Shown piece by piece: positions 1 through 64,000 of a stretch of DNA of 64,000 nucleotides. Source of the stretch: Escherichia phage JS98. The stretch is taken from sequence record NC_010105.1. One strand, 5' to 3'. The notes under the pieces were generated by a model. That model saw nothing but the letters and a program-made list of their open reading frames with translations. It had not been told where the DNA came from and ran no database searches. Positions within the stretch are counted from its first letter, which is position 1. Every line of letters starts with the position of its first letter. The position numbers and the translations under genes are program-made.

Positions 1-161
1 AGACGAGTTACTTCATATTTACCCAGTTCAGATTTTTTTGCTTCAATACGCGTTGCGGCTAGATTAGCAGCCTCTAGTGAAGAAAATTGGACCACTTGGG
101 AAGTATTCTGCCTTACACCACCTTGTGGGTGAGTAACAAAAACAATAAGAACATTATACAT
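1..161 (-). CDS. hypothetical protein, N-terminal part only (ORF runs off the left edge)
   Basis: ATG at 161 is preceded by a GAGGAAA SD. The frame MYNVLIVFVTHPQGG... stays open to position 1. It is absent from the ORF track because it is truncated. Confidence 0.45.
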   Translation of the reverse strand, partial: MYNVLIVFVTHPQGGVRQNTSQVVQFSSLEAANLAATRIEAKKSELGKYEVTR

Positions 162-182
162 AATATTTTCCTCAGAGTAAAC

Positions 183-422
183 TTAAATTTCAGCAACGTA
201 ATCGTTATGCAATTCCCACATATCATCAGAATTATTCTTAATGATAGGAATTATCTCATTAGAGATTTCTTCTGCATAAGGGTCATTGATACAGTGGGCA
301 TCTTCAAAACGAACACCGTAATCAGACTTCTTATAGGCAAAGCCATAAATCTTTTTAAACTTAGCACGACTAATTCGTACCGGCTCATCAGACTTATCAG
401 ACAGCGGAGAGTAATACCACAT
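183..422 (-). CDS. hypothetical early protein (79 aa)
   Basis: ORF track. The ATG sits behind a conserved early-promoter leader ending GAGGAGAACACTATG. No motif recognised. Confidence 0.6.
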   Translation of the reverse strand: MWYYSPLSDKSDEPVRISRAKFKKIYGFAYKKSDYGVRFEDAHCINDPYAEEISNEIIPIIKNNSDDMWELHNDYVAEI

Positions 423-450
423 AGTGTTCTCCTCATGTTGGTGTACGGTA

Positions 451-479
451 ATAGTATCACGGTTTTCTAGAGTTGTACA
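451..479 (-). promoter_or_regulatory. T4-type early (sigma70) promoter
   Basis: Minus strand TGTACA-17 nt-TACTAT, followed by the leader TTACCGTACACCAACATGAGGAGAACACTATG. Confidence 0.55.
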
Positions 480-796
480 TCACTTCTACAATATTCTAAA
501 AATAATTTATCGTTGTCTACTGTATCCCAACGTCGCCAAGATGGATTCCAGACCAAAGCGTTGTCACCACAATCATTGAGCTTAAAATGGTCATAGTACA
601 TAGCTATGTGTCTAGTCTCGTCACCAGAGAACCCTAGTATAGGCTCGCCGTGGGTATGATACATATGATGGTGCATTGAGAGGTCGCATTTATAAAACAT
701 CTCACGTTTACCACGGACGAACAAGAAAGCTTGCCCATTCATATAGAATTCTTTATCCGTTTTCAAAAGGTATTTGAATACTGAATCTTTATGCAT
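467..796 (-). CDS. hypothetical His-rich protein (109 aa from ATG 796)
   Basis: Start moved to the ATG at 796, which has a GGTAGGAGG SD. Contains the cluster HHHMYHTHGE. Confidence 0.55.
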   Translation of the reverse strand: MHKDSVFKYLLKTDKEFYMNGQAFLFVRGKREMFYKCDLSMHHHMYHTHGEPILGFSGDETRHIAMYYDHFKLNDCGDNALVWNPSWRRWDTVDNDKLFLEYCRSDVQL

Positions 797-826
797 AAGT
801 CCTCCTACCACATCCTTGTGGTTAAA

Positions 827-1054
827 TTATTTTCCTAACGAAATACGAGTAGGTTTTTTGCCAAAATATTCTTCATAAGAACCATCTAAACGACCTGCTT
901 TAGACCGACAATACGAATCGTACTTTTTGTAATAAGTCATCTCAGTATTATAACGCGGGTGTCTATCGGCCATAATAATACTTAACGGCCAACCTTTGGC
1001 ATAATCACGAAGACCGTTTATTTTACGAATGTATCTTTTCTTTAATTTTAGCAT
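827..1054 (-). CDS. hypothetical basic protein (75 aa)
   Basis: ORF track. The start overlaps the stop of the upstream gene by 7 nt. The SD is weak. Confidence 0.45.
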   Translation of the reverse strand: MLKLKKRYIRKINGLRDYAKGWPLSIIMADRHPRYNTEMTYYKKYDSYCRSKAGRLDGSYEEYFGKKPTRISLGK

Positions 1055-1272
1055 GAGCTCGGGTACCAGATTTTACCATCGGGACGAGCAACGAAGGTGC
1101 GACCAGCTTCTTCGCCGTAACAAGAGCTATTCAGCCAATCTTCAAGACGAACTTCACCATCGTAATCGTCTAACTCAACACCAAAACTTTGAGCAGAAGC
1201 CATATCTTTTACTTTCTTATACAGGGCAGCCAGTTCAAGAGCAGCTTTTTCTAATTCATCAATATCAGTCAT
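1048..1272 (-). CDS. small acidic protein, member 5 (most divergent) of the WxSSSxxC-tail paralog family
   Basis: N-terminal amphipathic helix, acidic core, C-terminus ...KIWYPSSC. Tandem with four paralogs. Confidence 0.65.
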   Translation of the reverse strand: MTDIDELEKAALELAALYKKVKDMASAQSFGVELDDYDGEVRLEDWLNSSCYGEEAGRTFVARPDGKIWYPSSC

Positions 1273-1282
1273 TTTTTATTCC

Positions 1283-1492
1283 TTAGCAAGACATAGAGGA
1301 GCTAAACCAGAAACCTTCACCTTCTGGGATACCGTAGTCATCACGGACCCATTCGTAATCATCATATTCCGGACTAGAAGCCGGAATATATTCTTCGCCA
1401 CCAGCGTGGAAGTGCTGACCTGTTTCGTCAGCCACGGACTGGCCTTTACGTACTAATTCACGGATTTGTTTTTCGATTTCATCAATAGTCAT
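1283..1492 (-). CDS. small acidic protein, WxSSSxxC-tail paralog family
   Basis: Ends ...GFWFSSSMSC. TAAGGA stop/SD junction with its neighbour. Confidence 0.7.
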   Translation of the reverse strand: MTIDEIEKQIRELVRKGQSVADETGQHFHAGGEEYIPASSPEYDDYEWVRDDYGIPEGEGFWFSSSMSC

Positions 1493-1501
1493 TTTATTAC
1501 C

Positions 1502-1699
1502 TTAGCATTCGTAAGAGGATGATACCCAAGAGGTACCACTAATAGTAATACAACCGTTATAAAGCGTGATATGTCGTTCTAAGTCACGAACACCATCGAT
1601 ATAGATATCAGCTTCTTCGCGTTCTTCTTTACAAATCTGGATAACGTTTTCAATAGCTGCGGCGGCAGTACGGATTGCACAATCTAATTCACGAGACAT
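1502..1699 (-). CDS. small acidic protein, WxSSSxxC-tail paralog family
   Basis: Ends ...TSWVSSSYEC. Tandem coupled arrangement. Confidence 0.7.
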   Translation of the reverse strand: MSRELDCAIRTAAAAIENVIQICKEEREEADIYIDGVRDLERHITLYNGCITISGTSWVSSSYEC

Positions 1700-1708
1700 A
1701 ATATTTCC

Positions 1709-1990
1709 TTAACATTCAGAAGAAGAGGACACCCAACCACCATTTTCCAGGTCAGTTGTATAGTCATGAGTATTAACAATAGCCCATTCAGGATGACCAT
1801 CTTCTTCCCAATGGGCAAGGTCAGCTTTCAAGGCACCAGGAGAATAATAGTCACCGCCCATACCGCGAGCAGGGTATATATTAAAATGAGTCTCATATTT
1901 GTCTGCAATTTCCTCGGCACGACGAATAGCTTCATGAATTTCTTTTACTGCGGCCAGAAGCTCTGGGTTGTTATGATTATCATTCATCAT
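1709..1990 (-). CDS. small acidic protein, WxSSSxxC-tail paralog family
   Basis: Ends ...GGWVSSSSEC. Shares AEEIADKYETHF with the next paralog (CEAIADKYGIQF). Confidence 0.7.
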   Translation of the reverse strand: MMNDNHNNPELLAAVKEIHEAIRRAEEIADKYETHFNIYPARGMGGDYYSPGALKADLAHWEEDGHPEWAIVNTHDYTTDLENGGWVSSSSEC

Positions 1991-1999
1991 AGCTTTTCC

Positions 2000-2290
2000 T
2001 TAGCACATTGCTGAAGAGGAGACCCAGGCACCAACTGTAACGACACCGTTTTCAACTTCACCGCCATTGTTTTCAATTTCATCTTTAAACCACTGGGAGC
2101 ATTCATAACCAACAGGGTAGTATGTACGTCCTGAGCCATAATCACCTGTTCCGAATTGAATACCATACTTATCGGCAATAGCTTCACATTTGTGTTCGAT
2201 GATATCCACTTTATTCAGAAGAGCATAGATAGCCTTTTCTGCAGATTTCTCGTCGTTGTATTCAGGGATTTCAATTTCAATTTTATTCAT
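2000..2290 (-). CDS. small acidic protein, WxSSSxxC-tail paralog family
   Basis: Ends ...GAWVSSSAMC. ATGA overlap with the upstream membrane-protein gene. Confidence 0.7.
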   Translation of the reverse strand: MNKIEIEIPEYNDEKSAEKAIYALLNKVDIIEHKCEAIADKYGIQFGTGDYGSGRTYYPVGYECSQWFKDEIENNGGEVENGVVTVGAWVSSSAMC

Positions 2291-2640
2291 GATTTACATT
2301 CCTTAATAAAGGTTTCAAGGTCATTACGGTTGGTTTGTTTTACATACTCATTATAATTAGCCATCTCTAAAGCATATCTCTTACGGATGGGAGCATTCAA
2401 AGCATTTGTATGGCAAATATCATACACGAGAGGGATAAAATAAGCCACGACGGCCGGAGCGATTATCATATAGAAACCCATCTCAATAGGCATGACTCCT
2501 TCGATTGCAGCCATAACTGTGGTCATTACCAGACCAACCAGACCGCCGAGCATACCTGTGACAATTCCCGTGAATAAGGAAATAGCAATATCATATTCAG
2601 CCAATTGATAAACATGCGATGAAAGACTAGGCCGTTCCAT
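2287..2640 (-). CDS. small integral membrane protein (2 predicted TM helices, 117 aa)
   Basis: Start set at ATG 2640 (AAGAGG SD). Hydrophobic stretches IAISLFTGIVTGMLGGLVGLVMTTVMAAI and GFYMIIAPAVVAYFIPLVYDI. Confidence 0.6.
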   Translation of the reverse strand: MERPSLSSHVYQLAEYDIAISLFTGIVTGMLGGLVGLVMTTVMAAIEGVMPIEMGFYMIIAPAVVAYFIPLVYDICHTNALNAPIRKRYALEMANYNEYVKQTNRNDLETFIKECKS

Positions 2641-3169
2641 TTTGAACCTCTTTAGCGTATTCACGGCATTCAGCAATAAAACGATTAAGCTTCCGTTGTT
2701 GTTTACGACTTTCTAATGTGTACTCAGCAGTTAAGATACCAAGCTCGGCTTTATCATAATTTTTAATATCGGTGTAAGATGGCCGACGGTCGACCATTCC
2801 AAATACATCACCATTTTCTAAAGCCACATAGCATACTAAATGGTAATCATCGTCTGCCATATTAAGAAGCACACAATCATTGCTCTCATTTAAAGAATAT
2901 ACTGAATAACGTAGTCCAGCGAATTCCACTCGTTGAATAGCCAGATTTACGTCAATAATTTCCAAAGCATCTTCAAAAGAAAGGTCTTCAGCTAAAGCAA
3001 AAATAAAAGGTAATTTGGTAGTATCGCCACGGCTAGATGTTCTGCTTAAGAAATCGTTTGAATAGCCTAGGTCTTGGCGAATTCTATAAAGAACTGAATT
3101 GGTTTCATGGGAAAGACCACTATTTTTAAACCAATCAATATTTGATATAAGGTTATCATATAAACTCAT
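2627..3169 (-). CDS. hypothetical protein (180 aa)
   Basis: ORF track. Strong SD GGAGGAGAGGAG upstream of the ATG. No motif recognised. Confidence 0.65.
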   Translation of the reverse strand: MSLYDNLISNIDWFKNSGLSHETNSVLYRIRQDLGYSNDFLSRTSSRGDTTKLPFIFALAEDLSFEDALEIIDVNLAIQRVEFAGLRYSVYSLNESNDCVLLNMADDDYHLVCYVALENGDVFGMVDRRPSYTDIKNYDKAELGILTAEYTLESRKQQRKLNRFIAECREYAKEVQNGTA

Positions 3170-3192
3170 AATATTCTCCTCTCCTCCAAATA

Positions 3193-3210
3193 GGGAGACC
3201 GAAGTCTCCC
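3193..3210 (-). terminator. GC-rich stem-loop (weak terminator or RNA-stabilising hairpin)
   Basis: GGGAGAC-CGAA-GTCTCCC, with a poor U-tract on the minus strand. Confidence 0.35.
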
Positions 3211-3217
3211 GGTAACA

Positions 3218-3811
3218 TTACTTAAGTGAATTAATGTAGTCTTCGATATCGGCTGAAGTCGTGTCCATTCCAACTTGTGGGCCTTTAAACGTTTCTACAC
3301 GCAGCAGAGTATCTTCAATATCAATCTTAGTCAGTGCAGCTATTTCAACCACATCATCGGCAGTAGCAATACCAAGGGCGGCCATATTACGAGTTTCACG
3401 GATGTACTCGAGCTTAACAGCCAGTTCCTGACGAGAGTCATCAAGTTCCTTGACCTTCAGTTTAATTTCATTACGCATTTCGATATAATCGTCAGCTTTC
3501 TTACGAAGTTGAGTGGCTGTACGACGATAAAGGAGGCCGAGTTTAGCATGTACCTGAACATCGGCGCCTTCGGCAATCAGTTTACGAATTTCGCGTTCTT
3601 TAGAAGCAGCCAGTTGGTCTTTTTCATTTGCCAATGCACGAATGCGTTTTTCTTCATTCACAGACTTAACATGAGCAGTCTGGAGTTCGGTAATTTTATC
3701 AATCAGGGTAGAAGCAGCTTTAGTATACTGGTCTTCGATTGACAGGTTCTGAGTCATTGCGGTACCCAGTTTAGAACGGATGAACTCAACAATTTTCTTT
3801 AAAGTATTCAT
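3218..3811 (-). CDS. all-helical coiled-coil protein, possibly PspA/IM30-like (197 aa)
   Basis: Start set at ATG 3811 (GAAGGAAA SD), downstream of early promoter 3855-3883. Long heptad-rich helices whose length and layout resemble PspA. The family assignment is unverified. Confidence 0.6.
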
Positions 3812-3854
3812 AGTATTTCCTTCAGTCGGTTGGTATTTTGTAATCCATGAGGAC

Positions 3855-3883
3855 ATTATACCCTGTCCTCTGAGGGTTGTAAA
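3855..3883 (-). promoter_or_regulatory. T4-type early promoter
   Basis: Minus strand GTTTACA-17 nt-TATAAT, upstream of the coiled-coil protein gene. Confidence 0.7.
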
Positions 3884-3887
3884 CATT

Positions 3888-4286
3888 TTATTTCATTTTA
3901 GCGAGGCAGATTTCATTGGCTTCCCATTGAGCTTGCTTAATAATAGCTTTGGATACAGGAACCTTTTGACCATAAGTTTTTGACGTTGAGAGAACAATAT
4001 ATTTGTTTGCCTCATTATGCCAACCTAGTGATTTTTCGCCATGACTACCTTTAACCACAGCTGACACCTCAACAGAGCAACCACCATCAGAAATCTTGGT
4101 TTCTACAATCCATTCATTTCTCTCGGCAGCTTCAATTTCCGATCTCCTTTTTTCTTCATACATGGTGGCCCAATCGGTTTTTGCCAAGTTGAAAGCAAGA
4201 GCTTTCTCTAATTCTTTGGCAGCTTTTTGTTGTTCAGGTGTTAATGAATTATATAACTCTTGCATTTCTTTATCTTCGATATTCAT
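3888..4286 (-). CDS. hypothetical early protein (132 aa)
   Basis: ORF track. GAGGAGAACATAATG leader behind early promoter 4312-4340. Confidence 0.6.
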
Positions 4287-4311
4287 TATGTTCTCCTCAA
4301 ATTACGGGCTC

Positions 4312-4340
4312 ATAATATCTCAATCATGGGCCCATGTAAA
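4312..4340 (-). promoter_or_regulatory. T4-type early promoter
   Basis: Minus strand GTTTACA-17 nt-TATTAT. Confidence 0.65.
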
Positions 4341-4343
4341 CAA

Positions 4344-4607
4344 TTATTTCATATTATTGAAATAATCTTCTGCATTAAAATCGTTATCATGGTAAACTTT
4401 GGTAGACGTTTTGGCGTAGCCTTCAGCTGAGAACATATTAATCACAACTTTAATTGTATACCACTGTCCATCTTCGTTACCCATTACTGCATAGGTTTCA
4501 TACACTGGGTGTTCAGGACCGATAACCTTAATATCGTTAACAGTAGCACCAAATTCTTCAGGAACGCATTTCATAAAGAAATTAAACAATTCACCATAAT
4601 TATCCAT
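4344..4607 (-). CDS. hypothetical early protein (87 aa)
   Basis: Start moved to ATG 4607 (AAGGAGAG SD), behind early promoter 4642-4669. Confidence 0.55.
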   Translation of the reverse strand: MDNYGELFNFFMKCVPEEFGATVNDIKVIGPEHPVYETYAVMGNEDGQWYTIKVVINMFSAEGYAKTSTKVYHDNDFNAEDYFNNMK

Positions 4608-4641
4608 TTTACTCTCCTTCACACTGTTGTTTTGATAGGTC

Positions 4642-4669
4642 TATAGTATCATGTTTAAAGGAGGTGTAA
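4642..4669 (-). promoter_or_regulatory. T4-type early promoter (cassette family TACTATAGxCCTATCAAAACA)
   Basis: Minus strand GTTTACA-16 nt-TACTAT, plus a conserved initial transcribed region. Confidence 0.65.
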
Positions 4670-4706
4670 ACAACTTTGTGAAATTATTTTTAGTTTAAAC
4701 CCCCTA

Positions 4707-4728
4707 AAAGGAGACCAAAGTCTCCTTT
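4707..4728 (-). terminator. rho-independent terminator
   Basis: AAAGGAGAC-loop-GTCTCCTTT, followed on the minus strand by TAGGGGGTTT. Lies 3 nt after the stop at 4731. Confidence 0.6.
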
Positions 4729-4730
4729 CA

Positions 4731-5348
4731 TTATTTACGGGTCTTTTCGAACTGTGCTGCGTCACCTGCAAGGCGGCGGGCTTGACGAAGTTTGTTATCA
4801 ATTTCTTCGTGCATAGGCTGGGTATACTTAAGGCCTTCAACCGTCAGGTAAAGACGATAGAGGTCCGGGGTATCTAGGTTGTTAATGTGCTGCCCATTAC
4901 GAAGGGCGTTGAATTCTCGAACGAGTTGTTTAGTTTCGGATTCGATTTCAGAAACCAAAGAAGCCAGCTGGTTATATTTTTTAACAATAGTGCTGGTGTC
5001 GAACTTGATTTTAGGTTTAGGAGCTTCTTTTACAGGCTCTGCTTTAGGTGTAGGTTTCGGCGCTGCAACTTTGGTCTGAGCCGCGGGTTTAGAAACAGGA
5101 GCTTTAGCTGGTTTAGCAGGCTTAGTAGAGCCACCGGCTACGATATCTTTAAAAGCTTTGGAAGCTTTGTAATATTCTTTCTGGCTACTAGTATCAAAAC
5201 CATACATATCATAAACGTTTTTAAAGAACTCGGTAGTGGTTTTAGTCCCGGAAATTTTATCATAAGCAGCTTGCCACATATCTTTAGTCATGCGCACGCC
5301 GGCTTCATTCAGAACGCTTTCGTTCAAAAATTCATTGTAAGTTTTCAT
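4731..5348 (-). CDS. internal head protein-like (IPIII-like) with capsid-targeting leader
   Basis: N-terminus MKTYNEFLNE matches the T4 IP leader MKTYQEFIAE, including the L-x-E prohead-protease site. Lys/Pro/Ala-rich basic core. TATAAATA late promoter upstream. Confidence 0.7.
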   Translation of the reverse strand: MKTYNEFLNESVLNEAGVRMTKDMWQAAYDKISGTKTTTEFFKNVYDMYGFDTSSQKEYYKASKAFKDIVAGGSTKPAKPAKAPVSKPAAQTKVAAPKPTPKAEPVKEAPKPKIKFDTSTIVKKYNQLASLVSEIESETKQLVREFNALRNGQHINNLDTPDLYRLYLTVEGLKYTQPMHEEIDNKLRQARRLAGDAAQFEKTRK

Positions 5349-5366
5349 TATTGTTTCCTGTGTTAA

Positions 5367-5374
5367 TTAACTTA
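5367..5374 (-). promoter_or_regulatory. late promoter TATAAATA
   Basis: Exact TATAAATA 19 nt upstream of the ATG at 5348. Part of the repeated cassette. Confidence 0.7.
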
Positions 5375-5380
5375 TCTATT

Positions 5381-5402
5381 TATACAAAAAGGCCCAACCT
5401 TT
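5381..5402 (-). terminator. rho-independent terminator (repeat cassette copy 1)
   Basis: GGCCC..CCTT-loop-AAGG..GGGCC, then TTTTTG on the minus strand. Confidence 0.65.
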
Positions 5403-5417
5403 CGGAAGGGCCGTAAA

Positions 5418-5972
5418 TCAGTTCTTGTAGAACCGGAACGGGTTCACGTGGAAGGCCAACATAGCTTTAGGGATTTTACGAGACAAAAGACTCTTAAGCT
5501 TCCAGCCACAGTACACGCGAAGGTAAAATGTGATTCCGCCGACCTTAAGATAAGGAACTGAAGCAAATACACCCCAGGCGTCATCATTCCACATCCACAA
5601 CCAACCATGGTGAGCTTTATCAGGAGAACCTGATTCTACGTCAGGATTACCACGATAATGGAATTCCGAGCTACAATCACGGCCTAGTTTATGATAAGCA
5701 AAGTTATAAGCTTTATTTCGCCATAGCCAAGCTACTCTCTGGAGATAAACACCACCAGGCATTTTCCTGATTTTAGCCCAACGTTTAATATGACCTTTAT
5801 CGCCGTCAATTGGATTATCGTATGTCATCATCCAATCAAAACCGTATGGCAATTTACCAGTCTTTTTATTATGAAAAGGAACCACAAAAGGCGCAAGGAT
5901 AACGGCTAGAACCATAGAGATAAAATCTAGTGGGACCAACAGAATCCAACTCAAATATTTTAAAAGTTTCAT
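5418..5972 (-). CDS. N-terminally membrane-anchored Trp-rich protein of unknown function (184 aa), late-expressed
   Basis: ORF track. TM segment LSWILLVPLDFISMVLAVILAPFVVPF. Own TATAAATA promoter. Flanked by repeated terminator cassettes. Confidence 0.65.
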   Translation of the reverse strand: MKLLKYLSWILLVPLDFISMVLAVILAPFVVPFHNKKTGKLPYGFDWMMTYDNPIDGDKGHIKRWAKIRKMPGGVYLQRVAWLWRNKAYNFAYHKLGRDCSSEFHYRGNPDVESGSPDKAHHGWLWMWNDDAWGVFASVPYLKVGGITFYLRVYCGWKLKSLLSRKIPKAMLAFHVNPFRFYKN

Positions 5973-5998
5973 ATTATTTCCTAAGTTAGTTTACTGTA

Positions 5999-6006
5999 TA
6001 TTTATA
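5999..6006 (-). promoter_or_regulatory. late promoter TATAAATA
   Basis: Exact TATAAATA 27 nt upstream of the ATG at 5972. Part of the repeated cassette. Confidence 0.7.
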
Positions 6007-6013
6007 CAAAAAA

Positions 6014-6035
6014 GGCCCAACCTTTCGGAAGGGCC
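6014..6035 (-). terminator. rho-independent terminator (repeat cassette copy 2), end of the tRNA/ncRNA transcript
   Basis: Hairpin identical to 5381-5402, followed by TTTTTTG on the minus strand. Confidence 0.65.
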
Positions 6036-6039
6036 TTTA

Positions 6040-6205
6040 ACCTAGGGTAACCTTGTCGGGGTTCCACCTGCTAGGCAAGTGTTCTGTGCGCCGTTTCAGC
6101 TGTGAGATAAGGGACTTTAAGAGGAACTCATGTACTCCTTAAAGTCGGGTCTTATTCAGGGAACTTCAGTCCGACGACTTACCGGTAGCGACCCGGTTTC
6201 TTGTT
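6040..6205 (-). ncRNA. candidate stable structured RNA(s), positional analogue of T4 rnaD/rnaC
   Basis: About 165 nt non-coding stretch between tRNA-Arg and a terminator. Several hairpins, e.g. GACTTTAAGGAG...CTCTTAAAGTC and CACTTGC-CTA-GCAGGTG. In T4, stable RNAs follow tRNA-Arg. Confidence 0.35.
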
Positions 6206-6281
6206 TGGTCGAGACAGTAGGGATCGAACCTACGACCTACGGTTTAGAAGACCGTTGCTCTTCCTTCTGAGCTATGCCTCG
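6206..6281 (-). tRNA. tRNA-Arg (anticodon UCU)
   Basis: Hand-folded cloverleaf. Acceptor CGAGGCA/TGTCTCG, anticodon arm ACGGT-CTTCTAA-ACCGT, T-loop GTAGG-TTCGATC-CCTAC, encoded CCA. Confidence 0.85.
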
Positions 6282-6285
6282 TATT

Positions 6286-6360
6286 TGGCGGACATGCATG
6301 GATTCGAACCATGGACCAATTGATTAACAGTCAACTGCTCTACCGCTGAGCTACACATCC
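6286..6360 (-). tRNA. tRNA-Asn (anticodon GUU)
   Basis: Hand-folded cloverleaf. Anticodon arm GTTGA-CTGTTAA-TCAAT, T-arm CATGG-TTCGAAT-CCATG, encoded CCA. Confidence 0.8.
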
Positions 6361-6364
6361 AAAT

Positions 6365-6438
6365 TGGTGGCCCTGGGTGGAATCGAACCACCATCCAGCG
6401 ATTATGAGTCGCTCGCTTGACCGTCCAGCTACAGGGCC
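6365..6438 (-). tRNA. tRNA with CAU anticodon (elongator Met or lysidine-type Ile2)
   Basis: Perfect acceptor GGCCCTG/CAGGGCC, anticodon arm AGCGA-CTCATAA-TCGCT, T-arm GGTGG-TTCGATT-CCACC, encoded CCA. Lacks initiator features. Confidence 0.8.
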
Positions 6439-6443
6439 TTAAT

Positions 6444-6710
6444 TTAAATTACAAATCCAGCAGGAGCATTATCGTCTTTAGCCATGTGCTGAATTGTATG
6501 ATAAGTCATTTCTTCAGGAGCAACCAGATAAGCCGCAGCATTAACTAGTGGAATTATTTTTGGTTTAGCGAATGTGCTATCGGCAATTGCCATAAAGGGC
6601 TCGCCGTCGGTCTCAACTTCGCCAAATTGGCATTCATATGAAATAGAACAACGTTTAGTAGTTGTTGTCTTGGTTTCTGGGTCATAAAAAGCTAATTTTA
6701 ATACTAACAT
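6444..6710 (-). CDS. hypothetical protein (88 aa)
   Basis: The ORF-track start is a GTG. The ATG at 6710 has a GAGG SD 5 nt upstream. Confidence 0.55.
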   Translation of the reverse strand: MLVLKLAFYDPETKTTTTKRCSISYECQFGEVETDGEPFMAIADSTFAKPKIIPLVNAAAYLVAPEEMTYHTIQHMAKDDNAPAGFVI

Positions 6711-6839
6711 AAACACCTCAAATAAAATTAAGTAAAGTAAGTTTGATTAATAGACCTTGTCTATTATGAAAGGCTCTTTGAGGGAAGAACCTTTGGTAAT
6801 AGAGGGTATTAATGATAGAGTAATAATATCACATAATTC

Positions 6840-7325
6840 TTAAAGCATATCAAGTGCTTTCACATCAGGGATTTTAATTTCTTCTTCAATAATATACAGC
6901 TTAACGTAAGAAATTACACGGATGAAATCACCATCATATTCACAAGCCATACCAAGGAGCTCAGTAAGGGCTTCATTCAAGTAGTATTCTTCTTCGTCAT
7001 CGTTCAGCAAGGCTTCTAAGTCTTGGATACCGAGGACTTTATCTAAAAATTCAGGAGTCAATTGGCCTGATTTTACACCAGATTCAATGTGGGCAATAAC
7101 CAGATGCTTAACTACGTCCCATTCCGAATTACCACATTTATCCGGGTTGTTGCAATGAGAACCATGGAAAAGTTCTAGGATATATTTGTACTGTTGGATT
7201 TCATGTTCTTCTACGCCAAATACAGTCTGGGTTTTATAGTTATCGCCATCATTTTCCCAGGTTTCAATTTCAATTGCATAACCTTTAGGGATAATTTGTC
7301 CGAATTTAATATTCATTGTGGCCAC
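6840..7325 (-). CDS. hypothetical acidic protein (161 aa)
   Basis: ORF track. Overlaps and is coupled with the upstream gene. Confidence 0.6.
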   Translation of the reverse strand: MATMNIKFGQIIPKGYAIEIETWENDGDNYKTQTVFGVEEHEIQQYKYILELFHGSHCNNPDKCGNSEWDVVKHLVIAHIESGVKSGQLTPEFLDKVLGIQDLEALLNDDEEEYYLNEALTELLGMACEYDGDFIRVISYVKLYIIEEEIKIPDVKALDML

Positions 7326-7603
7326 ATATTAATGTAATCAAGTTTAATAGAAGCAATTTTCAAAGGATTTTTAAAGATGTCATATTCGACCAACCCATTT
7401 TCATTTGCCGTATAAAAAGTAAAGTTAACAGAATTATAGCGTTGGCTGTTAACTTTGAGTTTAACATCGCTTGAACTACGGCCAATATTAACCTGTTGAA
7501 CATCAAGCACAGCATCTTTGCCGTAATTTCGAATCAACAACTCAGCTGCAACCTGATCGGATTTATAGCCATTCTCTGGATTAGTAACCTTAACGTATAA
7601 CAT
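7313..7603 (-). CDS. hypothetical protein (96 aa)
   Basis: ORF track. Abuts the upstream gene stop. Confidence 0.55.
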   Translation of the reverse strand: MLYVKVTNPENGYKSDQVAAELLIRNYGKDAVLDVQQVNIGRSSSDVKLKVNSQRYNSVNFTFYTANENGLVEYDIFKNPLKIASIKLDYINMWPQ

Positions 7604-8005
7604 TTAACCCTCGTCTACAATAGTGTGGGTATTGGCATTAACAATCTGCCACCAGCCAAAACGATTAGAACCGTAAAGAGGCTTATTCTCGTTTTCTTTA
7701 ATGATATCGCGCAGTTCATCTTCAGAGAAGGCTTTAGCGATTAAATCAGTATACCCACCGCGTGGATAATAATTATCACCCGCAAACAAAAGGAAATTTA
7801 CCTTTCCGGAAGGAACATATGCTTCCTTAGGATACTTGTTTCCTGCGTGGTCGACAACTTCAATATAACGGTAAGGAATATCAGTACTTTCAACCCATTG
7901 CCATGCTGCTGCAGGGGATTCAAAAGCATCAACACCTAAACGATTATCTTCATCTTTAGACGGATTATTTTCGTAATCCGCATATACATAATATTCAACG
8001 TTCAT
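7604..8005 (-). CDS. hypothetical protein (133 aa)
   Basis: ORF track. The start overlaps the stop of the small membrane protein gene. Confidence 0.6.
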   Translation of the reverse strand: MNVEYYVYADYENNPSKDEDNRLGVDAFESPAAAWQWVESTDIPYRYIEVVDHAGNKYPKEAYVPSGKVNFLLFAGDNYYPRGGYTDLIAKAFSEDELRDIIKENENKPLYGSNRFGWWQIVNANTHTIVDEG

Positions 8006-8190
8006 TATTCACCTTTAGAGATTTTATCCATAACGAAAGAGATTGAACCAATTAAGAATGCCACTACTAAAGAGATTGTATTCTCGGAAGTTGTAAGCAA
8101 ATCCAACATGAATCCTGCAAACATACTAAAGCCAAAAGCAGTAACGGCGGTCAGTGCAGTAACATTTCTAATTAATTCACAACGTTTCAT
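8005..8190 (-). CDS. small 2-TM membrane protein (61 aa)
   Basis: Start set to ATG 8190 (GGAGAATAAA SD; the track start is a TTG). Two hydrophobic helices. Early promoter 8227-8256. Confidence 0.55.
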   Translation of the reverse strand: MKRCELIRNVTALTAVTAFGFSMFAGFMLDLLTTSENTISLVVAFLIGSISFVMDKISKGE

Positions 8191-8226
8191 TTTATTCTCC
8201 AATCACTCATTTGTTTTGATAGGGCT

Positions 8227-8256
8227 ATAGTATCATCAACTAAAGCCCGTTGTAAA
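8227..8256 (-). promoter_or_regulatory. T4-type early promoter (same cassette family)
   Basis: Minus strand GTTTACA-18 nt-TACTAT, then AGCCCTATCAAAACAAA. Confidence 0.6.
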
Positions 8257-8259
8257 CAA

Positions 8260-8553
8260 TTATTTTGTAATTTCTTTGATTTTAGAAACTACTTTATCTT
8301 TGGTAAGACCGGAAAAAGTCTTATATTTTGTAAAGTGGATATCATCACCAAGATTAATATAATATTTCTTTTTAACCGTATTGAATGCTATACTAACAGG
8401 TTTACCATTTACTGTAATAGTAATTTGCTGAGCCTTATCAACATCACCTGAGCCAAAGGCTCTTTTAATATCGCTACTAATATCGGCCATAGCCGCTTTG
8501 TTAATGGAATACAAATCTGTCGATTCTTTGATAAATTCTTGATAAGTTTTCAT
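8260..8553 (-). CDS. internal head protein candidate with capsid-targeting leader (97 aa)
   Basis: N-terminus MKTYQEFIKE is nearly identical to the T4 IP leader MKTYQEFIAE, with an I-x-E cleavage site. Confidence 0.7.
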   Translation of the reverse strand: MKTYQEFIKESTDLYSINKAAMADISSDIKRAFGSGDVDKAQQITITVNGKPVSIAFNTVKKKYYINLGDDIHFTKYKTFSGLTKDKVVSKIKEITK

Positions 8554-8592
8554 TTTTTGTTTCCGTTAGGTTGGGTTTGTTTTGATAGGGCT

Positions 8593-8620
8593 ATAGTATC
8601 ATGCCTATAGACCTTGTAAA
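8593..8620 (-). promoter_or_regulatory. T4-type early promoter (same cassette family)
   Basis: Minus strand GTTTACA-16 nt-TACTAT, then AGCCCTATCAAAACAAA. Confidence 0.65.
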
Positions 8621-8632
8621 CATCTTTTTAAA

Positions 8633-9516
<884 letters not shown>

Positions 9517-9524
<8 letters not shown>

Positions 9525-10278
9525 TTTTATTTCCTAATAATTTATCAATAGTAGTGTATAGTTCAGAAAGAGTGCCGTTATTTTCAACAACAACGTCACC
9601 AGGTAAAATTGGTAGACCCGCTTCAGTGATGTGCGAGTCTTGTACTTGACCGGTTTCAGCGCGAACTACATGAATAATCGTAGCACCCATCGCTCTGAGC
9701 GAATCAATTTCATGTGTTTGACGAACATCAGGTACGACATAGTATTTCGCATCAGAGTATATTTTATCAAAATAGTCTAAAGCGAACAACTTAACCCAAT
9801 ACATCTTATCAAATTGGTTAACAATAATATCAGTCCCAAGGGTCTGCATGAGACGACGTACTGACCAATTGTTATTTTTATTTATTACTTCAAATAGCTG
9901 GTCTTTTGTTTCTTCAGACAGATACTGGACCGGGGTAAGACCATAATGATATGCGGTAAGAACATCAATTCCTGGAATAGGAAGGATATTATTCAGTTTA
10001 ACAATAGCATGTTCAAAAATATCAACCACATCATATGGTTTTAAAGGAAGGATTTCTTCACGGTCGTAACCGATACCTTCAAAACAGTTAAAATCAAGTT
10101 TAGGCATATAACTACGGTCGAATACAGGGTCATCAGATATGTATTCATAAGCTTCAGCCAGATACTTTTTAATAGGACCAGCGAGTTGGAATTTTACGGA
10201 ATCCATATTCTCAATTACATAGTTAGCAACGGTATCCTTACCGCTACGTTTGATTCCTACAATTGATATTAGTTTCAT
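9517..10278 (-). CDS. 1: gp1 deoxynucleoside monophosphate kinase
   Basis: P-loop GIKRSGKDT. Synteny between 57A and 3. Confidence 0.85.
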
Positions 10279-10868
10279 TATTTTCTCATAGATGGATGCA
10301 TAGACATACGAGCCACACGTTGTTCGGCATACGAATCAATTTGTGGACGACCTGTAACTATTGTACCATCTATTTCTACAGCAAACGATTTGAAGTTGAA
10401 TGTTGCTGTAGCGATTATCGCAGGGTCGGAATCTTCTTTATAAGAGTACTGAATCTCGGAAAGGTCGGATGGCCAACCGCCGTAGTAATGAATGCTCATT
10501 ACGATTTTCTGTTTGTTGTTATCAAGAATGTGGAGGGTGATAGCCTCAGGCTGGCCTTTAGGATGCCAGGCTTCTGAATCATGGGTTACATAGTTGTTTA
10601 ATGACAGCATCCACTTATAAACGTCAAGCCATGATTTCAATTCACGGTCTACAAGAAAGTTCACAATCAACGGGTCGAATTCTACTGTAGAACCTGGCAT
10701 CTTAGCACGGTGTATGCCCTGGGTCGATCCTGGGACGTCTGAGACCGGAATATGGATACCAGGTAGTGTTACATCTTGCACGTTTAATTTGAATGCCTGC
10801 GTCATTCCTGCGTCACTAACCTCTAAGATAAAGTTGGTAGTGTTAGTTTGGTTAAATAAACCGTTCAT
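10278..10868 (-). CDS. 3: gp3 tail completion / sheath stabiliser
   Basis: From MNGLFNQTNTTNF... it aligns with T4 gp3 (LPGI.IPV, PGST.E.DPLIV.F). The ORF-track N-terminal extension overlapping gene 2 is discarded. Confidence 0.8.
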   Translation of the reverse strand: MNGLFNQTNTTNFILEVSDAGMTQAFKLNVQDVTLPGIHIPVSDVPGSTQGIHRAKMPGSTVEFDPLIVNFLVDRELKSWLDVYKWMLSLNNYVTHDSEAWHPKGQPEAITLHILDNNKQKIVMSIHYYGGWPSDLSEIQYSYKEDSDPAIIATATFNFKSFAVEIDGTIVTGRPQIDSYAEQRVARMSMHPSMRK

Positions 10869-10881
10869 ATGATTCCTATAT

Positions 10882-10907
10882 TGCTTAAGTCCTAGCCAGT
10901 GTATAAT
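10882..10907 (+). promoter_or_regulatory. MotA-box middle-type promoter pointing antisense into genes 2 and 4
   Basis: Plus strand TGCTTAA-13 nt-TATAAT, followed by GGTCCTAGG. The -10 region is identical to the uvsY promoter. Confidence 0.5.
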
Positions 10908-10953
10908 GGTCCTAGGTCTGTTCCATTCAATAACTGGCTGGGATAATAGATTA

Positions 10954-11781
10954 TTATGCGTTCTTCCATACTTTCTGAGCTGAGTAACGCTTACCTTTAG
11001 ATACAAATTGCTGAAGCGGAAGCATGACTACATTAGCCCAATCAGAAGGTTTTATCTCTACTAAAGGACCCTTGATATTTCCAGGGATATAAGCCTTAAT
11101 CATCACGTCAGCGCCAGCGAATCCTTTTACCTTACTCCAATCGATTTTTAATTTAGTCGAGTTCGTAATGGTAGGCGTACTCGCGTATTGCTTCAGCAAT
11201 TCTTCTAGAAATTGCTGGCGTGCTTTAGGCGGAATATAGTGTAAGTTCAACCCGTACATCAGATTATGCTTACCAAGCCCAAGATAAATGATTAAAGGAT
11301 ATTTGTCCCAGTAGGGTAATGTGTCCTTGTGTTTAGCATCATAGATATAAGCATAAAGCTTACCAGGAGATGGTTTAGATACCTGGTGTCCACGAATTCC
11401 TTTCTTTAATGTTTCTGTAAACCATTTAGCTGATTTATTGTTTACAGCAGCGCCTTCGTTAGCAATCTTATCACGAATACTCTTTCTAAAACTATTCACC
11501 AAAATTAATTGACGCTCAGCTTTGGTTAATTTATTGCCAGGTTTCTTCTGGAGTTTTTCGACCTGTACAGCAGTTTTAATTCGACTCGAGTATCGAGACA
11601 TCGCAGATGTAAAGCTAGAATACTTAATGCCTTTATCTTCAGCGAATTTCTTAGCCGAGACGCCTTTGGCCTTAGCTTTGGCATATTCAACACCTAAAGC
11701 TATCCATTGTTGCTCTGAACGAGTAGGCTTAGAACCTTTTGTGGTTTCAGTGGCCTCATTGATGTAGGAAAATATACTCAT
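10954..11781 (-). CDS. 2: gp2 DNA-end protector protein
   Basis: Synteny and size. Start set to ATG 11781 (ATGA overlap with the gene 4 stop). Confidence 0.8.
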
Positions 11782-12227
11782 CCTTTCCATCCTAATTTTT
11801 TCAGTGAGTTTTCAGTTATCAATCTAAAATTGATTCCCATTTTATCTGCTGTAGCTTTAGCAGCTTTCCATTTATCTTTATTTACACTCCATGTATAATG
11901 TTCGTTGATATATCTCTTTTTAGCGGCTGTAGTCATTTTAGCAGGAGCCGCTGGAGGATGGGTTTCTTTAAAAGGTTTGACTTCAAAAAAGAATTGTTGG
12001 CCGTTATCAAACTTAACCCAGAAGTCCATAAAATATCGACGTTTCTTTCCATCAGCATTACTAAAATACGGAATAACTACCTCTTCAGAGTTCCATTGGA
12101 CTACGTTAGGATGATTGTCAAGCCAACGCATGAGCCATGCTTCCCATGAGGAACGATATTGGATTTTCTTCCAGTCACCTTTATATTTTTGTAAGTTGGT
12201 AGGTTTAAATTTCCCTGAGTAAGCCAT
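11778..12227 (-). CDS. 4: gp4 head completion protein
   Basis: Synteny (divergent from 53), size, and a TATAAATA promoter at 12254-12261. Confidence 0.8.
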
Positions 12228-12238
12228 AGTTGCCTCCT

Positions 12239-12246
12239 TATAAATA
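12239..12246 (+). promoter_or_regulatory. late promoter TATAAATA (gene 53)
   Basis: Exact octamer 28 nt upstream of the ATG at 12274. Confidence 0.75.
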
Positions 12247-12253
12247 TTAATAT

Positions 12254-12261
12254 TATTTATA
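12254..12261 (-). promoter_or_regulatory. late promoter TATAAATA (gene 4)
   Basis: Exact octamer on the minus strand, 27 nt upstream of the ATG at 12227. Confidence 0.75.
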
Positions 12262-12273
12262 CTCGGAGGCCCT

Positions 12274-12876
12274 ATGCTCTTCTCATTTTTCGATCCTATC
12301 GATTACGAATCAAAAACAGTCAAGCCAGATTCCGGCTCATTAACAAATGCCGATGTATTGAGCGTGCCGATGACTGATATATTTAGAAATTATAAAGAAT
12401 ACTTTGATAGAGTGGCTAAAAATTATACACTAAAAACTTATTATATCAATGGAGCCCCGCGTCCGGAAGAATTAGCCCATCTTCTTTATGGCAATGTCCA
12501 ATTATATTGGGTTCTACTGATGTGTAATAATATATACGACCCGTATTATGGATGGATTACCGGCCAAGAAGCCGCCTACCAAGCAGCCATCCAAAGATAT
12601 TCTACTGCTGGTGGAAACCAGGTCCTTTACCATGTAAACGAAAAAGGCGAGAAATTCTGGAATCTTGTCAACACACCGGAAAATCCGTATACTTGGTATG
12701 ATAAAGGCGATACAGAAAAACGCTATCCTCAATACGAAGGCCCATTGGCCGCAGTAGATATTTACGAGGATGCTATTCGCAAAAATGAATATAAGCGCGA
12801 AATAAAAATTATAGACCCTAATGATATTGAGTCTTTTATTTCTGCTCTTATTCGTGAAATGGAGAAAGCCCTCTAA
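12274..12876 (+). CDS. 53: gp53 baseplate wedge protein
   Basis: Synteny immediately upstream of gene 5, size, and a late promoter at 12239-12246. Confidence 0.85.
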   Translation: MLFSFFDPIDYESKTVKPDSGSLTNADVLSVPMTDIFRNYKEYFDRVAKNYTLKTYYINGAPRPEELAHLLYGNVQLYWVLLMCNNIYDPYYGWITGQEAAYQAAIQRYSTAGGNQVLYHVNEKGEKFWNLVNTPENPYTWYDKGDTEKRYPQYEGPLAAVDIYEDAIRKNEYKREIKIIDPNDIESFISALIREMEKAL

Positions 12877-14618
12877 TGATTAACATGTCTGATAATTTAA
12901 GTTGGTTCGTCGGTGTAGTTGAAGACCGAATGGACCCACTCAAACAGGGCCGAGTACGCGTACGCGTCTGGGGTATGCATCCATATGAAAAAGTACAAGG
13001 TCCTGTAAAAGGCCTTCGTACAGAAGATTTACCATGGATGTCGGTATTAATGCCTACATCTTCTGCCTCTGTTTCAGGTATCCAAACCGCTATGACTGGT
13101 ATGGTCCCAGGTACACAAGTTTATGGCCATTTTCTTGATAAGTGGAAATTAAACGGGCTTGTCCTCGGCACATATGGTTCAGCTTCAAAACAAAAGGCAA
13201 ATCCAAACGAAGGTTTTAGTGACCCAACAGGACAGTATCCGCTTTATTTAGGTAATGATGCCGCTGCACTAAACCGAGGCGGTGAAGTTGGATATGATGC
13301 CACTTCTAACGTAATACAAGATGCAAACACTGATGTAGGTATTAATCCTGACGGTTTGGATTTAAGCCAAGTTAAGCCTGATGATAATCCTAATTTCACA
13401 ATAGAAAACATGCTTCATCGTGATGAGGGTCTTCGTCTGAAGGTATATTGGGATACCGAAGGATATCCTACCATAGGTATAGGTCACCTTATTACTCCAC
13501 AACCTATTAGAGATATGAATCAGATAAACAAAATATTATCTAATCAAATAGGTCGAGAAGTTAAAGGTAACCCTGGTGCAATATCAATGGACGAGGCTTC
13601 TAAGTTATTCCAAGAAGACCTTAAAAAAGTTCAAAACGATATAGGCCGGCATAGTGTTGTAGGTCCTGTTTACAATAAAGAAAACCGTTCAAGACAAATG
13701 GCTCTTGAAAACATGGCTTTCCAAATGGGTTTAGGTGGACTTGCTAAATTTAAAACGATGCTCGGTGCAATGTTAGTCGGAGATTATAAGAAAGCATTTG
13801 ATGCCGCTCGTGATTCTGTATGGTTTAACCAAACTAAAGGCCGTGCCTCAAGGGTATCAATGATTATCCTTACAGGTAATATGGAATCATACGGTATTAT
13901 GGCCCCTAAAGAAAGAGAATTTAATGGCCGTTCTTATAGGATGATTCAAACCTTTGCAGCCCCTACAAATTCTGACCCTGCCGACCCGTGGACTCCGGAA
14001 GATACAAGGATTCTTTTTAAAGAACCTGATTCTAGTTATAAAGGCGAATACCCATATGTCCAAACCATGCAAACTGAAGGCGGGCATATCCAAGAATTCG
14101 ATAACACCCCAGGGCAAGAACGTTACCGATTAATCCACCCTACAGGTAGTTATGAAGAAGTCGCTCCTGACGGACGTAAAACTTCTAAGACGGTAGCCGA
14201 CGGGTATTATATGACCCAAGGCGATTCTAATACTTATGTTGGTGGTAATAATAAAGTCAATATAGGTGGCGATGAAACCTATTATAATATGGCAAACGTT
14301 CGACGTCAAACTGACGGTTCTGAAAGCATCCATATTCGTGGTAATGAAACCAAAACGGTAGAAGGCGACGGGACCCTTATTGTTAAAGGAAATGTTACGG
14401 TTATTGTTGAAGGCAATGCTGATATAACTGTTAAAGGTGATGCAAAAACCTTAGTCGAAGGCAACCATGATTATACAGTAAATGGAAATGTTAAGTGGTC
14501 GGTAAACGGAAACGTCGATATGACTGTTGCCGGTAATTGGTCTGAAACTATGTCGACTATGAGTTCTATTGCGTCCGGTCAATATACTATTGATGGTTCG
14601 AGGATTGACATTGGCTAA
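12876..14618 (+). CDS. 5: gp5 baseplate hub / tail lysozyme / cell-puncturing device
   Basis: Near-identical blocks to T4 gp5: WFVGVVEDRMDPLK, lysozyme core EGLRLKVYWDTEGYPTIGIGHLI, C-terminal VxGxxxxx beta-helix repeats, and the end QYTIDGSRIDIG. Confidence 0.97.
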   Translation: MINMSDNLSWFVGVVEDRMDPLKQGRVRVRVWGMHPYEKVQGPVKGLRTEDLPWMSVLMPTSSASVSGIQTAMTGMVPGTQVYGHFLDKWKLNGLVLGTYGSASKQKANPNEGFSDPTGQYPLYLGNDAAALNRGGEVGYDATSNVIQDANTDVGINPDGLDLSQVKPDDNPNFTIENMLHRDEGLRLKVYWDTEGYPTIGIGHLITPQPIRDMNQINKILSNQIGREVKGNPGAISMDEASKLFQEDLKKVQNDIGRHSVVGPVYNKENRSRQMALENMAFQMGLGGLAKFKTMLGAMLVGDYKKAFDAARDSVWFNQTKGRASRVSMIILTGNMESYGIMAPKEREFNGRSYRMIQTFAAPTNSDPADPWTPEDTRILFKEPDSSYKGEYPYVQTMQTEGGHIQEFDNTPGQERYRLIHPTGSYEEVAPDGRKTSKTVADGYYMTQGDSNTYVGGNNKVNIGGDETYYNMANVRRQTDGSESIHIRGNETKTVEGDGTLIVKGNVTVIVEGNADITVKGDAKTLVEGNHDYTVNGNVKWSVNGNVDMTVAGNWSETMSTMSSIASGQYTIDGSRIDIG

Positions 14619-14652
14619 TATTTTACCTATGAGCACAGATTTAGGAGACTCC

Positions 14653-15150
14653 ATGGAAGGAGCCTCAATCGATGTTACGTTTACCGCTCAATTAGAAACA
14701 AACGAAACATTAGTTGAAATAAATATAACAGAATATGAGCCAACAGAAGGCATTATTGTCGATGGGGCTCGTTTATACGGAACCTATGAATCGGTATTCG
14801 GATTTTCTGAAGATGCGTTAAAATATCGATTAGGCGATGAATTTAAAACAGCAGGTTCATGGAAAGATTTACCAGAGGACAAGAGCACTCAATTATACCT
14901 CTGGAAAGCCCCTGGTAATCTTCAGAAGACTTTTTCCTATACCGTCACATTAATCTATGACTTTCAGGAAGAGTCATCAGGAGGTGATACAGGGAGCTCA
15001 GGAGGAAGTAATTCTAGAGCCGGTAACGAAACAGACCCTCCTCCAGCACCAGTAAGAAAAACTCTTACTAAGGTTTATACCAAGGTTATAGTGGGTAATT
15101 GGAGCAAATGGGCTAATCAACTCAGAGAATATGTATATGCGAGGCCATAA
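14653..15150 (+). CDS. 5.1: gp5.1-like protein
   Basis: Position between 5 and 5.4. Start set to ATG 14653 (AGGAG SD). Contains a Ser/Gly/Pro-rich linker. Confidence 0.55.
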
Positions 15151-15443
15151 TGTCGGGCTTAAGTTATAACCAATGCGTAACAGCAGGTCATGAAGCATGG
15201 CCTCCTACAGTAATAAATGCCACCCAGGGTAAAGTATTTACAGGCGGTATTCCTGTATTAGTCGATGGGGACCCAATAACTCCTCATACAGAAATTAAAA
15301 AACCATATGAAACCCACGGTGGGGTAACCCAACCTAGAACATCAAAGGTATATGTTACAGGCAAAAAGGCTGTCCAAATGGCAGACCCTATTTCGTGCGG
15401 AGATACAGTCGCACAAGCCTCATCTAAAGTATTCATAAAATAG
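15150..15443 (+). CDS. 5.4: gp5.4 PAAR-repeat spike tip protein
   Basis: 97 aa. Position after 5.1 and small Gly/Pro/His-rich PAAR-like sequence (GHEAWPP, PHTE, CGD). Confidence 0.8.
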
Positions 15444-15451
15444 GAATTAAA

Positions 15452-17410
15452 ATGGCTACTCCTACGAATTACCAATTAACAAGAACCGTTAACGCTATCC
15501 CAAAAGTATTTGTGGGAGCTACGTTTGAAGAAATTAAAAAGAATATTATCGATTGGCTTTCCAGCCAGGAAGAATTTAAGGATTACGATTTCGTTGGTTC
15601 TCGAATGAATATCCTTATTGATATGCTTGCTTATAATACTCTTTATATACAGCAATTTGCTAACACAGCTTTATACGAGTCTTTTATAGGAACGGCAAAC
15701 CTTCGTTCTTCGGTTGTCCAAGCTGCACAAGATAACGGATATCTTCCTAGTTCTAAATCAGCGGCAAAAACAAGTATTATGTTGACCTGTACTCAGGCCC
15801 TGAATGAAAAGAATATTCGTATCCCACGTGGTACTAAATTCTTGGCCTATGCTCGTGATACTTCAGCAGACCCGTATGCTTTTGTTACCACGGAAAACGT
15901 TATTGCCGTACGTGATGTTAATAACCAATATCTCCCTATTGTATCTTTAGCACAAGGTCGTATTATTCGTACCGAACTTAAGTATGACCCTAAAACTCCT
16001 ATTCTTATTCGTGACCCGGATATTGATAGACAAGAAGTTAAACTTTATGTCGATGGTGCAGAATGGACTAACTGGACTAATAAATCCATGGTTCATGCTG
16101 GTAGTACATCAACCATTTACTATATGCGTGAAACCGTAGATGGTAATACTGAATTCTTCTTTGGTGAAGGCGTTGCCGAAAAATCAGTTGCGGGTGGTGT
16201 ATTAGAAGCTAACTATATTGGTGGTTTAAAACCTGTTAAAGATGCTACCATTGTTATAGAATATCTTCGTACCGACGGTGAAGTTGCTAACGGAGCAGTG
16301 GACTTTAGTTATGCGGATTCTTTGGCATATATTACGGTTGAAAAAATTACAGAAAACTATGATGGGAACCCGGATTATGTAGGTGCTGATGGTGGTGGTG
16401 ACCCTGAAGATATCGAACGTATTCGTGAACTGGCTGTAGTTAAACGCGAAGCCCAGATGCGTGCCGTAACTGGTACGGATTATGATACATTCGTTTCAGA
16501 ACGATTTGGTTCTATTGTACAAGCAGTACAAACATTTACAGACCCAAATAAACCAGGTTACGCCTTTGTTACTATTAAACCTAAATCAGGATTGTATTTG
16601 ACTGCGGTTCAACGTGAAGATATCCAAAATTATCTTTCAGAATTTAACTTGGCGCCTATTACTCCTTCGGTTATTTCTCCAGACTACTTGTTCTTAAAGC
16701 ATAAAATTAAGGTTTCATATGCACTGAACAAATTACAGGAATCCGAACAATGGCTAACGGCTCAAATCCTTTCCCAAATAGACCGTTATTATATTAACGA
16801 AGTTGAAATATTCAACCATGGATTTGCCAAGTCTAAAATGCTGACTTATATTGATAATGCAGACCACAGTATCCTTGGCTCTTCGGCTACGGTAACAATG
16901 GTTCGCGAGGTATTAAACTTCTTCAAAACACCTGAAGCGGGTATTAAATACTATAATCAATACACCAACCGTTCTGTAACTTCTAGTGAATTTGAGTTCG
17001 TCCCAACAAACGTATCGGATGATATTAAATCTTATAACGTACGTATTGTTGCCACAGATAAAGACGAACGAGGCGATGGTAAAATGGTTATAGGTCCTTT
17101 CCGTCCAGGTGATGTAATTGAAAACCAATACATCCAACCTTATACCGGAGATGACTTCGATAAAATGGCAGCTCCTGCAGACCAATCGGTCTACTATGTT
17201 ATTGGCGAAATTGATTATTACTCAGACTTTATTTTCTGGGATATCGCCGCAATAGGCCTTACTTCCGACCGTTTTGAAGTCCAGTCTATTGAACTTTATG
17301 CAGGACCAGACCAAGACAACATCTTTACCAAAGACGGTTCTTTAATCGTATTTGAAGATGACCTTCGTCCTCAGTACACAACTATAGAGTTGGAACCAAT
17401 TACAATATAA
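15452..17410 (+). CDS. 6: gp6 baseplate wedge protein
   Basis: Synteny and size (652 aa). Confidence 0.9.
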   Translation: MATPTNYQLTRTVNAIPKVFVGATFEEIKKNIIDWLSSQEEFKDYDFVGSRMNILIDMLAYNTLYIQQFANTALYESFIGTANLRSSVVQAAQDNGYLPSSKSAAKTSIMLTCTQALNEKNIRIPRGTKFLAYARDTSADPYAFVTTENVIAVRDVNNQYLPIVSLAQGRIIRTELKYDPKTPILIRDPDIDRQEVKLYVDGAEWTNWTNKSMVHAGSTSTIYYMRETVDGNTEFFFGEGVAEKSVAGGVLEANYIGGLKPVKDATIVIEYLRTDGEVANGAVDFSYADSLAYITVEKITENYDGNPDYVGADGGGDPEDIERIRELAVVKREAQMRAVTGTDYDTFVSERFGSIVQAVQTFTDPNKPGYAFVTIKPKSGLYLTAVQREDIQNYLSEFNLAPITPSVISPDYLFLKHKIKVSYALNKLQESEQWLTAQILSQIDRYYINEVEIFNHGFAKSKMLTYIDNADHSILGSSATVTMVREVLNFFKTPEAGIKYYNQYTNRSVTSSEFEFVPTNVSDDIKSYNVRIVATDKDERGDGKMVIGPFRPGDVIENQYIQPYTGDDFDKMAAPADQSVYYVIGEIDYYSDFIFWDIAAIGLTSDRFEVQSIELYAGPDQDNIFTKDGSLIVFEDDLRPQYTTIELEPITI

Positions 17411-17411
17411 G

Positions 17412-17423
17412 CCTCTTCGGAGG
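17412..17423 (+). terminator. short hairpin after gene 6
   Basis: CCTC-TTCG-GAGG followed by TTTAAGG. The stem is only 4-5 bp. Confidence 0.3.
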
Positions 17424-17437
17424 TTTAAGGAGATTTA

Positions 17438-20400
17438 ATGTCTGTACAAGCGCCTTATGTTACTAGTCTGAGAATTGATAAGCTCTCGGCTAACCATGTG
17501 AGCATTCTTTGGGATGACGTAGGCGCCAACTTCTATTATTTCGTAGAACTGGCCCAAACGAAGGATGCGGGTGTAGAAATTCCCGACGATAGATTATTTT
17601 GGAGAAATTTAGGTTACACCCCTAATAACGAATGGTTTGAAGAGGCATTCATTTCTCCTAATTCATTTTATAAAATGCGAGTTGCGGTAGCTGCTCAGGG
17701 GTTTGAGCAGTCTGAGTGGGTTTACACTGAAGAATTTGAAACTTTCTCTACCAACGCATATACATTTGAGCATATGCGCGAATTCACGTTGTCTAATAAA
17801 TTTATTGAAGAAAAATTCACAAAAAATAATCAGAATTATGTGAACTTTAATACTGATGCCATTATGGCTTCCTTAATGACGGAAGATTTTAACTTTACGC
17901 CGGCGTATTCGCATTTGTCATCTATATCAAATTATGTTTTAAAAGCCGACCGATTCCATGAAATCCAAGGAAGCATTCAAGCAGTTTGTAAAGACCCTAG
18001 ACGTTCTATTTTAATGGAACTTGGTGGAGTTCTGTATCTTTTAGAAAGATTCCAAAGCACAGCTAAAGTTTCTAATGATAAAGGACAAAACTGGCACTAT
18101 ATTAGATTGTTTAACGATAGAGTGGGTAATCCAGTATCTAGAACGGCTCATTACCAAACAGAAACTACTACATACGTACTAGGTTATGACCAAATATTTT
18201 ACGGGCGTAAATCAAGTGATATTAGATGGTCTGCTGATGACGTTCGCTTTAGTTCTCAGGACGTAACATTTGCTAAAATCGGTAGTGATATAGACCTTCC
18301 GTTTGAAATAGAAATATTTGGGTCATACGCAAAACTCCCATTGCCTATTTCCACTATTGCCGAAGCTATGTGTGCTTCTGACGATTTCATTTATGTTGCG
18401 GGTAGAGACAGAGTTTATAAAGCAAAAACATCAGAGGCCCCTATAGACACTGACCCTAGCTCACCAACTTACGGCGAGAAGATATTTGAAAGCGGATATT
18501 CAACTATAACAGGGAACCCTAAAGCTGTTTGCTATAAATTAGATTCTATCCAAGGGCATACGTTTGCTTTAATTACAGGTGAAGTTAAAGAAGAAAAAAT
18601 GGACCCTACAGTAGAGGCTAATGTAATTGATTCTGAATCTAAAGGTGTCTATTGGTTGGATGTAGAAACAGATACTTGGACTCGCGTATTCGGAAATACT
18701 GAAGAAGAACGTCGTCGTATAGAGCATGGTTATACTAGCATGTCTACAGATGGCGAAGAGTTATTTTTCAGTTCAAGCAACTTTAGATATGAAGTAGAGG
18801 TTGATTCTGAACTTCCTTGGAAATATCCTGAAATTGTTACTTCGGCTGTTAAATACGTTAAAGACGAACAGTGGATTCATAATAAGCATTATTTGATGAT
18901 GAGCTTTAGGTCTAACTCTAAATCAGATTTTAAAGAATTTAAACCAGGTCGTATGGCTTATTATGCTGAACCATTCTTCAGTTGGTCACGTCGTGATGGA
19001 ACCCGTTCTTGGATTACTACAGGTGACCATGCGATGGTTGTTTATAACGATGCTTTGTATCAGAAAATAATCGACCTTAATAGTGGTTCATCGCCGGAAC
19101 GTATTGTTCACGAGATTTGGAATAAAGGATTTTGCAAAGTTACATCCCCTAATATCGAATTTAATGGCTTTAAAAAATATTCCTCTGGTATGATGATTCA
19201 CAAATCTACAGGTGAATTAGTTGGTTATTTTGAATTCGACTATCGTGTGCGTGATGAAGTCCGTGTTATTTGGAAGCCTAAAGAAATTATGTTTACGGCA
19301 GAGCTCCAAAACCAAGAGCATGAAATTCCATGGGCCCCTAAAGAAGAGACCGGCGAACAAGACCCTGATTTGAAACCGTTATTGGTCAAAATGGTTCCGG
19401 ATAGTTATTTACTCCAAGATTCCAATTTTGAAAAATTCTGCGAATATTATCTACAGTTTATTAGTGATGGTTCTGGCACTCATTATAATAATTTGTTAAA
19501 CCTTATTCGTAATCAGTATCCTCGTGAAGAAGACTCATGGGAATACCTATGGTCTGAAATTTATAAACGTAATATCTATTTGTCAAAAGAAAAACGCGAC
19601 GAAGTTGTTAGATTTTTCCAAGCTCGTCAGTCTGATTTTTGGTCAACTAAAGGTACTGAGGCTTCATATAAATTCCTGTTTAAATTGCTTTATAATGAAG
19701 ATGTCGAAATTGATATCGAGTCCAAGAACTCTATCGAATATGATATCATCGTAGAATCCGACAATATCAGTGAAGATATCGTAGGCCAAACAATTTATAC
19801 TCCTACAGGAAGAAGTAATGTTACTTATATAGAACGAAATTACAAAGATGGTAAATTGCAATGGCGTTTAACCATTCATAATCTTTTAGGTCGTTTTATA
19901 GTCGGTCAGGAAATCAAATCTGAACGTACTTCATTTAAGGGTATGATTGTTCAAGGCGTTCGTGGTAAAGAGCTTTTGAGTAACAATATCGATTATATCA
20001 ACCGTAACCGTTCTTACTATGTGATGACTATCAAGTCTAATCTCCCGACCTCTCGTTATCGCAATGACGTTTTGAGATTTGTTCATCCGGTAGGTTTCGG
20101 CTTTATAGGTATAACTTTGCTTTCTATGTTTGTTAACGTTGGTTTAACACTAAAACATACAGAAACCATTATTAATATCCTTAAGAACTATAAATGGGAC
20201 TCAGGTTTGCCATCTGAATGGTACGATAGAGTTGCTGTAATAGGTTTTGATGGTAATATAGAACGAGACCCTCGTACAGGTGCTCCGATGTACAACGTTG
20301 GACCTAAAGCAGGTGAACCGTTTGATATTCCTGCCGATTATGATGCAGAAAATGATTTCTCTGTATTCCAAGGTCAATTACCACACGAACGTATTAAAAA

Positions 20401-20533
20401 GCATAGTCCATTGTTTGACCAAAGTGCTGTGACTTTTGCCAATTGGCGTGCACTGGTTGATAAGCGTCTTAAAGACGATATTGGAAATCCTAGAGACCCT
20501 AAAGTTCCAACTCAGGTAAAAATTAATGATTAA
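17438..20533 (+). CDS. 7: gp7 baseplate wedge initiator
   Basis: Synteny and size (1031 aa). Confidence 0.9.
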   Translation: MSVQAPYVTSLRIDKLSANHVSILWDDVGANFYYFVELAQTKDAGVEIPDDRLFWRNLGYTPNNEWFEEAFISPNSFYKMRVAVAAQGFEQSEWVYTEEFETFSTNAYTFEHMREFTLSNKFIEEKFTKNNQNYVNFNTDAIMASLMTEDFNFTPAYSHLSSISNYVLKADRFHEIQGSIQAVCKDPRRSILMELGGVLYLLERFQSTAKVSNDKGQNWHYIRLFNDRVGNPVSRTAHYQTETTTYVLGYDQIFYGRKSSDIRWSADDVRFSSQDVTFAKIGSDIDLPFEIEIFGSYAKLPLPISTIAEAMCASDDFIYVAGRDRVYKAKTSEAPIDTDPSSPTYGEKIFESGYSTITGNPKAVCYKLDSIQGHTFALITGEVKEEKMDPTVEANVIDSESKGVYWLDVETDTWTRVFGNTEEERRRIEHGYTSMSTDGEELFFSSSNFRYEVEVDSELPWKYPEIVTSAVKYVKDEQWIHNKHYLMMSFRSNSKSDFKEFKPGRMAYYAEPFFSWSRRDGTRSWITTGDHAMVVYNDALYQKIIDLNSGSSPERIVHEIWNKGFCKVTSPNIEFNGFKKYSSGMMIHKSTGELVGYFEFDYRVRDEVRVIWKPKEIMFTAELQNQEHEIPWAPKEETGEQDPDLKPLLVKMVPDSYLLQDSNFEKFCEYYLQFISDGSGTHYNNLLNLIRNQYPREEDSWEYLWSEIYKRNIYLSKEKRDEVVRFFQARQSDFWSTKGTEASYKFLFKLLYNEDVEIDIESKNSIEYDIIVESDNISEDIVGQTIYTPTGRSNVTYIERNYKDGKLQWRLTIHNLLGRFIVGQEIKSERTSFKGMIVQGVRGKELLSNNIDYINRNRSYYVMTIKSNLPTSRYRNDVLRFVHPVGFGFIGITLLSMFVNVGLTLKHTETIINILKNYKWDSGLPSEWYDRVAVIGFDGNIERDPRTGAPMYNVGPKAGEPFDIPADYDAENDFSVFQGQLPHERIKKHSPLFDQSAVTFANWRALVDKRLKDDIGNPRDPKVPTQVKIND

Positions 20534-21530
20534 TTCTACAGTAGTTTATCGTTCTATTGTTACTTCAAAATTTAGAACGGAAAAAATGTACAACTTTTAC
20601 AGAACAATAGGTGATGGCGAAGACCAGAACACTATGTATGTATCTTTCGGAAGGGCCCGACCATGGGCCGATAACGAAAATGACCCTGGTTTTGCACCAC
20701 CCTATCCTGTAGATGATTCTGAAGGCGTAGAAGACGTCTGGACCAACATGATGGGTTGTGTTAAGGTTTATAAGAGTATGCTGGATTGTGTTGTCCCACG
20801 CAAAGACTGGGGTGACACAACTTATCCTAACCCATTTACTTTCCAGATCGGCGAAATTGTGGTAGCGAATAGCCAGCCACAAAACCGTACTGATGTAGGT
20901 GCCGGGTGGATGGTTTATCGTTGTGTAGATATTCCTGAATCAGGTACATGTTCTATTTTGTCCCTTGATAATAAAACCGAGTGTATTAAACTTGGTGGCA
21001 AATGGACTTCAAATGTGCAATCAGTTAAAGCCCCAGCAGGACAGGGTGATACGGAAGGTATGGTGGATACTGGTGATGGATATCTCTGGGAATATTTGTA
21101 TGAGATTCCACCTGATGTAAGTATTAACCGATGCACTAATGAATATATTGTAGTTCCATGGCCAGAAGAAATTGCTGAGGACCCAGAACGTTGGGGATAT
21201 GAGAATAACCTCACTTGGCAACAAGACGATTATGGATTAATTTACCGTATTAAAGCCAATACTATTCGCTTTAAAGCATTCTTAGATTCGGTTTATTTCC
21301 CTGAATTTAGTTTGCCAGGCAACAAAGGTTTTAGACAGCTTTCGATAATTTCTAACCCGTTAGAAGCTAAAGCTCACCCATCCGATCCGATCATTAAAGC
21401 CGAAAAAGAGTATTATGATGTTATAGACCTCTCCCGCCACTCCGGTGAAATGATTTATATGGAAAACCGTCCTCCGGTTATTCGTTCCATGGACCAAACA
21501 GAAGAAATTAACATTGTCTTCGAATTCTAA
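20526..21530 (+). CDS. 8: gp8 baseplate wedge protein
   Basis: Long identical blocks to T4 gp8 (IVTSKFRTEKM, EIPPDVSINRCTNEYIVVPWPEE, HSGEMIYMENRPP). Confidence 0.95.
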   Translation: MINSTVVYRSIVTSKFRTEKMYNFYRTIGDGEDQNTMYVSFGRARPWADNENDPGFAPPYPVDDSEGVEDVWTNMMGCVKVYKSMLDCVVPRKDWGDTTYPNPFTFQIGEIVVANSQPQNRTDVGAGWMVYRCVDIPESGTCSILSLDNKTECIKLGGKWTSNVQSVKAPAGQGDTEGMVDTGDGYLWEYLYEIPPDVSINRCTNEYIVVPWPEEIAEDPERWGYENNLTWQQDDYGLIYRIKANTIRFKAFLDSVYFPEFSLPGNKGFRQLSIISNPLEAKAHPSDPIIKAEKEYYDVIDLSRHSGEMIYMENRPPVIRSMDQTEEINIVFEF

Positions 21531-21531
21531 T

Positions 21532-21549
21532 AAGGGCCGCAAGGCCCTT
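21532..21549 (+). terminator. rho-independent terminator after gene 8
   Basis: AAGGGCC-GCAA-GGCCCTT, then TCGGGTTT. Confidence 0.6.
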
Positions 21550-21557
21550 TCGGGTTT

Positions 21558-21565
21558 AATAAATA
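21558..21565 (+). promoter_or_regulatory. possible late promoter (AATAAATA, 7/8) for gene 9
   Basis: Near-consensus octamer 27 nt upstream of the ATG at 21592. Confidence 0.35.
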
Positions 21566-21591
21566 CAGTATATCAATAATGAGGCATACCT

Positions 21592-22452
21592 ATGATTAAG
21601 CAAACTGGTAAAGAACTAATTGACGTCGGTGAAATTGGTAATGCCAGCACCGGCGACATTCTTTATGACGGCGGTGTTAAACTGAACACTGACTTAAACA
21701 ACATCTATAATACTTTCGGCGACCAACGTAAAACAGCTTTAACCGGCGAATTGACCGGCCAGAAATTACACGCTACAGGGTATTATCAAAAATTTGGTGA
21801 TATGGACCAAGCAAGCTCGGTTGATTTAGGCTCTTTGGTGGATATCGATGCTTCTAGCGGTTCTATCGTATTAACCACTGTAAAGGGTGCAGTTGGTGAA
21901 GGAATTGAGATTATCAACTCTAACGGAAGTATTTCATCTACTAACTATCTTGAAATCCGTATATTAGATACTTTTGCAAGTCATCCTACTTCAACCCTGC
22001 GTATTGTAACCCCTTATACCCGAGTTCTTTTATGGTGCGTATCGGATACAAACGGTGTTGCGGTATGGGATTATTCAATTGAAAGCATGTTTGGTGATAA
22101 ACGAGTTCCATTAAATAAGACATATAATATATCTTCTGTCGCTCGTGATATCCCGGTGGTTTATTCAGGTCAGTATTCATTGGTCAAACTTTTAGTTACT
22201 GCAGTGAATGCCAACGAAACCATTTACAAAGCTTCAGAATATCTTGTGTTTATCGACAACCAAGCTAAAAAGATTTATTCCACTGAATACGCAGTTATTA
22301 AACGTGGACAAACTTCAGATGATGACGAAATTTATTCTCTAGATTTTAAATTCGATACATCAAACTATATTATCGCGACCGCTTCTTCTGTCAATCCTAT
22401 GAGGCTTGCAATTAAGGTCGTAGAAACCCAAACTATTGGAGTTCCAGTATAA
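21592..22452 (+). CDS. 9: gp9 baseplate wedge / long tail fibre socket
   Basis: LIDVGEIGNASTGDILYDGG...YNTFGDQRK matches the T4 gp9 N-terminus. Confidence 0.92.
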   Translation: MIKQTGKELIDVGEIGNASTGDILYDGGVKLNTDLNNIYNTFGDQRKTALTGELTGQKLHATGYYQKFGDMDQASSVDLGSLVDIDASSGSIVLTTVKGAVGEGIEIINSNGSISSTNYLEIRILDTFASHPTSTLRIVTPYTRVLLWCVSDTNGVAVWDYSIESMFGDKRVPLNKTYNISSVARDIPVVYSGQYSLVKLLVTAVNANETIYKASEYLVFIDNQAKKIYSTEYAVIKRGQTSDDDEIYSLDFKFDTSNYIIATASSVNPMRLAIKVVETQTIGVPV

Positions 22453-24263
22453 TGAAACAAGACTTAAAAGTAGGTTCCGCTGTTGATGACGGGTCCGGTG
22501 ATTACCTGCGTGCAGGTGGTCTTAAAATTAATAACAACTTCAATGAGCTTTATTACCAATTAGGCGACGGCAATAACCCACATGCCGCAGGCGCTTGGAA
22601 ACAACATTCTACTGAAGACGGTGCTTTGTTGAATGCCGTAATGGGCCATAGCTATACCCTTAATACCCAGGGTGGGCGTATTAACGTCCAGCTTCCTAAA
22701 GGCTCTCCTGAAGAATATAACTTTGTTATCCGTGTACGTGACGTGTATTCTTCATGGCAAGCTAACCCAGTAACCTTAATCCCTGCCACAGGTGATACCA
22801 TTAAGGGTTCAGCTACTCAAGTTGAAATTGCTCGCAACTTCTCTGACCTTGAATTGGTTTATTGTGCGCCTGGTCGTTGGGAATATGTTGAAAATAAGCA
22901 AGTAAACCGTATTCCAAATAACGACCTTGCTACCGTAGCAACTAAACAGTTTATTGCAACTGAAGGTCAAACAGATTTTCTAGATGTTTTCCCTGGCCTT
23001 TCTTACAACGTAGCAAGTTTAAGCGTTTCACAACGTGGTAACAATTTGTTCTATGGTGTTGATGATATTTTTGATGCTGCTACCGCAGAGTTTGGTTCTC
23101 CAGGTGCTCAACCAGGCGAATTGGTTGCCTTGAATGGTAAGGACATTCGTTTAAAATATCCATGCGAAGCAGGTGATACTGTTATTATCAAATCGTATAA
23201 TGACGGACTTGCCCAATGGCGCAGTTCTTATAACCGCCGTGATATAACAATCAAAAGTTCAGAATTGACTAAAGACGTTTCTGTTCCTGGCTCTTCTTTC
23301 GTGGGTGATTTGAGTACTTCACATGTTATATCAGCAGCTGATTTGAATATTTCCGTTAACAGTCCTATCAACCCAAATGCTTGCCAAGTCATGCTTAATA
23401 GCACATTACTTCATCAAGCTGGTACTGCTGGCCTTCCTTCGTTTTATTGTGAAGGTGCCGACGGACGTACTGCTACCGAGTGTTTTAATGCAGGTGGGCA
23501 ATGGACCCAATCTAAATCAGACTATATTTTTAATTTGACCCCTGAAGATAAGATTGAATCCATCGAATTTGGACGTGACTTTGAACATGGTGATATTCTT
23601 ACGGTAATTTGGTATAATAACGATATCGGCACCACCATGGAAATTGATGAGATTTTGGATTATACCAATAACATCTATATTTCTAAAGGCCCTTCTATTG
23701 ATATATCAGGCCAGGTTCGTATCACTGATGTAGATAATCCTTTTGCACCTAACGTTGAACCTGTCGCCCCATCTAATATTACAATAGATACAGCATCGAC
23801 ATTTTTTGATTTAATTTACCCTGTAGGAACCATCTATGAGAACACGGTGAACCCTAATAACCCTAAAACTTATATGGGCTTTGGTTCATGGAAGCGTTTA
23901 TCTGATGTGTTCTTGGTAGGTTGGTCTCCTGACGCTGGTTCTTTGTTTAATGCAAATAATAACGACCTGGATTCAGCGGGTGTTCCACAATCAACTGCAG
24001 GCGGGACTGGTGGTGCTCATGTGGCTAATTTGAAATATGAGAATATCCCAGAACTTAATACAGATGATAAAGTCCTTATTGCTGATAACGATGGCCCTAT
24101 TTTTGTAGGTGGATGTTTAGTTGACCCTGATTCACAAGGACCGGCTTATACAAAATATCGTGAAGATAAAGCCAGTATTAATAAGGCTCAAGGGACCACT
24201 CCTATCCCGGTTAATACTCTACCACCATACTTAACTGTTCATCGCTGGATGAGGATTGCATAA
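22452..24263 (+). CDS. 10: gp10 baseplate wedge / short tail fibre attachment
   Basis: MKQDLKVGSAVDDGSGDYLRAGGLKINNNFNELYYQLGDG matches the T4 gp10 N-terminus. Confidence 0.92.
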   Translation: MKQDLKVGSAVDDGSGDYLRAGGLKINNNFNELYYQLGDGNNPHAAGAWKQHSTEDGALLNAVMGHSYTLNTQGGRINVQLPKGSPEEYNFVIRVRDVYSSWQANPVTLIPATGDTIKGSATQVEIARNFSDLELVYCAPGRWEYVENKQVNRIPNNDLATVATKQFIATEGQTDFLDVFPGLSYNVASLSVSQRGNNLFYGVDDIFDAATAEFGSPGAQPGELVALNGKDIRLKYPCEAGDTVIIKSYNDGLAQWRSSYNRRDITIKSSELTKDVSVPGSSFVGDLSTSHVISAADLNISVNSPINPNACQVMLNSTLLHQAGTAGLPSFYCEGADGRTATECFNAGGQWTQSKSDYIFNLTPEDKIESIEFGRDFEHGDILTVIWYNNDIGTTMEIDEILDYTNNIYISKGPSIDISGQVRITDVDNPFAPNVEPVAPSNITIDTASTFFDLIYPVGTIYENTVNPNNPKTYMGFGSWKRLSDVFLVGWSPDAGSLFNANNNDLDSAGVPQSTAGGTGGAHVANLKYENIPELNTDDKVLIADNDGPIFVGGCLVDPDSQGPAYTKYREDKASINKAQGTTPIPVNTLPPYLTVHRWMRIA

Positions 24264-24928
24264 TGACTTTAACTGAAATGAAAAGCGGGTTAAAATCCCG
24301 CTTAGCTGACTATTTGGAATTATCTTACACCAGTGACAAGCCTACTGCTGTTGCTGACCAACGACCTATCGGTGGGCCTTCTGCAAACCAAACCCAGAAG
24401 GGTGTTTATTTTCCTACAGTCCAAAGTGCAATAGATGATATTGCATTTAGAACAGAGCTTCCTGTGAACTCTGTTATTATTACCACAGAAAACAGAGCAC
24501 CTGGATTTATCCAACAATCTGATAAAATTACATTCACCGGTTCTATTTCTTCAGGCGGCGAACTTGGAGACCCGGTTATTATTAAAGTGTTTGGACTTCC
24601 TGTAGAGGTCTTAGTTGGTGATTCATCTGTATTGGTTGCATCTAAAGTAAATGATGTATTTTTAGACGCCATTGCTAATAGCTATATTTTAGCCGAAACA
24701 GCTATTGACGCCTTAGACCAATCTACCTTGAATATTAAATACAATGACTATCAGAATCATATTTTTTCACCATATAAACAATCGGGTTGTACAATTTCCC
24801 ATACTATAGTCCAGCAGCCAAGGGCCGGATATGGTAAGTGGGAATACTTAGGTAACTCTACCCAATCGTTAGCAGGTGGTACAGTTAACGGCACGATTCC
24901 TTTATATTACTATAAGAGATTATATTAA
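24263..24928 (+). CDS. 11: gp11 baseplate wedge / short tail fibre connector
   Basis: Synteny and size. ATGA coupling with 10 and 12. Confidence 0.88.
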   Translation: MTLTEMKSGLKSRLADYLELSYTSDKPTAVADQRPIGGPSANQTQKGVYFPTVQSAIDDIAFRTELPVNSVIITTENRAPGFIQQSDKITFTGSISSGGELGDPVIIKVFGLPVEVLVGDSSVLVASKVNDVFLDAIANSYILAETAIDALDQSTLNIKYNDYQNHIFSPYKQSGCTISHTIVQQPRAGYGKWEYLGNSTQSLAGGTVNGTIPLYYYKRLY

Positions 24929-26454
24929 TGTCAACAAACACACTAAAACACATTAGTGATAAATCGGAATTCAAATCATTCGACCCTACTGGGTCGAATT
25001 TCCCGCCTGATATTACTAATGTTCAAGAAGCATTGGCGGCTATTTCATTAATCGGTGTCACGGGTAATGTTCCTTCAGCCACAGAAACATCCCAAGGTAT
25101 TATTCGTCTTGCCACAACACAAGAAGTAATGGATGGGTTGGATGCTTATAGTGCAGTGACTCCAGCAACTTTAAAAGCACGTTTAGATATTCCTACTCAG
25201 GCAACAGAAACTTATGTAGGTATTACCCGTTATGCTACTAATGCTGAAGCTATAGCAGGCACAGAGCCCCAGGCTGCAATCGTAGCAACCTCTTTGAAAG
25301 CGGTAATGGATTATACATTTGAGAACCGTTTATCAACAGAGAACACTACAGGCGTTATCAAGATTTCAACTACACCTGCTGCATTAGCTGGTACCGATGA
25401 TACCACAGCAATGACCCCGCTTAAAGTATCTCAAGCAATTGGTGCGGCCACAGCAGCGTTACCGGTTTATTCTACGGCAACGACCACAAATGAAGGTTTG
25501 GTTCGTTTAGCTACTAATGCTGAAGTTGGCAATGGAAGTCTTTCGGTAGGTATTGCTATTTCTCCAGCCGGATTAGCCACATTAACTTCCACCGAAGCCA
25601 GAAGTGGTATTATTAAACTCGCAGGTTGGGATATGGTATCTAATGGTACTGACCATACTGCCGCTGTTACTCCGGCATCTTTGCTAGCTCGTACAGGTAA
25701 TACAGGACGAATTGGCTTGGTGCGTTTAACTACTACAGTAGGACAAGGCGATGGTAATACGGCCCTGGCTTATAATGCTAACGTTATTTCTACTTCAGGT
25801 GGTGAAATATGGGGTACTTTAAACGTTAATGGCGCATTACGTCGTAATGGTGTTGATGTTGTTACCCATGACCAATTATCAGATAGCGTTCCAGTAGGTA
25901 CTATTTGTATGTGGGGTGGACATGAAGGTAATATCCCAGGCAAATGGCGAGCTTGTGTAGGTGGGACTTATACTGGTGGTGCATATTTAAATGCTGTTGG
26001 TGGACGTTGGGGATGGTGGGGTGCTATTCCAGATTTCCGTGGATTGTATCCTCGCGGCGCTAACATGGTTGGTGGATATTCTGAAGGTGAAGTTAACCCA
26101 CATATTGCCGGTAACCGAGGAGAAGACGGTAAAGGTAAAGCCCGTTTAGGTAACGGTGTAGGTTCGTTCCCACAATCTTCTGTTCAAGCCCAAGCATTAC
26201 GTTATCATAAACACGCCGGTGGTTTTGGTGAACATGATAACTATGGTGCTTTTGGTAACACCGCTAACTCTGGGTATGTTGGTACTCGTAAAGGACTTGA
26301 CTGGGATAACCGTAGTTATTATACTAACGAAGGGTTTGAGACCACTGAACCTTGGAACCGTGATGGCCATACCACACTGAATAGTGAAGGACTTATTGCA
26401 AATGAAACACGTCCTTGGACAATGTCCGTTCTTTTTATTATTAAAGTAGAATAA
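24928..26454 (+). CDS. 12: gp12 short tail fibre
   Basis: N-terminus FDPTGSNFPPDITNVQEALAAIS and repeated xGIIRLAT/VGITRYAT motifs as in T4 gp12. Confidence 0.92.
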   Translation: MSTNTLKHISDKSEFKSFDPTGSNFPPDITNVQEALAAISLIGVTGNVPSATETSQGIIRLATTQEVMDGLDAYSAVTPATLKARLDIPTQATETYVGITRYATNAEAIAGTEPQAAIVATSLKAVMDYTFENRLSTENTTGVIKISTTPAALAGTDDTTAMTPLKVSQAIGAATAALPVYSTATTTNEGLVRLATNAEVGNGSLSVGIAISPAGLATLTSTEARSGIIKLAGWDMVSNGTDHTAAVTPASLLARTGNTGRIGLVRLTTTVGQGDGNTALAYNANVISTSGGEIWGTLNVNGALRRNGVDVVTHDQLSDSVPVGTICMWGGHEGNIPGKWRACVGGTYTGGAYLNAVGGRWGWWGAIPDFRGLYPRGANMVGGYSEGEVNPHIAGNRGEDGKGKARLGNGVGSFPQSSVQAQALRYHKHAGGFGEHDNYGAFGNTANSGYVGTRKGLDWDNRSYYTNEGFETTEPWNRDGHTTLNSEGLIANETRPWTMSVLFIIKVE

Positions 26455-26463
26455 GGGTAAAAA

Positions 26464-28719
26464 ATGATTAACAAATTGGAACTTAGTGAGTTACCATTTG
26501 TTGACGGCGTACCTGATGCTCCTCAAAAGCGTATCCAATGGATACGCGAGGGTGATTGTATGTCTGCAGCAAAAACAAAATACGGCAATGAAGGTAATTT
26601 GAACGCTGCTGCTTTAGGAGTTCAGAAAAACGTAGAAGCTCTTGATGCCAACGATTTAAAAACTGCTGATAAAGTTAATGAGCTTATAGAAAACGTTAAT
26701 AATATCAATGACGCTTTAGAAATGTCAACAGATATTTCTATCATTCAACAAATAGAGAAAAACCGTGTTGATATTGTAGACCTTAAAAAAGTCACCGAAG
26801 ATACAACAGAAAAATTAGACACCTTAACAACCAATTTTGATTTCTTGCGTGAAGATGTTGGATACCATGACCCTTTACAAGACGGCCCATATTTAACTGT
26901 ACGTGAAAATATTGTTCTTCTTAAAAATGAAATTGGTCACTATGAGGACCAGGATATAAACGGTAATCCTTTACCTCCGGGTGAAACTAGTGAAGCCACT
27001 GGTATAAAACGCCGCATCATGGATAATACCACTGAATTGGTGGACCACCGTCTTCGTATTGATACCCTTGAAAGAAACTATGAAGATTCTGATGTTGGGC
27101 AATTAGGTATTAAACTAAATGAAATTCGTGCCGAATTAGGACCACATTCTGATACGGTAGGTAAACAACCCGCTTACACCCGAATTTCAGTATTAGAAAC
27201 GGCTGCAGTTAATTTTAATACGGCTATTGACGAAATTAAGGATAATATTGATTTCTCTGGTATGCCTATAAAGGACCGAGTAACTACTTTAGAAAGCAAA
27301 ACCTTTACCTTAGAAAATTCAGTTAACGTTGATTTAAAACCTAGAGTAACTTCTATAGAAACTCAAATCGGTTCTGAGTCTGCACCAGCATCTATTAATG
27401 GACGTTTAAGTGGGCTTCGTACTGATGTAAATGATTTAAAAACCGTTGTTGGTAATAGTTCTAGTGAAGGGCTTCGTTTCCAGGTTTCCGATATTAATCG
27501 ACGCCTTGGTAGTGAAGTGTCTCCTGCAGCTGGCACTATTAATAAGCGTTTGAATGATGTTATTATTCAAGCAAACCAATCTACCTCATCCATCCAGGAT
27601 ATTCAGGTAGAAATTGGTAACAACCAATCCGGTATAAAAGGTACTTTGCTTAAGCTCACAAATAAGGTTGACGGAACGAACCCTAACGGAGCTACCGTAG
27701 AAGAACGTGGTCTTATTAATGCGGTTACTTCTTTAGAAACCCAGATGCAAGGTAAATTAGGTGACGCGCCTTCTGATGGTAAACTCTATGCACGTCGAAA
27801 TGCGGCATGGGCTGAAGTTGTTAATAATTCCACAGAAATAGAAACTGTTAAAGCCGATTTGGTTGTTACTAATGGTAAAGTGACCGCTTTAACTTCTAGA
27901 GTAGATGATAACGATACTTCTATTTCATCTCTTAATACTCGCACCACTGCTCTAAATACTTCGGTTGGTGAGATTAAAGCCGATATAGTTACTATAAAGG
28001 CCAAAGATGTTGAACAGGACGGTCGTTTAACTTCTTTGGAAGAGGCTGATGTTACTATTAACGGTAAAATTGCTGCTCTTGAAACTAAGACAGATACCAC
28101 TGATGATGATGTCACAGCACTGGCTTTAGACGTTTCTTCTTTAGAGAACCAATTGACTCCTATAAAAGCCGATATTACCAAAAACAAAGGTGATATTGTT
28201 GCCTTAACTGGTCGAGTGGCTTCTACTGAAGGTGAAATTACCGCAATTAAAGTTGATACAGCCAAAATTGCTCCTTTAACAACTAGAGTTACTACGGCAG
28301 AAGGTAAAATCACTACTTTAGAAACAGGGCTTGCCGCTGTTAAAGTCGAATCCGATAAAGTAGCAGGAATCAATACCCGCCTTGGCACTGCAGAAGGTGA
28401 CATCGGAACACTTAAAACAGGGTTGGCTGAAGTTAAGGGTGAATCCGATAAAGTAGCAGCTATAGATACCCGTTTGGGTGTTGTTGAAGGCGAAGTTGGT
28501 ACTCTTGAAACAGGTTTGGCTGCTGTTAAAGTTGAATCTGATAAAGTTGCTGACTTAGGAACCCGTTTAACCGCTGCCGAAGGTAAAATTACAGCCTTAG
28601 AAACAGAATTATCTAAACGTCCACCGGTGGCTCCTGCCGCAGACGGACTTCCGTATGTTCTGGTTGATAACGCATGGGTATTATTGTCTGATTTTGTGAC
28701 TTTAAACTCAGCACCATAA
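26464..28719 (+). CDS. wac: fibritin (whisker/neck fibre), enlarged
   Basis: Position between 12 and 13. Segmented coiled coil. C-terminal foldon-like GLPYVLVDNAWVLLSDFV. Confidence 0.88.
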   Translation: MINKLELSELPFVDGVPDAPQKRIQWIREGDCMSAAKTKYGNEGNLNAAALGVQKNVEALDANDLKTADKVNELIENVNNINDALEMSTDISIIQQIEKNRVDIVDLKKVTEDTTEKLDTLTTNFDFLREDVGYHDPLQDGPYLTVRENIVLLKNEIGHYEDQDINGNPLPPGETSEATGIKRRIMDNTTELVDHRLRIDTLERNYEDSDVGQLGIKLNEIRAELGPHSDTVGKQPAYTRISVLETAAVNFNTAIDEIKDNIDFSGMPIKDRVTTLESKTFTLENSVNVDLKPRVTSIETQIGSESAPASINGRLSGLRTDVNDLKTVVGNSSSEGLRFQVSDINRRLGSEVSPAAGTINKRLNDVIIQANQSTSSIQDIQVEIGNNQSGIKGTLLKLTNKVDGTNPNGATVEERGLINAVTSLETQMQGKLGDAPSDGKLYARRNAAWAEVVNNSTEIETVKADLVVTNGKVTALTSRVDDNDTSISSLNTRTTALNTSVGEIKADIVTIKAKDVEQDGRLTSLEEADVTINGKIAALETKTDTTDDDVTALALDVSSLENQLTPIKADITKNKGDIVALTGRVASTEGEITAIKVDTAKIAPLTTRVTTAEGKITTLETGLAAVKVESDKVAGINTRLGTAEGDIGTLKTGLAEVKGESDKVAAIDTRLGVVEGEVGTLETGLAAVKVESDKVADLGTRLTAAEGKITALETELSKRPPVAPAADGLPYVLVDNAWVLLSDFVTLNSAP
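28276..28620 (+). repeat. 3.7 tandem copies of a 93-bp (31-aa) unit inside wac
   Basis: Units start at 28276, 28369, 28462 and 28555. Peptide unit is xxTRLxxAEGxIxTLxTGLAxVKxESDKVAx. Confidence 0.85.
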
Positions 28720-28720
28720 T

Positions 28721-28742
28721 AAAAGGGCTTCGGCCCTTTTTT
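28721..28742 (+). terminator. rho-independent terminator after wac
   Basis: AAAAGGGC-TTCG-GCCCTTTTTT. Confidence 0.8.
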
Positions 28743-28744
28743 GC

Positions 28745-28752
28745 TATAAATA
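28745..28752 (+). promoter_or_regulatory. late promoter TATAAATA (gene 13)
   Basis: Exact octamer just after the wac terminator, 22 nt upstream of the ATG. Confidence 0.75.
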
Positions 28753-28773
28753 CGGTTATTAGAGGAATAAAAC

Positions 28774-29709
28774 ATGGCAAGTGAATCATATAACCCTAAG
28801 CAACTCAAGGACGCTATTCTGCGCCGCCTGGGTGCACCGATTACAAATATTGAAGTAACTACTGACCAAGTATATGATTGCATCCAGAGGGCTCTAGAGC
28901 TCTACGGCGAATACCATTATAACGGGTATAACAAAGGTTATCAGGCTTTTTATATCGGCCATGACGATGAAGAAAAATTCCGTAATGGCGTATTCGACCT
29001 TAAAGGACGTAATATATTTGCAGTAACACAAATTTTGAGAACTAATGTAGGTTCTTTAACATCTATGGACGGGCAAGCAACTTATCCATGGTTTACAGAT
29101 TTTGTACTAGGTTTGGCAGGTATTAATGGTGGTCTTGGGTCTTCATGTAACAGCTTTGGACCTAATGCCTTCGGCGCTGACCTTGGTTATTTTACACAAT
29201 TAATGCAATATCGTTCTATGATGCAGGACCTTTTGGTTCCACTGCCTGATTATTGGTATAATGATGCCACTGAACAATTGAAGGTAATGGGCAACTTTGT
29301 TAAAGGCGACTTTATTGTAATTGAAGTTTATACCCGTTCATTTAATGGCGTTGATTCCATGGTCGGGAATACAGCAGGATATGGATACGCTTCCGGTGGC
29401 TGTGACGAAAATGAATGGAGTCCTGGGGCTATTTGGGACAATCCTGCACGTCGAATTTCAGGAATGAGAGCTGGTGAGGACCTTGGACTACAAGATGGTG
29501 CGTATAATAACCGTTGGGTCAAAGATTACGCTACGGCATTAGTTAAAGAGGTCAATGGTAATATTTTAGCCAAACACCAAGGTATGCAATTAGCTGGCGG
29601 AACCACTGTAGATGGCATTCGATTGATTGAAGAAGCTCGTTTAGAAAAAGAACGTCTTCGCGAAGAATTAGATTTGCTCGACCCACCAACACCTATTTTA
29701 ATTGGATAA
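28774..29709 (+). CDS. 13: gp13 neck protein
   Basis: Synteny and size. Late promoter at 28745-28752. Confidence 0.88.
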
Positions 29710-29711
29710 TT

Positions 29712-30485
29712 ATGGCTACTTTCGATTCGAGTTTATTTGCTAAGCTGGAAAATAACACCGGCTATGCTAACACGAACGAAACTGAAATAATGAACCCTTT
29801 CGTCAACTTTTATCGCCATGAGAACACTCAAACATTGGCTGATGCTTTAGTTGCTGAGTCTATTCAAATGCGTGGTATCGAGCTTTATTATATACCACGC
29901 GAATACGTTAATCCTGACCAGCTATTTGGCGAAGACCTTCAGAACAAATTTACTAAAGCCTGGAAGTTTGCGGGTTATTTGGATTCCTTTGAAGGTTATT
30001 CCGGTGACAATACTTATTTCAGTAAGTTCGGTATGATGGTTAATGATGAAGTAACAATCACAATTAACCCTAACCTTTTTAAACATCAATGCAACGGTAC
30101 TGAACCTGTTTCAGGTGATTTGATTTATTTCCCAATGGATAACAGCCTATTTGAAATTAACTGGGTTCAGCCTTATGACCCATTCTATCAAGTCGGTACA
30201 AACGTCCAGCGTCGCATTACTGCTACCAAGTTCATTTATAATGGTGAAGAACTTCGTCCTGAATTACAGAGAAATGAAGGCATTAATATTCCTGAATTCA
30301 GTGAGCTTGATTTAATGCCTGTTAAGAATATTGATGGGTTGGCTGATATCTCTGATATCCAATATGAAGAGGTTAATGAGATTAATGCTGAAGCGGCGGA
30401 ATTCGTACACCCTTATGTAGTGATTAACGGTAGAGGAGAAGATGCTCCTCCTACAGCATTTGATGATGCTTTTTTAGATGATTAA
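29712..30485 (+). CDS. 14: gp14 neck protein
   Basis: Synteny and size. Confidence 0.88.
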
Positions 30486-30492
30486 ATAATAC

Positions 30493-30514
30493 ATGGCGCA
30501 TCCCGCGCCATTTT
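30493..30514 (+). terminator. rho-independent terminator after gene 14
   Basis: ATGGCGC-ATCCC-GCGCCAT, then TTT. Confidence 0.6.
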
Positions 30515-30524
30515 AGGAGGTTTG

Positions 30525-31387
30525 ATGTTTGGACATTGGTATAATAGTTCGCTACGTCGCTATATTGTTTTGATGGGTGATTTATTTTCCCATGTTCAAG
30601 TAGCACGTCAAAGAGAAGATACAGGGCTTAAATTTATTAAGGTTCCTATTACGTATGCTTCTAAAGAAAGATTTATGGCTAACTTAGGTAAATGGACGGC
30701 AGTACAGAATATCCCAAATCCTAATATGACGCCAAAAGAAAGGGCTGAACAAAAAGCTAAGGTGGAAACTGTTCTTCCACGTATGAACCTCCAAATGGTT
30801 GACATGCTTTATAACTCACAATACAAAACAGCTCTTCAAAATAGAACACAAATTCAATTTGAGAATGGGGACCCTCGTAAACGAGTCAGCCAATATTCTC
30901 CTACTCCAGTAAAAATGATTTTTGAACTGGGTATTTACACTAGAACTCAAGATGATATGTTCCAGATTGTGGAACAAATTATGCCGTATTTCCAACCTCA
31001 CTTTAATACAACAATTACCGAACTCTATACAAACGAAATTAAATTTGACCGTGATATTCGTATTGTGTTCCAATCTATAGCAATGGACGAACAATTAGAA
31101 GGCGATACCACTTCACGTCGTCGCTTAGAATGGTCTATGATGTTTGAGGTTAACGGATGGCTATATCCTCCTGTTAAAGAAATGGAAGGCGAAATCAAAA
31201 CCATTTATCTTGATTTCTTTGCCAACTCTAAAGAACTCGCTCCTGAAGGTAATTTTGAATCGGTTGATAGCGAAGTAGTTCCTAGAGGTGTAGAAGAAAA
31301 AGAATGGGACGGTAAGTCCATTCAAACGTATTCACAAGATATTCCGGTGCCTGTTGAACCAGAACCTCCAGCACCAAGGAGAAACCC

Positions 31388-31391
<4 letters not shown>
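30525..31391 (+). CDS. 15: gp15 tail sheath stabiliser / tail terminator
   Basis: [13 protein letters not shown]...VPITYASKE...[19 protein letters not shown] matches T4 gp15. The track start at 30522 is a TTG. Confidence 0.93.
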
Positions 31392-33701
<2,310 letters not shown>

Positions 33702-33730
33702 ACAATAAAGCATAACCAAGAGGATTCAAA

Positions 33731-35713
33731 ATGGCTTTATTATCACCGGGCATTGAGCTCAAAGAAACGTCCGTACAGAGTACTGTCGTTCGTAACGCAA
33801 CGGGTCGTGCAGCGCTGGTTGGTAAATTCCAGTGGGGCCCTGCTTTCCAGGTAACTCAGATTACCAATGAAGTTGAACTGGTTGATTTGTTTGGAGGTCC
33901 TAATAACGAAGTAGCAGATTACTTTATGTCTGGTATGAACTTCCTCCAGTATGGTAACGACCTTCGTACAGTTCGTGTCGTTAGTCGCGAATTTGCTAAA
34001 AACGCATCTCCTATCGCTGGTAATATTGAAACCACTATTACTACGGCTGGTTCCAACTATGCTGTAGGCGATAAAATTAATATTAAATATAACCAAACTG
34101 TAGTCGAATCTGAAGGTCGTGTGACTTCTGTAGATACAGACGGTAAAATTCTTTCTGTGTTTATTCCGTCAGCAAAAATTATTGCTTACGCACGTTCTTT
34201 AAACCAGTATCCTACCCTAGGCCCGGCTTGGACTGCTGAAGTTACTTCCGCCTCTTCGGGTGTTTCTGGTACTATTACCGTAGGTAAAATTGTTACGGAT
34301 TCCGGTATTCTTTTGACTGAAGCCGAGAATAGTGAAGAAGCTATTACTTCTCTTGAATTCCAAGCGGCCCTTAAGAAATTTGCTATGCCAGGCGTAGTGG
34401 CCCTTTATCCTGGTGAAATTGGTTCTACTCTGGAAGTAGAAATCGTTTCTAAAGCAGCTTATGAAGCTGGTTCTTCTAAAATGTTGGATGTTTATCCTGG
34501 TGGCGGTACCCGTGCTTCTATTGCCAAGGCAGTATTTAATTACGGACCTCAAACAGATGACCAATACGCAATTATCGTTCGTCGTGATGGCGCTATCGTA
34601 GAATCCGTCGTACTTTCTACCAAAGAAGGTGAAAAAGACGTTTACGGTAATAACATTTATCTTGACGACTATTTCGCTAAAGGTACTTCTAATTACATCT
34701 ATGCGACCTCGTTAAACTGGCCGAAAGGATTTAGTGGTATCATTAATCTGTCTGGTGGTATTTCCGCCAACGATAAAGTTACTGCAGGCGATTTGATGCA
34801 GGGTTGGGATTTGTTTGCCGACCGTGAAGCACTCCATATTAACCTGCTTATTGCTGGTGCTGTTGCTGGTGAAGGCGATGAAGTGGCTTCTACTGTTCAG
34901 AAACACGTTGTGAGTATTGCTGATGAACGTCAGGATTGCTTAGCATTTATTTCTCCTCCTAAAGGTCTGTTGGTTAACGTTCCACTGACTCGTGCAGTAG
35001 ATAACCTTATCGACTGGCGTACCGGTGCCGGTACTTTCGATGCCAACAACATGAACATCAGTACCACTTATGCCGCTATTGATGGTAATTATAAATATCA
35101 ATACGACAAATATAACGACGTAAACCGTTGGGTACCACTGGCTGCCGATTTGGCTGGTTTGTGTGCACGTACTGATGATGTGTCTCAACCTTGGATGTCT
35201 CCTGCCGGTTATAACCGTGGTCAGATTCTTAACGTTCTGAAATTGGCAATTGAACCACGTCAAGCACAACGTGACCGCATGTACCAGGAAGCTATTAACC
35301 CGGTTGTTGGTTTTGCTGGTGGTGATGGTTTCGTATTGTTTGGTGATAAGACTGCAACTAAAGTTCCATCTCCGATGGACCACATTAACGTTCGCCGTCT
35401 GTTCAACATGCTTAAGAAAAATATCGGTGATGCCTCTAAATATAAACTGTTTGAATTGAACGATAACTTCACTCGTTCAAGCTTCCGTATGGAAGTTTCT
35501 CAGTACTTAGATGGTATTAAGGCACTTGGTGGGATTTATGAAGGACGTGTGGTTTGTGATACTACAGTGAACACCCCTGCGGTTATCGACCGTAATGAGT
35601 TTATTGCTAATATCTATGTTAAACCTGCTCGTTCTATTAACTACATCACGTTGAACTTCGTTGCAACGAGCACTGGTGCTGATTTTGATGAATTGATTGG
35701 ACCTTTAGTATAA
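33731..35713 (+). CDS. 18: gp18 contractile tail sheath
   Basis: Synteny and size (660 aa). TATAAATA at 33694-33701. Confidence 0.93.
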   Translation: MALLSPGIELKETSVQSTVVRNATGRAALVGKFQWGPAFQVTQITNEVELVDLFGGPNNEVADYFMSGMNFLQYGNDLRTVRVVSREFAKNASPIAGNIETTITTAGSNYAVGDKINIKYNQTVVESEGRVTSVDTDGKILSVFIPSAKIIAYARSLNQYPTLGPAWTAEVTSASSGVSGTITVGKIVTDSGILLTEAENSEEAITSLEFQAALKKFAMPGVVALYPGEIGSTLEVEIVSKAAYEAGSSKMLDVYPGGGTRASIAKAVFNYGPQTDDQYAIIVRRDGAIVESVVLSTKEGEKDVYGNNIYLDDYFAKGTSNYIYATSLNWPKGFSGIINLSGGISANDKVTAGDLMQGWDLFADREALHINLLIAGAVAGEGDEVASTVQKHVVSIADERQDCLAFISPPKGLLVNVPLTRAVDNLIDWRTGAGTFDANNMNISTTYAAIDGNYKYQYDKYNDVNRWVPLAADLAGLCARTDDVSQPWMSPAGYNRGQILNVLKLAIEPRQAQRDRMYQEAINPVVGFAGGDGFVLFGDKTATKVPSPMDHINVRRLFNMLKKNIGDASKYKLFELNDNFTRSSFRMEVSQYLDGIKALGGIYEGRVVCDTTVNTPAVIDRNEFIANIYVKPARSINYITLNFVATSTGADFDELIGPLV

Positions 35714-35751
35714 TCTATTATCCCAGGCTGTAATATAAAGAACCTAAAACC

Positions 35752-35777
35752 ATTATACCATGTGTTTGGTTACAGCG
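35752..35777 (-). promoter_or_regulatory. MotA-box-like middle-type promoter pointing antisense into gene 18
   Basis: Minus strand CGCTGTA-13 nt-TATAAT, followed by GGTTTTAGG. Confidence 0.4.
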
Positions 35778-35838
35778 TACATCACGTAGAATTGCGCCTG
35801 GGAGTGATTAACTATCAGGAATATGATTTATCAACTGT

Positions 35839-35846
35839 TATAAATA
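35839..35846 (+). promoter_or_regulatory. late promoter TATAAATA (gene 19)
   Basis: Exact octamer in the 18-19 spacer. Confidence 0.7.
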
Positions 35847-35859
35847 AATTAATCAGAAC

Positions 35860-35880
35860 GTTCCTGGTGTGGCCAGGAAC
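35860..35880 (+). promoter_or_regulatory. 5'-UTR hairpin of gene 19 mRNA
   Basis: Perfect 8-bp stem GTTCCTGG/CCAGGAAC with a 5-nt loop, between the late promoter and the SD. Confidence 0.5.
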
Positions 35881-35898
35881 TGACTTATGAGGCATCCC

Positions 35899-36390
35899 AT
35901 GGAGTTGACAGATATCACTCGTGCGTTTGAGTCAGGTGACTTTGCACGCCCTAACCTTTTCGAAGTGGAAATTCCATTTCTTGGTAAAAACTTTAGCTTT
36001 AAATGTAAAGCAGCACCTATGCCGGCAGGCATTGTAGAAAAAGTACCGGTTGGCTACATGAACCGTAAAATTAACGTAGCTGGCGACCGTACGTTTGATG
36101 ATTGGACCATTACCATTTATAACGATGATGCCCATGACACCCGTCAGGCAATTGTTGATTGGCAAAACCTCTGCCATGGTATGACCAATGAAATTACAGG
36201 TGCAGCACCTGCAGAATATAAGAAACAAGCAGTTGTTCGTCAGTTCCATCGTGACGGTAAGACTGTGACTAAAGAAGTTACAATTTATGGCTTATGGCCT
36301 ACTAACGTTGGTGAAGTCCAGATGGATTGGGATTCAAACAACGAGGTAGAAACTTTCGAATCTACGTTCGCTATCGATTGGTGGGAATGA
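35899..36390 (+). CDS. 19: gp19 tail tube
   Basis: ITRAFESGDFARPNLFEVEI...GLWPTNVGE.Q.DWDSNNE matches T4 gp19. Start set to the second ATG (GAGG SD), giving 163 aa. Confidence 0.95.
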   Translation: MELTDITRAFESGDFARPNLFEVEIPFLGKNFSFKCKAAPMPAGIVEKVPVGYMNRKINVAGDRTFDDWTITIYNDDAHDTRQAIVDWQNLCHGMTNEITGAAPAEYKKQAVVRQFHRDGKTVTKEVTIYGLWPTNVGEVQMDWDSNNEVETFESTFAIDWWE

Positions 36391-36391
36391 G

Positions 36392-36399
36392 TATAAATA
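36392..36399 (+). promoter_or_regulatory. late promoter TATAAATA (gene 20)
   Basis: Exact octamer 2 nt after the gene 19 stop. Confidence 0.7.
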
Positions 36400-36407
36400 G
36401 AATTATA

Positions 36408-36425
36408 AAGGAGCTTCGGCTCCTT
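36408..36425 (+). terminator. hairpin between 19 and 20 (terminator or 5'-UTR structure)
   Basis: AAGGAGC-TTCG-GCTCCTT with no clear U-tract. Lies downstream of the gene 20 late promoter. Confidence 0.4.
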
Positions 36426-36447
36426 ATCCCATTCATCGGAGACTCTA

Positions 36448-38022
36448 ATGGCAAACTTTAATACAATATTAAGTTTTCTTAAGCCATGGGCTAATGAAGA
36501 CGAAAAAGAATATAAACAACAAATTAATAACAATTTAGAGTCTGTCACTGCACCTAAGCTTGATGATGGCGCTCGCGAAATTGAAACCCAAGAGCAAAAT
36601 ATTCCTTATAACGCTCTTATGCAACAAATGTTTGGTAGTAATGAGCCTGAAGTTAAAAACACCAGGGAACTCATTGATACCTACCGTAATTTGATGAACA
36701 ACTATGAAGTCGATAACGCAGTTCAAGAAATTGTGTCTGACGCTATTGTCTACGAGGATGATAAAGAAGTAGTTGCATTAAATTTAGACGGGACAGATTT
36801 CAGTCAATCAATTAAAGATAAAATTTTGGCTGAATTTAGTGAAGTTTTGAATCTTTTAAATTTCCAACGTAAAGGCACTGACCATTTCCAACGTTGGTAT
36901 GTAGACTCGAGAATATTCTTTCATAAAATTATAAACCCTAAAAAAATGAAAGATGGCGTACAAGAGCTTCGACGCTTAGACCCGCGCCAAGTCCAATATA
37001 TTCGTGAAATTGTTACACGTATGGAAGATGGTGTTAAAATTGTAGATGGGTACCGCGAGTTTTTCGTTTACGATACTGGTCATGAAAGTTATTGTGCTGA
37101 TGGACGCATTTATTCAGCCGGGACTAAAGTTAAAATTCCTCGTGCTGCTGTAGTTTATGCACATTCTGGATTATTAGATTGTTGTGGTAAAAACATCATT
37201 GGCTATTTGCAACGTGCTATTAAGCCTGCAAACCAGCTTAAATTGATGGAAGACGCAATGGTCATCTACCGTATTACACGTGCTCCTGACCGTCGTGTGT
37301 TTTATATCGATACAGGTAATATGCCTTCACGTAAGGCTGCAGCACAAATGCAACATATCATGAACACGATGAAAAACCGTGTGGTATATGATGCTTCGAC
37401 CGGTAAAATTAAAAACCAGCAACATAATATGTCAATGACTGAAGACTATTGGTTGCAACGTCGAGACGGTAAAGCGGTAACAGAAGTTGATACCATGCCT
37501 GGCGCCACAGGTATGAGTGATATGGATGACGTTCTTTATTTCCGCACAGCACTTTATCGTGCACTGCGTATTCCAGAGTCACGTATCCCTAGTGAATCTA
37601 ATTCAGGCGTTATGTTTGATGCCGGTACAGCAATCACTCGTGATGAGTTGAAATTTGCTAAATGGATTCGACAGCTCCAAAATAAATTTGAAGAAATTTT
37701 CTTAGACCCATTAAAAACAAACCTCATTCTTAAAAAGATTATTACAGAAGATGAGTGGGAAAGAGAAATAAATAATATTAAAGTTACGTTCAACCGTGAT
37801 AGCTATTTCAGTGAAATGAAAGATGCGGAAATCATGGAACGCAGAATCAATATGCTAACGATGGCTGAACCATTTATTGGTAAGTATATTTCACATCAAA
37901 CGGCTATGAAAGATTTCCTTCAGATGACTGACGAAGAAATTAATCAAGAAGCTAAGCAAATTGAAGAAGAGTCTAAAGAGGCTCGTTTCCAAAACCCAGA
38001 TGAAGAAGAAGAGGATTTCTAA
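36448..38022 (+). CDS. 20: gp20 portal protein
   Basis: Synteny and size (524 aa). Late promoter at 36392-36399. Confidence 0.93.
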
Positions 38023-38297
38023 TGGAAGATTTAATCGAAGCTATTAAATCAAACGACCTCGTAGCAGTTCGTAAAGCAGCAGGCCCGCTTATCGAATCTC
38101 GAGTAGCCGCTTTGATTGAAGCCCGTAAAGCAGAAATTGCTCGCTCCGTTATGATTGAAGGCGAAGAAGCCGATAAAGATGACGAAGACGAAGATAAAGA
38201 CGAAAAATCCGATAAAGCAGATAAGAAAGACAAAAAAGAATCTGACGATGCGGATGAAGGTGATGACGACGATGAAGACGACGAGGACGACGAATAA
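38022..38297 (+). CDS. 67: gp67 prohead core protein with poly-acidic tail
   Basis: Position after 20. C-terminal run [17 protein letters not shown]. Confidence 0.8.
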
Positions 38298-38725
38298 TGT
38301 TCCTTATCCCTGATGATTACGAATTAACTCTAGAAAGCGTAGAGGCCAAAATTCCAGAAGCACAGGGACGTTTTGCTACTCTTTCTGAAGCCCTCGAGAA
38401 AAGCGATATAAATAATCTTGTAGAGAACATGATTGCTGATGGTGATATCGATACAGCTATCGCCATTGCCTCTTTAAATGAAAATATGGCTCTTAACGAA
38501 TTTATCGTTAAGCATGTCTCTTCTAAAGGTGAGCTTACTCGTACTAAAGATATTAAAACCCGTCAACGCAACGCTTATCAAACGACTGGGTTGTCTAAAG
38601 CAAAACGCCGTCAGATTGCTCGCAAAGCGTCTAAAACCAAACGTGCTAACCCGTCTACTCAAGTACGTGCTGAACGTAAGCGTAAGAAAGCTCGTTCTAA
38701 ACGTAAAGCCTTTGGACTTAACTAA
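38297..38725 (+). CDS. 68: gp68 prohead core protein
   Basis: Synteny and size. Basic C-terminus. Confidence 0.8.
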
Positions 38726-39360
38726 TGAAACCTGAATTGCTCATCGAACATTGGGGACAACCAGGTGAAATTATCGATGGGGTTCCGATGTTGGAATCTC
38801 ATGATGGAAAAGATTCTGGACTTGCCCCGGGCCTTTATATAGAAGGCATATTCATGCAAGCCGAAGTGGTTAACCGTAATAAACGCCTTTATCCAAAACC
38901 TATTTTGGAAAAAGCTGTTGCTGATTATATGGCAGAACAGGTTGCTACTAAACAAGCTTTAGGAGAATTAAATCATCCGCCTCGTGCTAACGTCGACCCT
39001 ATGCAAGCCGCTATTATTATTGAAGATATGTGGTGGAAAGGTAATGACGTTTATGGACGTGCTCGTATTATTGAAGGCGACCATGGTCCTGGTGATAAAC
39101 TAGCTGCTAATATTAGAGCCGGTTGGGTGCCTGGTGTTAGTTCTCGTGGTCTAGGTTCTTTAACCGAAACCAATAAAGGATATAAGCGTGTAAACGAAGG
39201 TTATAAATTAACCGTCGGTGTTGATGCAGTATGGGGTCCATCTGCTCCTGATGCTTATGTAACTCCTAAACAAATTACAGAATCACAAACGGTAGATACC
39301 GATACCAGTGCCGATGACGCCTTTATGGCTCTCGCAGAGGCCATGAAAAAAGCGTTATAA
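38725..39360 (+). CDS. 21: gp21 prohead core protease
   Basis: Synteny and size (211 aa). Confidence 0.9.
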   Translation: MKPELLIEHWGQPGEIIDGVPMLESHDGKDSGLAPGLYIEGIFMQAEVVNRNKRLYPKPILEKAVADYMAEQVATKQALGELNHPPRANVDPMQAAIIIEDMWWKGNDVYGRARIIEGDHGPGDKLAANIRAGWVPGVSSRGLGSLTETNKGYKRVNEGYKLTVGVDAVWGPSAPDAYVTPKQITESQTVDTDTSADDAFMALAEAMKKAL

Positions 39361-39363
39361 ATA
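39356..39363 (+). promoter_or_regulatory. late promoter TATAAATA (gene 22)
   Basis: Exact octamer overlapping the gene 21 stop. Confidence 0.7.
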
Positions 39364-39390
39364 TTATTATCTAAACAACAGGACTACAAA

Positions 39391-40206
39391 ATGCTTAAAG
39401 AACAACTGATCGCCGAAGCACAGAATATTGATGCTTCCGTTGCTCTTGACAGTATTTTCGAATCAGTTAATATTTCTCCGGAAGCAAAAGAAACTTTCGG
39501 CACTGTATTCGAAGCTACCGTCAAGCAACACGCCGTTAAACTGGCTGAATCTCACATCGCTAAAATCGCTGAAAAAGCGGAAGAAGAAGTTGAGAAAAAT
39601 AAAGAAGAAGCTGAAGAAAAAGCTGATAAGAAAATCCAAGAAGCTGCCGGTCGTTTCCTTGACCACGTCGCTAAAGAATGGATGGCTGAAAACCAGCTGG
39701 CTGTTGATAAAGGTATTAAAGCCGAACTGTTCGAATCCATGTTGATGGGTATGAAAGAACTGTTTGTTGAACACAATGTGGTTGTTCCAGAAGAAGCAGT
39801 GGATGTTGTTGCTGAAATGGAAGAAGAACTCCAAGAGCAGAAAGATGAAACCGCTCGTCTGTTCGAAGAAGTTGGTAAGCGTGATGCATATATTAATTAC
39901 GTACAGCGTGAAGTTGCGTTGACTGAAGCAACTAAAGACCTGACTGAATCTCAGAAAGAAAAAGTTAGTTCTCTGGTAGAAGGCATGGATTATTCCGATG
40001 CATTTGGTAAAAAAATTGGCGCTATCGTTGAAATGGTTAAAGGCCAGACTGACGTTGAAAAACCAATCACCGAAGCCGCTATAAATAAAACTGAAGACGA
40101 TGCTGCAGCACTGAATTATATTTCGGAAGCAGTTGAAGAAAAAGGCACTAAGCCTACCCTGTCCTTCGCGGACCTGTCTGCAATCGCAGCATCTCGAATT
40201 TCTTAA
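39391..40206 (+). CDS. 22: gp22 prohead scaffolding core protein
   Basis: Synteny. Highly charged helical Glu/Lys/Ala-rich sequence. TATAAATA at 39356-39363. Confidence 0.9.
   Translation: MLKEQLIAEAQNIDASVALDSIFESVNISPEAKETFGTVFEATVKQHAVKLAESHIAKIAEKAEEEVEKNKEEAEEKADKKIQEAAGRFLDHVAKEWMAENQLAVDKGIKAELFESMLMGMKELFVEHNVVVPEEAVDVVAEMEEELQEQKDETARLFEEVGKRDAYINYVQREVALTEATKDLTESQKEKVSSLVEGMDYSDAFGKKIGAIVEMVKGQTDVEKPITEAAINKTEDDAAALNYISEAVEEKGTKPTLSFADLSAIAASRIS
40080..40087 (+). promoter_or_regulatory. late promoter TATAAATA inside the 3' end of gene 22 (gene 23)
   Basis: Exact octamer about 140 nt upstream of the gene 23 ATG. Confidence 0.55.
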
Positions 40207-40227
40207 TTTAATAAGGTTATACAACAC

Positions 40228-41787
40228 ATGAAAAAGAATGCATTAGTTCAAAAATGGTCCGCTCTGCTGGAAAACGAAGCTCTTCCTGAAATCGTTGGTG
40301 CTTCTAAACAAGCTATCATCGCTAAAATTTTCGAAAACCAGGAACAAGACATCCTGACTGCTCCAGAATATCGTGACGAAAAAATCTCCGAAGCATTTGG
40401 TTCTTTCCTGACTGAAGCTGAAATCGGTGGTGACCACGGTTATGATGCTACCAATATCGCAGCTGGCCAGACTTCTGGTGCTGTAACTCAGATTGGGCCG
40501 GCAGTAATGGGTATGGTTCGTCGTGCTATTCCTCATCTGATTGCTTTTGATATTTGTGGTGTTCAGCCTCTGAATAACCCTACCGGTCAGGTATTTGCAC
40601 TGCGTGCAGTATATGGTAAAGACCCTATCGCTGCAGGCGCTAAAGAAGCTTTCCATCCGATGTATGCTCCGAACGCTATGTTCTCTGGTCAGGGTGCTGC
40701 TGAAACTTTCGAAGCACTGGCTGCAAGCAAAGTTCTGGAAGTTGGTAAAATTTATTCTCACTTCTTCGAAGCTACCGGTTCTGCACACTTCCAGGCTGTT
40801 GAAGCTGTAACCGTTGATGCAGGCGCTACTGATGCCGCTAAACTGGATGCTGCTGTTACCGCTCTGGTTGAAGCTGGTCAGCTGGCTGAAATCGCTGAAG
40901 GTATGGCTACTTCTATCGCAGAACTTCAGGAAGGTTTCAACGGTTCTACCGATAACCCGTGGAACGAAATGGGCTTCCGCATCGACAAACAAGTTATCGA
41001 AGCTAAATCTCGTCAGCTGAAAGCAAGCTACTCTATCGAACTGGCACAGGACCTTCGTGCAGTACACGGTATGGATGCAGATGCTGAACTGTCCGGTATC
41101 CTTGCTACCGAAATTATGCTCGAAATCAACCGTGAAGTTATCGATTGGATTAACTACTCTGCACAGGTTGGTAAATCTGGTATGACCAACACCGTTGGCG
41201 CTAAAGCTGGTGTGTTTGACTTCCAGGACCCGATTGATATCCGTGGTGCTCGTTGGGCCGGTGAGAGCTTTAAAGCCCTTCTGTTCCAGATTGATAAAGA
41301 AGCAGCCGAAATCGCTCGTCAGACCGGTCGTGGTGCTGGTAACTTCATCATCGCTTCCCGTAACGTAGTTAACGTACTGGCTGCAGTTGATACTTCTGTA
41401 AGTTATGCAGCTCAAGGTCTGGGTCAGGGTTTCAACGTTGACACAACCAAAGCAGTATTTGCCGGTGTTCTTGGTGGTAAATATCGTGTTTACATCGACC
41501 AGTATGCTCGTTCCGATTACTTCACCATCGGTTATAAAGGTTCCAACGAAATGGACGCAGGTATCTACTATGCTCCGTACGTTGCGCTGACTCCGCTGCG
41601 TGGTTCCGATCCGAAGAACTTCCAACCGGTAATGGGCTTCAAAACTCGTTACGGTATCGGTATTAACCCGTTCGCTGACCCAGCTGCTCAGGCGCCTACC
41701 AAACGTATTCAGAATGGTATGCCTGACATCGTTAACAGCCTCGGTCTGAATGGTTACTTCCGTCGCGTATATGTTAAAGGTATCTAA
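40228..41787 (+). CDS. 23: gp23 major capsid protein
   Basis: Very long identical blocks to T4 gp23 (SKQAIIAKIFENQE, FGSFLTEAEIGGDHGY, GAVTQIGPAVMGMVRRAIP, the end YFRRVYVKGI). Confidence 0.99.
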   Translation: MKKNALVQKWSALLENEALPEIVGASKQAIIAKIFENQEQDILTAPEYRDEKISEAFGSFLTEAEIGGDHGYDATNIAAGQTSGAVTQIGPAVMGMVRRAIPHLIAFDICGVQPLNNPTGQVFALRAVYGKDPIAAGAKEAFHPMYAPNAMFSGQGAAETFEALAASKVLEVGKIYSHFFEATGSAHFQAVEAVTVDAGATDAAKLDAAVTALVEAGQLAEIAEGMATSIAELQEGFNGSTDNPWNEMGFRIDKQVIEAKSRQLKASYSIELAQDLRAVHGMDADAELSGILATEIMLEINREVIDWINYSAQVGKSGMTNTVGAKAGVFDFQDPIDIRGARWAGESFKALLFQIDKEAAEIARQTGRGAGNFIIASRNVVNVLAAVDTSVSYAAQGLGQGFNVDTTKAVFAGVLGGKYRVYIDQYARSDYFTIGYKGSNEMDAGIYYAPYVALTPLRGSDPKNFQPVMGFKTRYGIGINPFADPAAQAPTKRIQNGMPDIVNSLGLNGYFRRVYVKGI

Positions 41788-41800
41788 TATACACCTTATT

Positions 41801-41830
41801 ATGGGAGACTTCGGTCTCCCATTCTTGTTT
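41801..41830 (+). terminator. rho-independent terminator after gene 23
   Basis: ATGGGAGAC-TTCG-GTCTCCCAT, then TCTTGTTTC. Confidence 0.75.
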
Positions 41831-41835
41831 CTATA

Positions 41836-42102
41836 CTATGCAATCTTAACACGACGGTTGATGATATCACGGAAGTCAATACGATTTTCTTGGATTTTCA
41901 GCCAGTTACCAGATTTGTCTTTGGTATGGGTAGAGTATTCACCGTTCCACCAGAAGTCGGTAGCATAAGCCATGGCTTCGTATTTCTTAACTAGTGCATT
42001 CACTGCATTACCGTTAGGATTGGAACCATATTTTTCTACCAGGGCTTTGATGTCTTTATCAAGAGCGGAAAGAGTAGTACGAATAAAGTTTAACTTGTTC
42101 AT
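41836..42102 (-). CDS. hypothetical early protein (88 aa) inserted antisense between 23 and 24
   Basis: Start set to ATG 42102 (GAGGAGATTAAAA leader), behind early promoter 42132-42160. Occupies the T4 segD position but has no endonuclease motifs. Confidence 0.55.
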   Translation of the reverse strand: MNKLNFIRTTLSALDKDIKALVEKYGSNPNGNAVNALVKKYEAMAYATDFWWNGEYSTHTKDKSGNWLKIQENRIDFRDIINRRVKIA

Positions 42103-42131
42103 TTTTAATCTCCTCATGTTTTGATAGGTCT

Positions 42132-42160
42132 ATAGTAACATGTGATAACCTTGCTGTAAA
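42132..42160 (-). promoter_or_regulatory. T4-type early promoter (same cassette family)
   Basis: Minus strand GTTTACA-17 nt-TACTAT, then AGACCTATCAAAACATGAGGAG. Confidence 0.65.
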
Positions 42161-42167
42161 CAACTTT

Positions 42168-42175
42168 TATAAATA
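42168..42175 (+). promoter_or_regulatory. late promoter TATAAATA (gene 24)
   Basis: Exact octamer 29 nt upstream of the ATG at 42204. Confidence 0.75.
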
Positions 42176-42203
42176 AACATATACCCTCAATAAGGAAAGC
42201 GCA

Positions 42204-43484
42204 ATGGCAAAGATTAACGAATTACTGCGCGAGTCAACAACTACTTCTAGCAACTCATTGGGTCGCCCTAATCTTGTTGCTTTGACCCGTGCTACAACCA
42301 AATTGATTTACCGTGATATTATTGCTGAACAACGTACTAGCCAGCCTATTGCTGCATTGTATGGTGTCAAATATCTTACTCCTGATAATGAATTTAGCTT
42401 CCAAACTGGTGCCGTTTATGGCGGTGAAGTTGGTTCTAAAGACCGTGAAACTATCCCAGAACTCACAGATAAGGCCCAGGCTATTGCCAAGGGTGAATAT
42501 TTCAAGTATCAGAACATAGTTTATAAGGCTCTTCAAGCAAGCCCACTCGCATCCACTAGCGCTACAGAATTGGCTGAGGCCCTTCAAGAAGGTTTGGTGT
42601 CATTAACATGTCGTCTGGTTCCTGATGCGGCTCACACAGAGAAATTCGAAGCAGGTGATGTTGAAATTAGTAATGCAGTATTCCAGGTTAATAAATGGAA
42701 CGCACCTGTTAAGTCTCGTAAACTTAAAACCGCTTTGACTGTAGAACTAGCCCAAGACATGGAATCCAATGGCTTTGACGCCCCTGCGTTCTTAGAAGAC
42801 CTTTTAGCCACTGTAATGGCTGATGAAATCAATAAAGACGTACTACAATCCTTGATTACCGTATCTAAACGTTACAAAGTAACTGGTGTATCTGATAATG
42901 GTATTATTGATTTGTCCTATAATTCCGCCCCAGAAAGTGCACGTAAATTATATGAAATGGTTTGTGAGATGAATTCTGAAATTCAGAAAACCACTTCTTA
43001 TTCAGGTACGTTTGTTGTCGCATCTAGTCGTGCTGCTGCTATGCTCGCTGGTTCAGGTTGGTTGAAACATAAACCAGAAGATGAAGCTTGGCTCCCAGAA
43101 ACTGCTTACGGTTATTTGATTAATGGATTGCCTGTATTCTGTGATGTTAATAGTCCTTTAGATTATGTTATCGTAGGCGTTAAAGAAGATTACGGCGGTA
43201 ATGAAGTAGTTGGTTCTATTTTCTATGCTCCATATACCGAAGGTCTGGATTTAGACGACCAAGAACATGTTGGTGCGTATAAAGTTATTGTAGACCCTGA
43301 TAGTTTACAACCGGCTATTTCTCTGATGGTTCGTTATGCACTTTCAGCAAACCCATATACCGTTGCTAAAGATGATAAAGAAGCTCGTGTTATAGACGCA
43401 ACTAATATGGATTTAATGGCAGGTCAGAGTAACATGTCTTATCTGCTTGGTGTTAAACTTCCTCCGATTATTTACGAGGCATAA
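42204..43484 (+). CDS. 24: gp24 capsid vertex protein (T4-orthologous copy)
   Basis: MAKINELLRESTTT.SNS.GRPNLVALTRATTKLIY and many further blocks match T4 gp24. Confidence 0.96.
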   Translation: MAKINELLRESTTTSSNSLGRPNLVALTRATTKLIYRDIIAEQRTSQPIAALYGVKYLTPDNEFSFQTGAVYGGEVGSKDRETIPELTDKAQAIAKGEYFKYQNIVYKALQASPLASTSATELAEALQEGLVSLTCRLVPDAAHTEKFEAGDVEISNAVFQVNKWNAPVKSRKLKTALTVELAQDMESNGFDAPAFLEDLLATVMADEINKDVLQSLITVSKRYKVTGVSDNGIIDLSYNSAPESARKLYEMVCEMNSEIQKTTSYSGTFVVASSRAAAMLAGSGWLKHKPEDEAWLPETAYGYLINGLPVFCDVNSPLDYVIVGVKEDYGGNEVVGSIFYAPYTEGLDLDDQEHVGAYKVIVDPDSLQPAISLMVRYALSANPYTVAKDDKEARVIDATNMDLMAGQSNMSYLLGVKLPPIIYEA

Positions 43485-44768
43485 ATGAAAAAGATTAATG
43501 CATTAATACAAGAATCAACTTTGACGGCGGCCAACCAGGTCGCCCGTCCTAATCTTCTTTCATATACCCAGGCAACTAATAAAAGAATTTTTAAAGCCCT
43601 TGTTGCTGAACAAAAAACTACTCAACCTGTTGCAGCATTATATGGTGTCCGTGTTTTAAACCCAGACGATAAAATGACTTATCTCGGCGGAGCCACTTTT
43701 GCAGGCGAAATTGGTATGTTCGAACGTAAAAACATTCCTGAGTTCACCGATAAAGACGAAGCATATGCTGTTGGCGATATGTTCCAATTCGAAAGTGTGG
43801 TTTTCAAGGTATTAGAAGCTTCTCCGTTTGCAGGAACAACTGAAACCGATTTGAGTGAAGTTATTTCAGAAGCTATTGCCGCGGGCCATATTCGTATGAT
43901 GTCTGATGCAGCCTTTACCAATAAATTTGAAAAAGGTCATCCTGAGATTGCTGAAGCAGGGTTCCGTATTGATAAGTGGCAGACTGAAGTTAAATCGCGT
44001 AAACTTAAAACTTCTTTGACTGTGGAACTGGCCCAGGATTTAGAATCCAACGGGTTTAATGCACCGGACTTTATAGACAATATTTTGGCTATTCAAATGG
44101 CTGAAGAAATTAATAAAGACGTATTACAGTCCTTAATTACAGTAAGTTCTCGTTTTAAAGTCCAAGGAGTTTCTGAGAAAGGTGTCTTGAACTTAACAGA
44201 CCCACAATACGATAACGCCCAAGACCGAGCACGTACCTTGTATTACTATATGTGTGAAATGAATTCTGCTGTTCAACGCCAGACTTCGTTTGCAGGTACT
44301 TATGCAGTAGCTTCTTCTCGCTGCGCTGCTATTTTAGCTGCATCCGGTTGGGTTGAGAAAAAAGAAGACCAAGACGAATTAGCTTATGGCGTATTAAAGA
44401 ACGGTCTACCACTTTATGCTGATATGAACAGCCCGTGTGATTATGTTATTGTCGGTGTAAATGCTCAGATGGGTGAAGGGCAGACGGTCGCATCTTTGTA
44501 TTATGCGCCTTATACGGAAGGGCTCGAAGAGGTTGATGATGAAGGTGATACTTCAGTAGGTGAATTCAAGGTTATTGTAGACCCGGATTCATTGCAACCT
44601 ACCATATCTTTATTGGCTCGGTATGCATTGACTGCGAATCCTTATACCGTCGCTAAAGACGACAAAGAAGCTCGTATTATTGATGGTGCGGATATGGACA
44701 AAATGGCTAATCAAAGTCAATTGAGTTCTTATCTTGGTGTAAAACTTCCTCCATTGGATAAAAACTAA
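43485..44768 (+). CDS. gp24 paralog (second, divergent capsid vertex protein)
   Basis: Full-length collinear similarity to the preceding gene (KSRKLKT.LTVELAQD.ESNGF, EINKDVLQSLITVS, KVIVDPDSLQP, ANPYTVAKDDKEAR), with roughly half the positions differing. Confidence 0.9.
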   Translation: MKKINALIQESTLTAANQVARPNLLSYTQATNKRIFKALVAEQKTTQPVAALYGVRVLNPDDKMTYLGGATFAGEIGMFERKNIPEFTDKDEAYAVGDMFQFESVVFKVLEASPFAGTTETDLSEVISEAIAAGHIRMMSDAAFTNKFEKGHPEIAEAGFRIDKWQTEVKSRKLKTSLTVELAQDLESNGFNAPDFIDNILAIQMAEEINKDVLQSLITVSSRFKVQGVSEKGVLNLTDPQYDNAQDRARTLYYYMCEMNSAVQRQTSFAGTYAVASSRCAAILAASGWVEKKEDQDELAYGVLKNGLPLYADMNSPCDYVIVGVNAQMGEGQTVASLYYAPYTEGLEEVDDEGDTSVGEFKVIVDPDSLQPTISLLARYALTANPYTVAKDDKEARIIDGADMDKMANQSQLSSYLGVKLPPLDKN

Positions 44769-44790
44769 AAAGGGACCTTACGGTCCCTTT
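44769..44790. terminator. bidirectional terminator between the 24 paralog and rnlB
   Basis: AAAGGGACC-TTAC-GGTCCCTTT, with T-runs on both strands. Confidence 0.75.
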
Positions 44791-44796
44791 GTCGTC

Positions 44797-45801
44797 TTAT
44801 GACACTAATTCAATCCATACGGCTCGTAAGGTATCTTTTACGCACTCAACGAGCTGCTTTTTAACTTCAACAGGATTTTCGGCATCAGTTAATTCTAATT
44901 CTTCACGGGCAGCTTCTTCAAGGATATCTTGAACTGTCAAGCCCATTACCTTTCCAAAATCCTTTTTAGATACTTCACCAATCTTACTGATGACATTATT
45001 AATGCGGTTAACAGTCACATAATCAGTGAATTGCCACATCAAATCCATATCATCTTGGGATAAAACCACTGCAGCTTTAATAGGCTTATCAGACTTTTTC
45101 TTCTCGCTGAATTTAGAGTTCTTACATTTAATCGCTACACGATTTCCATTAGGAAGCCAGGTAGGAATATCAGGTTTAAGTACAAAGCCTTCAGCCGTGA
45201 ATACTTTACCTTCTACCTTAGGAATAAAGTCTGTCGAGTTTGCAATAGTTAAGCCAGCGTTATCCACCGCAAAATTGTAATCTGGGATAACAGAATCAAA
45301 ATCATTAGGAAGTTTAATAAGGTCTTCAAAGCTACCAGTAGCCAAACATGGAGCTACCTTAAACTTATGGATAATACAGAAGGCTTCCATCAATGTATCG
45401 GTTAGAACAGATTCAGTGCCATCTTCCTTAGTAACTCGGATATCGAACACATAAAAGTCTTTATCACCGTAGTCCACATTCTTCTGGATACCTGGCCCAG
45501 CTAATTCGCCATAAATCTGGTATGACTGGTAATTAATCGATTCAATTAGATGTTGAACAGATTTAATAGAATCAGCGTAGTTCTTGAGTACAATTTCATA
45601 ACCATAGAAATCTTCAGCAGGGAGGATAGGGCCAGTGCGCTTGGCGCATGTGACTGCGTCACGTTCTATGATTAAACTAAAGTTGGTTCCATGAATCTTC
45701 TCACGTGCTACCCATTCACCACCAGTCAAACCGTTAGTACGGAGTTTTTCGATAAACTTACTGTTGTAGTGGTTTTCGAGACTGCTATATTTCTTGAACA
45801 T
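44797..45801 (-). CDS. rnlB: RNA ligase 2
   Basis: [20 protein letters not shown]...[10 protein letters not shown] contains the nucleotidyl-transferase motif I KxHG. 334 aa. Synteny after 24. Confidence 0.92.
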
Positions 45802-45887
45802 AAATCACCATAATAAATATAATTAAATAGAAGAGCTAGTAGTCTTCTGTCACCAAGCCAAATGGTTTAACGGAAGGACCTAGACCC

Positions 45888-45913
45888 ATTATAACACACC
45901 TAAATTTAAAGCA
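45888..45913 (-). promoter_or_regulatory. MotA-box middle promoter for rnlB
   Basis: Minus strand TGCTTTA-13 nt-TATAAT (with TGTGT upstream), followed by GGGTCTAGG. Confidence 0.6.
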
Positions 45914-45915
45914 TA

Positions 45916-46125
45916 TTAATTTGAACTAGAACGCGCTTTGCGCCGAACCTTGTTGTTCAATCTTTTACGATAAACAATCTTTTCTTTCGCTTTAAATTTG
46001 GCCTTGGCTTGTTCTACATCAACCCATGCTTTGGCCATGTCCTTAGCGGTCCCGCCCATTTTTTTAGCAATTTCTATAAAATTCAACCCAGATTCGTGTA
46101 AAAAATGTACTTTAACCTTATCCAT
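45916..46125 (-). CDS. small basic protein, possible helix-turn-helix (69 aa)
   Basis: ORF track. LNFIEIAKKMGGTAKDMAKAW is HTH-like and the tail is Lys/Arg-rich. Early promoter 46156-46184. Confidence 0.5.
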   Translation of the reverse strand: MDKVKVHFLHESGLNFIEIAKKMGGTAKDMAKAWVDVEQAKAKFKAKEKIVYRKRLNNKVRRKARSSSN

Positions 46126-46155
46126 AACAATTCTCTCGTTGAGTCGGTAAAACTC

Positions 46156-46184
46156 ATCTTAACATAGAATTTTTAACTTGTAAA
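46156..46184 (-). promoter_or_regulatory. T4-type early promoter
   Basis: Minus strand GTTTACA-17 nt-TAAGAT. Confidence 0.55.
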
Positions 46185-46211
46185 CAGGAATTTTGTACTT
46201 TAATGCAAAAT

Positions 46212-46225
46212 GGGCCTTGCGGCCC
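46212..46225 (-). terminator. rho-independent terminator after hoc
   Basis: GGGCC-GCAA-GGCCC, then ATTTTGC on the minus strand. Confidence 0.6.
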
Positions 46226-46229
46226 TTAA

Positions 46230-47078
46230 TTAATAAACGTAATCGTATATAATACCAGCTTCTAAAGCGGTGCGATGAATAATTCGTCCATTACGAGATT
46301 CTTGTACATCAACCTCCGGATAATCGGTAATCATTTTTTGAAGTGTATATCGGTGCAAATAATACGGGCTATCTGGGTCATCAGTTTTCCAGTCTTGTCC
46401 GGCAAGAGTCATTTTCTGAATTTCATCCATAACCCACCAACCACACCAGATATAAGCTGAATTACGTACTGGCAATGGATGAACGTAAGGTAATTCGCCA
46501 TCTGGAACAGGTGCGACTTTAGCTGTGACTGTTACATTACCAGTTTTTGTGACAGTTGCCTGGTTATAATCTGTAGCAGATACAACAACAGAAACTTCAA
46601 TTAACTGGGAACCTTCGGCGCTTGTGTCGATTGCTAAAGTATCCGTGGTGCCAACTACAGGAGAACCGTCTTTCTTCCAAGAATAGGCAAAAGTAGCACC
46701 AGCAGGCGCACCGGCTACAGTAGCTTTAAAAGAAGCCGGAGTTCCTTCAGGAACATTAATTGATTCTGGGGTTAATGTAACAGAAACACCTGACATTGTT
46801 TTATTCTGGATAGTTAAAGTTGTCTCAGCCTCAGCAGTTTCCGGTTCACCGTCTGCCGGAGTGGTAGTTGCAACAACTTTAATAGTCTTACTGCCTGCTG
46901 GACCAACAGCGACATAAGCCATTGCTGCAGTTACAGAAGATTGAGGAACGCCATCAACGGTCCAGACAAATGATTCGGTACCTTCAGCTGCAGCACCGGA
47001 ACCAGTCGCAGTGAAATTGGTTGTTGCTCCAATAACGGCCGTAGCCGCCAAAGGAGCAATATCTACGGTATAAGCCAT
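46230..47078 (-). CDS. hoc: Hoc head outer capsid decoration protein (short form)
   Basis: C-terminal block GELPYVHPLP.R.SAYIWCGWWVMDEIQKMT...YYLHRYTLQKM is nearly identical to T4 Hoc. Ig-like repeats at the N-terminus. Confidence 0.93.
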   Translation of the reverse strand: MAYTVDIAPLAATAVIGATTNFTATGSGAAAEGTESFVWTVDGVPQSSVTAAMAYVAVGPAGSKTIKVVATTTPADGEPETAEAETTLTIQNKTMSGVSVTLTPESINVPEGTPASFKATVAGAPAGATFAYSWKKDGSPVVGTTDTLAIDTSAEGSQLIEVSVVVSATDYNQATVTKTGNVTVTAKVAPVPDGELPYVHPLPVRNSAYIWCGWWVMDEIQKMTLAGQDWKTDDPDSPYYLHRYTLQKMITDYPEVDVQESRNGRIIHRTALEAGIIYDYVY

Positions 47079-47087
47079 AATAAACCC

Positions 47088-47759
47088 TTATTTTAAAGTG
47101 ATAAAAGATGAGTTACGAGTTTCTCGTACTAGAACAGACCCATTACGATTGATGTAATAAATCAAGCTGAATAGCGTTTGGTGTGCGGTAGGATGTTGGA
47201 AACTGGTTGGACGTTCTTTCCAGTCCGGAGTCTCAGAAATCCACTGATAAATCCACCATGGAACAGTACAGAATCCAGGGTTCTTACCGATAAGCAAAAG
47301 ATTAGGACTGAAGTTTTCGGGTAAAGAGAACACAGGTTTTTCCGATTCAATAACCTTGGTTACAGCCTCTTTGAATTTCTCTTCGACAAACGGGACATCC
47401 TCTTCAATAATCTCTACCTTAGGAAGTTCGGCTACCTCTATTACTTCAACAACCGCCTCAGGAGCATCGAACAGCACGGTTGCTTCTTCTTTAGCTGGTT
47501 CTGCACCTTCGATAAAATCGTTATCACCGGTGAGTTCGTCAGCAGCATCAATCAAATCAGAAATAGACAAACCTTCGGTTTCTGGGAGTGGTTCGTCAGC
47601 CAAGGCTTTAAGCCCTTCAGAGATATCGATAATCAAATTATCAAACGAACGGGTTTTCTTAAGTTTTAAACCGAACTGTTCGCCGTATTCGATTAACTTA
47701 GCTTTAGCTTCTTTTTTATCTTCGAGTGCACGAAGCTCTTCAATATATTGAGTATCCAT
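47088..47759 (-). CDS. inh: Inh-like inhibitor of prohead protease
   Basis: Synteny between hoc and uvsW, size, acidic sequence, and a late promoter at 47793-47800. Confidence 0.7.
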   Translation of the reverse strand: MDTQYIEELRALEDKKEAKAKLIEYGEQFGLKLKKTRSFDNLIIDISEGLKALADEPLPETEGLSISDLIDAADELTGDNDFIEGAEPAKEEATVLFDAPEAVVEVIEVAELPKVEIIEEDVPFVEEKFKEAVTKVIESEKPVFSLPENFSPNLLLIGKNPGFCTVPWWIYQWISETPDWKERPTSFQHPTAHQTLFSLIYYINRNGSVLVRETRNSSFITLK

Positions 47760-47778
47760 AATTAGTCTCTTGTTGGTG

Positions 47779-47786
47779 TATAAATA
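47779..47786 (+). promoter_or_regulatory. late promoter TATAAATA (uvsW)
   Basis: Exact octamer 29 nt upstream of the ATG at 47815. Confidence 0.7.
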
Positions 47787-47792
47787 TAGTTA

Positions 47793-47800
47793 TATTTATA
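47793..47800 (-). promoter_or_regulatory. late promoter TATAAATA (inh-hoc)
   Basis: Exact octamer on the minus strand, 33 nt upstream of the ATG at 47759. Confidence 0.65.
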
Positions 47801-47814
47801 ACTGAGAATTACTT

Positions 47815-49311
47815 ATGCAAATTCAAGTACATTTTGATAATTTTAGTCATGTCCGTATCGAGTGTGATGAATCTACATTCTACGAACTCAGAGACTATTT
47901 TAGCTTTGAAGCTGATGGGTATAAATTCAACCCTAAATTTCGTTATGGGCAATGGGATGGACGTATTCGTCTTCTGGATTATAACCGTAAACTGCCTTAT
48001 GGACTTGTTCCTCAAATTAAAAAGTTCGCTGAACAATTTGAATATTCTCTGTGGATTGACCCACGTATTCTTGAACAGGAAGATATTTCTCGTGAAGATT
48101 TTGACTCATGGGTAGCTTCTCAAGAAATTTATTCAGGGTCTACCAAGATTGAGCCTCATTGGTATCAGAATGAAGCCGTATACAACGGCCTGACAAAACG
48201 TCGCGCAATTCTGAATTTACCTACATCCGCAGGTAAATCATTAATCCAGGCACTCCTGAGTCGATATTACGTTGAGAACTATGAAGGTAAAATCCTTATC
48301 TTAGTTCCTACTACTGCACTTGTCGACCAGATGATTAATGACTTCATTGATTATCGTTTGTTCCCTAAAGATGCTATGCTTGGTATTCGTTCAGGTACTG
48401 CTCGTGATTCCGATGCAATGATTTATGTTTCAACTTATCAAACGGCTATTAAACAACCTAAAGAATGGTTTGCTCAGTTTGGTATGTTTATGAACGACGA
48501 ATGCCATTTGGCAACAGGTAAATCAATTTCTACTATCATCGAAGGCCTAACCAATTGTATGTTTAAATTCGGTTTGTCTGGTTCTTTAAAAGATGGTAAA
48601 GCCAATTTAATGCAATATATGGGTTTATTTGGTGATGTGTTTAAGCCAGTATCCACTTCGCAGTTAATGGAAGAAGGACAGGTTACAGACCTTAAAATCA
48701 ACAGTATTTTCCTTCGGTACCCAGACGAATTCACTGTTAAGATGAAAGGTAAAGATTACCAATCAGAAATAAAGGTCATTACTAAGGCTACTCGTCGTAA
48801 TAAATGGGTTGCTAATTTAGCTGTTAAACTCGCTAAGAAAGAAGAGAACGTATTCCTGATGTTTAAAAACATCGAGCACGGTAAAACTCTTTTTGAAATG
48901 GTTAAAGAGCAACATAAAGAAGTTTATTACGTATCAGGTGAAGTTAATACCGAAACGCGTAATGCTCTGAAAGTAATGGCGGAAAATGGTAAGGGTATTA
49001 TTGTTGTGGCAAGTTATGGTGTGTTCTCTACTGGTATTTCCGTTAAGAACCTTCACCATGTTGTATTTGCTCATCCGGTAAAATCCAAAATCATTGTACT
49101 CCAGACAATCGGTCGTGTACTCCGTAAACATGCTTCTAAATCAACAGCACAAGTTTGGGACATTATAGACGACATGGGCGTTAAGCCTAAATCAGCAAAT
49201 GCTAAAAAGAAATATGTTCATTTGAATTATGCATTAAAACATGCCTTAGAACGTATTCAACGTTATGCTGACGAGAAATTTAATTACGTAATGAAACAGG
49301 TGGATTTATGA
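47815..49311 (+). CDS. uvsW: UvsW DNA/RNA helicase
   Basis: SF2 helicase motifs PTSAGKS (Walker A) and NDECH (DExH). Synteny. Late promoter at 47779-47786. Confidence 0.92.
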   Translation: MQIQVHFDNFSHVRIECDESTFYELRDYFSFEADGYKFNPKFRYGQWDGRIRLLDYNRKLPYGLVPQIKKFAEQFEYSLWIDPRILEQEDISREDFDSWVASQEIYSGSTKIEPHWYQNEAVYNGLTKRRAILNLPTSAGKSLIQALLSRYYVENYEGKILILVPTTALVDQMINDFIDYRLFPKDAMLGIRSGTARDSDAMIYVSTYQTAIKQPKEWFAQFGMFMNDECHLATGKSISTIIEGLTNCMFKFGLSGSLKDGKANLMQYMGLFGDVFKPVSTSQLMEEGQVTDLKINSIFLRYPDEFTVKMKGKDYQSEIKVITKATRRNKWVANLAVKLAKKEENVFLMFKNIEHGKTLFEMVKEQHKEVYYVSGEVNTETRNALKVMAENGKGIIVVASYGVFSTGISVKNLHHVVFAHPVKSKIIVLQTIGRVLRKHASKSTAQVWDIIDDMGVKPKSANAKKKYVHLNYALKHALERIQRYADEKFNYVMKQVDL

Positions 49312-49535
49312 AGTCCTTTAAAGAAGTTATCTATGAAGCCTCTATCGAGAGCTTCATGTCTAAAATTAGTTCCTGTCAGACCATGGAAGGTCTGGAGGAA
49401 TTAGAGAAGTATTACAAAACTCGTAGTAAGGAAGCCGAACTTCGTGATTCGGATGATATCAGCGTACGCGATGCATTGGCTGGTAAGAGAGCCGAATTGG
49501 AGTCGATGGACGACGAGGAAGAGGAAGATTTCTAA
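49308..49535 (+). CDS. uvsW.1: UvsW.1-like small acidic protein
   Basis: ATGA-coupled to uvsW. 75 aa. Ends DDEEEEDF. Confidence 0.7.
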   Translation: MKSFKEVIYEASIESFMSKISSCQTMEGLEELEKYYKTRSKEAELRDSDDISVRDALAGKRAELESMDDEEEEDF

Positions 49536-49542
49536 ACAAAAA

Positions 49543-49565
49543 GGGCCCAACCTTTCGGAAGGGCC
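49543..49565. terminator. terminator hairpin (repeat cassette copy 3) between uvsW.1 and the uvsY-side genes
   Basis: GGGCCCAACCTTTCGGAAGGGCC, with CTTTTTG on the minus strand. Same hairpin as at 5381 and 6014. Confidence 0.6.
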
Positions 49566-49595
49566 AATAACCATAAAATGGCTATACACACTAGA

Positions 49596-49763
49596 CTAAA
49601 GTAATAATTGTGTTTCGTTCAGCTGTTCTTCAGTGTTTTCCGTAACAGGCATGCTTTGAACGTAATTATAACATGAACCCGGATGAACCGGACCTTTTTC
49701 TGTTTCAACAACCAATGCAGCATCGATTGGAGTTTTACAGACAACGCAAATCTTATCTGACAT
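49596..49763 (-). CDS. small Cys-containing protein (55 aa), uvsY.-2 position
   Basis: Manual ORF below the track cutoff: MSDKICVVCKTPIDAALVVETEKGPVHPGSCYNY.... CxxC plus HxxxC suggests zinc binding. A terminator lies downstream. Confidence 0.45.
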   Translation of the reverse strand: MSDKICVVCKTPIDAALVVETEKGPVHPGSCYNYVQSMPVTENTEEQLNETQLLL

Positions 49764-49791
49764 GATTGTCTCCTTAGTTTAACTTACATAT

Positions 49792-49890
49792 CTATTTATT
49801 ACTTGCTAAAGCGGCATTAATGAATTCTTGGAGAAGTTTCATCTTATTGGCATCTACTTTAATGGGTTTGGTATTTTTAGTACGTCTCAT
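49792..49890 (-). CDS. possible 32-aa basic micro-ORF, uvsY.-1 position
   Basis: MRRTKNTKPIKVDANKMKLLQEFINAALASNK. The ATG overlaps the uvsY stop (TAATG). Confidence 0.3.
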   Translation of the reverse strand: MRRTKNTKPIKVDANKMKLLQEFINAALASNK

Positions 49891-50324
49891 TATTTGCCAG
49901 CCTCAAATTGTCTCATTTCATGCATGGTCTTAAGGTTAAAACCTCGCGCCTTAATAGCATCCAGTGCCGAACTACAAAAGTCCTGTAATAAAGCCCAATA
50001 CTGGATTGATGTATCTATTTTAATCACGCTAGAATCTGCGGCCATTACAGTCTTTAATTCTGACTTCTCGTATTGGTCCATACAAACCTCATCACCAGGC
50101 TCTCCACGTCCCGTGTAGAAATCTAATCGCTTCTTAAGAGAGGTCTTTTTCTGGATTTCTAATCGCATTATCTCTTTCTTACAATTCGTATACAGCCTTA
50201 GCCATTTGCTGTGCAGCAAAACGTTATTCTGTACTTCATACTGTAAACGAGTCCCATCAATCTTTAAATCTTCATCCAAAGCATCTTGGAATGATTCCAA
50301 TTTATATTCAATCTCTTTACTCAT
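49890..50324 (-). CDS. uvsY: UvsY recombination mediator
   Basis: KIDGTRLQYEVQNNVLLHSKWLRLY...DRYEKSE.KTV...QYW.LL.DFCS.ALDAIK.RGF matches T4 UvsY. Start set to ATG 50324 (AGGAAA SD). Confidence 0.93.
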   Translation of the reverse strand: MSKEIEYKLESFQDALDEDLKIDGTRLQYEVQNNVLLHSKWLRLYTNCKKEIMRLEIQKKTSLKKRLDFYTGRGEPGDEVCMDQYEKSELKTVMAADSSVIKIDTSIQYWALLQDFCSSALDAIKARGFNLKTMHEMRQFEAGK

Positions 50325-50355
50325 CGCATGTTTCCTGTGTAATAACCATAGGACC

Positions 50356-50381
50356 ATTATACACTATTCATTTGAACAGCA
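50356..50381 (-). promoter_or_regulatory. MotA-box-like middle promoter for uvsY
   Basis: Minus strand TGCTGTT-13 nt-TATAAT, followed by GGTCCTATGG. T4 PuvsY is a classic middle promoter. Confidence 0.55.
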
Positions 50382-50382
50382 A

Positions 50383-50772
50383 TTAACCACTCTGTGAGAG
50401 CTGGATTCTAATTTGCTCTAATGTATCCGGGTCATCAACAATACTAAACTGGACGGTTACTATAATAGAGTTGTCATCATAAACAGGGGTAACGCCTACG
50501 GCAAGGGCAGAAATTCTAGGTTCGAAGTTCCGCACAGCGGAAACTATATTACGCTTAATGGTATCCGTAATTAATGGGGTGATATTCTCAAATAGTTGAT
50601 TACTGATATCACAACCAAATTCAGGCATAAAAGGGCGAGAACCTTTACGAGTAGTAATAATGCCTAACAAACTATTTTTTACTGCACGGGCCCCTGTAGC
50701 TTTAGCGACGTCTCTATTCCAAGACGTCCTCATTTCAGGGTCTAAATCTGAATACATTTTATCGATATTCAT
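50383..50772 (-). CDS. 25: gp25 baseplate wedge (LysM/gpW-like)
   Basis: Synteny and size (129 aa). Confidence 0.88.
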   Translation of the reverse strand: MNIDKMYSDLDPEMRTSWNRDVAKATGARAVKNSLLGIITTRKGSRPFMPEFGCDISNQLFENITPLITDTIKRNIVSAVRNFEPRISALAVGVTPVYDDNSIIVTVQFSIVDDPDTLEQIRIQLSQSG

Positions 50773-51395
50773 TACATCACCTTAAAGAACTCTTTAAGTC
50801 CCTCAATAACGTGGACGGTATGCTCACCACATTCACAAGAAATAGGTATGGCCAAAATAGGCTTAGGGGCGACTAGAGCATCATAAATTTCTTTTACATC
50901 TTTTTCTGTTATCACAGAATAAAGGTCGTCTAGTTCCGCATCACTTAAATCAGAAAGAAGAAGCTTTTCGCCTGCAGAAGTTAAAATATAATCGATACAT
51001 CCTGCAACCATCATAGCCCTATTTTTGTCTTCAAAGAGCTTAGGATATCTGAACACTATTTTAAAGTTGCCGAAGTCCTTAATAATATCAGGCTCTTTAC
51101 CTAATGTAGCGCGAGTTAACGTCATAGGGACAATCTGTGAGCGACCACAACTACAAACCCACTCACGTTCTATATTCACTTCAGCTAGTGAATGGGCCCA
51201 CAGGTTTATCACCAGGAGCTCAGATTCTTGCTTGTTTAAACCACGAGCATCTGTGCAATTCAAAATGAGTTCATTGATAAAGGGCTCTATTCTGTCTTCT
51301 AATTTAGCTTGGAGCAAGTCCTTATACTCTCTGAGGGTAAATGCTCTGCATTTTATGGTCTTGTTTTTAATTTTTACGTCAAAAGTATAATTCAT
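50772..51395 (-). CDS. 26: gp26 baseplate hub subunit
   Basis: Synteny and size (207 aa). Late promoter at 51414-51421. Confidence 0.85.
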   Translation of the reverse strand: MNYTFDVKIKNKTIKCRAFTLREYKDLLQAKLEDRIEPFINELILNCTDARGLNKQESELLVINLWAHSLAEVNIEREWVCSCGRSQIVPMTLTRATLGKEPDIIKDFGNFKIVFRYPKLFEDKNRAMMVAGCIDYILTSAGEKLLLSDLSDAELDDLYSVITEKDVKEIYDALVAPKPILAIPISCECGEHTVHVIEGLKEFFKVM

Positions 51396-51413
51396 TGTCT
51401 TCTCCTTTAAGCT

Positions 51414-51421
51414 TATTTATA
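51414..51421 (-). promoter_or_regulatory. late promoter TATAAATA (26-25)
   Basis: Minus-strand octamer within the palindrome TATTTATAAATA. Confidence 0.7.
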
Positions 51422-51425
51422 AATA
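51418..51425 (+). promoter_or_regulatory. late promoter TATAAATA (gene 51)
   Basis: Plus-strand octamer, overlapping the minus-strand one by 4 nt. Confidence 0.7.
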
Positions 51426-51445
51426 CATCAATAAGAGGATACCCT

Positions 51446-52198
51446 ATGGCTAATATAGTACGTTGCGAAATGCCTGATGGAGTCCACCGATTTAAACCTT
51501 TTACAGTAGCTGATTATCGTGATTTTATTTTGATTCGAAATGATATGAATAATAAATCACCTGAAGAGCAAAAACAAATTTTAGATGAGTTACTGGAAGA
51601 ATACTTTGGTGAGTACCCTGTGTCATGGCGCCCATACATGTTTATTGAATTGTATACGTCATCTCTCGGCAAGACCAAAATTCCTATCCGATACACTTGC
51701 AGTAAGTGTGAAAAGGATAAACAAGTCTTATTCAATTTGAAGCAGGCCAAGTTAGATAACCCTACAATTGAAGTGGCTGGCTTGAAACTAACATTCAAAT
51801 TTCCGGAAATAGAATATCACGACAAATCTGAATTGATTTTGAACACCCTCCAAACAGTAGAAGATGAAAATGGGACCTATAATTGGACTGACCTTTCTGA
51901 AGAAGACCAGTTAGCCGTAATAGATGCTATAGACTTATCTACTTTAGAGGATATAGTCAAACAAACAAGCCCTATTCATTTCGAGCTCAAATACGGGTGC
52001 TGTAATCGTAGAACAATTACATACACTGACATTTTAGAAGTGTTTAAACTTATAGTCAATCCGGATGAGATATTTTTATTTTACCAAATAAACCATTTAC
52101 TGGTAAAGAACAATTATTCATTAGAAAGCATTATGCAGATGATTCCAATTGAACGCGGCATTGCTTTGTCTTTGGTTGAAAAGGACCTTAAGAAATGA
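51446..52198 (+). CDS. 51: gp51 baseplate hub assembly catalyst
   Basis: Divergent from 26. Start set to ATG 51446 (AAGAGGA SD), downstream of TATAAATA at 51418-51425. Confidence 0.8.
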
Positions 52199-53364
52199 GT
52201 TCAAAAACTATGCAGCGTGAAGGCTTTCCTAATATTAGTATACGCCTTTACGAAGATTATGACGCCTGGTTAGAGCATCGTTTTGTTGAACTAGGCGCGA
52301 CATTTACTACCCTAACAATGCGAGATGGTCTTTATGGTAATAATGAAGGATTGCTCCAGTTTTATGATGCAAAAAACCTTCATACTAAAATGGATGGTGA
52401 ACAAATTATCCAAGTTTCTGTTAAGAATGCCAACTCGGAACGTACCCAATCAAGAATTTACGGAAGTAAACACTTTGCAGTAGGGGTGGATTCTAAGGGC
52501 GACAATATCATAACAATACAACTCGCCCCTATCCACTTTTTAGAAAATCTTAAATTCGGACGTATGTTCTTCCCTAGTGTTCAAGAAACATTAACCGAAA
52601 TGATTGGGGTTATTTATCAAGACCGACCACTCCTTGCACCTCCATTGAACGGGATAAACGTTTATGTTCCTAATGTTCCTTGGTGTGATTCTATGGACAG
52701 ATATATGGAATTTGTGCGAGAAGTAGGTATGGCTGTTGAATCCGATAAATTTGTATTTGTCTGGGAAGATATAGATGGTATTTCTATCATGGACTACGAA
52801 TTTATGGTTAATCAAGAGCCTATCAATTTTGTGGTTGGCGAGCCTCGTTTAATAGGCCAATACGTTCAAGATATGGATACTCCTATTGCATTTGATTTTG
52901 AGTGGTTAACTAAAGCCAACCAACATACCCGAAAACCGTACGAAAATGCTACAGTATATGCCCATTCGTTCCTAGATAAAAACGCCACACGAATTACTTT
53001 TGGTGATGGGCAAAACAGTATATTGGTTTCTCGTTCAGGTGGATATTCTGATTATACCTACCGAAACGGGTTTGAAGAAGCTGATAGATTGGTTACTATG
53101 GCCCAGTATGATGGGTACGCTCATTGCAAGGTATATGGGAACTTTGAATTAACTCCGGGTGATAAGATTAATTTCTACGACCCTAAAAACCAGTTCCAAT
53201 ACGATTTTTATGTAGACGAAGTTATTCATGAAGTGAGTAACAATACATCAATTACAAACCTTTATATGTTTACTAATGGTAAGCCTATTAAGATTGAAGA
53301 GCCACCGAAGGTTAAAAATGAACTTAAAACTGATACTCCCGATCAAGAAAATAACGCTGGGTGA
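52195..53364 (+). CDS. 27: gp27 baseplate hub subunit
   Basis: Synteny and size (389 aa). Confidence 0.88.
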
Positions 53365-53839
53365 TAAAGAGATTTCCATTCCTAAATTGGGTCTTAAACA
53401 CCAAAAATTGGTTAAAGATGAAAAAGACCCTTATAAAGCTCTTCATATATTAATGAGTTCCATTTATAAGGGTTTAACTGCAGCCGAAACCGATTTCGCT
53501 GCTCTTCATCTTTTAGAATTCAACGGACGGCTAAAAGAAAAGGTAACTAAGGATGGGTTTACGTATAACCTAAATGACCTTTATATCTGCCAACGTCTTG
53601 AATTCCAATTCCAAGGTAAAACATTTAAATTTAAATCACATGAACCGTTCCAAACATTTGGTCCTGTTGATAGTGTATTACAATCCCTTTACCTTGGGGA
53701 CGATGTACCAGATTTTCTGGATATGCCTGCCTTTGTTGCTACATGGGCCGACGATATAACTTCTACTGTAGCTATCCCTGGTCCTAATGGTCCTATTAAA
53801 GGATTGCTTAAAATCATGGATATCTTAAATGAAGAATGA
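53318..53839 (+). CDS. 28: gp28 baseplate hub distal subunit
   Basis: Synteny. Start set to ATG 53318 (GAAGG SD), overlapping the end of gene 27. Confidence 0.75.
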
Positions 53840-55565
53840 ATCTAATCAGAATAGTTTTCGTCGCAATAAACTGATTGAAGAAATGGCTCCTCAGCGTCGT
53901 GCTGAGGCGCTAGCCCAAACCCAGAACGACGAATTAGGAAATATAACAGAAGCTTTATCAGAAACCCAGGCGGCGTCTGAATTGCTCTCTGAAGTTGTTG
54001 AAACAAAGTCTAATCAGATTATTAATTCTATAGACCGAGTAGATAAAAGTGTTCAAGATGTTGTCGCCGGAACAGAATTAACGGCTGAAGCTATATCAGA
54101 GCAAACCCAACAATCTAAAGCTCTTTCGGATGCATTAAACGAAAAGATTAATAAGCTTTCTAATATGTTGGAGGCTAAATTCTCTGGTATTTCTATTCCG
54201 CCGGAAGGGAGCTCGTTAAAGGTTATTGAAGACTCTATTCCTGAAGAACCTAAGGCTGAAACTCCTAAAGTTCCTGCTGTTATTGAAGATATTCTTCCGC
54301 CTGAAGATAATAAACCTGACGCTGAATTTGTACCAGAGCCTCCTAAAAATTCGGATGAAGGTAAAGAAGGTGATAAGTCTTCTCTTTCCGATAAAATCGA
54401 AGCCCTTACAAAAATAACCGAAAAAGGATTTAAAGCTTCTATAGGCGTCGCTGATAGAATTTCAGGTATGCTTTTTAAGTATACTATTACTGCCGCCGCT
54501 GAAGCTGCTAAACTCGCCGCAGGCCTAGCCCTTTTAATATTTGGTATAGATGCTATTCGTGTATACTTCCAATATTTCATGGACCAATTTAATGAAGGAT
54601 GGAAAAAATTTAACGATAAGTTTAAAGAGTGGGGACCCGTACTTGAAGGCTTAATGACCTGGGCCAAGAATGCTGAAGCTATGTTTAGCGAAAGAAATTG
54701 GCTAGGTCTGGCTGAAGCTATTATTCGCGGTATGGTTAATCTTACCAAAAATATGGCACAACTGTTAATGCTCGGTATTTCTAAATTGATTTCTGCTATT
54801 TTAAGTAAAATACCGGGTATGGGTGATTTGGCTGAAAACGTAGAGGCATCCGCTTTAATGTCGTATCAACAAAATACCGGAGCCACTTTAGATGACGAAG
54901 ACCAAACTAAAGTAGCCAAGTACCATGATAGACGTTCAGCTGAGGCTTTAGAAACAGCCGAGAAAATGAATAAGAAGTATAAGGGTAAACCTGAGCTTAT
55001 AAACCAGGCAGAGAAATACGGTAACCTTACTAAAGAACAAGCCGACCAATTACGCGCTGGTGGAATTGACACAAGCTTCCGTGACCTCCCTGAAGAAGAA
55101 CGTTTAGAGTATTTTAAGAAACGTGATAAAGCCCAGGCTGATATTATTCGTTTAACTCAAACCGCCGATAATATAATGAAGCCTGATTCTAAAGATATCG
55201 AAAATGCCAAGGCATTTAAAGCGGATATCGAGAAACAATTGGCTGACCCTATTATGGCTAAAGGTGGAGCACCTAAGGACCTTAATATCCAGCAATTACT
55301 TGATAAGATGAATAAATCTTTAGAGAAATTTAATGAAGCTGAAAAGCCTAAACCTGCTTCTGTAGCGGAATCTCCTGAAAATACTCAGGTTAAAAAGGTT
55401 GACGAGCAAATGAGAGCAAAGGAAAATGCTAAATATAGTCAGCAAGCTCCAACTCAAATAAATCAGCAAACGAATATCAAGAAAACGAGTAAGACTAGTT
55501 ATAATTTACCACCACAGTCTTCCACTCCTGCTCCTGGTATGCGTCAAGCTACTAAAGTTAATTAG
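53829..55565 (+). CDS. 29: gp29 baseplate hub / tail length tape-measure
   Basis: Synteny and size (578 aa). Extended helical low-complexity sequence. Confidence 0.88.
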   Translation: MKNESNQNSFRRNKLIEEMAPQRRAEALAQTQNDELGNITEALSETQAASELLSEVVETKSNQIINSIDRVDKSVQDVVAGTELTAEAISEQTQQSKALSDALNEKINKLSNMLEAKFSGISIPPEGSSLKVIEDSIPEEPKAETPKVPAVIEDILPPEDNKPDAEFVPEPPKNSDEGKEGDKSSLSDKIEALTKITEKGFKASIGVADRISGMLFKYTITAAAEAAKLAAGLALLIFGIDAIRVYFQYFMDQFNEGWKKFNDKFKEWGPVLEGLMTWAKNAEAMFSERNWLGLAEAIIRGMVNLTKNMAQLLMLGISKLISAILSKIPGMGDLAENVEASALMSYQQNTGATLDDEDQTKVAKYHDRRSAEALETAEKMNKKYKGKPELINQAEKYGNLTKEQADQLRAGGIDTSFRDLPEEERLEYFKKRDKAQADIIRLTQTADNIMKPDSKDIENAKAFKADIEKQLADPIMAKGGAPKDLNIQQLLDKMNKSLEKFNEAEKPKPASVAESPENTQVKKVDEQMRAKENAKYSQQAPTQINQQTNIKKTSKTSYNLPPQSSTPAPGMRQATKVN

Positions 55566-55567
55566 GA

Positions 55568-56662
55568 ATGATAATGAAAGTAAAAGAAATTGACATTGAC
55601 GTAGCCTCCTTATTTAAAGGAGGTTCAAAAACCTCCGCGGGCCAATCTAAAGCTAAACCGGCCCAAACTACGGTAACTGCCCAGTATCCGGCCGAAAGGG
55701 CCTCCGGCAATGATACCTCTACAGATATGGTGTTAAACGATTTATATAAAAATGGATTACTTTTTACGGCATATAATTTTAGCTCTCGCGTATCACCTGA
55801 TTTACGTAACGACCGCTCAAGCCAAATGACCAAAAAGTTTTCAAAAGCTGCAGGTAAACTTACCAGTAATACTGGAGGGTTCAGTGCTGTTAAAAACCTG
55901 TTTAGTAACAACTCTAAAGGAGTTAAATTTGATAGCCAGGCTTTAGCCAATATTTTGCTCCCTCGTTCTAAATCTGATGTTGATTCGGTTACGCATAAAT
56001 TTAATGATGTAGGCGAATCATTAATTACTAAAGGTGGTGGTACTGCTACGGGTATTTTGAGTAACGTTGCCAGTACTGCTGTATTTGGTGCATTGGAATC
56101 TGTAACTAACGGTGTAATGGCCGATTCCGGTGAGCAAATATACACAACCGCACGTAGTATGTATGCAGGACCAGATAACCGTACTAAGGTATTCACTTGG
56201 GAAATGACCCCTAGAAACGCCCAAGACCTTATTCAGATTATTAAAATATACGAAATCTTTAATTACTATTCTTATGGTGAAACAGGCAACTCTGCCTTTG
56301 CCGGTGAATTAAAAGAGAAGATTGATACTTGGTACCGTTCCACATTTAAAAAAGAAGCTATTGATAACTTTGACGGCAAGCTATTAGGAGAAGGTATCAC
56401 AAGTTTCCTTTCTAATGTTATTGTGGTAAGTAACCCAACTATTTGGTATATTCGAAACTTTGGTAATACAAGTTCATATGACGGACGTGAAGATATTTTC
56501 GGACCGTGCCAAATCCAAAGTATACGATTTGATAAAACTCCCGACGGACATTTTAATGGTTTGGCTATTGCTCCTAACTTACCATCCACGTTTAGTTTAG
56601 AAGTTACTTTCCGTGAAATCATTACTTTGAACCGTGGCTCACTTTATACGGAAGGATTCTAA
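55568..56662 (+). CDS. 48: gp48 baseplate-tail tube junction protein
   Basis: Synteny and size (364 aa). Confidence 0.88.
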   Translation: MIMKVKEIDIDVASLFKGGSKTSAGQSKAKPAQTTVTAQYPAERASGNDTSTDMVLNDLYKNGLLFTAYNFSSRVSPDLRNDRSSQMTKKFSKAAGKLTSNTGGFSAVKNLFSNNSKGVKFDSQALANILLPRSKSDVDSVTHKFNDVGESLITKGGGTATGILSNVASTAVFGALESVTNGVMADSGEQIYTTARSMYAGPDNRTKVFTWEMTPRNAQDLIQIIKIYEIFNYYSYGETGNSAFAGELKEKIDTWYRSTFKKEAIDNFDGKLLGEGITSFLSNVIVVSNPTIWYIRNFGNTSSYDGREDIFGPCQIQSIRFDKTPDGHFNGLAIAPNLPSTFSLEVTFREIITLNRGSLYTEGF

Positions 56663-57615
56663 TGTATACTTTACAAGAATTTCAAAACCAGGCAATTAAT
56701 ATTGACCTACAAAGGAATAACCTGTTTAGTGTAGTATTTGCTACAGTTCCTTCTTCTAAATCCCAAGCGCTCCTCGACCAGTTCGGTGGAGCTTTATTTA
56801 ACAATATCCCGTTGAATACCGATTTGTTTGGAATTACCCAAGGAGATTTAACCCAAGGTGTTACGACATTAGTGACAGCGGGCACTCAGAAGTTGATTCG
56901 TAAGTCAGGCATAAGTAAATATCTGATTGGAGCTATGTCATCCAGGGTTGTGCAGAGCTTACTAGGTGAGTTTGAAGTCGGAACTTATCTTATGGATTTT
57001 TTCAATATGGCTTATCCTACGGCGGGTCTTTTAGTCCATGCCGTTAAAATTCCGGATAATACTTTGAACTATGAAATGGATTTGAACCACAACTCGCCTA
57101 ATATCAAAATTACCGGAAGAGAATATTCCCCATTGGTATTAAGCTTCCGTATGGATTCTGAAGCTGCTAACTACCGTGCTTTTAATGATTGGGTCAATAG
57201 TGTCCAAGACCCTATTACACAATTAAGAGCATTGCCTGAAGATGTTGAAGCTGACATCCAAGTCAACCTTCATTCTCGTAATGGATTGCCACATACGGTG
57301 GTAATGCTTAATGGATGTGTTCCTGTTAGTGTTTCATCGCCGGAATTATCCTATGATGGTGATAACCAAATTGCTTCGTTTGATGTTACATTTGCTTATA
57401 GAAGTGTGCAGACAGGTGCAGTTGGTAAACAAGCTGCTTATGAATGGCTGGAAGATAAAGTCCTTAAAGGCGTAGCAGGTATAAGTGAGAGTAACTCATT
57501 AAGTGCTTCTGTAGCTAAATTAAGCCGACTTTCAGGAGCTTCTAGTGGATTGACCGGATTGGTTAATACATTTGGTGGGCGTGCTATTAATAATGGAATA
57601 TCCAGGTTGCTATAA
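56662..57615 (+). CDS. 54: gp54 baseplate-tail tube initiator
   Basis: Synteny and size (317 aa). Confidence 0.88.
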   Translation: MYTLQEFQNQAINIDLQRNNLFSVVFATVPSSKSQALLDQFGGALFNNIPLNTDLFGITQGDLTQGVTTLVTAGTQKLIRKSGISKYLIGAMSSRVVQSLLGEFEVGTYLMDFFNMAYPTAGLLVHAVKIPDNTLNYEMDLNHNSPNIKITGREYSPLVLSFRMDSEAANYRAFNDWVNSVQDPITQLRALPEDVEADIQVNLHSRNGLPHTVVMLNGCVPVSVSSPELSYDGDNQIASFDVTFAYRSVQTGAVGKQAAYEWLEDKVLKGVAGISESNSLSASVAKLSRLSGASSGLTGLVNTFGGRAINNGISRLL

Positions 57616-57619
57616 CAAA

Positions 57620-57643
57620 AAAGGAGAGCGTAAGCTCTCCTTT
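57620..57643. terminator. bidirectional terminator between gene 54 and the minus-strand early gene
   Basis: AAAGGAGAGC-GTAA-GCTCTCCTTT, flanked by A-run and T-run. Confidence 0.75.
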
Positions 57644-57649
57644 AGGGGT

Positions 57650-57940
57650 TTATTTACGGAACGAAATGAAACCTGCTGCTGTCATTAATGGCTGCTTTTT
57701 AACAAAGACCGTAATAGAAATAGGAGCTTCAGATTCAAGCTGGCCGGTTACTACACCATTAAAGATATTTTCAGTTTGTTCGGGTTGTGAAAAATTTTCA
57801 ATTGGACGTAAGTCGAACTGCTTGTCTTCGCCGAAAACTCGACGTAATTCATTACCGACTGCACTGTCGAACTCTTCAGAAGCAGGGATAACGTTTTCAA
57901 CTACCAGTTCTTGACCGTTAAAGCGGAATGCAGATTTCAT
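57650..57940 (-). CDS. hypothetical early protein (96 aa) downstream of alt
   Basis: ORF track. Early promoter 57969-57997 with a conserved leader. Lies at the position of the T4 alt.-x small genes. Confidence 0.6.
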   Translation of the reverse strand: MKSAFRFNGQELVVENVIPASEEFDSAVGNELRRVFGEDKQFDLRPIENFSQPEQTENIFNGVVTGQLESEAPISITVFVKKQPLMTAAGFISFRK

Positions 57941-57968
57941 AATGTTCTCCTCATGTTTGTGTAAGGTA

Positions 57969-57997
57969 ATAGTACCACATCCTTGTGGTGTTGTAAA
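57969..57997 (-). promoter_or_regulatory. T4-type early promoter
   Basis: Minus strand GTTTACA-17 nt-TACTAT. The leader is 34/37 identical to the one at 420-456. Confidence 0.65.
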
Positions 57998-60124
57998 CTA
58001 CATTTTGAATTTATTTGGTAAAGAAGAGATGTCCAAAGATGCAGCAAGGATTTCCATAGCCTCATTACTTTCTGAAACAGATTCTGAAACTAGGAATTCT
58101 TTAAACCCGTTCATCAATTTAACTTCACCGGTTTCCATCAGATGGTCACCATCGTAAACGGACTCACTGAGTTCTGAAGGAGATGTCACTGTAGCTTCCA
58201 TAAGGTATTTGTGAGATACTCTATCATTCATAGCAAAAGCCGCTACTTTATCAACCTTCAACAATAATCCTCGCGGAAGGATAATTTCTGCTTCTTCGGA
58301 ATATTCTGTAAGGTCACCAGGAGCGATAACTTTAACTGCTTCAGCACCTCGAATAACCATACCGATTTCAGCAATCCTGTCTGCAGGGCCTTCAGGTGCA
58401 ATTGGATTACCGAACTCGTCTTCTTCCCATTCTACCTCTTCATCATCAACTTCGCCTACATCAGATGAACTACCACTGGCTAATTTAAACAACTCATCAG
58501 CGGAGGATAAAGAACCTTCATCACCAACAAAAACTGCTTGGTTGTCGAGGGCCATATAATTTTTACCAAATTCGCCAAAGATATTAGGCTTTAATGAAGC
58601 AGACACAAAGTTCTTAAAGTAAAATGTTTTGTTATCAATATTATGGCGCAGAATTTTGTATGGTAAATCCTGACCACGATACAAAATAGTACCCTTAGGA
58701 AGTTTAATACCCTTGGTAAATGCTGAGTCTAAATCCTTAATCAATTTAATAGCTGTTGTATTGTTTTCGGATTCAGGTTTACCTAAAAGGAATAAGTTCA
58801 TAGGAGCATATTCAGCCGCACAATATTCAATAATGGCATTGCTTTCGTCTTTGGTCAAGCCCTTAGGTTTAATGAGCTCGCCTGAATAAGCATATGCATC
58901 GCTAATAGAATCGTTAATCAGTTTATAAACGGCTTCCATAGCGAAAGCAATTCGGGATGCTTTCTCTGAAGGAGACCCCTGAAAACGGGCACTCAGGTTA
59001 TTAACAATTCTCTTAATAATATCCAGACTATTGGTAGTATTGATTTGAGAAAGGCCACTTAAAAGTCTATCGACTTCCGTATTAAAAAATGCCATATTAT
59101 TAGAGTAAATTTCAAACCCTTGTTTATCTCTATTAGCATAATTTAGTTTAAATTTACTATCAGTCATTAAAGCGTGCGTGAGAGCAATGGTGTATCTAAA
59201 GTTGGCAAGGTCCTCACTCTTAGATTTAAACTGAGAGGCCTGACGCATTTTAGTAATAGCACCTTTTTTAAAGTTCTGACTAATCTGCTCAATACCTTCG
59301 TTCTCAGGGCCTTCGGCCGAGTGAACAGGGACAGAAGCTTCAAACTCGTTATAAACCTGCAATTCTTTAGGTGATAAAGTTTCAGGTTCGGCAGTAGAAT
59401 ACTGCGCTGCTGCAGCCATACGACGGGAAATCTTAGTACGAGAAATAACAGCCTTATCGGTACGTTTCTCTTCAACCTGTGCAATAGATGCTGCTACGGC
59501 TTCGACCTTACTTACAGCCTGGCCGGTTTTCTTAGAAACATAAACTTCACCGACTTTAGACTCAACCTTGGTATAAAGGTCCGCATCAATTTCAGGCATA
59601 CCCTTGATATCTTCGATATTAGTGCCACGACGTGCTAAAAGAACGTATGTATGTTTACCACTAAACTGGAACATATCATCGACAACTTTAAACTTACCAC
59701 CGGTACGGGCCATCGCCAAACGAGCTAATACACGCTGAACAGTAGGGCCTTTACCTTTCATTTTCTTGGTAGGGAAACGGAATAAAACCGCATCCATTTT
59801 AAGTTTATTTACTTGTTCGTATATCGTATCGAAAATAGTATTCAATGTACCAAGTGGGTCGGAACCAAGGCCACCTTTGAGTTCAGCCGGGGCACCCTTG
59901 CTCGACAAACTCATTAAAATAACATGGACATATTTGTCGCCTGGCTTAACCATTTTAATAGCGTCTCCTTGAGACGCATAAGATACCATACGAGCAACCA
60001 GGTTATCGTTACCCGGTGCATGGATAGAGAAAATCTGTGGAATACCGGAACCCGGTTTAAGATTTGTTACTGGATAGTTTTTAGCGGAATCACTATCAAA
60101 AACCTCGTTTAAATTTTCCATCAT
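57998..60124 (-). CDS. alt: Alt-type ADP-ribosyltransferase, copy 1 (708 aa)
   Basis: N-terminal and middle blocks match T4 Alt (ELFTKVESKVGEVY..K.TGQ.V.K.EA.AASIA). R-S-E ART triad candidates LYRGQ, FVSASL, EAEIILPRG. Confidence 0.9.
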   Translation of the reverse strand: MMENLNEVFDSDSAKNYPVTNLKPGSGIPQIFSIHAPGNDNLVARMVSYASQGDAIKMVKPGDKYVHVILMSLSSKGAPAELKGGLGSDPLGTLNTIFDTIYEQVNKLKMDAVLFRFPTKKMKGKGPTVQRVLARLAMARTGGKFKVVDDMFQFSGKHTYVLLARRGTNIEDIKGMPEIDADLYTKVESKVGEVYVSKKTGQAVSKVEAVAASIAQVEEKRTDKAVISRTKISRRMAAAAQYSTAEPETLSPKELQVYNEFEASVPVHSAEGPENEGIEQISQNFKKGAITKMRQASQFKSKSEDLANFRYTIALTHALMTDSKFKLNYANRDKQGFEIYSNNMAFFNTEVDRLLSGLSQINTTNSLDIIKRIVNNLSARFQGSPSEKASRIAFAMEAVYKLINDSISDAYAYSGELIKPKGLTKDESNAIIEYCAAEYAPMNLFLLGKPESENNTTAIKLIKDLDSAFTKGIKLPKGTILYRGQDLPYKILRHNIDNKTFYFKNFVSASLKPNIFGEFGKNYMALDNQAVFVGDEGSLSSADELFKLASGSSSDVGEVDDEEVEWEEDEFGNPIAPEGPADRIAEIGMVIRGAEAVKVIAPGDLTEYSEEAEIILPRGLLLKVDKVAAFAMNDRVSHKYLMEATVTSPSELSESVYDGDHLMETGEVKLMNGFKEFLVSESVSESNEAMEILAASLDISSLPNKFKM

Positions 60125-62212
60125 TTACCCTTGGATGAATTTTTCTGGTATGCCATAGAGGTCTATGCATGAAGCCAAAAGAGGCAGTACGTCAAACCGT
60201 GTAGATTTAACAAATGAATCAAAAGATACAGGGCTTTCGGAAGTATCGAAGTCATCTTGGTATACGACCAACTCACCAGTTTCCATTAGTACGTCACCAT
60301 CATACACTACAGATTCTTGAAGCTCATCTGATGTCATAACTTCAGCTTGAATAAATTTATTGTTAGACACCGCCCCAGAACCAGTATTGGCTGATGCATC
60401 CACGATTTTATCTATTTTTACAAGTAGCCCGCGTGGTAAAATTATTTCCTTTTCGTTGGCATGCATGCTTAATTGGCCAGGATAAATCACGTTAACCTTA
60501 TGAGCGCCACTAATAGCCCAGCCAACATCAACACGGATTTGATCCGGTGCATACATATGTGTACGCACTTGACTAGCCGAGATGGTAACGCCTTCGTCAT
60601 TATTATCAATGTTTAATTCTTTTCGAACATCATCGGAAGCAAGACCAATAGCCGCATTCTCTTTAAAGCCACCAAAAATGATTGGAGCCAATGAGGTTGA
60701 AACATAGTTTCTAAAATAGAATACCTTATTTTTAACTAATGCTTCGTAGATAGGCGCGCGCAAAGATTGTGCTCTATAAACCATTATTCCTTCAGGTAAA
60801 CGGTCACCATTTTTAAAGGCAGAATCCATTCCATCAATAGCACGTTTAACTTCGCTTTCGTCCAAAACTTCATAAAAGCCCGGTTTATAACGGCCAAGAA
60901 GGACATTGTTAATATCAATATAAGCTGAAGAGGCGTATTCTCTGATAGCTCGTTTTTCTGCAAGTGTATATTGTTTAGGGTCTCGAGATGTTGTTATATT
61001 AAGAATTTCTCTAGTTGATTCTATAGCGTATGTATACATTATCTTAGACAAGAATGAAGACTTACGTTGTTTCCATACTCTTTCACTGTTTTCATTCAAT
61101 ATCTCTTTTTCCAAATGGAAATTGTCTTTTCTATAATCTTCAAACCAATCACTTTTAATAGATTCTGCGATTTCATTAGCAGCTTCAACAAAGGCGGCTA
61201 AAGCTTTAACTGACGTGGTTTTTTCATTTTTAATTTTTTTGACAAATTTTTCTAAAGAAGAGTTAATTTTATCACCGTAAGAAACTTCATCCGCAAATTT
61301 AAATGAATCATCCATAGTATTATAAATTTTAAAATCAATAGCCGTAGCCAGCTTATCCTTAGCTGTTTCGGATGATAATGATAATTCAACTTCGGCTGCT
61401 TGTGGAATTAATTCCGCCGTAGCAGGCGCACTGAACTCATTGGCAGTTTGTTCATATTTCTGAAATAATTCACCTTCATTACGGTCTGCTTCTAATGACT
61501 GGCTTGCCGCAATCGCACGACGAGAAATCTTAGTCTTGGTTATAACCATTTTATCAGTGCGACGTTCTTCAACTTTAGCAATACTGCCGGCAATAGCGGT
61601 TTCTTTAGTAACCTGAGCGCCTTCTTTTTTAGAAATATAAACTTCACCAACATCAGAATCTACCTTAGTATATAATTCGGCATTAATTCCAGGCATACCT
61701 TTGATATCTTCGATATCAGCTTGTTTACGAACTACTAGGATATAAGTATGTTTACCGGTAAATTGGTACATGGCTGGAACTACTTTAAAACGTCCACCGG
61801 TTTTCTGTGCTACCAAACGTTGGATAATCCGTTGGACAATAGGTCCTTGTCCTTTCATTTTCTTGGTTGGAAAACGGAACATCACAGCATCCATACGAAG
61901 CTTTTTAACTTGTTCGAATACTACGTCGAAAATGGTATTAATAGCATCAATAGGAGTAGGGCCTAATCCACCTTTAAGTTCGGCTGGAGTACCTTTAGCT
62001 GATAAACTCATCAAAATAACGTGGGCATATTTATCACCTAATTTAACCTGTTTAATAGCATCGCCTTCAGAGGCATAAGATACCATACGAGCAACTAATT
62101 GGGATTCGGCGTCGCCAATCTTCCAAATCTGGGGTACTTTAAGTTTTGGGTTTAAGTTTACAGTAGGCAGGGTGCCTTCGGACTCAAACACCTCATTCAA
62201 TTGTTCGGTCAT
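60125..62212 (-). CDS. alt: Alt-type ADP-ribosyltransferase, copy 2 (695 aa)
   Basis: Collinear paralog of the adjacent gene. ART triad candidates VYRAQ, YVSTSL, EKEIILPRG. The central roughly 250 aa are divergent. Confidence 0.9.
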   Translation of the reverse strand: MTEQLNEVFESEGTLPTVNLNPKLKVPQIWKIGDAESQLVARMVSYASEGDAIKQVKLGDKYAHVILMSLSAKGTPAELKGGLGPTPIDAINTIFDVVFEQVKKLRMDAVMFRFPTKKMKGQGPIVQRIIQRLVAQKTGGRFKVVPAMYQFTGKHTYILVVRKQADIEDIKGMPGINAELYTKVDSDVGEVYISKKEGAQVTKETAIAGSIAKVEERRTDKMVITKTKISRRAIAASQSLEADRNEGELFQKYEQTANEFSAPATAELIPQAAEVELSLSSETAKDKLATAIDFKIYNTMDDSFKFADEVSYGDKINSSLEKFVKKIKNEKTTSVKALAAFVEAANEIAESIKSDWFEDYRKDNFHLEKEILNENSERVWKQRKSSFLSKIMYTYAIESTREILNITTSRDPKQYTLAEKRAIREYASSAYIDINNVLLGRYKPGFYEVLDESEVKRAIDGMDSAFKNGDRLPEGIMVYRAQSLRAPIYEALVKNKVFYFRNYVSTSLAPIIFGGFKENAAIGLASDDVRKELNIDNNDEGVTISASQVRTHMYAPDQIRVDVGWAISGAHKVNVIYPGQLSMHANEKEIILPRGLLVKIDKIVDASANTGSGAVSNNKFIQAEVMTSDELQESVVYDGDVLMETGELVVYQDDFDTSESPVSFDSFVKSTRFDVLPLLASCIDLYGIPEKFIQG

Positions 62213-62234
62213 AATAATTCCTCTTTAATAACCG

Positions 62235-62242
62235 TATTTATG
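62235..62242 (-). promoter_or_regulatory. possible late promoter (CATAAATA, 7/8) for the alt genes
   Basis: Near-consensus octamer 22 nt upstream of the ATG at 62212. Confidence 0.4.
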
Positions 62243-62248
62243 CCATAA

Positions 62249-62264
62249 AAGGCCCGAAGGCCTT
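62249..62264 (-). terminator. rho-independent terminator upstream of the alt promoter
   Basis: AAGGCC-TTCG-GGCCTT, then TTTATGG on the minus strand. Confidence 0.55.
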
Positions 62265-62433
62265 AAAGTGGTAGCAACGTACGATATACTTCGAATGTCG
62301 GGCCTTTTTCATAGCCGTCAAACACGTCTTTAAAATCGGCAAAAGCTATTTCATCCTCAAACTCTAGGATGATTTGAGAGGCCGCAGTGTTATTTGTGTT
62401 TGTTACAACAATTGTTTCTAAATAAGCTTTCAT
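62263..62433 (-). CDS. hypothetical small protein (56 aa)
   Basis: Start set to ATG 62433, 1 nt after the ligase stop. The longer track ORF would overlap gene 30. Confidence 0.45.
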   Translation of the reverse strand: MKAYLETIVVTNTNNTAASQIILEFEDEIAFADFKDVFDGYEKGPTFEVYRTLLPL

Positions 62434-62434
62434 A

Positions 62435-63958
62435 TTATAGTCCAGTTTGAGACCAATCACCAAATACATCTTCAAATGTATCAGCTTCAGTTTTATCGAA
62501 ACGCCAACCTTTAATAATTGGAAGGAAAATACCTACAGTATCAGTACGTCCTTTAGAATGAACCCAACCATTACATTCACAGTCAGCAATACGTCCAATC
62601 AACTTACCTTCACGAGCTTGTTTCATAAGAAGTTCACGGTCTAAATCAGGGCGGTCTTCTAATGGAATCAACACCTTTTTACCTGATTTATCTTTCTTAT
62701 GGGTAGTATCTTTAAAGCCTGAGCCGCAGTCACTTGTAATTCGACGACAACGTGATACCAACTCGACACCGCCAAGTTTGTTAGGGTCCTTCGAGTGTTC
62801 ATAATAACCTACCACTTCTAAAGCGATATCGATTACTTCTTTGAACTTGATAAGATTCTTAGAACGGCGGTTTTCCCAGTAGGAGTCCATGTTCTTAAGG
62901 ATAATACCTTCCAGGCCTTGGTCGACATATTTCTTATAAACGACTTTAGCTTCGTCAAGATTATTGACCCATTGGTTTTCGATAGCTTCAACACGCGTTG
63001 TACCATGCAATACGACATTATGAGCAACCATAAGTTCTAAGGCAGTAAAGCGTACATCGTACTTATCGCCTTTAATTTTACCTTCGGAATATACGACATC
63101 CAATGGGACATAATCCCACGCCTGTAACACCATACCTGCTGCTTCGGTTGGGGTAATAGTTCCTTGAAGAGCCTTGTTAGCCAACCCGTTTGAAGTAGAA
63201 CGATCGGCTACGGTTTGGAATTCCTTGGCTTTACTTAATTCAGGAAGTTCCTCATCAAACATACTAAACAAATCATTAGATGCTTTAGGTTCTACTTTAG
63301 GAGTGTGGTAAACTAATTCGCCATCAATCATAACACCATTAGGATGGCGCTGTCGAGCTTCTTCGGTCATGGCCATTAATTCGGCCGCCAAAAGATTAAG
63401 CCCTTGGTATTCATTACCACCACGAGTAAGGAATGTTACGCCATCGTTACGAACTTCAGCAAAACAACGAGCACCGTCAGCTTTTAATTGGGCGAACGCG
63501 GGCCATTTAATATTTTTCTTAATCAAATCTTCATCATAAGAACTAGCCAACATTTGAGGTTGTTCAGGGATTAAACCTTTCCAAACCTTGTTAGCAATAG
63601 AAATCGATGCACCACATTCAAGGTCACGCATCATTACGCGACGTAATACCTCAGCGTCAGGACCCTTGGCATCAGCAATAATTTGGGCAAGCTCTTCAAT
63701 AGCAGCATTACCCGTAATCTTACGGGTGGCTAATGTGAACTCAGCGAAATCAAGAAGGTCTTCAAGTGTAATCATACCAAAGGATTGAGACGTAAATCCA
63801 GGTTCAGGCCACTTTTTAATACCGTAGTTCAGACGACGGGTATAAGCCATACGATATACACGTTTCAGAAGCTCGTTATCCTTTTCACGAGCAATAATAG
63901 CTTCTTTAGCTTTAGTAGAATCAATAGAAGCAATTTCGTTTAAAATATCTAAAATCAT
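62435..63958 (-). CDS. 30: gp30 ATP-dependent DNA ligase
   Basis: MILDILNEIASI.STK.K.AI...KDNELLKRVY and the adenylation motif AQLKADGARCF match T4 DNA ligase. Confidence 0.97.
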   Translation of the reverse strand: MILDILNEIASIDSTKAKEAIIAREKDNELLKRVYRMAYTRRLNYGIKKWPEPGFTSQSFGMITLEDLLDFAEFTLATRKITGNAAIEELAQIIADAKGPDAEVLRRVMMRDLECGASISIANKVWKGLIPEQPQMLASSYDEDLIKKNIKWPAFAQLKADGARCFAEVRNDGVTFLTRGGNEYQGLNLLAAELMAMTEEARQRHPNGVMIDGELVYHTPKVEPKASNDLFSMFDEELPELSKAKEFQTVADRSTSNGLANKALQGTITPTEAAGMVLQAWDYVPLDVVYSEGKIKGDKYDVRFTALELMVAHNVVLHGTTRVEAIENQWVNNLDEAKVVYKKYVDQGLEGIILKNMDSYWENRRSKNLIKFKEVIDIALEVVGYYEHSKDPNKLGGVELVSRCRRITSDCGSGFKDTTHKKDKSGKKVLIPLEDRPDLDRELLMKQAREGKLIGRIADCECNGWVHSKGRTDTVGIFLPIIKGWRFDKTEADTFEDVFGDWSQTGL

Positions 63959-64000
63959 TTTACCGTCCTTACAGTTTGTGTACTTCTATTATAAGCTACT

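Follow-up and report, generated by a model that had tools for sequence, protein, structure and literature searches.

Five adjoining genes lie on the minus strand of Escherichia phage JS98 (NC_010105.1) at positions 2290-1048 of the window, by which we mean the whole 64,000-nt stretch of DNA that was analyzed, and encode proteins of 96, 93, 65, 69 and 74 residues (Table 1). The array sits between e and the tRNA genes, in an accessory region that varies among T4-like genomes, and the ATG of its first gene overlaps the stop codon of an upstream e.3/e.4-like membrane-protein gene (ATGA). An earlier note on this DNA, made from the sequence alone, had described these ORFs as acidic paralogs with a common C-terminal tail, and their coordinates, lengths and tails were confirmed on the sequence. 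The note had also proposed that each TAA doubles as the SD of the next gene. This is the case at the four internal junctions, which read TAAGGA or TAAGGT with the ATG 8-10 nt further, but no GGA comes after the fifth stop codon, and the ATG of the next ORF overlaps the last codons of the fifth gene (TCATGCTAA).

Table 1. Positions of the array genes, their tails and neighboring features in the JS98 window
Feature	Positions	Strand	Remarks
Early-type site, TTTACA-17-TATAAT	3883-3855	(-)	pattern match only
MotA-box-like middle-promoter candidate, TGCTTTA, 12 nt, TATAAT	2350..2374	(-)	about 60 nt upstream of the first ATG
Paralog 1	2000..2290	(-)	96 aa, GDYGSGRTYYP type; tail GAWVSSSAMC; PHROG 899, E = 3e-23
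Tail codons W-V-S-S-S-A-M-C, paralog 1	2003..2026	(-)	codons read from the sequence
Paralog 2	1709..1990	(-)	93 aa, YGMGG-YY type; tail GGWVSSSSEC; PHROG 899, E = 3.4e-19
Equivalent tail, paralog 2	1712-1735	(-)	
Paralog 3	1502..1699	(-)	65 aa; tail TSWVSSSYEC; PHROG 4882, E = 2.4e-36
Equivalent tail, paralog 3	1505-1528	(-)	
Paralog 4	1283..1492	(-)	69 aa; tail GFWFSSSMSC; PHROG 899, E = 2.2e-13
Equivalent tail, paralog 4	1286-1309	(-)	
Paralog 5	1048..1272	(-)	74 aa; tail KIWYPSSC; PHROG 899, E = 2.6e-9
Internal W-L-N-S-S-C motif, paralog 5	1120..1137	(-)	residues 46-51; read from the sequence
Six-codon tail W-Y-P-S-S-C, paralog 5	1051-1068	(-)	
Three small ORFs	183..1054	(-)	75, 114 and 79 aa; PHROGs 7065, 9796 and 3723, catalogued without function
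Early-type promoter-like site, TTTACT-17-TATAAT	153..181	(-)	pattern match; gap of about 200 nt upstream of the DUF7277-DUF7275 gene

The C-terminal tail and the family that carries it

The whole 64-kb window has 923 stop-to-stop frames that are 30 codons or longer. Of these, 28 end in Cys and only five, those of the array genes, carry the W..SS..C tail. The tail serines are encoded differently from one paralog to the next (TCC TCT TCA; TCC TCT TCT; TCA TCC TCT; AGC TCC TCT; and AGC TCA for paralogs 1 to 5), and the tails have accumulated synonymous changes across orthologs (pS up to 0.84) with a low pN/pS (0.12-0.30), which upholds the proposal that the conservation acts at the protein level.

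An exhaustive profile search extended the family to 350 cluster representatives (50% identity) at E <= 1e-3, which are frequent among the large lytic phages that infect Proteobacteria. In 134 of 148 non-close representatives, W stands at position -7 and S at -4, and the chain ends with the Cys, where the reading frame stops exactly; S occupies -3 in 131 of the 134 in this register. Position -5 is less strict (S in 95, A in 25 and P in 11 representatives), and a few members have one extra residue past the Cys. Thus, the tail and its last Cys are conserved as the earlier note had claimed, whereas its strict form W-x-S-S-S-x-x-Cys is not: what stays invariant is the unit W-x-[S/A/P]-S-S, with two residues or none between it and the Cys. 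All five array proteins carry this unit and end with the Cys. Nowhere else is this very large family as strongly conserved as in its tail. No second Cys is present in 93 of the 148 representatives, which excludes a disulfide formed inside the molecule and a metal site built from several Cys of a single chain. A frame that ends at an invariant Cys, after an invariant W and two invariant Ser, points to a specific chemistry of the C-terminus.

The fifth tail had been regarded as degenerate, a view that did not survive the comparison. Paralog 5 combines an internal DWLNSSCYGEE with the terminal IWYPSSC, and a subfamily with the pattern DW[LNM][NS]SSCYGE plus a terminal W-x-x-S-S-C is conserved in 27 of 80 related viral loci and occurs also as phAPEC8 gp190 and Aeromonas phage 31 ORF063c. 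In this subfamily, Cys directly follows Ser-Ser, and position -3 is S, P, A or T. The internal copy continues with YGE; together with the members that extend one residue past the Cys, this indicates that a free Cys carboxylate is not essential.

Four of the array proteins belong to PHROG 899 and the 65-residue protein belongs to PHROG 4882, which is plain family membership. The catalog keeps the two entries apart although both contain the same tail, and describes for them neither a function nor a motif nor a connection with DUF7275. Pfam-A contains no model for the family: when the five proteins were scanned, the best match was FYRN (13.9 bits against a cut-off of 24), and three of the five had no match at E <= 1. 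NCBIfam and PADLOC scans of the five array proteins returned nothing usable, and a literature search found no name, structure or paper for either the small family or the DUF7277-DUF7275 protein discussed below. The profile searches assigned no known fold or function to the family, and T4 lacks it, in line with the earlier note, which had not recognized it from T4.

The proteins are true paralogs, and all five genes are under purifying selection, with ortholog pN/pS values of 0.20-0.58 that show no sign of diversifying selection on average. The bodies had been called fast-diverging; in fact, they contain two motifs conserved throughout the family, A-E-x-I-A-D-x-x-G-x-x-F and Y-G-x-G-x-x-Y-Y-P. 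The common architecture proposed for the five proteins is supported by these motifs, the N-terminal helix and the tail, except in paralog 3, a divergent short member that shares only the helix and the tail with the others. It matches the family HMM only at E = 0.13 (paralog 2, E = 1.9e-23), and its ortholog is RB69 ORF136c.

An AlphaFold model of the 96-residue paralog 1 alone was confident (pLDDT 90.9), predicting a compact folded domain with no match to any solved fold. From such modeling, the small proteins are predicted to consist of an N-terminal helix, a small beta-sheet and the conserved C-terminal tail. In the model, W89 is part of a strand and a short helix spans residues 92-95, so that the prediction for the tail, of moderate confidence, is a strand and a short helical turn rather than a disordered arm. 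The last six residues have a mean pLDDT of 74 as opposed to 88-96 for the seven preceding blocks, which fits a less rigidly packed end.

Linkage to the DUF7277-DUF7275 gene

In phage JS10, whose sequence is 97.7% identical to the window, a protein of 319 residues with the Pfam domains DUF7277 and DUF7275 is encoded by gp0120, a gene whose start is 1076 nt from the end of the array in the downstream direction. Mapped onto JS98, this gene starts about 29 nt beyond position 1 of the window and thus outside it, and the array, located on the same strand, is no more than about 3 kb away from it.

We counted the linkage in 80 viral loci anchored on the DUF7277-DUF7275 gene. As many as 191 of 194 tail-bearing ORFs were found on the same strand and at most 3 kb upstream of this gene. 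Elsewhere on the anchor's strand, only 3 among 3242 ORFs carried the tail, and none did among 6478 ORFs on the other strand. At least one tail-bearing ORF was present in 77 of the 80 loci, and a 78th has a 46-residue variant overlapping the start of the enzyme gene. The number of family copies ranges from one to six between phages. The arrangement is kept in Dhakavirus, Gaprivervirus, Mosigvirus, Biquartavirus, Lazarusvirus, Phapecoctavirus, Otagovirus and Menderavirus, and the genes flanking it differ among those genera (nrdD, primase-helicase, e.2/e.3, endonuclease VII). Moreover, T4 has neither gene and Yersinia phage fHe-Yen9-01, of the same genus, has both. When metagenomic contigs were anchored on the small family, the enzyme gene followed downstream in three of four, and the fourth ends before the position where it could lie. 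The tail family was absent near very distant DUF7275 homologs (Vibrio, Gordonia and Alteromonas phages), and no fusion of small protein and enzyme was found among 120 enzyme homologs. The enzyme family itself comprises 2563 clusters at 90% identity and occurs in 733 GenBank phage records. The small genes and the enzyme-like gene that follows them are a conserved two-part module. Since the family is nearly always located just upstream of the enzyme-like gene, the two probably work together through the tail. The linkage is one of gene neighborhood, from which physical interaction and covalent modification are put forward as hypotheses only.

The DUF7277-DUF7275 protein, about 310 residues long, has an invariant motif G-S...D-x-D...E, with G6, S7, D25, D27 and E69 invariant in 9 and also in 30 diverse sequences. 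The signature of Pol-beta-type nucleotidyltransferases is hG[GS], a D-x-[DE] on the next strand and a third acidic residue on a later strand. The AlphaFold model of the enzyme (pLDDT 87.7) comprises a first strand, the G-S, a helix, a second strand starting at D-x-D, another helix, three strands with E69 on the last of them, and an all-helical domain, an order matching what we take to be the minimal nucleotidyltransferase core. The motif and the predicted strand order suggest that DUF7277 is a Pol-beta-type nucleotidyltransferase domain. The C-terminal DUF7275 domain is all-helical with many invariant polar residues; for its invariant H128 and D-H-D-x-x-H (193-198), an HD-like reading is possible from the residue pattern.

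Database comparisons of the enzyme returned no nucleotidyltransferase. Pfam at E <= 10 matched only DUF7275 and DUF7277, NCBIfam and PADLOC searches gave nothing, PDB searches with the single sequence and with a profile produced chance matches only, and hhalign of the enzyme profile against E. coli CitX and GlnD reached a probability of 0.07. T4 nrdC.3, located relative to nrdC.2 as the enzyme gene is in Aeromonas phage 31, was tried as a positional equivalent and has no similarity to the enzyme.

Possible roles of the tail

The earlier note had offered docking, degradation or modification as functions of the tail. Docking or modification still reads best; no evidence for a host dock or a degron was obtained, and the likely partner of the tail is the product of the phage-encoded DUF7277-DUF7275 gene. 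We thus tentatively favor the view that the five proteins are partners of this enzyme, probably its substrates or else carrier/adaptor subunits, and that the tail is the site of recognition or modification, which is quite possibly correct and has to be weighed against several alternatives.

The proteins could be stand-alone host-takeover or anti-defense effectors, as the note had supposed, with bodies that bind different host targets and a tail that docks on a host machine, serves as a degron or is modified by the host; the linkage to DUF7275 would then reflect only the shared ancestry of a gene block. The variable region in which the array sits, its absence from T4, the copy number of one to six and the small, acidic nature of the proteins agree with such a role, and the RB69 copy of paralog 1 is split, which suggests dispensability. 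We nevertheless consider it unlikely, because the linkage survives relocation among unrelated genera, hardly to be expected of a passively inherited block, and the bodies display family-wide conserved motifs instead of variable surfaces. The low ortholog pN/pS also speaks against it, as do the lack of any PADLOC match, which leaves the anti-defense claim unsupported, and of any fold match to known inhibitors. The strong acidity had further been thought compatible with DNA mimicry, by which negative charge would block DNA-binding host proteins. Net charges of -6 to -12 over 65-96 residues and pI values of 4.2-4.6 in the array, close to the family median of 4.5, would suit mimics, yet 13% of the family have a pI above 5, and the strongest conservation is found in the uncharged residues W, S, S, C, G and Y rather than in a pattern of acidic surface residues. 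Comparison with solved structures, those of known DNA mimics among them, revealed no similarity, and neither resemblance to Ocr, ArdA and Arn-type mimics nor a DNA-like charge array was found in the small proteins. As mimicry would also leave the invariant tail and the enzyme linkage unexplained, we regard it as highly improbable.

A purely structural tail, which may belong to the fold or bind metal without being covalently modified, would place the function elsewhere, for instance in the Y-G-x-G-x-x-Y-Y-P loop: W could reside in the core, the serines could cap a turn, and the lone Cys could ligate a metal or bridge an oligomer interface. The predicted strand around W89 and the short helix after it, the dispensable Cys carboxylate and the single Cys of most members, as expected for an inter-subunit site, lend some weight to this explanation. 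Conversely, a frame ending exactly at the Cys in so many divergent clusters would be uncommon if the terminus had a structural role only, and the model is least confident in the last six residues. Besides the Cys, no residue that might ligate a metal is invariant across the family, and the linkage to the enzyme gene would have no explanation, all of which makes the structural account rather improbable. The proteins might also resemble ribosomal peptide precursors, in which a tail Ser would be dehydrated and the terminal Cys added to it to form a lanthionine or aminovinyl-cysteine ring. Ser stands three residues before the C-terminal Cys in four of the five array proteins, as in nearly all same-register members, and this spacing matches aminovinyl-cysteine and many lanthionine rings. 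This idea was set aside because the Ser-to-Cys spacing, kept in those members, is different in the double-motif subfamily. In addition, compact folded domains are predicted rather than leader-plus-core peptides, and the neighbors of the array, all without an assigned function, encode no Pfam domain of a dehydratase, a cyclase or a flavin-dependent Cys decarboxylase. Sulfur carriers of the DsrC/TusE kind likewise have a conserved Cys near the C-terminus; a DsrC fold with the Cys on a C-terminal arm was not found in the small proteins. Both the peptide-precursor and the sulfur-carrier versions appear very unlikely.

Returning to the partnership with the enzyme, we envisage that the small proteins, in one to six variant copies, would serve the enzyme as substrates or carrier/adaptor subunits, and that the tail would be the element it recognizes and probably modifies covalently. 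One of the two invariant serines could, for example, receive a nucleotide, or a group derived from one, through a phosphodiester, and the nearby terminal thiol might take part in the chemistry or be its purpose. Both the tail as the site of action and the nature of the chemistry are hypothetical. A more specific proposal, which we consider doubtful but conceivable, is that the nucleotidyltransferase-like enzyme installs such a group on the Ser-Ser of the tail with the thiol as the working end, constituting an undescribed phage modification or carrier system. Under this proposal, the terminal thiol would serve, for example, as a carrier on a swinging arm or as a trap, the paralogs would provide different specificities, and the fold would be new.

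Known systems offer working analogies only. GlnD, a Pol-beta-type nucleotidyltransferase with an HD domain, uridylylates PII, a small signaling protein of about 100 residues. The order of a nucleotidyltransferase domain and a helical domain and the small protein partner are alike, whereas the acceptor of GlnD is a loop Tyr rather than the candidate Ser-Ser-Cys tail, and comparison of folds did not match the small proteins to PII. CitX and MdcG attach a thiol-bearing, nucleotide-derived prosthetic group through a phosphodiester to a Ser of a small acidic carrier of about 100 residues. The likeness lies in a small acidic protein with invariant serines, a nearby thiol and an adjoining nucleotidyltransferase-like gene. 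However, the acceptor Ser of the known carriers is near the N-terminus, no CitG-like precursor synthase is encoded near the array, and the presumed carrier here already has its own thiol. In the MntA-HepT system, a minimal nucleotidyltransferase with G-S...D-x-D AMPylates the partner encoded beside it. That pair is a bacterial toxin-antitoxin system, in which a HEPN toxin is modified on Tyr, unlike the one to six acidic non-HEPN partners in lytic phages without a PADLOC match.

If the tail is modified, phage biology would gain a novel type of protein-modifying or carrier system, and two Pfam domains catalogued without function, DUF7277 and DUF7275, would be given a role; if it is not, a two-gene module and a new small fold would still be defined. 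The near-obligatory linkage to the enzyme-like gene makes the module directly testable.

Intervening ORFs and candidate promoters

In JS98, three small ORFs separate the array from the DUF7277-DUF7275 gene. Their absence from other phages makes it improbable that they belong to the core of the module. These unrelated ORFs, together with a possible separate promoter in front of the enzyme gene, count against the module reading in this phage. The earlier placement of the array in an early operon is plausible from pattern matches only. Generic sigma-70 promoter and terminator scans stayed at background level, and the MotA-box-like pattern matched nine times in the window as opposed to 3.55 expected from shuffles.

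The array and its tail

The five-gene array of JS98 makes up one side of a conserved two-gene module; the other side looks like an enzyme. ORF calling returned five minus-strand frames with the lengths and tails quoted in the earlier note (Table). Of the window's 923 stop-to-stop frames with 30 codons or more, 28 end in Cys, and the W..SS..C tail is found only in the five array ORFs. The five-gene Cys-tail feature is real and far beyond chance. The acidity of the proteins (pI 4.2-4.6, net charge -6 to -12) and the different Ser codons in their tails were likewise borne out. The genes are 9-10 nt apart, and the start of the first overlaps the stop of an upstream membrane-protein gene (ATGA). 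The proposal that each stop doubles as the next gene's SD held at the four internal junctions (TGY-TAAGGA/T, 8-10 nt, ATG) but not at the last gene, which is overlapped by the ATG of the next ORF.

Table. Features of the array, its surroundings and distant DUF7275 loci
Feature	Coordinates	Strand	Basis or setting
Paralogue 1, 96 aa	2290-2000	minus	ORF calling
Paralogue 2, 93 aa	1990-1709	minus	ORF calling
Paralogue 3, 65 aa	1699-1502	minus	ORF calling
Paralogue 4, 69 aa	1492-1283	minus	ORF calling
Paralogue 5, 74 aa	1272-1048	minus	ORF calling
Candidate early-type promoter-like site, TTTACA-17-TATAAT	3883-3855	minus	pattern match
Candidate MotA-box-like middle-promoter match, TGCTTTA-12-TATAAT (TATGCTTTA, 12 nt, TATAAT)	2374-2350	minus	pattern match
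Candidate promoter-like site before the enzyme gene, TTTACT-17-TATAAT	181-153	minus	pattern match
Alternative small protein	L016 4705-5001; L015 4630-4920; L017 4812-5963 (C-terminal part)		distant DUF7275 loci

Without their last ten residues, the 96, 93, 69 and 74 aa proteins remained weakly similar to each other, and the 65-aa protein showed no link to the other four. PHROGs placed the 65-aa protein in phrog_4882 and the others in phrog_899, both catalogued as of unknown function, and a Pfam search of all five found nothing. Orthologues in Dhaka-, Gapriver- and related viruses are under purifying selection (bodies, pN/pS 0.20-0.58; tails, pN/pS 0.12-0.30, with synonymous changes present).

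We built a profile from 17 members and ran it against 1.84 billion cluster representatives; at E <= 1e-3 it recovered 350 proteins, almost all 70-120 aa long, with the match extending to the final residue. W at -7, S at -4 and a last Cys occur in 134 of the 148 representatives not close to the query; the profile contains the tail and so favours tail-bearers, although neither the exact register nor the stop right after Cys is imposed by the search. Position -3 is S in 131 of these 134, position -5 is S (95), A (25) or P (11), and a handful of members have one additional residue beyond the Cys. The representatives have a median pI of 4.5 and a median length of 87 aa, and 93 of the 148 lack a second Cys. 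The consensus comprises an N-terminal helix that closes with A-E-x-I-A-D-E-x-G-x-x-F, followed by (A)-Y-G-M-G-G-T-Y-Y-P, an acidic linker that contains D-[Y/W], and E-G-G-W-V-S-S-S-x-x-C. The tail is the most conserved part of this large family.

The fifth tail, regarded as degenerate in the earlier note, instead represents a conserved subfamily. Paralogue 5 (...EDWLNSSCYGEEAGRTFVARPDGKIWYPSSC) has two W-x-x-S-S-C motifs, an architecture also found in phAPEC8 gp190 (DWQSSSCYGEG...VWHSSSC), Aeromonas phage 31 ORF063c (DWLSSSCYGEG...VWMSSSC) and 27 of 80 related viral loci. The shared unit is therefore W-x-[S/A/P]-S-S, with Cys two residues on or immediately after.

AlphaFold2, given the 17-sequence alignment, modelled the 96-aa protein confidently (pLDDT 90.9) as helix 14-42, short strands, helix 66-74, strands 78-91, the last containing W89, and short helix 92-95. 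Mean pLDDT is 74 for the final six residues versus 88-96 in the preceding seven blocks. Matches in BFVD were exclusively uncharacterised family members, from Aeromonas phages CC2 and 31, Yersinia phage TG1, Acidovorax phage ACP17 and E. coli phage Ro121lw. The family is catalogued yet uncharacterised, with a new predicted fold.

Linkage to the DUF7277-DUF7275 gene

Distant members stand in tandem on metagenomic phage contigs (four adjacent on L005, three on L006, two on L010), and downstream of several of them lies a gene for a protein of ~310 aa that carries Pfam DUF7277 and DUF7275; it looks like an enzyme and is called 'the enzyme' below. The four on L005 (125-1353) have a variant tail, A-G-W-[V/E]-P-S-G-L-[N/D]-C, with Gly for the second invariant Ser, and the DUF7277-DUF7275 gene still follows. 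In phage JS10, the enzyme is gp0120 (319 aa; DUF7275 E = 3e-78, DUF7277 E = 2e-26), encoded 1076 nt downstream of the array and ~29 nt beyond the window's left end. Tail-bearing members also adjoin the enzyme gene on the same strand in phAPEC8, Pseudomonas phiPsa267, Aeromonas phage 31, Acinetobacter KARL-1 and Stenotrophomonas Bhz51, phages of other genera with varying flanking genes.

The enzyme alignment, used as query in a systematic scan of viral contigs, picked out 80 loci with 11,101 ORFs, 194 of which bear the tail pattern. All but three of these (191/194) share the strand of the enzyme gene and terminate no more than 3 kb upstream of it, where they make up 13.8% of ORFs, compared with 3/3242 elsewhere on that strand and 0/6478 on the opposite one. 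At least one tail ORF is present in 77 of the 80 loci, in 56 distinct arrays of 1-6 copies. The exceptions are a locus with a 46-aa variant (...SEWESSEKCW) that overlaps the start of the enzyme gene, a locus truncated by the contig end, and a CC31-like locus with no tail ORF. The persistence of this linkage in unrelated phages, whose neighbouring genes differ, argues strongly for a single pathway in which both the small proteins and the enzyme-like protein act.

In Vibrio phage V09, Gordonia phage ClubL and an Alteromonas phage, whose DUF7275 homologues are very distant, the Cys-tail family is missing, and another small protein (Y-x-S-Y-x-G-Y ... E-V-x-P-K) is adjacent or, in the Alteromonas phage, fused; the DUF7275 family may generally pair with small partners. 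A DprA-like (SLOG-type) gene recurs a few kb from the module in phAPEC8-like, Alteromonas and Stenotrophomonas phages (L011, L017, L018), which may be ordinary synteny. In our literature search, we came across no account of the module or the tail, and none of what either protein does. Labels given in some GenBank records to these small ORFs or to the gene of the enzyme are 'tail completion protein', 'CAZy families GH13 protein', 'chromosome partition protein' or 'prohead assembly scaffold protein', and our analysis found no support for these four labels.

A putative nucleotidyltransferase and its proposed partners

Thirty diverse enzyme sequences share invariant G6, S7, D25, D27 and E69 and, in the C-terminal domain, K125, H128, R129, D193-H-D195...H198, E240, E241, E248, R249, K270, C272, S274, S277, G278 and R281. 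The AlphaFold2 model (pLDDT 87.7) begins with strand 2-5, G-S, helix 7-12 and strand 26-31, which starts at D-x-D, and continues with helix 32-41, strands 45-47, 54-61 and 64-73 (bearing E69) and an all-helical domain. This signature and the predicted core topology suggest a Pol-beta-type nucleotidyltransferase. One GenBank record labels a homologue 'putative nucleotidyltransferase'; profile methods gave the assignment no support. T4 nrdC.11 (L102 7436-8446), annotated as a nucleotidyltransferase, shows FGSHLYG...SDVDF and does not match the DUF7277-DUF7275 profile. T4 nrdC.3, next to nrdC.2 in the slot of the DUF7275 gene of Aeromonas phage 31, was rejected as the enzyme's positional equivalent, as it does not match that profile either.

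In the simplest model, the small proteins would be the enzyme's protein partners, recognised by their invariant tail, and the enzyme, if it is a nucleotidyltransferase, would place a nucleotide-derived group on an invariant Ser or the thiol. GlnD-PII, MntA-HepT, and CitX/MdcG with small acidic carrier proteins work in this way, but the likeness of each is to the model, and no test that we ran indicated a relationship. Alternatively, the small proteins could be stand-alone effectors with the tail docking on a host factor, or the tail could be purely structural or metal-bridging. DNA mimicry, raised in the earlier note, is a further alternative, for which charge is the sole basis. Ribosomal-peptide-like or sulfur-carrier chemistry at the tail is unlikely; the Ser-to-Cys distance differs in the double-motif subfamily, which argues against mechanisms requiring a fixed ring size.

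Genomic setting

Window 800-2700 shares 97.7% identity with Escherichia phage JS10 (Dhakavirus, Tevenvirinae) and matches 84 T4-like phage records, in which all genes under the match are annotated 'hypothetical'. The array region is located in the lysozyme-to-tRNA accessory block, with e.2 on one side and e.3/e.4 on the other (JS10, SP18, RB69). The family, which the earlier note did not recognise from T4, is absent there: e.2 abuts e.3, and positions 1-80,000 and 120,000-168,903 contain neither a tail-family nor a DUF7277-DUF7275 gene. Yersinia phage fHe-Yen9-01, of the same genus as T4, carries both. The RB69 orthologue of the 96-aa protein (L004 3670-3979) is in two pieces, ORF139c (...QWYEK) and ORF138c (...GAWVSSPALC); given the frameshift and the tail Ser-to-Pro change, the copy is either in decay or affected by a sequencing error.

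The MotA-box-like match, which is near-consensus, falls within the 3' end of the e.3/e.4-like gene, ~60 nt ahead of the first array ATG, and its pattern class has 9 matches in the window versus 3.55 expected. No terminator-like site precedes the array on the minus strand except a weak 5-bp stem at 2455-2443. Farther upstream, a 205-aa ORF (4731-5348, minus strand) begins MKTYNEFLNE, like the capsid-targeting sequence of T4 internal head proteins, and the T4 late-promoter motif TATAAATA lies ahead of it at 5377-5384 (minus strand); it is probably a gene for an internal (injected) head protein.

Follow-up and report, generated by a model that had tools for sequence, protein, structure and literature searches.

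Gene content of the locus

The window analyzed here, a 64,000-nucleotide stretch of Escherichia phage JS98 (NC_010105.1), is from the genome of a Dhakavirus, a T4-like phage genus. On its minus strand, three tRNA genes (tRNA-Met, tRNA-Asn and tRNA-Arg(tct); 6206-6438), called by ARAGORN and matched by Rfam, are followed by a stable-RNA region (6036-6205) recognizable by its similarity to T4. Here a homologue of T4 rnaD (77% identity over 126 nt) is joined to the 3' flank of T4 rnaC, with 25 of 27 positions matching the sequence downstream of rnaC. The tRNA cluster is transcribed toward the first of two regulatory cassettes, and the stable-RNA region ends at the hairpin with which that cassette begins. 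An Rfam search of positions 5300-7000 (E up to 1) returned the three tRNAs only, with no match for the hairpin or the stable-RNA region.

Between the two cassettes lies a 184-aa ORF with an ATG start (5418-5972, minus strand), whose product belongs to the Pfam family DUF7338 (PF24027, E = 4.6e-63; phrog_2143, E = 1.1e-79). It is followed on the same strand by a 205-aa gene (4731-5348) that resembles those of internal proteins (IPs): its N-terminus, MKTYNEFLNE, is similar to the capsid-targeting sequence of T4 IpII and IpIII, and its product matches phrog_2280, a PHROG without an assigned function. Genes similar to e.8 and e.6 are located farther downstream.

In T4, the insertion site corresponds to a 284-nt spacer that separates rnaC from e.8. 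An earlier note on this DNA had instead placed the ORF in the interval of T4 e and its neighbors, with ipIII as its neighbor. Neither assignment can be kept. In the congeneric phage JS10, both e and a true ipIII, which is beside e, are found about 7.7 kb farther downstream, and replacement of e by the DUF7338 gene was therefore rejected. The resemblance of the 205-aa protein to internal proteins is confined to the N-terminus, and a tblastn search of the window with T4 IpIII (E 1e-3) gave no match, so that this gene is not considered to be ipIII. The only T4-e-like sequence in the window was also rejected as an endolysin gene, since it is the lysozyme domain of a gp5-like ORF.

A repeated hairpin and probable late promoter

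The DUF7338 ORF is bracketed by near-identical direct repeats of 36 and 37 nt, namely TATTTATACAAAAAGGCCCAACCTTTCGGAAGGGCC at 5377-5412 and TATTTATACAAAAAAGGCCCAACCTTTCGGAAGGGCC at 5999-6035, which differ solely by one extra A. Beyond the repeats, a similarity of about 75% extends along the 5' leader up to each ATG. The earlier note had described this arrangement (a repeat consisting of a hairpin, a U-run and a late promoter, present on both sides of the 184-aa ORF at 5418-5972), and the repeat sequences, their folding and the positions of TATAAATA agree with it. Its coordinates for the upstream copy (6000-6035) are exact; those for the other are 10 nt too low, as the string that it gave starts at 5378 rather than 5368.

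On the minus strand, both cassettes read hairpin, T5 or T6, G and then TATAAATA. The 22-nt hairpin sequence GGCCCAACCTTTCGGAAGGGCC occurs exactly three times in the window (5391-5412, 6014-6035 and 49544-49565), as compared to none in 100 dinucleotide shuffles. The simple pattern scan for promoters and terminators did not call these hairpins, owing to the 2x2 U.U internal loop that lies within their 5-bp outer stem, and they were then assessed by RNA folding against shuffled sequences, which gave energies of -14.7 to -17.8 kcal/mol and z-scores of -2.8 to -3.75. The upstream hairpin (6014-6035, minus strand; GGCCC UU CC GAAA GG UU GGGCC, an exact 22-mer; -17.8 kcal/mol, z -3.75) is followed by U6 at 6013-6008. 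The downstream one (5391-5412, minus strand; -15.3 kcal/mol, z -3.1), positioned 5 nt past the DUF7338 stop codon, is followed by U5 at 5390-5386. Both cassette copies thus have the form of an intrinsic terminator, a GC-rich hairpin directly before a U-run, and are presumed to terminate the tRNA/stable-RNA transcript and the DUF7338 transcript, respectively. The third copy (49544-49565, minus strand), also an exact 22-mer followed by U5, is found between convergent uvsW.1-like (+) and uvsY.-2-like (-) genes and has no TATAAATA late promoter attached. Homologous hairpins are present 3' of rnaC in both T4 and phage KAW1E185, and in the latter they carry a terminator annotation.

Both cassettes contain the exact octamer TATAAATA, of which the window has 18 copies where 7.7 would be expected. 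The first (5999-6006, minus strand) precedes the DUF7338 gene with a 26-nt leader (5998-5973), and the second (5377-5384, minus strand) precedes the internal-protein-like gene with a 28-nt leader; each leader includes an AGGAAA Shine-Dalgarno sequence. The two sites have the form of a T4 late promoter, with an exact TATAAATA, no -35 element, a short leader and a Shine-Dalgarno sequence. No sigma-70-type -35/-10 pair is found at the cassettes, and the lone sigma-70-like call (6000-5973) scores 9/12, a level reached at background frequency. We infer from these consensus matches that the cassettes act as terminator/late-promoter elements and that the genes behind them are expressed late.

Terminator-plus-late-promoter composites are a general design in this genome, with a third one at about 28715-28752, and the upstream copy corresponds to a conserved terminator that follows the stable RNA in T4 as well. 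The two cassettes could therefore be read as independently required signals around an ancestral gene that was lost from some phages by random deletion, with no mobility of the cassettes. Their function, however, does not demand 36/37 identical bases, and the third composite is built on an unrelated hairpin. The distribution of the gene among related phages, described below, makes this explanation highly improbable.

Presence, absence and breakpoints among relatives

Six close relatives lack the DUF7338 gene, and each of them retains exactly one cassette. In CLB_P2 and IME08, the empty site reads stable RNA, hairpin, T6, TATAAATA and then the leader of the IP gene. A probe corresponding to the empty site matches in one piece in dhaeg, dhabil, CLB_P2, IME08, SHP1 and C6, and splits into two pieces about 620 bp farther apart in UP19, IME281, EcWhh-1, Esco_phi_B-01, AnYang and MN04. 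Homology to window positions 5250-5550 stops at 5412 in six empty-site phages and starts at 5386 in approximately 12 others. Both positions coincide with an edge of the hairpin plus A-run, and breaks at these edges are thus seen in about 18 phages in total. Absence of the gene with one cassette kept and a break in homology at the repeat is the pattern that the earlier note had expected. Independent signals and random deletion do not account for six phages with exactly one cassette and junctions in register, nor for breaks at the hairpin edges in so many genomes. The presence of the gene also does not track the similarity of the neighboring gene, which is 96% identical in IME08, where the DUF7338 gene is missing, and 91-92% identical in AnYang and KIT01, which have it.

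Other phages show shuffled arrangements. In JS10, the DUF7338 gene is found between two hairpins and the IP-like gene is missing. In QL01 and vB_EcoM_005, it is located downstream of a different IP-like gene, which in QL01 has a DUF7338-type leader; another hairpin and no TATAAATA precede the DUF7338 gene in these two phages. In JS10, QL01, vB_EcoM_005 and the Mosigvirus LF82-5, discussed below, the downstream copy of the cassette hairpin is followed by an early promoter of the form GTTTAC-N17-TG.TA..AT. The downstream cassette copy is missing altogether in VR5. The earlier note would have counted the gene in another context without the repeats against its own reading. Such cases exist in QL01, vB_EcoM_005, VR5 and distant phages, and the repeats are therefore not obligatory, but the precise breakpoints described above still stand.

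The patchy distribution might also be due mainly to co-conversion by homing endonucleases out of the tRNA cluster, analogous to marker exclusion of the SegB type, in which case the cassettes would be incidental boundaries. T4 encodes segB within its tRNA cluster, and homing endonuclease genes are also present in the tRNA cluster of KAW1E185 and, in AnYang, about 380 nt upstream of the module. Most of the carriers examined (the window, UP19, JS10, KIT01 and VR5), however, have no endonuclease gene in the cluster. Conversion tracts would be expected to vary in their ends, yet the endpoints observed coincide with the hairpin. This model also leaves the module at a second locus, near rI, unexplained, and we give it very little weight.

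A second locus and other genomic contexts

In LF82-5, which belongs to another genus, a DUF7338 gene with 75% identity is found at a different locus, immediately behind rI, with a copy of a homologous hairpin, GCCCCTTCCGAAAGGTTGGGGC, on either side; the two copies are identical. The upstream hairpin is followed by T5, G and TATAAATA and by a related leader, and the downstream hairpin by the early promoter mentioned above. The unit of hairpin, late promoter, leader, gene and hairpin thus recurs behind rI in Mosigvirus, which argues that it is a portable and insulated late transcription unit and again speaks against independently required signals. Movement of the gene by way of portable cassettes had been suggested in the earlier note, and finding the gene together with its cassette at the rI locus supports this view. 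Taken together, these findings make it likely that we are dealing with a late transcription unit that is self-contained and portable and lies in a hyperplastic region of the Dhakavirus genome.

A related possibility is that recombination at this site is not homologous in the general sense but site-specific and integron-like, with the GGCCC/GCCCC...GGGCC/GGGGC hairpin recognized by a phage or host protein. The module is delimited by this hairpin at both of its loci, in two variants of the hairpin sequence; the promoter joined to the hairpin is late in some phages and early in others, and the breakpoints fall at the hairpin edges. Arbiol et al. consider this idea and point to T4 deletions that have GGGC/GCCC motifs at their ends (PMC2839356). 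There is no candidate recombinase nearby, however, the 36 nt of identity is sufficient for T4-type homologous recombination, and the hairpin is present in only 2-4 copies per genome. Site-specific recombination is therefore improbable, although homologous and hairpin-targeted recombination leave the same sequence signature. It is similarly doubtful, though conceivable, that the GGCCC/GCCCC-UUCCGAAAGGUU-GGGCC/GGGGC hairpin is a dedicated mobility signal of T-even phages, recognized by its structure like attC, and that single-gene modules insert at resident copies and are re-timed by a late or an early promoter, the cargo here being a new late protein of envelope or lysis control.

More distant DUF7338 homologues occupy quite different contexts, some of them far from any tRNA gene. 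The gene is co-directional with and inside tRNA arrays, with spacers of 4-100 nt, in Felixounavirus, an E. coli-derived phage contig, the Otagovirus phiPsa347 and Roomu-2, and is directly 3' of tRNA genes in Dhakavirus, Gaprivervirus and STP4-a. It adjoins the lysozyme gene in phiAS5 and is near the endolysin gene in STP4-a. In one case it is the last gene at a prophage end, after those for the tail fibre and its chaperone. The metagenomic surroundings of three distant homologues offered no informative context. DUF7338 genes thus accompany lysis or tail-fibre genes, or are embedded in tRNA arrays, in many phages of Gram-negative bacteria.

The DUF7338 protein

The match to PF24027 scores 212.6 bits against a cut-off of 27 and aligns residues 1-183 with profile positions 1-179 of 180; the matching PHROG, phrog_2143, is a family without an assigned function. 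The earlier description of an N-terminally anchored, Trp-rich product is accurate. A single hydrophobic helix, conserved, strongly hydrophobic and 27 residues in length, spans residues 7-33 approximately (the Kyte-Doolittle 19-residue maximum is 2.33, at residues 11-29), and the Trp content of the protein is 5.4%. C-terminal to this helix is a conserved basic, Trp-rich domain. W82, R85, N86 and G156 are invariant in the family. The net charge of the domain is +14 here, with a family median of +7 and positive values in 102 of 108 members. At the flanks of the helix, the charge is +2.4 on the N-terminal side and +0.6 for the first 15 residues after it, but the domain as a whole is strongly basic, and the topology read from these charges is ambiguous.

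An AlphaFold2 model has a pLDDT of 95.7, and comparison with the PDB, both by sequence and by fold of the model, found no match among solved structures. The family comprises 851 clusters at 50% identity. In a Pfam scan, 108 diverse members all matched DUF7338 only, with no second family and no fused domain. A literature search returned no paper mentioning DUF7338 or phrog_2143, and the homologue in Bas63 (MZ501086), bas63_0153, is not mentioned in the main text of the PhageMaP preprint. The family is widespread and dispensable, its model is confident and no solved structure is related to it, which makes it a tractable target for study.

The product is an accessory protein, as sister phages are viable without the gene. 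It is possible, but only as a tentative suggestion, that it is a late protein anchored in the inner membrane with a role at the cell envelope or in the control of lysis. This suggestion derives from gene context in other phages only, where homologues are found beside rI, beside endolysin genes and after tail-fibre genes. The periplasm-facing orientation and the part in lysis, superinfection exclusion or envelope modification that the earlier note proposed are likewise no more than guesses. A more specific version, that it is a holin or another core lysis protein, is very unlikely. Some Felixounavirus records and UniRef do label homologues as holins, the late promoter and the N-terminal hydrophobic helix would be appropriate, and the gene's positions beside lysozyme (phiAS5), near endolysin (STP4-a) and after rI (LF82-5) would be as well. 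However, a core lysis gene should not be missing from viable sister phages; the protein matches no holin family in Pfam or PHROGs, only DUF7338 and the function-unassigned PHROG; and its 150-residue domain with invariant W/R/N/G/K positions resembles a binding or catalytic domain. Nor is the gene adjacent to e in Dhakavirus (in JS10, e is 7.7 kb away), and the literature search found no experimental support for the holin labels.

The strongly basic domain, rich in aromatic residues, and the location of the gene inside or directly after tRNA arrays in several phage groups could alternatively point to a cytoplasmic domain with an RNA- or tRNA-related role. Such a role seems unlikely, given the conserved, strongly hydrophobic N-terminal helix, the general tendency of tRNA arrays to be hot spots for accessory genes, and the homologues that are distant from any tRNA gene.

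A model for expression and exchange

Based on the arrangement of the signals, transcription of the operon containing the tRNA and rnaD-like genes would end at the GC hairpin plus U6 (6035-6008). Two bases on, TATAAATA (6006-5999) would start a short-leader monocistronic mRNA for the 184-aa DUF7338 protein. That mRNA would in turn be ended by the identical hairpin plus U5, 5 nt past the stop codon, and the second TATAAATA would restart late transcription for the internal-protein-like gene.

The two cassettes form direct repeats spaced 622-623 bp apart, so that homologous recombination from one copy to the other should produce a precise deletion of the gene, with one cassette left behind. The deletion would probably be carried out by the phage's own recombination system, which is tolerant of short homologies, and the predicted excision circle would be 622-623 bp in length. 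As a precedent, ORFs flanked by promoter-early stem-loops (PeSLs) are excised in the form of mini-circles, and homologies shorter than 50 bp suffice for T4-type recombination (PMC2839356). Insertion should occur by the reverse reaction or by exchange with any genome that has a resident copy of the hairpin, and the conserved terminator of the tRNA/stable-RNA operon would be such a copy. The recombination pathway, like the activity of the signals, is deduced from the sequences. Since filled and empty sites, several rearranged versions and an additional insertion locus can all be found in sequenced phages, the locus offers a natural example of accessory-gene trading in T4-like phages. Because one hairpin is paired with either promoter class, the arrangement may provide a simple route by which a gene can be moved and re-timed while its neighbors are left undisturbed. 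For phage engineering, the cassette may mark an insertion site that is naturally tolerated and transcriptionally insulated.

Relation to known exchange systems

Morons, described in lambdoid and other phages by Hendrix and colleagues, are autonomous units of promoter, gene and terminator inserted between two genes; their definition comes from temperate phages, in which the prophage is usually the source of their expression. The unit described here similarly places one accessory gene, together with a promoter and a terminator for it, within an otherwise conserved gene order, and the homologue that is last after the tail-fibre genes at a prophage end is reminiscent of morons as well. Unlike morons, it has a lytic late promoter, and its mobility would be explained by the flanking direct repeats. 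By analogy, the cassettes of integrons likewise consist of one promoterless or simple ORF bounded by an imperfect palindrome (attC), with a proposed cycle of circular excision and renewed insertion where a resident site is present; there is no integrase here, and the likeness is one of analogy only.

Conserved elements also flank the hypervariable IP loci of T-even phages (Repoila et al. 1994, as summarized in PMC2839356). From that summary, they share with our cassettes the phage group and the neighborhood, with IP-like genes on both sides of the tRNA region, and the proposal that short conserved regulatory sequences mediate single-gene swaps. As summarized there, those elements are based on early promoters and have weak, AT-rich stem-loops, whereas the present ones have a GC-rich stem and a late promoter, and the cargo in the window is not an internal protein.

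The closest known system is that of the PeSL cassettes of T4-type phages (Arbiol, Comeau, Krisch 2010, PMC2839356; Comeau et al. 2014, PMC4122927). In both systems, composite terminator/promoter elements with a stable intergenic stem-loop of terminator form flank single non-essential ORFs in hyperplastic regions, indels between close relatives end in the elements and leave one at the empty site, and excision and integration via a small circle is proposed. The copies in the window differ in having the late promoter TATAAATA instead of an early, sigma-70-type -35/-10 promoter. The term 'late promoter' does not occur in either PeSL paper, and the PeSL idea would thus be extended from early-promoter cassettes to a terminator/late-promoter cassette. 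Further differences are that the stem-loop here is always 5' of the promoter and has a bona fide terminator shape, that there are only a few copies per genome rather than the dispersed PeSLs of RB49, and that the upstream copy also serves the tRNA/stable-RNA operon as its conserved terminator. A true PeSL is present in the window as well, 650 nt downstream (4643-4728, minus strand), where it precedes the e.8-like gene. It has the classical composition, with a GGAGACTTTGGTCTCC hairpin (-15.2 kcal/mol, z -4.15), T4, an A/T-rich stretch and an early-promoter-like GTTTAC-N17-TGATACTAT.

A repeated cassette around a single gene

A cassette that reads on the minus strand as a hairpin, a U-run and a late promoter occurs twice near one end of the window. 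Positions 5377-5412 are TATTTATACAAAAAGGCCCAACCTTTCGGAAGGGCC, and positions 5999-6035 are the identical string with one additional A (36 and 37 nt). The repeat proposed in an earlier note is real; its second interval was given exactly, and its first should lie 10 nt higher. The 22-nt hairpin core has exactly three copies in the 64 kb (5391, 6014 and 49544) and none in 100 dinucleotide shuffles. Both cassettes run from the hairpin through U5 or U6 and a G into TATAAATA, an octamer with 18 occurrences in the window against 7.7 expected. The hairpin RNA is GGCCC-UU-CC-GAAA-GG-UU-GGGCC, with a folding energy, flanks included, of -14.7 to -17.8 kcal/mol (z-scores -2.8 to -3.75). A strict terminator pattern scan did not call it, solely because of its U.U internal loop.

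The two copies enclose a single minus-strand ORF of 184 aa (5418-5972), here called the DUF7338 gene after its Pfam family. Its ATG lies 26 nt from the upstream TATAAATA and is preceded by an AGGAAA Shine-Dalgarno sequence, and 5 nt separate its stop codon from the downstream hairpin. Cassettes and gene together have the predicted anatomy of a late transcription unit that is monocistronic and insulated, for which promoter activity, terminator activity and late timing are read from the sequence. A third terminator-plus-late-promoter composite is present on the plus strand at about 28715-28752, where an unrelated hairpin, GGGCTTCGGCCC, is followed by T6, GC and TATAAATA, with an ATG 21 nt downstream of the octamer. 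The terminator/late-promoter design thus recurs, while the 36-nt identity around the DUF7338 gene remains special.

Genomic setting and comparison with T4 and JS10

The window belongs to a Dhakavirus (T4-like) and is 98.9% identical to phage UP19 in the region examined. In minus-strand order, tRNA-Met, tRNA-Asn and tRNA-Arg come first, followed by a 170-nt stable-RNA region (6036-6205) homologous to T4 rnaD and the 3' flank of rnaC. This region, which no Rfam family covers, matches T4 rnaD at 77% over 126 nt and runs straight on into the sequence found downstream of T4 rnaC, without the rnaC body. Next are the cassette at 5999-6035, the DUF7338 gene, the cassette at 5377-5412 and a 205-aa gene whose N-terminus, MKTYNEFLNE, is like that of T4 internal proteins (IPs). 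A classical promoter-early stem-loop (PeSL)-type element (4643-4728, minus strand) then separates this gene from the e.8-like and e.6-like genes, which close this list. It consists of a GGAGAC...GTCTCC hairpin, a T-run, an A/T-rich stretch and GTTTAC-N17-TGATACTAT.

The corresponding T4 site is the 284-nt spacer from rnaC to e.8, which starts with a homologous hairpin, GCCCCGACCGAAAGGTTGGGGC-T5, and is without TATAAATA. The upstream copy is therefore the presumed terminator of the tRNA/stable-RNA operon, old and conserved. The earlier positional argument, which set the gene in the T4 interval of e and ipIII, was mistaken on both counts: e and ipIII lie together about 7.7 kb further downstream in JS10, and the supposed ipIII neighbour is the 205-aa gene, which has no similarity to IpIII. 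Displacement of the endolysin by the DUF7338 gene was rejected, as e is still present in JS10. Also rejected as an endolysin gene was the single stretch of the window that resembles T4 lysozyme (42% identity to T4 e), which is the lysozyme domain of a gp5-like baseplate hub ORF (12876-14618, plus strand, especially 13401-13892).

Empty sites and breakpoints among relatives

CLB_P2 and IME08 have no DUF7338 gene and a single cassette, which lies between the stable RNA and the IP-gene leader. An empty-site probe gave one uninterrupted match in each of six phages (dhaeg, dhabil, CLB_P2, IME08, SHP1 and C6); in carriers the match was split in two, with the parts about 620 bp further apart. With window 5250-5550 as the probe, homology stops at 5412 in the six empty-site phages, while in about twelve others it begins at 5386. 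The two breakpoints coincide with the edges of the hairpin plus A-run. Presence and absence with breakpoints in the repeats, the comparison that the earlier note had proposed, is thus what relatives display. The gene is dispensable, given the sister phages that lack it.

Other arrangements also occur within the genus. JS10 has the DUF7338 gene between two hairpins, the downstream one followed by an early promoter, and is without the IP-like and e.8-like genes. In QL01 and vB_EcoM_005, the gene is downstream of a different IP-like gene and behind another hairpin without a late promoter; in QL01, that IP-like gene has a DUF7338-type leader. In VR5 (L008, about 2380-2470), the same PeSL-type element as at window 4643-4728 and a 3'-end remnant of the 205-aa gene directly follow DUF7338, a deletion that did not use the cassette. 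Presence or absence of the gene does not follow how similar the neighbouring gene is, so several events must have occurred.

A second locus is found in Mosigvirus LF82-5, where a DUF7338 gene of 75% identity immediately follows rI, at the position of T4 rI.-1, flanked by two identical GCCCCTTCCGAAAGGTTGGGGC hairpins. After the upstream hairpin come T5-G-TATAAATA and a related leader, and after the downstream one an early promoter. The unit of hairpin, late promoter, leader, gene and hairpin therefore moves as a block. This block, with the single cassette at empty sites, supports and extends the earlier reading of a portable regulatory cassette.

In Tequatrovirus KAW1E185, an IP-like gene occupies the same place as the DUF7338 gene, between two hairpin variants that are both annotated as terminators. 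Their stems are near-identical and their loops complementary on the same strand (L025 1959-1980, GAAA, versus 2516-2537, TTTC); one copy looks as if it were inverted, as a near-palindromic hairpin would tolerate. In some relatives the tRNA cluster contains a homing endonuclease gene, located upstream of the module position by a few hundred nt (AnYang, L005 3242-3907; KAW1E185, L025 3915-4565; segB in T4, L026). By annotation alone, the AnYang stretch has no tRNA genes.

Relation to PeSL cassettes and a possible mechanism

Among known systems, the PeSL cassette of T4-type phages comes closest (PMC2839356, PMC4122927). Shared features are the hyperplastic-region setting, single-ORF cargo, indel endpoints within the elements and one element remaining at empty sites. 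Unlike PeSL, which is defined by a sigma-70-like early promoter, the window element has a late promoter, and neither PeSL paper mentions late promoters. The element works like PeSL and is classed as a variant, not a member, because it lacks this defining feature. There is also a likeness to the moron concept and, by analogy alone, to integron cassettes. The principle of such cassettes is already established; the comparative series here is unusually clean, and the DUF7338 family is a good target.

T4-type recombination needs less than 50 bp of homology, and PeSL-flanked ORFs have been shown experimentally to excise as mini-circles (Arbiol et al., PMC2839356). Direct repeats of 36 and 37 nt, 622-623 bp apart, would be adequate substrates. 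Recombination between the two copies would leave empty sites, and insertions could arise by the reverse reaction or by exchange at a resident hairpin in mixed infection. Judging from the sequence, the pathway may be general or hairpin-targeted.

The DUF7338 family and its possible role

The 184-aa protein matches Pfam DUF7338 over its full length (E 4.6e-63) and also belongs to PHROG 2143, both families without an assigned function. DUF7338 is a large family, with members in 591 phage records and 851 clusters at 50% identity, and is spread across many phages of Gram-negative bacteria, including T4-like phages of several genera, Felixounavirus, Pseudomonas and Aeromonas phages, jumbo phages and one prophage. 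Among the sampled matches there is no record from T4 or another Tequatrovirus, and T4 has no DUF7338 gene at either insertion locus examined.

Members are nearly always stand-alone proteins of about 180 aa. A conserved, strongly hydrophobic N-terminal helix is followed by an interfacial Trp-rich stretch and then T-x-D-N-x-x-D-G-D; W-L-W-R-N is invariant, and G-W-K is a further motif. The net charge is basic (+14 in the window protein, family median +7). In phiAS5, the gene follows the tail fibre, directly upstream of a lysozyme gene; in STP4-a, it is three genes upstream of the endolysin; in LF82-5, it comes after rI; at a prophage end, it is the final gene, preceded by the tail fibre and its chaperone. 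As a favoured working guess, held tentatively, the protein may be a late inner-membrane-anchored factor with a role at the envelope or in controlling lysis. A few records are labelled "holin"; no support was found for these labels, and a true holin is very improbable.

In at least four lineages the gene is embedded in tRNA arrays, which may reflect a hot spot used by both, joint mobility of the gene and tRNA genes, or a functional connection. A cytoplasm-facing protein with an RNA-related role is an unlikely alternative to the envelope or lysis-control guess. The embedding is co-directional, with spacers of 4-100 nt, in Felixounavirus (including Bas63 gene bas63_0153), an E. coli-derived phage contig and Pseudomonas phages phiPsa347 and Roomu-2; the STP4-a gene lies 127 nt after tRNA-Arg. 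Six stretches from other phages have the gene in or beside such arrays (L010 4001-4558, L029 7961-8518, L016 6001-6558, L023 3004-3570, L024 2995-3555 and L012 2995-3555).

Elsewhere in the window, a tandem row of five small paralogous ORFs (74, 69, 65, 93 and 96 aa), all without a Pfam match, occupies 1048-2290 on the minus strand. Each closes with W-[VFL]-[SN]-S-S-x-x-C, whose Cys is the C-terminal residue, and the first has a 21-residue insertion between its W-L-N-S-S motif and the terminal C.

Follow-up and report, generated by a model that had tools for sequence, protein, structure and literature searches.

The question raised by this locus is whether the late-gene region of a T4-type phage harbors promoters that point against its own late genes and, if so, what such promoters would do. 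An earlier note on the 64,000-nucleotide stretch of Escherichia phage JS98 DNA considered here (sequence record NC_010105.1; the whole stretch is referred to as the window) had described four sites with the layout of T4 middle promoters, two of them facing the antisense strand of late structural genes. Our preferred reading, to which we attach a probability of roughly 60%, is that all four sites are middle promoters dependent on MotA and AsiA and that two of them start non-coding antisense RNAs, with cis-antisense or interference control as the preferred role.

At 97-99% identity the window matches Escherichia phage JS10 and other Dhakavirus genomes (JS98-like, T4-type), and the gene layout was taken from the JS10 annotation together with the open reading frame (ORF) lists of the window. 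The genes that matter for what follows are:

Genes 1, 3, 2 and 4, minus strand (JS10 annotation and ORFs)
10278-10868, minus strand: gene 3 (tail completion protein), start codon 14 nt from the s1 MotA-like box
10954-11790, minus strand: gene 2 (DNA end protector), a late gene antisense to s1
11778-12227, minus strand: gene 4
Genes 53 and 5 onward through gene 24, plus strand
33731-35713, plus strand: gene 18 (tail sheath), antisense to s4
35839-35846, plus strand: gene 19 late promoter TATAAATA, in the sense direction downstream of the s4 element
35899, plus strand: start of gene 19
44797-45801, minus strand: rnlB
50324, minus strand: ATG of uvsY
50383-50772, minus strand: gene 25

The four sites, denoted s1 to s4, are made up as follows:

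10882-10916, plus strand: s1, TGCTTAA-N13-TATAATGGTCCTAGG
10882-10888, plus strand: MotA-like box of s1, TGCTTAA, 13 nt upstream of the -10 hexamer
10902-10907, plus strand: -10 hexamer of s1, TATAAT, with a GG discriminator next to it
10914, plus strand: predicted transcription start of s1, the A of CCTAGG, 7 nt past the -10 hexamer, placed by homology to T4
50381-50347, minus strand: s2 (putative uvsY middle promoter), TGCTGTT-N13-TATAATGGTCCTATGG
50375-50381, 50356-50361 and 50349, minus strand: box, -10 hexamer and predicted start of s2
45913-45879, minus strand: s3 (upstream of rnlB), TGCTTTA-N13-TATAATGGGTCTAGG
45907-45913, 45888-45893 and 45881, minus strand: box TGCTTTA, TGT-TATAAT and predicted start of s3, with an 80-nt leader
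35777-35743, minus strand: s4, CGCTGTA-N13-TATAATGGTTTTAGG
35771-35777, minus strand: MotA-like box of s4, CGCTGTA
35752-35757, minus strand: -10 hexamer of s4, TATAAT, with an extended -10 (TGG) and a GG discriminator; predicted start 35745

Coordinates and sequences proved to be exactly as given in the earlier note. The sites have in common a GCT-containing MotA-like box, 13 nt, TATAAT and then GGnnnTA(G/T)G; a perfect TATAAT lies 13 nt from the box in 4/4 sites, that is, each has a sigma-70 -10 hexamer within the range of 11-13 bp, and the exact 17-mer said to be common to s1 and s2 is indeed present in both (AGTGTATAATGGTCCTA). The placement of s2 and s3 upstream of uvsY and rnlB, respectively, is likewise borne out by the JS10 annotation and the ORFs: s2 lies directly past the gene 25 stop codon with the uvsY Shine-Dalgarno sequence and ATG 25 nt downstream, and rnlB begins 80 nt downstream of s3. 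Site s1 is located in the 85-nt spacer from the gene 2 stop (10954) to the gene 3 start (10868) and runs opposite to genes 3, 2 and 4, while s4, which lies in the gene 18/19 spacer with the gene 18 stop codon on one side and the late promoter of gene 19 on the other, faces gene 18; the orientations claimed previously, antisense to late genes 2 and 4 and to gene 18, are correct.

An arrangement of this kind is not expected by chance. The window contains 80 TATAAT hexamers, 4 of which are followed by the suffix TATAATGGNNNTA[GT]G where base composition predicts 0.028, corresponding to a Poisson P of ∼3e-8 for a motif that was defined post hoc. Allowing up to one mismatch, the suffix motif gives 5 matches against 0.98 in shuffled sequences, none of 100 shuffles reaching 5, and the pattern [TC]GCT[TG]NN-N12-13-TATAAT is found 6 times in the window against 0.46 in simulations.

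T4 and JS10 genomes were assembled from annotated pieces, and the 58 mapped T4 middle promoters of Hinton 2010 (PMC2988021) were extracted. The same core occurs in three of the 58:

T4 PuvsY (origin oriF), mapped start 115371: TGCTTCA-N13-TATAATgaatctA
T4 P34i (origin oriG, antisense inside late gene 34), mapped start 153011: TGCTTCA-N13-AGTGTATAATggtcccA, core TATAATggtcccA
T4 PnrdC.7: CGCTTTA-N12-TATAATggttctA

Transcription from all three starts at an A 7 nt after TATAAT (PMC2988021), which by homology places the starts in the window at 10914, 50349, 45881 and 35745. Relative to the MotA box consensus, (a/t)(a/t)(a/t)TGCTT(t/c)A near -30, s1 has TGCTTAA and s3 has TGCTTTA, and s2 (TGCTGTT) and s4 (CGCTGTA) have variant boxes, each of whose deviations is present in a mapped T4 promoter (TGCTGTA of PmobD.3 or CGCTTTA of PnrdC.7). 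By position s2 is the ortholog of T4 PuvsY/oriF. A scan of the whole JS10 genome for the core returned the four window sites and three more, or ∼7 copies per genome: the P34i ortholog, antisense inside gene 34; the positional ortholog of PnrdC.7 (nrdC.6 site); and an early-type promoter with a GTTTACA -35 element and an identical TATAATGGTCCTA core. Both motA and asiA are annotated in JS10, 97-99% identical to the window, and the two genes lie outside the window.

The window sites thus share with T4 MotA/AsiA middle promoters a GCT-core box near -30, located 12-13 nt from a sigma-70 -10 hexamer, a frequent TGn extended -10 and a start at an A 7 nt downstream. They differ in the variant boxes of s2 and s4, in that s1 and s4 have no downstream sense gene, and in a strongly conserved GG plus CTA(G/A)G suffix that is absent from the published consensus. 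A close parallel to s1 is T4 P34i/ori(34), an antisense middle promoter in a late-gene block that carries the AGTGTATAATGGTCC core as in s1 and is kept in JS10; P34i differs in being located within coding sequence and in being a proven plasmid and genomic origin, whereas s1 and s4 are intergenic. Because architecture and core are those of PuvsY, P34i and PnrdC.7, and because JS10 encodes MotA and AsiA, the four sites are very probably MotA-type middle promoters, with starts and MotA dependence assigned by homology, and s2 and s3 would drive the middle genes uvsY and rnlB.

One element of the original proposal has to be modified. The suffix had been taken to define a family of MotA-box promoters; the middle-promoter architecture of the sites stands, but the suffix is not a dedicated mark of MotA, since roughly half of the TATAAT sites with MotA phasing in JS10 and T4 are without it and one early-type JS10 promoter has it. 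In sigma-70 promoters the G-rich stretch next to the -10 hexamer serves as the discriminator, with which sigma region 1.2 makes contact, and the preferred contacts for the start and for core recognition are a pyrimidine at -1 with a purine at +1, and a G at +2. In the light of these preferences TATAAT-GG-nnyT-A-G can be read as a near-optimal sigma-70 core promoter, and this is probably what the suffix represents: a consensus -10, a GG discriminator, a T(-1)A(+1) start and a G at +2.

Site s1 is also distinguished by its conservation. The spacer is 90-100% identical in Dhakavirus and Kanagawavirus, and the core at 10896-10939 is 93% identical to that of the Kanagawavirus phages PEi20 and CIP9, as compared with 50-72% for flanking gene 3 and 75-88% for flanking gene 2; no other 60 nt within 2.7 kb are as well conserved as the non-coding core. 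Conservation extends into the region that would be transcribed initially:

10914-10954, plus strand: conserved, predicted initially transcribed region of s1, ending in box 2 (described below) and abutting the gene 2 stop codon

T4 itself has a copy of s1, TGCTTTA-N13-TATAATGGGTCTAAGTCCCTTCCATTCAAT, at 75,968-76,020 on the plus strand, and an antisense box-N12/13-TATAAT-G is found in the corresponding spacers of Winklervirus CBH8, Karamvirus CC31, Gelderlandvirus STP4-a and Mosigvirus ATK47. With the hexamer as anchor for the spacers of eight phages from seven genera (Dhaka-, Kanagawa-, Tequatro-, Mosig-, Karam-, Gelderland- and Winklervirus), the only columns without variation are TATAAT and the G that follows, and GCT is found at about -30 in 8/8, offset by one nt in ATK47; in a separate alignment of the spacer, GCTT.A of the s1 box is invariant. 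Invariant GCT, TATAAT and G at fixed spacing in a spacer that otherwise varies is the signature of a promoter on the antisense strand. A pattern scan of IMG/VR gave 14 loci, which we assume to be orthologs of the gene 2/3 spacer. Jiaodavirus KpV477, where there is no gene 2/3 spacer, does not have the element, nor do RB49 and RB16, neither of which has gene 2 adjacent; neither RB49 nor RB16 is known to have MotA. Co-conversion with a homing endonuclease was rejected as the cause of this conservation, as the endonuclease gene is not present in PEi20 and CIP9 and as identity falls steeply, to 50-65%, in the part of gene 3 that adjoins the element. The one ORF that we found downstream of s1 has 14 codons, lacks a ribosome-binding site and is not conserved in T4. 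The T4 copy is not among the 58 mapped T4 middle promoters (PMC2988021), and our literature search found no genome-wide T4 start-site map. Taken together, these comparisons support s1 as a deeply conserved antisense promoter, T4 included, whose activity is predicted, and they support extending the promoter and antisense reading to T4 and five further genera.

By comparison, s4 has a narrower distribution. It is 94-100% conserved in 49 Dhakavirus-type records and recurs outside Dhakavirus in Gaprivervirus only, where UPEC01 has a counterpart, TGCTTTT-N13-TATAATggttctA, in the same 18/19 spacer; the 18/19 spacers of T4 and CC31 contain terminators and late promoters in place of an s4-type element. 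Sites s1 and s4 share a further exact 17-mer ∼30 nt downstream, missed in the earlier note, that we call box 2:

10938-10954, plus strand: box 2 at s1, CTGGGATAATAGATTAT, abutting the gene 2 stop codon
35710-35726, minus strand: box 2 at s4, CTGGGATAATAGATTAT, overlapping the gene 18 stop codon (35711-35713)

No further copy of box 2 is present in the JS10 genome, and its identity at s1 and s4 only in Dhakavirus suggests gene conversion.

Structure in the RNA does not unify the sites. At s1 the -10 hexamer lies within an inverted repeat:

10891-10942, no strand assigned: inverted repeat CCTAGCCAGT / ACTGGCTGGG, enclosing the s1 -10 hexamer

The fold of this repeat, -25.9 kcal/mol on the plus strand (z -2.8) and -19.6 kcal/mol on the minus strand (z -2.0), is of weak significance, with one compensatory A-T to G-C change in PEi20 and CIP9, and at s4 there is none (z ∼0), so that RNA structure was discarded as a common feature. 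The predicted antisense leaders fold no better than shuffled sequences, Rfam covariance models gave no match at the sites (the window passes the gathering threshold only for three tRNAs), and no conserved terminator for the antisense RNAs was found.

Two rival explanations give the main role to something other than an antisense promoter. In one, the conservation is due to the late-mRNA strand, through an intercistronic hairpin and the translation-initiation region of gene 3 or gene 19, and the promoter motif is inactive or incidental. T4, ATK47, STP4-a and CC31 do have a hairpin just downstream of the antisense start, with covarying arms (CUUCCAUUC/GAAUGGAAG, UCUCUUCC/GGAAGAGA and CUUCCGG/CCGGAAG), and it is stronger on the late-mRNA strand (-19 to -21 kcal/mol, z -4 to -5.7) than on the antisense strand (-8 to -18 kcal/mol), its G-U pairs becoming C-A mismatches on the antisense RNA; some of the conservation downstream of s1 is therefore owed to the sense strand. 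The position of box 2 against the gene 2 and gene 18 stop codons, and the absence of the T4 copy of s1 from the mapped list, would also agree with this view. However, the invariant GCT, TATAAT and G occur at promoter spacing and outside the hairpin in all four of these phages, the Dhakavirus and Kanagawavirus spacers keep the promoter with no sense-strand hairpin (z ∼+1), and T4 gene 2 RNA reads are present at middle times, as discussed below, all of which leads us to regard a purely sense-strand explanation as improbable. In the other, the sites are ∼30-55-nt promoter cassettes that serve chiefly as recombination substrates for moving ORFs or homing endonuclease genes, a role with which promoter activity is compatible, in the manner of the PeSL promoter-stem-loop cassettes of T4-like phages (Arbiol 2010) and the repeated middle-promoter modules (PmSLs) of phage nt-1 (Comeau 2014, PMC4122927). 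As in those systems, near-identical promoter modules are repeated here and neighboring ORFs come and go: in relatives, the outer edge of box 2 is the exact insertion point of mobile ORFs at s1 as well as at s4, namely a seg-like endonuclease gene between genes 2 and 3 and, between genes 18 and 19, an HNH-like ORF that is unrelated to it and comes with an early promoter and a hairpin of its own; in JS10 the s3 leader is followed immediately by an additional ORF that is absent from the window. The cassettes may therefore double as recombination joints, to which the restriction of the box 2 identity to Dhakavirus would add. A related homing endonuclease gene at both loci is rejected as the source of box 2, as the inserted ORFs belong to unrelated families. 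PeSLs, by contrast, place a terminator hairpin beside the promoter and are clustered, in many copies, within hyperplastic regions; the present sites have no attached terminator stem-loop, fold weakly, lie in core late and middle regions and number only ∼7 per genome, on which grounds we do not count them as PeSLs or PmSLs. With s1 fixed at one core-genome position in seven genera and so few copies per genome, recombination is doubtful as their chief purpose.

Indirect evidence for a transcript comes from T4. Wolfram-Schauerte et al. 2022 (PMC9697503) prepared directional libraries over a T4 time course and counted reads by featureCounts defaults, which we take to be unstranded, in which case antisense reads add to the count of a gene. 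Their Table S2 gives a middle onset for gene 2 RNA and a late one for genes 3, 4, 53 and 5, while gp2 protein is late, like gp4, and genes 4, 53 and 5 are late at the level of RNA and of protein (PMC9697503). Gene 34, the host of P34i, resembles gene 2 in these unstranded counts in that its RNA is middle, its protein being late, and T4 genes 18 and 19, which are without an s4-type element, are late (PMC9697503). Genes 11 and 35 are also classed as middle (PMC9697503), with no antisense promoter known that would explain either. The middle class of gene 2 RNA, set against late gp2 and late neighbors, fits an antisense transcript of the middle period that does not reach gene 4, and the fit is an indirect one.

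The same timing bears on the alternative that the earlier note had offered for s1, a long-leader middle transcript that crosses genes 2 and 4 in antisense and expresses 53 and 5 early. Its orientation permits this and no strong plus-strand terminator was found before gene 53; however, a middle gene 2 with late genes 4, 53 and 5, in RNA and protein alike, argues against such a transcript, and a 1.3-kb untranslated antisense leader would, as is well established, be exposed to Rho termination. We consider it highly improbable. The main rival to antisense regulation is instead an origin-like role, because P34i, the only characterized antisense member of the family, is a replication-origin promoter and not a silencer. 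Sites s1 and s4 might then be origin-type promoters like ori(34)/P34i and ori(uvsY), at which the transcript, hybridized downstream as an R-loop, primes the leading strand or admits the clamp loader within late-gene blocks. OriF and oriG, the only T4 origins defined at the level of sequence, each consist of a middle promoter and a downstream unwinding element, and a persistent R-loop primes DNA synthesis (Kreuzer and Brister 2010, PMC3016281). Their promoters both have the core described here, and one of the two, P34i, is antisense within a late gene and has its ortholog kept in JS10; the middle-mode promoter required for origin function is present at s1 and s4 with the oriF/oriG core; T4 PuvsY and the promoters of the 2/3 and srd/modA spacers share ∼27/31 nt around the start; and most early DNA synthesis begins in late-gene regions (PMC3016281). 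Against this, the annotated T4 origins (AF158101) are at 16.8, 79.4, 115.3 and 152.9 kb, with none at 76.0 kb where the s1 copy lies, and there is no middle-mode promoter near oriE (PMC3016281). While s2 is positionally oriF, neither s1 nor s4 coincides with a mapped origin. By nearest-neighbor stability over +1 to +50, used to look for a downstream unwinding element, s4 and s2 rank among the 7-11% least stable genome windows, with s1 ranked at 34% and s3 at 70%; the metric is non-discriminating, as it ranks the true T4 oriG at 65%, near the genome average. Plasmid screens in T4 are not known to have recovered any origin other than ori(uvsY) and ori(34). An origin function for s1 and s4 is, on balance, unlikely. 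A broader version would unite the antisense middle promoters (2/3 spacer in seven genera, 18/19 spacer in two, and P34i) in one R-loop class of minor origins or clamp-loading entry sites that links early replication with activation of the late genes close by; this is a long shot, and were it true T4 would have at least two unrecognized members, at ∼76.0 kb (2/3 spacer) and ∼11.9 kb (srd/modA spacer).

We return, then, to antisense control. In the scheme that we favor, s1 to s4 would act as MotA/AsiA sigma-appropriation promoters built on a near-optimal sigma-70 core with the GCT box 12-13 nt upstream, and s1 and s4 would give rise to non-coding transcripts of the middle period that enter late genes 2 and 18, respectively, in antisense from the 3' end. 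These RNAs might then exert cis-antisense control, or transcriptional interference, on leftward read-through into genes 2 and 18 before late transcription begins. Promoter orientation is opposite to the target in both cases, and the transcript evidence is indirect and confined to T4 gene 2; a regulatory role, which we derive from orientation, from conservation by the 3' end of gene 2 and from the difference in timing between RNA and protein, is speculative, and so is the silencing of premature structural-gene expression suggested in the earlier note. A related case is the anti-late RNA of T4, known from classical hybridization as pre-replicative transcription of the non-coding strand of late genes and largely ascribed to leftward read-through. 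The s1 transcript would resemble it in being pre-replicative and in copying that strand, but s1 is a rare rightward (plus-strand) promoter. The early transcripts repEA and repEB of oriE (annotated in AF158101), antisense to gene 5, are likewise pre-replicative and antisense to a late gene, and differ in that we find no comparable small ORF downstream of s1.

The middle promoters of T4 and its two R-loop origins are textbook systems, and the list of 58 promoters is without a rightward promoter in the 2/3 spacer. The main interest of the present work lies in the prediction that T4 has one, unmapped and deeply conserved. A single -10 hexamer in that spacer offers a target for mutation with which to ask whether anti-late RNA has a function and whether origin-type promoters exist beyond oriF and oriG. 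Should s1 prove inactive, the invariant TATAAT in the 2/3 spacer would need a different explanation; if it is active, the DNA-end-protector gene of the best-studied of phages would be overlain by a conserved, non-coding RNA in antisense.

In relatives, box 2, the exact 17-mer common to the antisense middle-type promoters s1 (gene 2/3 spacer) and s4 (gene 18/19 spacer), has as its outer edge the exact insertion point of mobile ORFs at both sites. The inserts, numbered within the fetched sequence pieces and equivalent to window positions ∼10954 and ∼35710, are:

L001, 1451-2101, mobile ORF insert
L007, 1569-2219, mobile ORF insert
L017, 797-1484, mobile ORF insert
L018, 945-1487, mobile ORF insert

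QL01 and Kosakonia phage 305 carry a homing endonuclease gene of seg-like type (phrog_655) between gene 2 and s1, and a similar insertion is indicated by BLAST only in E33, dhabil and LQ5. The insert between gene 18 and s4, in QL01 and UP19, is an unrelated HNH-like ORF (phrog_5104); in QL01 an early-type promoter of its own and a GC hairpin lie ahead of it.

The gene 18/19 spacer of the Gaprivervirus UPEC01 (L040, ∼400-440) contains an antisense TGCTTTT-N13-TATAATggttctA promoter, so that this spacer has one in a second genus; in T4 and CC31 a terminator hairpin and late promoters take its place. Box 2 of s4, read on the sense strand, is itself a TATAAT at 35709-35714 (+) of the window (gTATAATctattat), with TTGATG 18 nt upstream, so that a sigma-70-like site and s4 are convergent and ∼45 nt apart; this resemblance may be due to chance. 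An intercistronic hairpin lies directly after the gene 2 stop in T4, at 76,006-76,053 (L008 ∼16006-16053), and also in the gene 2/3 spacers of L035, L036 and L037. Its arms covary between genera, and of the two strands the late-mRNA strand gives by far the more stable fold. Dhakavirus, to which JS98 belongs, and Kanagawavirus are without it.

The conserved suffix (core) following TATAAT is not tied to MotA boxes, because in the close relative JS10 an early-type promoter upstream of gene 55.2 carries the TATAATGGTCCTAcGG core, identical to that of s1 and of the uvsY promoter s2. This promoter and three imperfect matches to TATAATGGTCCTAGG in the window are:

JS10 39,035 (L014), -, outside the window, early-type promoter upstream of gene 55.2 (GTTTACA, 17 nt, TATAAT)
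583-597, +, TATAATGGTCCTAGG with 3 mismatches, no perfect TATAAT
17080-17094, +, TATAATGGTCCTAGG with 3 mismatches, no perfect TATAAT
54916-54930, -, TATAATGGTCCTAGG with 3 mismatches, no perfect TATAAT

Since TATAATGGTCCTAGG at ≤3 mismatches has 7 matches in the window versus 1.76 expected, 4 of the 7 being real sites, these three were taken as chance.

The srd/modA spacer, which lies outside the window, holds another predicted rightward promoter of middle type, the second of its kind, conserved in T4 and JS10:

T4 11,866-11,897 (L010), +, TGCTTTA-N12-TATAATgaatctAAGTCCTTCCATT
JS10 11,138-11,170 (L015), +, TGCTTTA-N12-TATAATgaatcAagg

Its orientation is antisense to the early genes modA and modB. 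Around the start the T4 copy is identical to the mapped promoter PuvsY at ∼27 of 31 nt, and it has no entry among the 58 mapped T4 middle promoters. As with T4 genes 2 and 34, RNA onset of the late structural T4 genes 11 and 35 is classed as middle, from unstranded counts (PMC9697503, Table S2); no antisense promoter accounting for this class was found.

Two further features were noted in the window:

12240-12262, +/-, two late promoters back to back in the divergent spacer between genes 4 and 53, each strand reading TATAAATA
6209-6438, -, three tRNAs, scoring 63-71 bits as Rfam tRNA

The paired late promoters are an ordinary T4-type arrangement, and the JS10 counterparts of the tRNAs are tRNA-Arg, tRNA-Asn and tRNA-Met.

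At s3, the promoter upstream of rnlB, JS10 has a 122-aa hypothetical ORF (108,887-109,255; L003 46888-47256) between the leader and rnlB, whereas in the window (45801-45881) this ORF is absent and the 80-nt s3 leader runs directly into rnlB. The difference is an ORF gain or loss immediately beside the s3 promoter cassette.

Follow-up and report, generated by a model that had tools for sequence, protein, structure and literature searches.

The capsid vertex gene 24 of Escherichia phage JS98 is present as two adjoining genes, 24a and 24b, in the 64,000-nucleotide stretch of NC_010105.1 that we analysed (the window). The second of them is no mere spare, its conservation having matched that of 24a from a time before these phage genera diverged. 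Starting from the observed homology, fold, conservation, age, linkage and retained motifs of the pair, we favour, with a probability of roughly 0.6, the explanation that 24a and 24b are old, stably inherited vertex (penton) paralogues which both supply vertex subunits, with 24b specialised through a division of labour.

Two gp24 homologues in the late head-gene cluster

The genes lie in the late head-gene cluster, 3' of g23 and 5' of the convergent rnlB, which is the layout of T4. The gene order in the window is g20, a g67/68-like gene, g21, g22, g23, a small ORF on the minus strand, 24a, 24b, then rnlB, hoc and inh (all on the minus strand) and uvsW. The stop codon of 24a (TAA, 43482-43484) abuts the ATG of 24b (43485), giving the junction TAAATG (Table 1).

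Table 1 Features of the gene 24 region, in positions of the window.
Feature	Position	Strand	Details
T4-type late promoter consensus TATAAATA	42168..42175	+	exact-motif scan; 29 nt 5' of 24a start
Shine-Dalgarno-like AAGGA for 24a	42192..42196	+	7 nt before ATG; read from sequence
24a, ancestral-type capsid vertex protein, orthologue of T4 gp24	42204..43484	+	ATG, 426 aa
Shine-Dalgarno GAGG for 24b, within 24a 3' end	43476..43479	+	5 nt before ATG; read from sequence
24b, derived paralogue of vertex protein	43485..44768	+	ATG, 427 aa
G+C-rich hairpin between convergent 24b and rnlB	44769..44790	.	terminator scan and fold

Both proteins are full-length gp24 homologues. BLASTP aligns them over their full length with 56% identity and 76% positives (E = 5e-180), and they match Pfam PF07068 (Gp23 family) with 327 bits (24a) and 330 bits (24b), against a cut-off of 24.4. 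Identity to T4 gp24 over ~424 residues is 70.5% for 24a and 55.7% for 24b, and phmmer relates 24b to the PDB entry of T4 gp24 (1YUE) with E = 4e-150. Together with the ORF list, these results bear out much of an earlier sequence-only reading, which had described two full-length adjoining gp24 homologues, the first close to T4 gp24 and the second retaining the fold-defining blocks: all four blocks that it quoted (VKSRKLKT[A/S]LTVELAQD, EINKDVLQSLITVS, KVIVDPDSLQP and ANPYTVAKDDKEAR) are common to both copies. Its estimate by eye that the copies differ at roughly half of their positions also fits, since ~44% of positions differ.

The late-promoter consensus is the sole plus-strand copy between g23 and rnlB, and by analogy with T4 late promoters it may be the promoter of the pair; the exact-motif scan returned no TATAAATA inside 24a that could be an internal late promoter for 24b. 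No RNA structure that would hide the 24b ribosome site was detected at the junction (z = +1.4). Strict translational coupling via a structure masking this site was therefore rejected, and the 24b Shine-Dalgarno sequence should be accessible. The hairpin that follows 24b, probably a two-way terminator, folds with -17.8 kcal/mol (z = -4.1; 0 of 200 shuffles fold as well); its T-run is good in the minus orientation but weak in the plus. The single late-promoter consensus before 24a, the Shine-Dalgarno sequence that 24b has of its own and the hairpin after 24b suggest that the two genes are probably co-expressed from one late transcript.

Distribution, age and selection of the pair

The window belongs to the JS98 species of Dhakavirus (99.8% to phage MN04). 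The 24a/24b pair occurs in ~116 of 1417 gp24-bearing phage records, ~92% of such records having one copy, and is spread over at least five lineage groups: Dhakavirus, Gelderlandvirus, Marfavirus, Enterobacter phage IME523-like and Erwinia FBB1-like phages. The distribution of 24b is patchy even among close 24a relatives; because of this and the prevalence of single-copy records, T4-type heads do not in general need 24b. A 24a-type gene precedes 24b in every context read that extends upstream of 24b; the order is g23-24a-24b throughout, and the two genes abut or overlap by 1-4 nt in all of them (26 contexts: the window, L001-L016, L026, L027, L029 and L034-L040; in L033 the gene upstream of 24b is cut by the contig end). 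The same layout, with the ancestral type first and the derived type second, is found in S16, P545, IME08, FBB1-type phages and other contigs, and the genomic contexts read, metagenome contigs included, held no genome with 24b alone.

The closest known pairs are those of JS10 and IME08 (Dhakavirus), which share the genes and the g23-24a-24b-rnlB order of the window. Each of the IME08 proteins is 99.06% identical to its counterpart in the window, but in IME08 24b is followed by an additional collagen-like "tail fiber-like" gene and 24a is preceded by segD. The collagen-like gene also stands after 24b in FBB1-type phages. S16 (Gelderlandvirus), from another genus and another host, has an orthologous pair in the same order but with a 1-nt overlap; its gp108 corresponds to 24a with 86% identity, and its gp109 to 24b with 84%.

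The pair itself is thus already known: more than 100 genomes carry the annotation, and the literature has taken note of it. GenBank labels include 24a/24b (JS10, IME08) and "capsid vertex protein I/II" (VR5, VR26), and annotation tables that mention the pair include LQ5. Tandem duplication of the vertex protein was explicitly reported for Salmonella phages S16 and Melville, in a one-sentence annotation remark without functional work (PMC6486254). The proviso of the sequence-only reading, that the duplication might already be well characterised in this phage group with an equivalent function, therefore applies in part: the pair is annotated and reported, but no functional characterisation was found. 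A full-text literature search, with the JS98 genome paper and Fokine 2005 outside its scope, returned no proteomics, knock-out or structure for any two-copy phage, and a PDB search returned T4 gp24 only, with no structure from a two-copy phage. The mass-spectrometry table that was found (ValerieMcCarty phages) concerns single-copy Jiaodaviruses, not two-copy phages.

The split between 24a and 24b is ancient. Synonymous sites are saturated, with pS = 0.68 overall and 0.44 in the lowest 30-codon window, and the longest identical in-register run is 14 nt, which rules out a recent duplication or gene conversion; there is no sign of concerted evolution. Across 17 two-copy genomes, within-genome identity of 24a to 24b is constant (0.53-0.575) and 24a distances correlate with 24b distances (r = 0.82). 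The term "tandem duplication", taken as a recent or local event, is not upheld, as the pair is old and common to all of the lineage groups named above.

Purifying selection is equally strong on both copies, with pooled dN/dS of 0.056 for 24a and 0.057 for 24b and pairwise values of 0.02-0.10. Mean orthologue identity in the 17 two-copy genomes is higher for 24b (0.78) than for 24a (0.74), and the distances to far outgroups are nearly equal (24a 0.970, 24b 0.977). A fast-evolving or decaying second copy is ruled out by these values, and the dN/dS near 1 that would mark such decay is not seen.

On the gp24 tree, 24a forms a clade (bootstrap 100) whose sister is the single-copy clade of T4, CC31, Merlin, PEi20 and PM2 (bootstrap 98), and the 24b clade is monophyletic (bootstrap 100). 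The deep placement of 24b is not beside 24a but, weakly (bootstrap 26), with the single-copy gp24 of Jiaodavirus/Tegunavirus. This branching, the fact that the 24a tree does not group the two-copy genomes as one clade, and the reassortment of 24a and 24b alleles within Dhakavirus could be accounted for if 24b were a xenologue captured from a divergent T4-like phage and later moved between lineages by recombination, an origin to which we tentatively give less than even odds. Basal in-place duplication with repeated loss fits equally well, because deep nodes reach bootstrap values of only 20-27. The G+C content of 24a (0.408) and 24b (0.409) is alike and matches the genome (window 0.397), with no compositional sign of recent foreign origin in it, and the Jiaodavirus/Tegunavirus gp24 proteins carry the ancestral LVALTRA motif instead of the derived form described below.

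Where the two proteins differ

T4 gp24 loses a 10-residue propeptide by cleavage (PMC9958956). At the sequence level, a propeptide with a predicted prohead-protease (gp21) site after Glu10 is kept in both 24a (MAKINELLRE/S, ..ELLRE/STT; the slash marks the predicted cut) and 24b (..ALIQE/STL), at the position of the T4 cut, and at residues 8-11 the motif (L/I)xE-S is retained in 29 of 29 24b-type sequences.

The model of 24b predicted by AlphaFold (pLDDT 75.3, pTM 0.72) has T4 gp24 chains as its best PDB matches (5vf3_a, 1yue and 7vrt, TM 0.75-0.85), with gp23 second (~0.55). This points to an HK97-type fold with an insertion domain, nearer to gp24 than to gp23; the fold of 24a can be assumed from its identity to T4 gp24. 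The pair resembles T4 gp24 (PDB 1YUE, 5VF3, 7VS5) in fold, insertion domain, length (~427 aa), the propeptide boundary after residue 10 and the location of the gene between g23 and rnlB. T4, however, has one gp24 copy, which is the single penton protein of its 11 vertices, whereas the window has two.

Raw identity between 24a and 24b is 0.42 in the insertion domain (residues 59-158), 0.72-0.76 in the P-domain and 0.25 in the loop at 346-361. The sequence-only reading had placed the divergence chiefly in the insertion domain, and for raw identity this stands, in a region where every gp24 varies most. It does not stand for the residues that tell the paralogues apart. Sites fixed differently between them number 33 (18 derived in 24b and 9 in 24a) and include, in 24a numbering, V25L, A26S, T32N, L34R, Y36F, K56R, Y57V, T68G and N163D. 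They are denser in the N-arm and E-loop (12 of 67 sites) than elsewhere (21 of 365; Fisher p = 0.0018), where the domain limits come from general knowledge of the HK97 fold and an AlphaFold model of medium confidence (pLDDT 75) rather than from coordinates. By these model-based limits, it is in the N-arm and E-loop, not in the insertion domain, that the fixed differences between the paralogues cluster. In HK97-fold shells, the N-arm and E-loop are the elements that lock a subunit to its neighbours. The N-arm motif RPNLVALTRA, conserved in 24a and most single-copy gp24 examined, is replaced in nearly all 24b by RPxLLS[YF]T[QK]A (RPNLLSYTQA in the window).

Possible roles of the second vertex protein

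If 24a and 24b have divided the labour of vertex formation, both would probably be made late, enter the prohead, lose their N-terminus to the prohead protease by a cut after Glu10 and finish as pentameric vertex subunits. The ancestral role would stay with 24a, and 24b would occupy some of the 11 non-portal vertices or co-assemble with 24a. Mixed or specialised vertices, as already suggested by the sequence-only reading, are the reading that we prefer. The co-assembly variant is structurally awkward, because a pentamer of two subunit types cannot be symmetric. A more specific form, in which the head has three shell proteins, with 24b homopentamers at geometrically distinct vertices (such as the one apex at the end away from the portal, or one ring set) and 24a at the rest, is unlikely as a claim of its own. 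In some lineages 24b may also anchor extra head-associated proteins. The older gp23 to gp24 duplication, in which a capsid gene was copied beside its parent and kept for a specialised lattice position (PMC9958956), is by analogy a natural precedent for such a second round of specialisation; gp23 and gp24 share ~20% identity and have proven roles, whereas 24a and 24b share 56% and their specialisation is putative.

The copies might instead be interchangeable, with homopentamers of either placed at random at any vertex and the second gene adding only supply or robustness. They are indeed alike in fold, length, protease motif and, probably, transcription unit, and single-copy relatives show that one gp24 suffices. 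Such redundancy predicts relaxed constraint, loss or homogenisation, yet across 17 genomes the paralogues stay at 53-57% identity and show no conversion tracts, dN/dS is near 0.06 for each, nearly all 24b carry the same fixed N-arm changes, and 24b is never the sole copy in the contexts read. Supply of the vertex protein is also unlikely to be limiting, because only ~55 subunits are needed per head. We regard this explanation as unlikely.

A role confined to assembly is improbable. Here 24b would act in the prohead, for instance by nucleating vertices or setting off the gp21 protease, and be absent from mature heads or minor in them. In T4, activation of the protease has been proposed to follow from the attachment of gp24 at the vertices of the prohead (PMC9958956), the propeptide is much less conserved in 24b than in 24a (0.61 vs 0.86), and 24b depends on the presence of 24a, all of which would suit an assembly factor. 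Such a factor would be without precedent, however, and 24b shows no domain loss or gain: its whole HK97 body, insertion domain and P-domain blocks are conserved like those of a shell subunit, and in its surface domains conservation even exceeds that seen in 24a.

This conservation bears equally on the proposal of the sequence-only reading that 24b provides an alternative surface, for decoration or defence evasion at the capsid. The vertices would then show a changed exposed face that evades sensing by the host, immunity or some environmental factor, or 24b would bait a capsid-sensing defence. Raw divergence is indeed highest in the exposed insertion domain and in the loop at 346-361, and the patchy distribution of 24b resembles that of accessory genes. 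A gene in an arms race should diversify, but the exposed insertion domain is more conserved among orthologues of 24b than of 24a (identity 0.65 vs 0.57) and has the lower dN/dS (0.089 vs 0.135), while the paralogue-specific fixed changes lie in buried contact elements. We know of no defence system that senses gp24. The proposal is accordingly disfavoured, and we consider it very unlikely.

The idea that the second copy is degenerating towards a pseudogene, or is an artefact of assembly, has nothing in its favour beyond the prior that compact phage genomes tend to lose extra gene copies, and is refuted by selection and distribution: the reading frames of 24a and 24b are intact in every genome read, dN/dS is near 0.06, and the tandem junction recurs in 116 independent phage records and in metagenome contigs.

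What the present analysis adds to the annotated pair is the ancient split, the equal constraint on both copies, the standing of 24a as the T4-type orthologue, the monophyly, linkage and patchy distribution of 24b, the protease site kept in both and the fixed-difference residues that tell the copies apart. They pose the puzzle of a virus which needs only 55 vertex subunits and yet keeps two strongly constrained versions for the lifetime of these phage genera. Some phages of this group, JS98 and S16 among them, have been isolated or put forward for use in phage therapy and biocontrol. Occupation of different vertices by 24a and 24b would be relevant to them and to T4-type display platforms. It would also provide a natural example of step-wise specialisation of capsid lattice positions after gene duplication, one that could be compared directly with the T4 step from gp23 to gp24 inferred in textbooks.

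The gp24 pair in the head-gene cluster

The window carries two adjacent full-length gp24 genes, 24a and 24b, with the ATG of the second directly after the TAA of the first (ORF list and raw sequence; coordinates in the table). BLASTP aligns their products over the full length, with three short gaps, at 56% identity and 76% positives (E = 5e-180). Both match PHROG 138 and PF07068 (327 bits for 24a and 330 bits for 24b; Pfam cut-off 24.4), and identity to T4 gp24 is 70.5% for 24a and 55.7% for 24b. The ORFs, BLASTP and PF07068 matches bear out the two adjacent homologues described in the sequence-only reading, and the four conserved blocks quoted there are found in both proteins alike.

Coordinates of features in the window, in the 24b model and in related loci
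Feature	Location	Strand	Detail
Terminator-like hairpin	window 41801-41822	+	just 3' of g23; ATGGGAGACTTCGGTCTCCCAT, then T-rich tail
93-aa ORF	window 41836-42117	-	between g23 and 24a; function unknown; PHROG 6003 (E = 5e-50)
T4 late-promoter consensus	window 42168-42175		TATAAATA; 29 nt upstream of 24a
24a	window 42204-43484	+	426 aa; stop at 43482-43484
24b	window 43485-44768	+	427 aa
Strong hairpin	window 44769-44790		between 24b and convergent rnlB; -17.8 kcal/mol, z = -4.1
Hoc homologue	window 46230-47078	-	282 aa
Propeptide	24b residues 1-10		presumed HK97 element
N-arm	24b residues 11-48		presumed HK97 element
E-loop strands	24b residues 49-58 and 159-177		presumed HK97 element
Insertion domain	24b residues 59-158		presumed HK97 element
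Spine helix	24b residues 193-220		presumed HK97 element
A-domain	24b about residues 224-345		presumed HK97 element
C-terminal P-domain sheets	24b residues 362-420		presumed HK97 element
24b-type beside 24a-type	L036 2724-5278		metagenomic contig
24b-type beside 24a-type	L037 58-2603		metagenomic contig
Collagen-repeat gene	L029 (IME08) 4491-5678		BLAST shared core
Collagen-repeat gene	L033 2676-3674		BLAST shared core
Collagen-repeat gene	L034 4890-5930		BLAST shared core
Collagen-repeat gene	L035 5345-6403		BLAST shared core
Collagen-repeat gene	L039 4326-5339		position and size only
Collagen-repeat gene	L040 2634-3638		position and size only

The gene order agrees with the T4 head-gene cluster: the genes for portal, prohead core, protease and scaffold come first, then g23, a small ORF on the minus strand and the two gp24 genes, with rnlB, hoc and inh (all minus strand) and then uvsW on the 3' side. 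The small ORF occupies the position of the homing endonuclease gene segD in T4; IME08 has both segD and this ORF. The Hoc homologue is shorter than that of T4 (376 aa) and presumably has fewer Ig-like domains.

The late-promoter consensus upstream of 24a was absent within 24a in a motif search. A Shine-Dalgarno-like AAGGA lies 7 nt before the 24a start and GAGG 5 nt before that of 24b, and the junction RNA is without structure (z = +1.4). We infer a shared late transcript for the two genes, on which 24b has its own translation start, possibly with help from ribosomes that have just completed 24a. Because of the hairpin just 3' of g23, the pair may depend mainly on its own late promoter rather than on g23 read-through.

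Distribution, phylogeny and age of the copies

The pair is already known: it is published for the sister genus (Salmonella phages S16 and Melville; PMC6486254) and annotated for Dhakavirus. Positions 42000-45000 match Escherichia phage MN04 (Dhakavirus JS98) at 99.8% with 100% query coverage (megablast). GenBank labels the pair "24a" and "24b" in JS10 and IME08; the VR5 and VR26 records have "capsid vertex protein I/II", and many others have "head vertex protein (x2)". A full-text literature search, in a collection lacking the JS98 and S16 primary papers, returned no published test of the second copy's function.

Searching 50,697 phage records with copy 2 (tblastn) returned gp24 homologues at 1534 places in 1417 records, from which about 117 records have two; a junction-spanning blastn query was covered to at least 80% in 116. 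Two-copy phages include Dhakavirus of E. coli, Gelderlandvirus (S16, STML-198, Melville), Marfavirus (Klebsiella phages F48, P545, BM7), Enterobacter phage IME523, and Erwinia phage FBB1 with metagenomic relatives. In all 26 contexts extending upstream of 24b (the window and relatives' loci L001-L016, L026, L027, L029 and L034-L040), the ancestral-type copy follows g23 and the derived copy comes next, with the two gp24 genes abutting or overlapping by 1-4 nt; 24b without 24a was not seen in any of them. In an additional contig, L033, the gene upstream of 24b is cut at the contig end. Two metagenomic contigs place 24b-type proteins beside 24a-types from otherwise single-copy clades (P0013 with P0049, P0015 with P0080; T4/CC31-like and PM2-like clades), so the distribution of 24b is patchy, with loss and/or exchange.

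A neighbour-joining tree (145 gp24 sequences, Kimura distances, 419 columns, 100 bootstraps) was rooted on Krischvirus, Aeromonas and Slopekvirus sequences. The 24a proteins of Dhakavirus, Gelderlandvirus and Marfavirus form one clade (bootstrap 100), sister to single-copy gp24 of T4, CC31, Merlin, PEi20 and PM2 (bootstrap 98), with FBB1-like 24a-types immediately outside the 24a clade (bootstrap 98). The 24b proteins are monophyletic (bootstrap 100), comprising an FBB1-type branch and all others, and attach deeply and weakly beside Jiaodavirus/Tegunavirus (bootstrap 26). On this tree 24a is the ancestral type and 24b the derived one. The adjacency claimed in the sequence-only reading stands, but its tandem duplication is one of two origins that the tree, with deep-node bootstraps of 20-27, fits alike: duplication in place at the root of the enterobacterial group with later losses, or ancient capture of a divergent gp24.

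By sequence divergence, the split is older than the divergence of all these two-copy genera. Synonymous differences between the window copies are near saturation (proportion 0.68; lowest 30-codon window 0.44) and the longest in-register identical stretch is 14 nt, leaving no trace of recent gene conversion. G+C is 0.408 for 24a and 0.409 for 24b, similar to the genome. Across 17 two-copy genomes, within-genome identity of the copies is 0.53-0.575 throughout, and orthologue distances of 24a correlate with those of 24b (r = 0.82). Mean far-outgroup distances of 0.970 (24a) and 0.977 (24b) indicate that 24b is no fast-evolving copy.

Within Dhakavirus, 24a and 24b alleles reassort among members: the window is 90% (24a) and 95% (24b) identical to L004, and 95.5% and 90% to L007. 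Against IME281 (L002), dS is 0.228 for 24a versus 0.025 for 24b, implying a recombination breakpoint near the junction.

In IME08 and FBB1-type contigs, a collagen-repeat "tail fiber-like" gene, absent from the window, lies directly 3' of 24b on the same strand. In BLAST, the genes of IME08, L033, L034 and L035 have a common core of about 105 aa, with roughly 53% identity and an E value of about 1e-28. The next gene in L033 and L034 has a C-terminus matching the C-terminal part of the window Hoc (E = 6e-15), and L035, L039 and L040 have genes of similar size there. The collagen-repeat gene may encode a fibre or decoration module of the head that is linked to 24b.

Selection and the sites of difference

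Both genes have dN/dS of 0.02-0.10 (Nei-Gojobori; pairs with dS below about 1.5, dS being saturated in deeper pairs). Pooled over 12 close pairs, values for 24a and 24b are 0.056 and 0.057 for the whole gene, 0.135 and 0.089 for the insertion domain, 0.028 and 0.051 for the N-arm plus E-loop, 0.042 and 0.039 for the A-domain, and 0.026 and 0.034 for the P-domain. Together with mean orthologue identities of 0.74 (24a) and 0.78 (24b) in the 17 two-copy genomes, these values contradict the decaying second copy that the sequence-only reading had allowed for.

The AlphaFold model of 24b (pLDDT 75, pTM 0.72) best matches T4 gp24 chains (TM 0.75-0.85), followed by gp23. On this medium-confidence model we take the secondary structure to follow the standard HK97 elements. 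The copies are least alike in the insertion domain (raw identity 0.42) and loop 346-361 (0.25) and most alike in the P-domain (0.72-0.76). Divergence concentrated in the insertion domain, as first proposed, thus holds for raw identity but is not paralogue-specific, since single-copy gp24 proteins likewise vary most in the insertion domain and this loop.

Fixed-difference sites, at least 90% conserved inside each paralogue and different between them, number 33, of which 18 are derived in 24b and 9 in 24a relative to the single-copy consensus. With model-based domain limits, they occupy 12/67 positions of the N-arm and E-loop versus 21/365 elsewhere (Fisher p = 0.0018). The clearest change is in the N-arm, where the RPNLVALTRA of 24a and most single-copy gp24 is replaced in nearly all 24b by RPxLLS[YF]T[QK]A. 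At residues 8-11, (L/I)xE followed by S is kept in all 24b sequences; in T4 gp24 the prohead protease removes the first 10 residues at this site (PMC9958956).

Proposed roles of the two gp24 proteins

Both copies are intact, share the gp24 fold and the protease motif, have been conserved equally strongly over a very long time and are linked in one unit; 24b occurs dependent on 24a and, by the modelled domains, differs at subunit-contact elements. From these features we infer that both are vertex subunits, 24b being specialised for a particular place or partner within the shell, and we put the probability that the two function as vertex proteins and divide the roles between them at about 0.6. 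A prolate head has non-equivalent vertices, which we divide into a single distal apex and ten vertices in rings. Five-fold symmetry argues against regular mixed pentamers and, with the non-equivalent vertices of the prolate geometry (PMC3012670), favours separate homopentamers of 24a and 24b at different vertices, an arrangement we advance with low confidence.

Interchangeable copies that supply dosage seem unlikely, given the long-term lack of homogenisation, the altered N-arm motif and the constant company of 24a in the 26 contexts. The full conservation of shell-type domains in 24b makes a role in assembly only rather improbable. Surface variation or defence evasion through 24b is more doubtful still: its exposed domain is better conserved than that of 24a, and diversifying selection has left no trace there. 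A decaying or artefactual second copy is refuted.

Already known and annotated, the pair is a moderately interesting, clear-cut and testable example of probable subfunctionalisation among capsid proteins.
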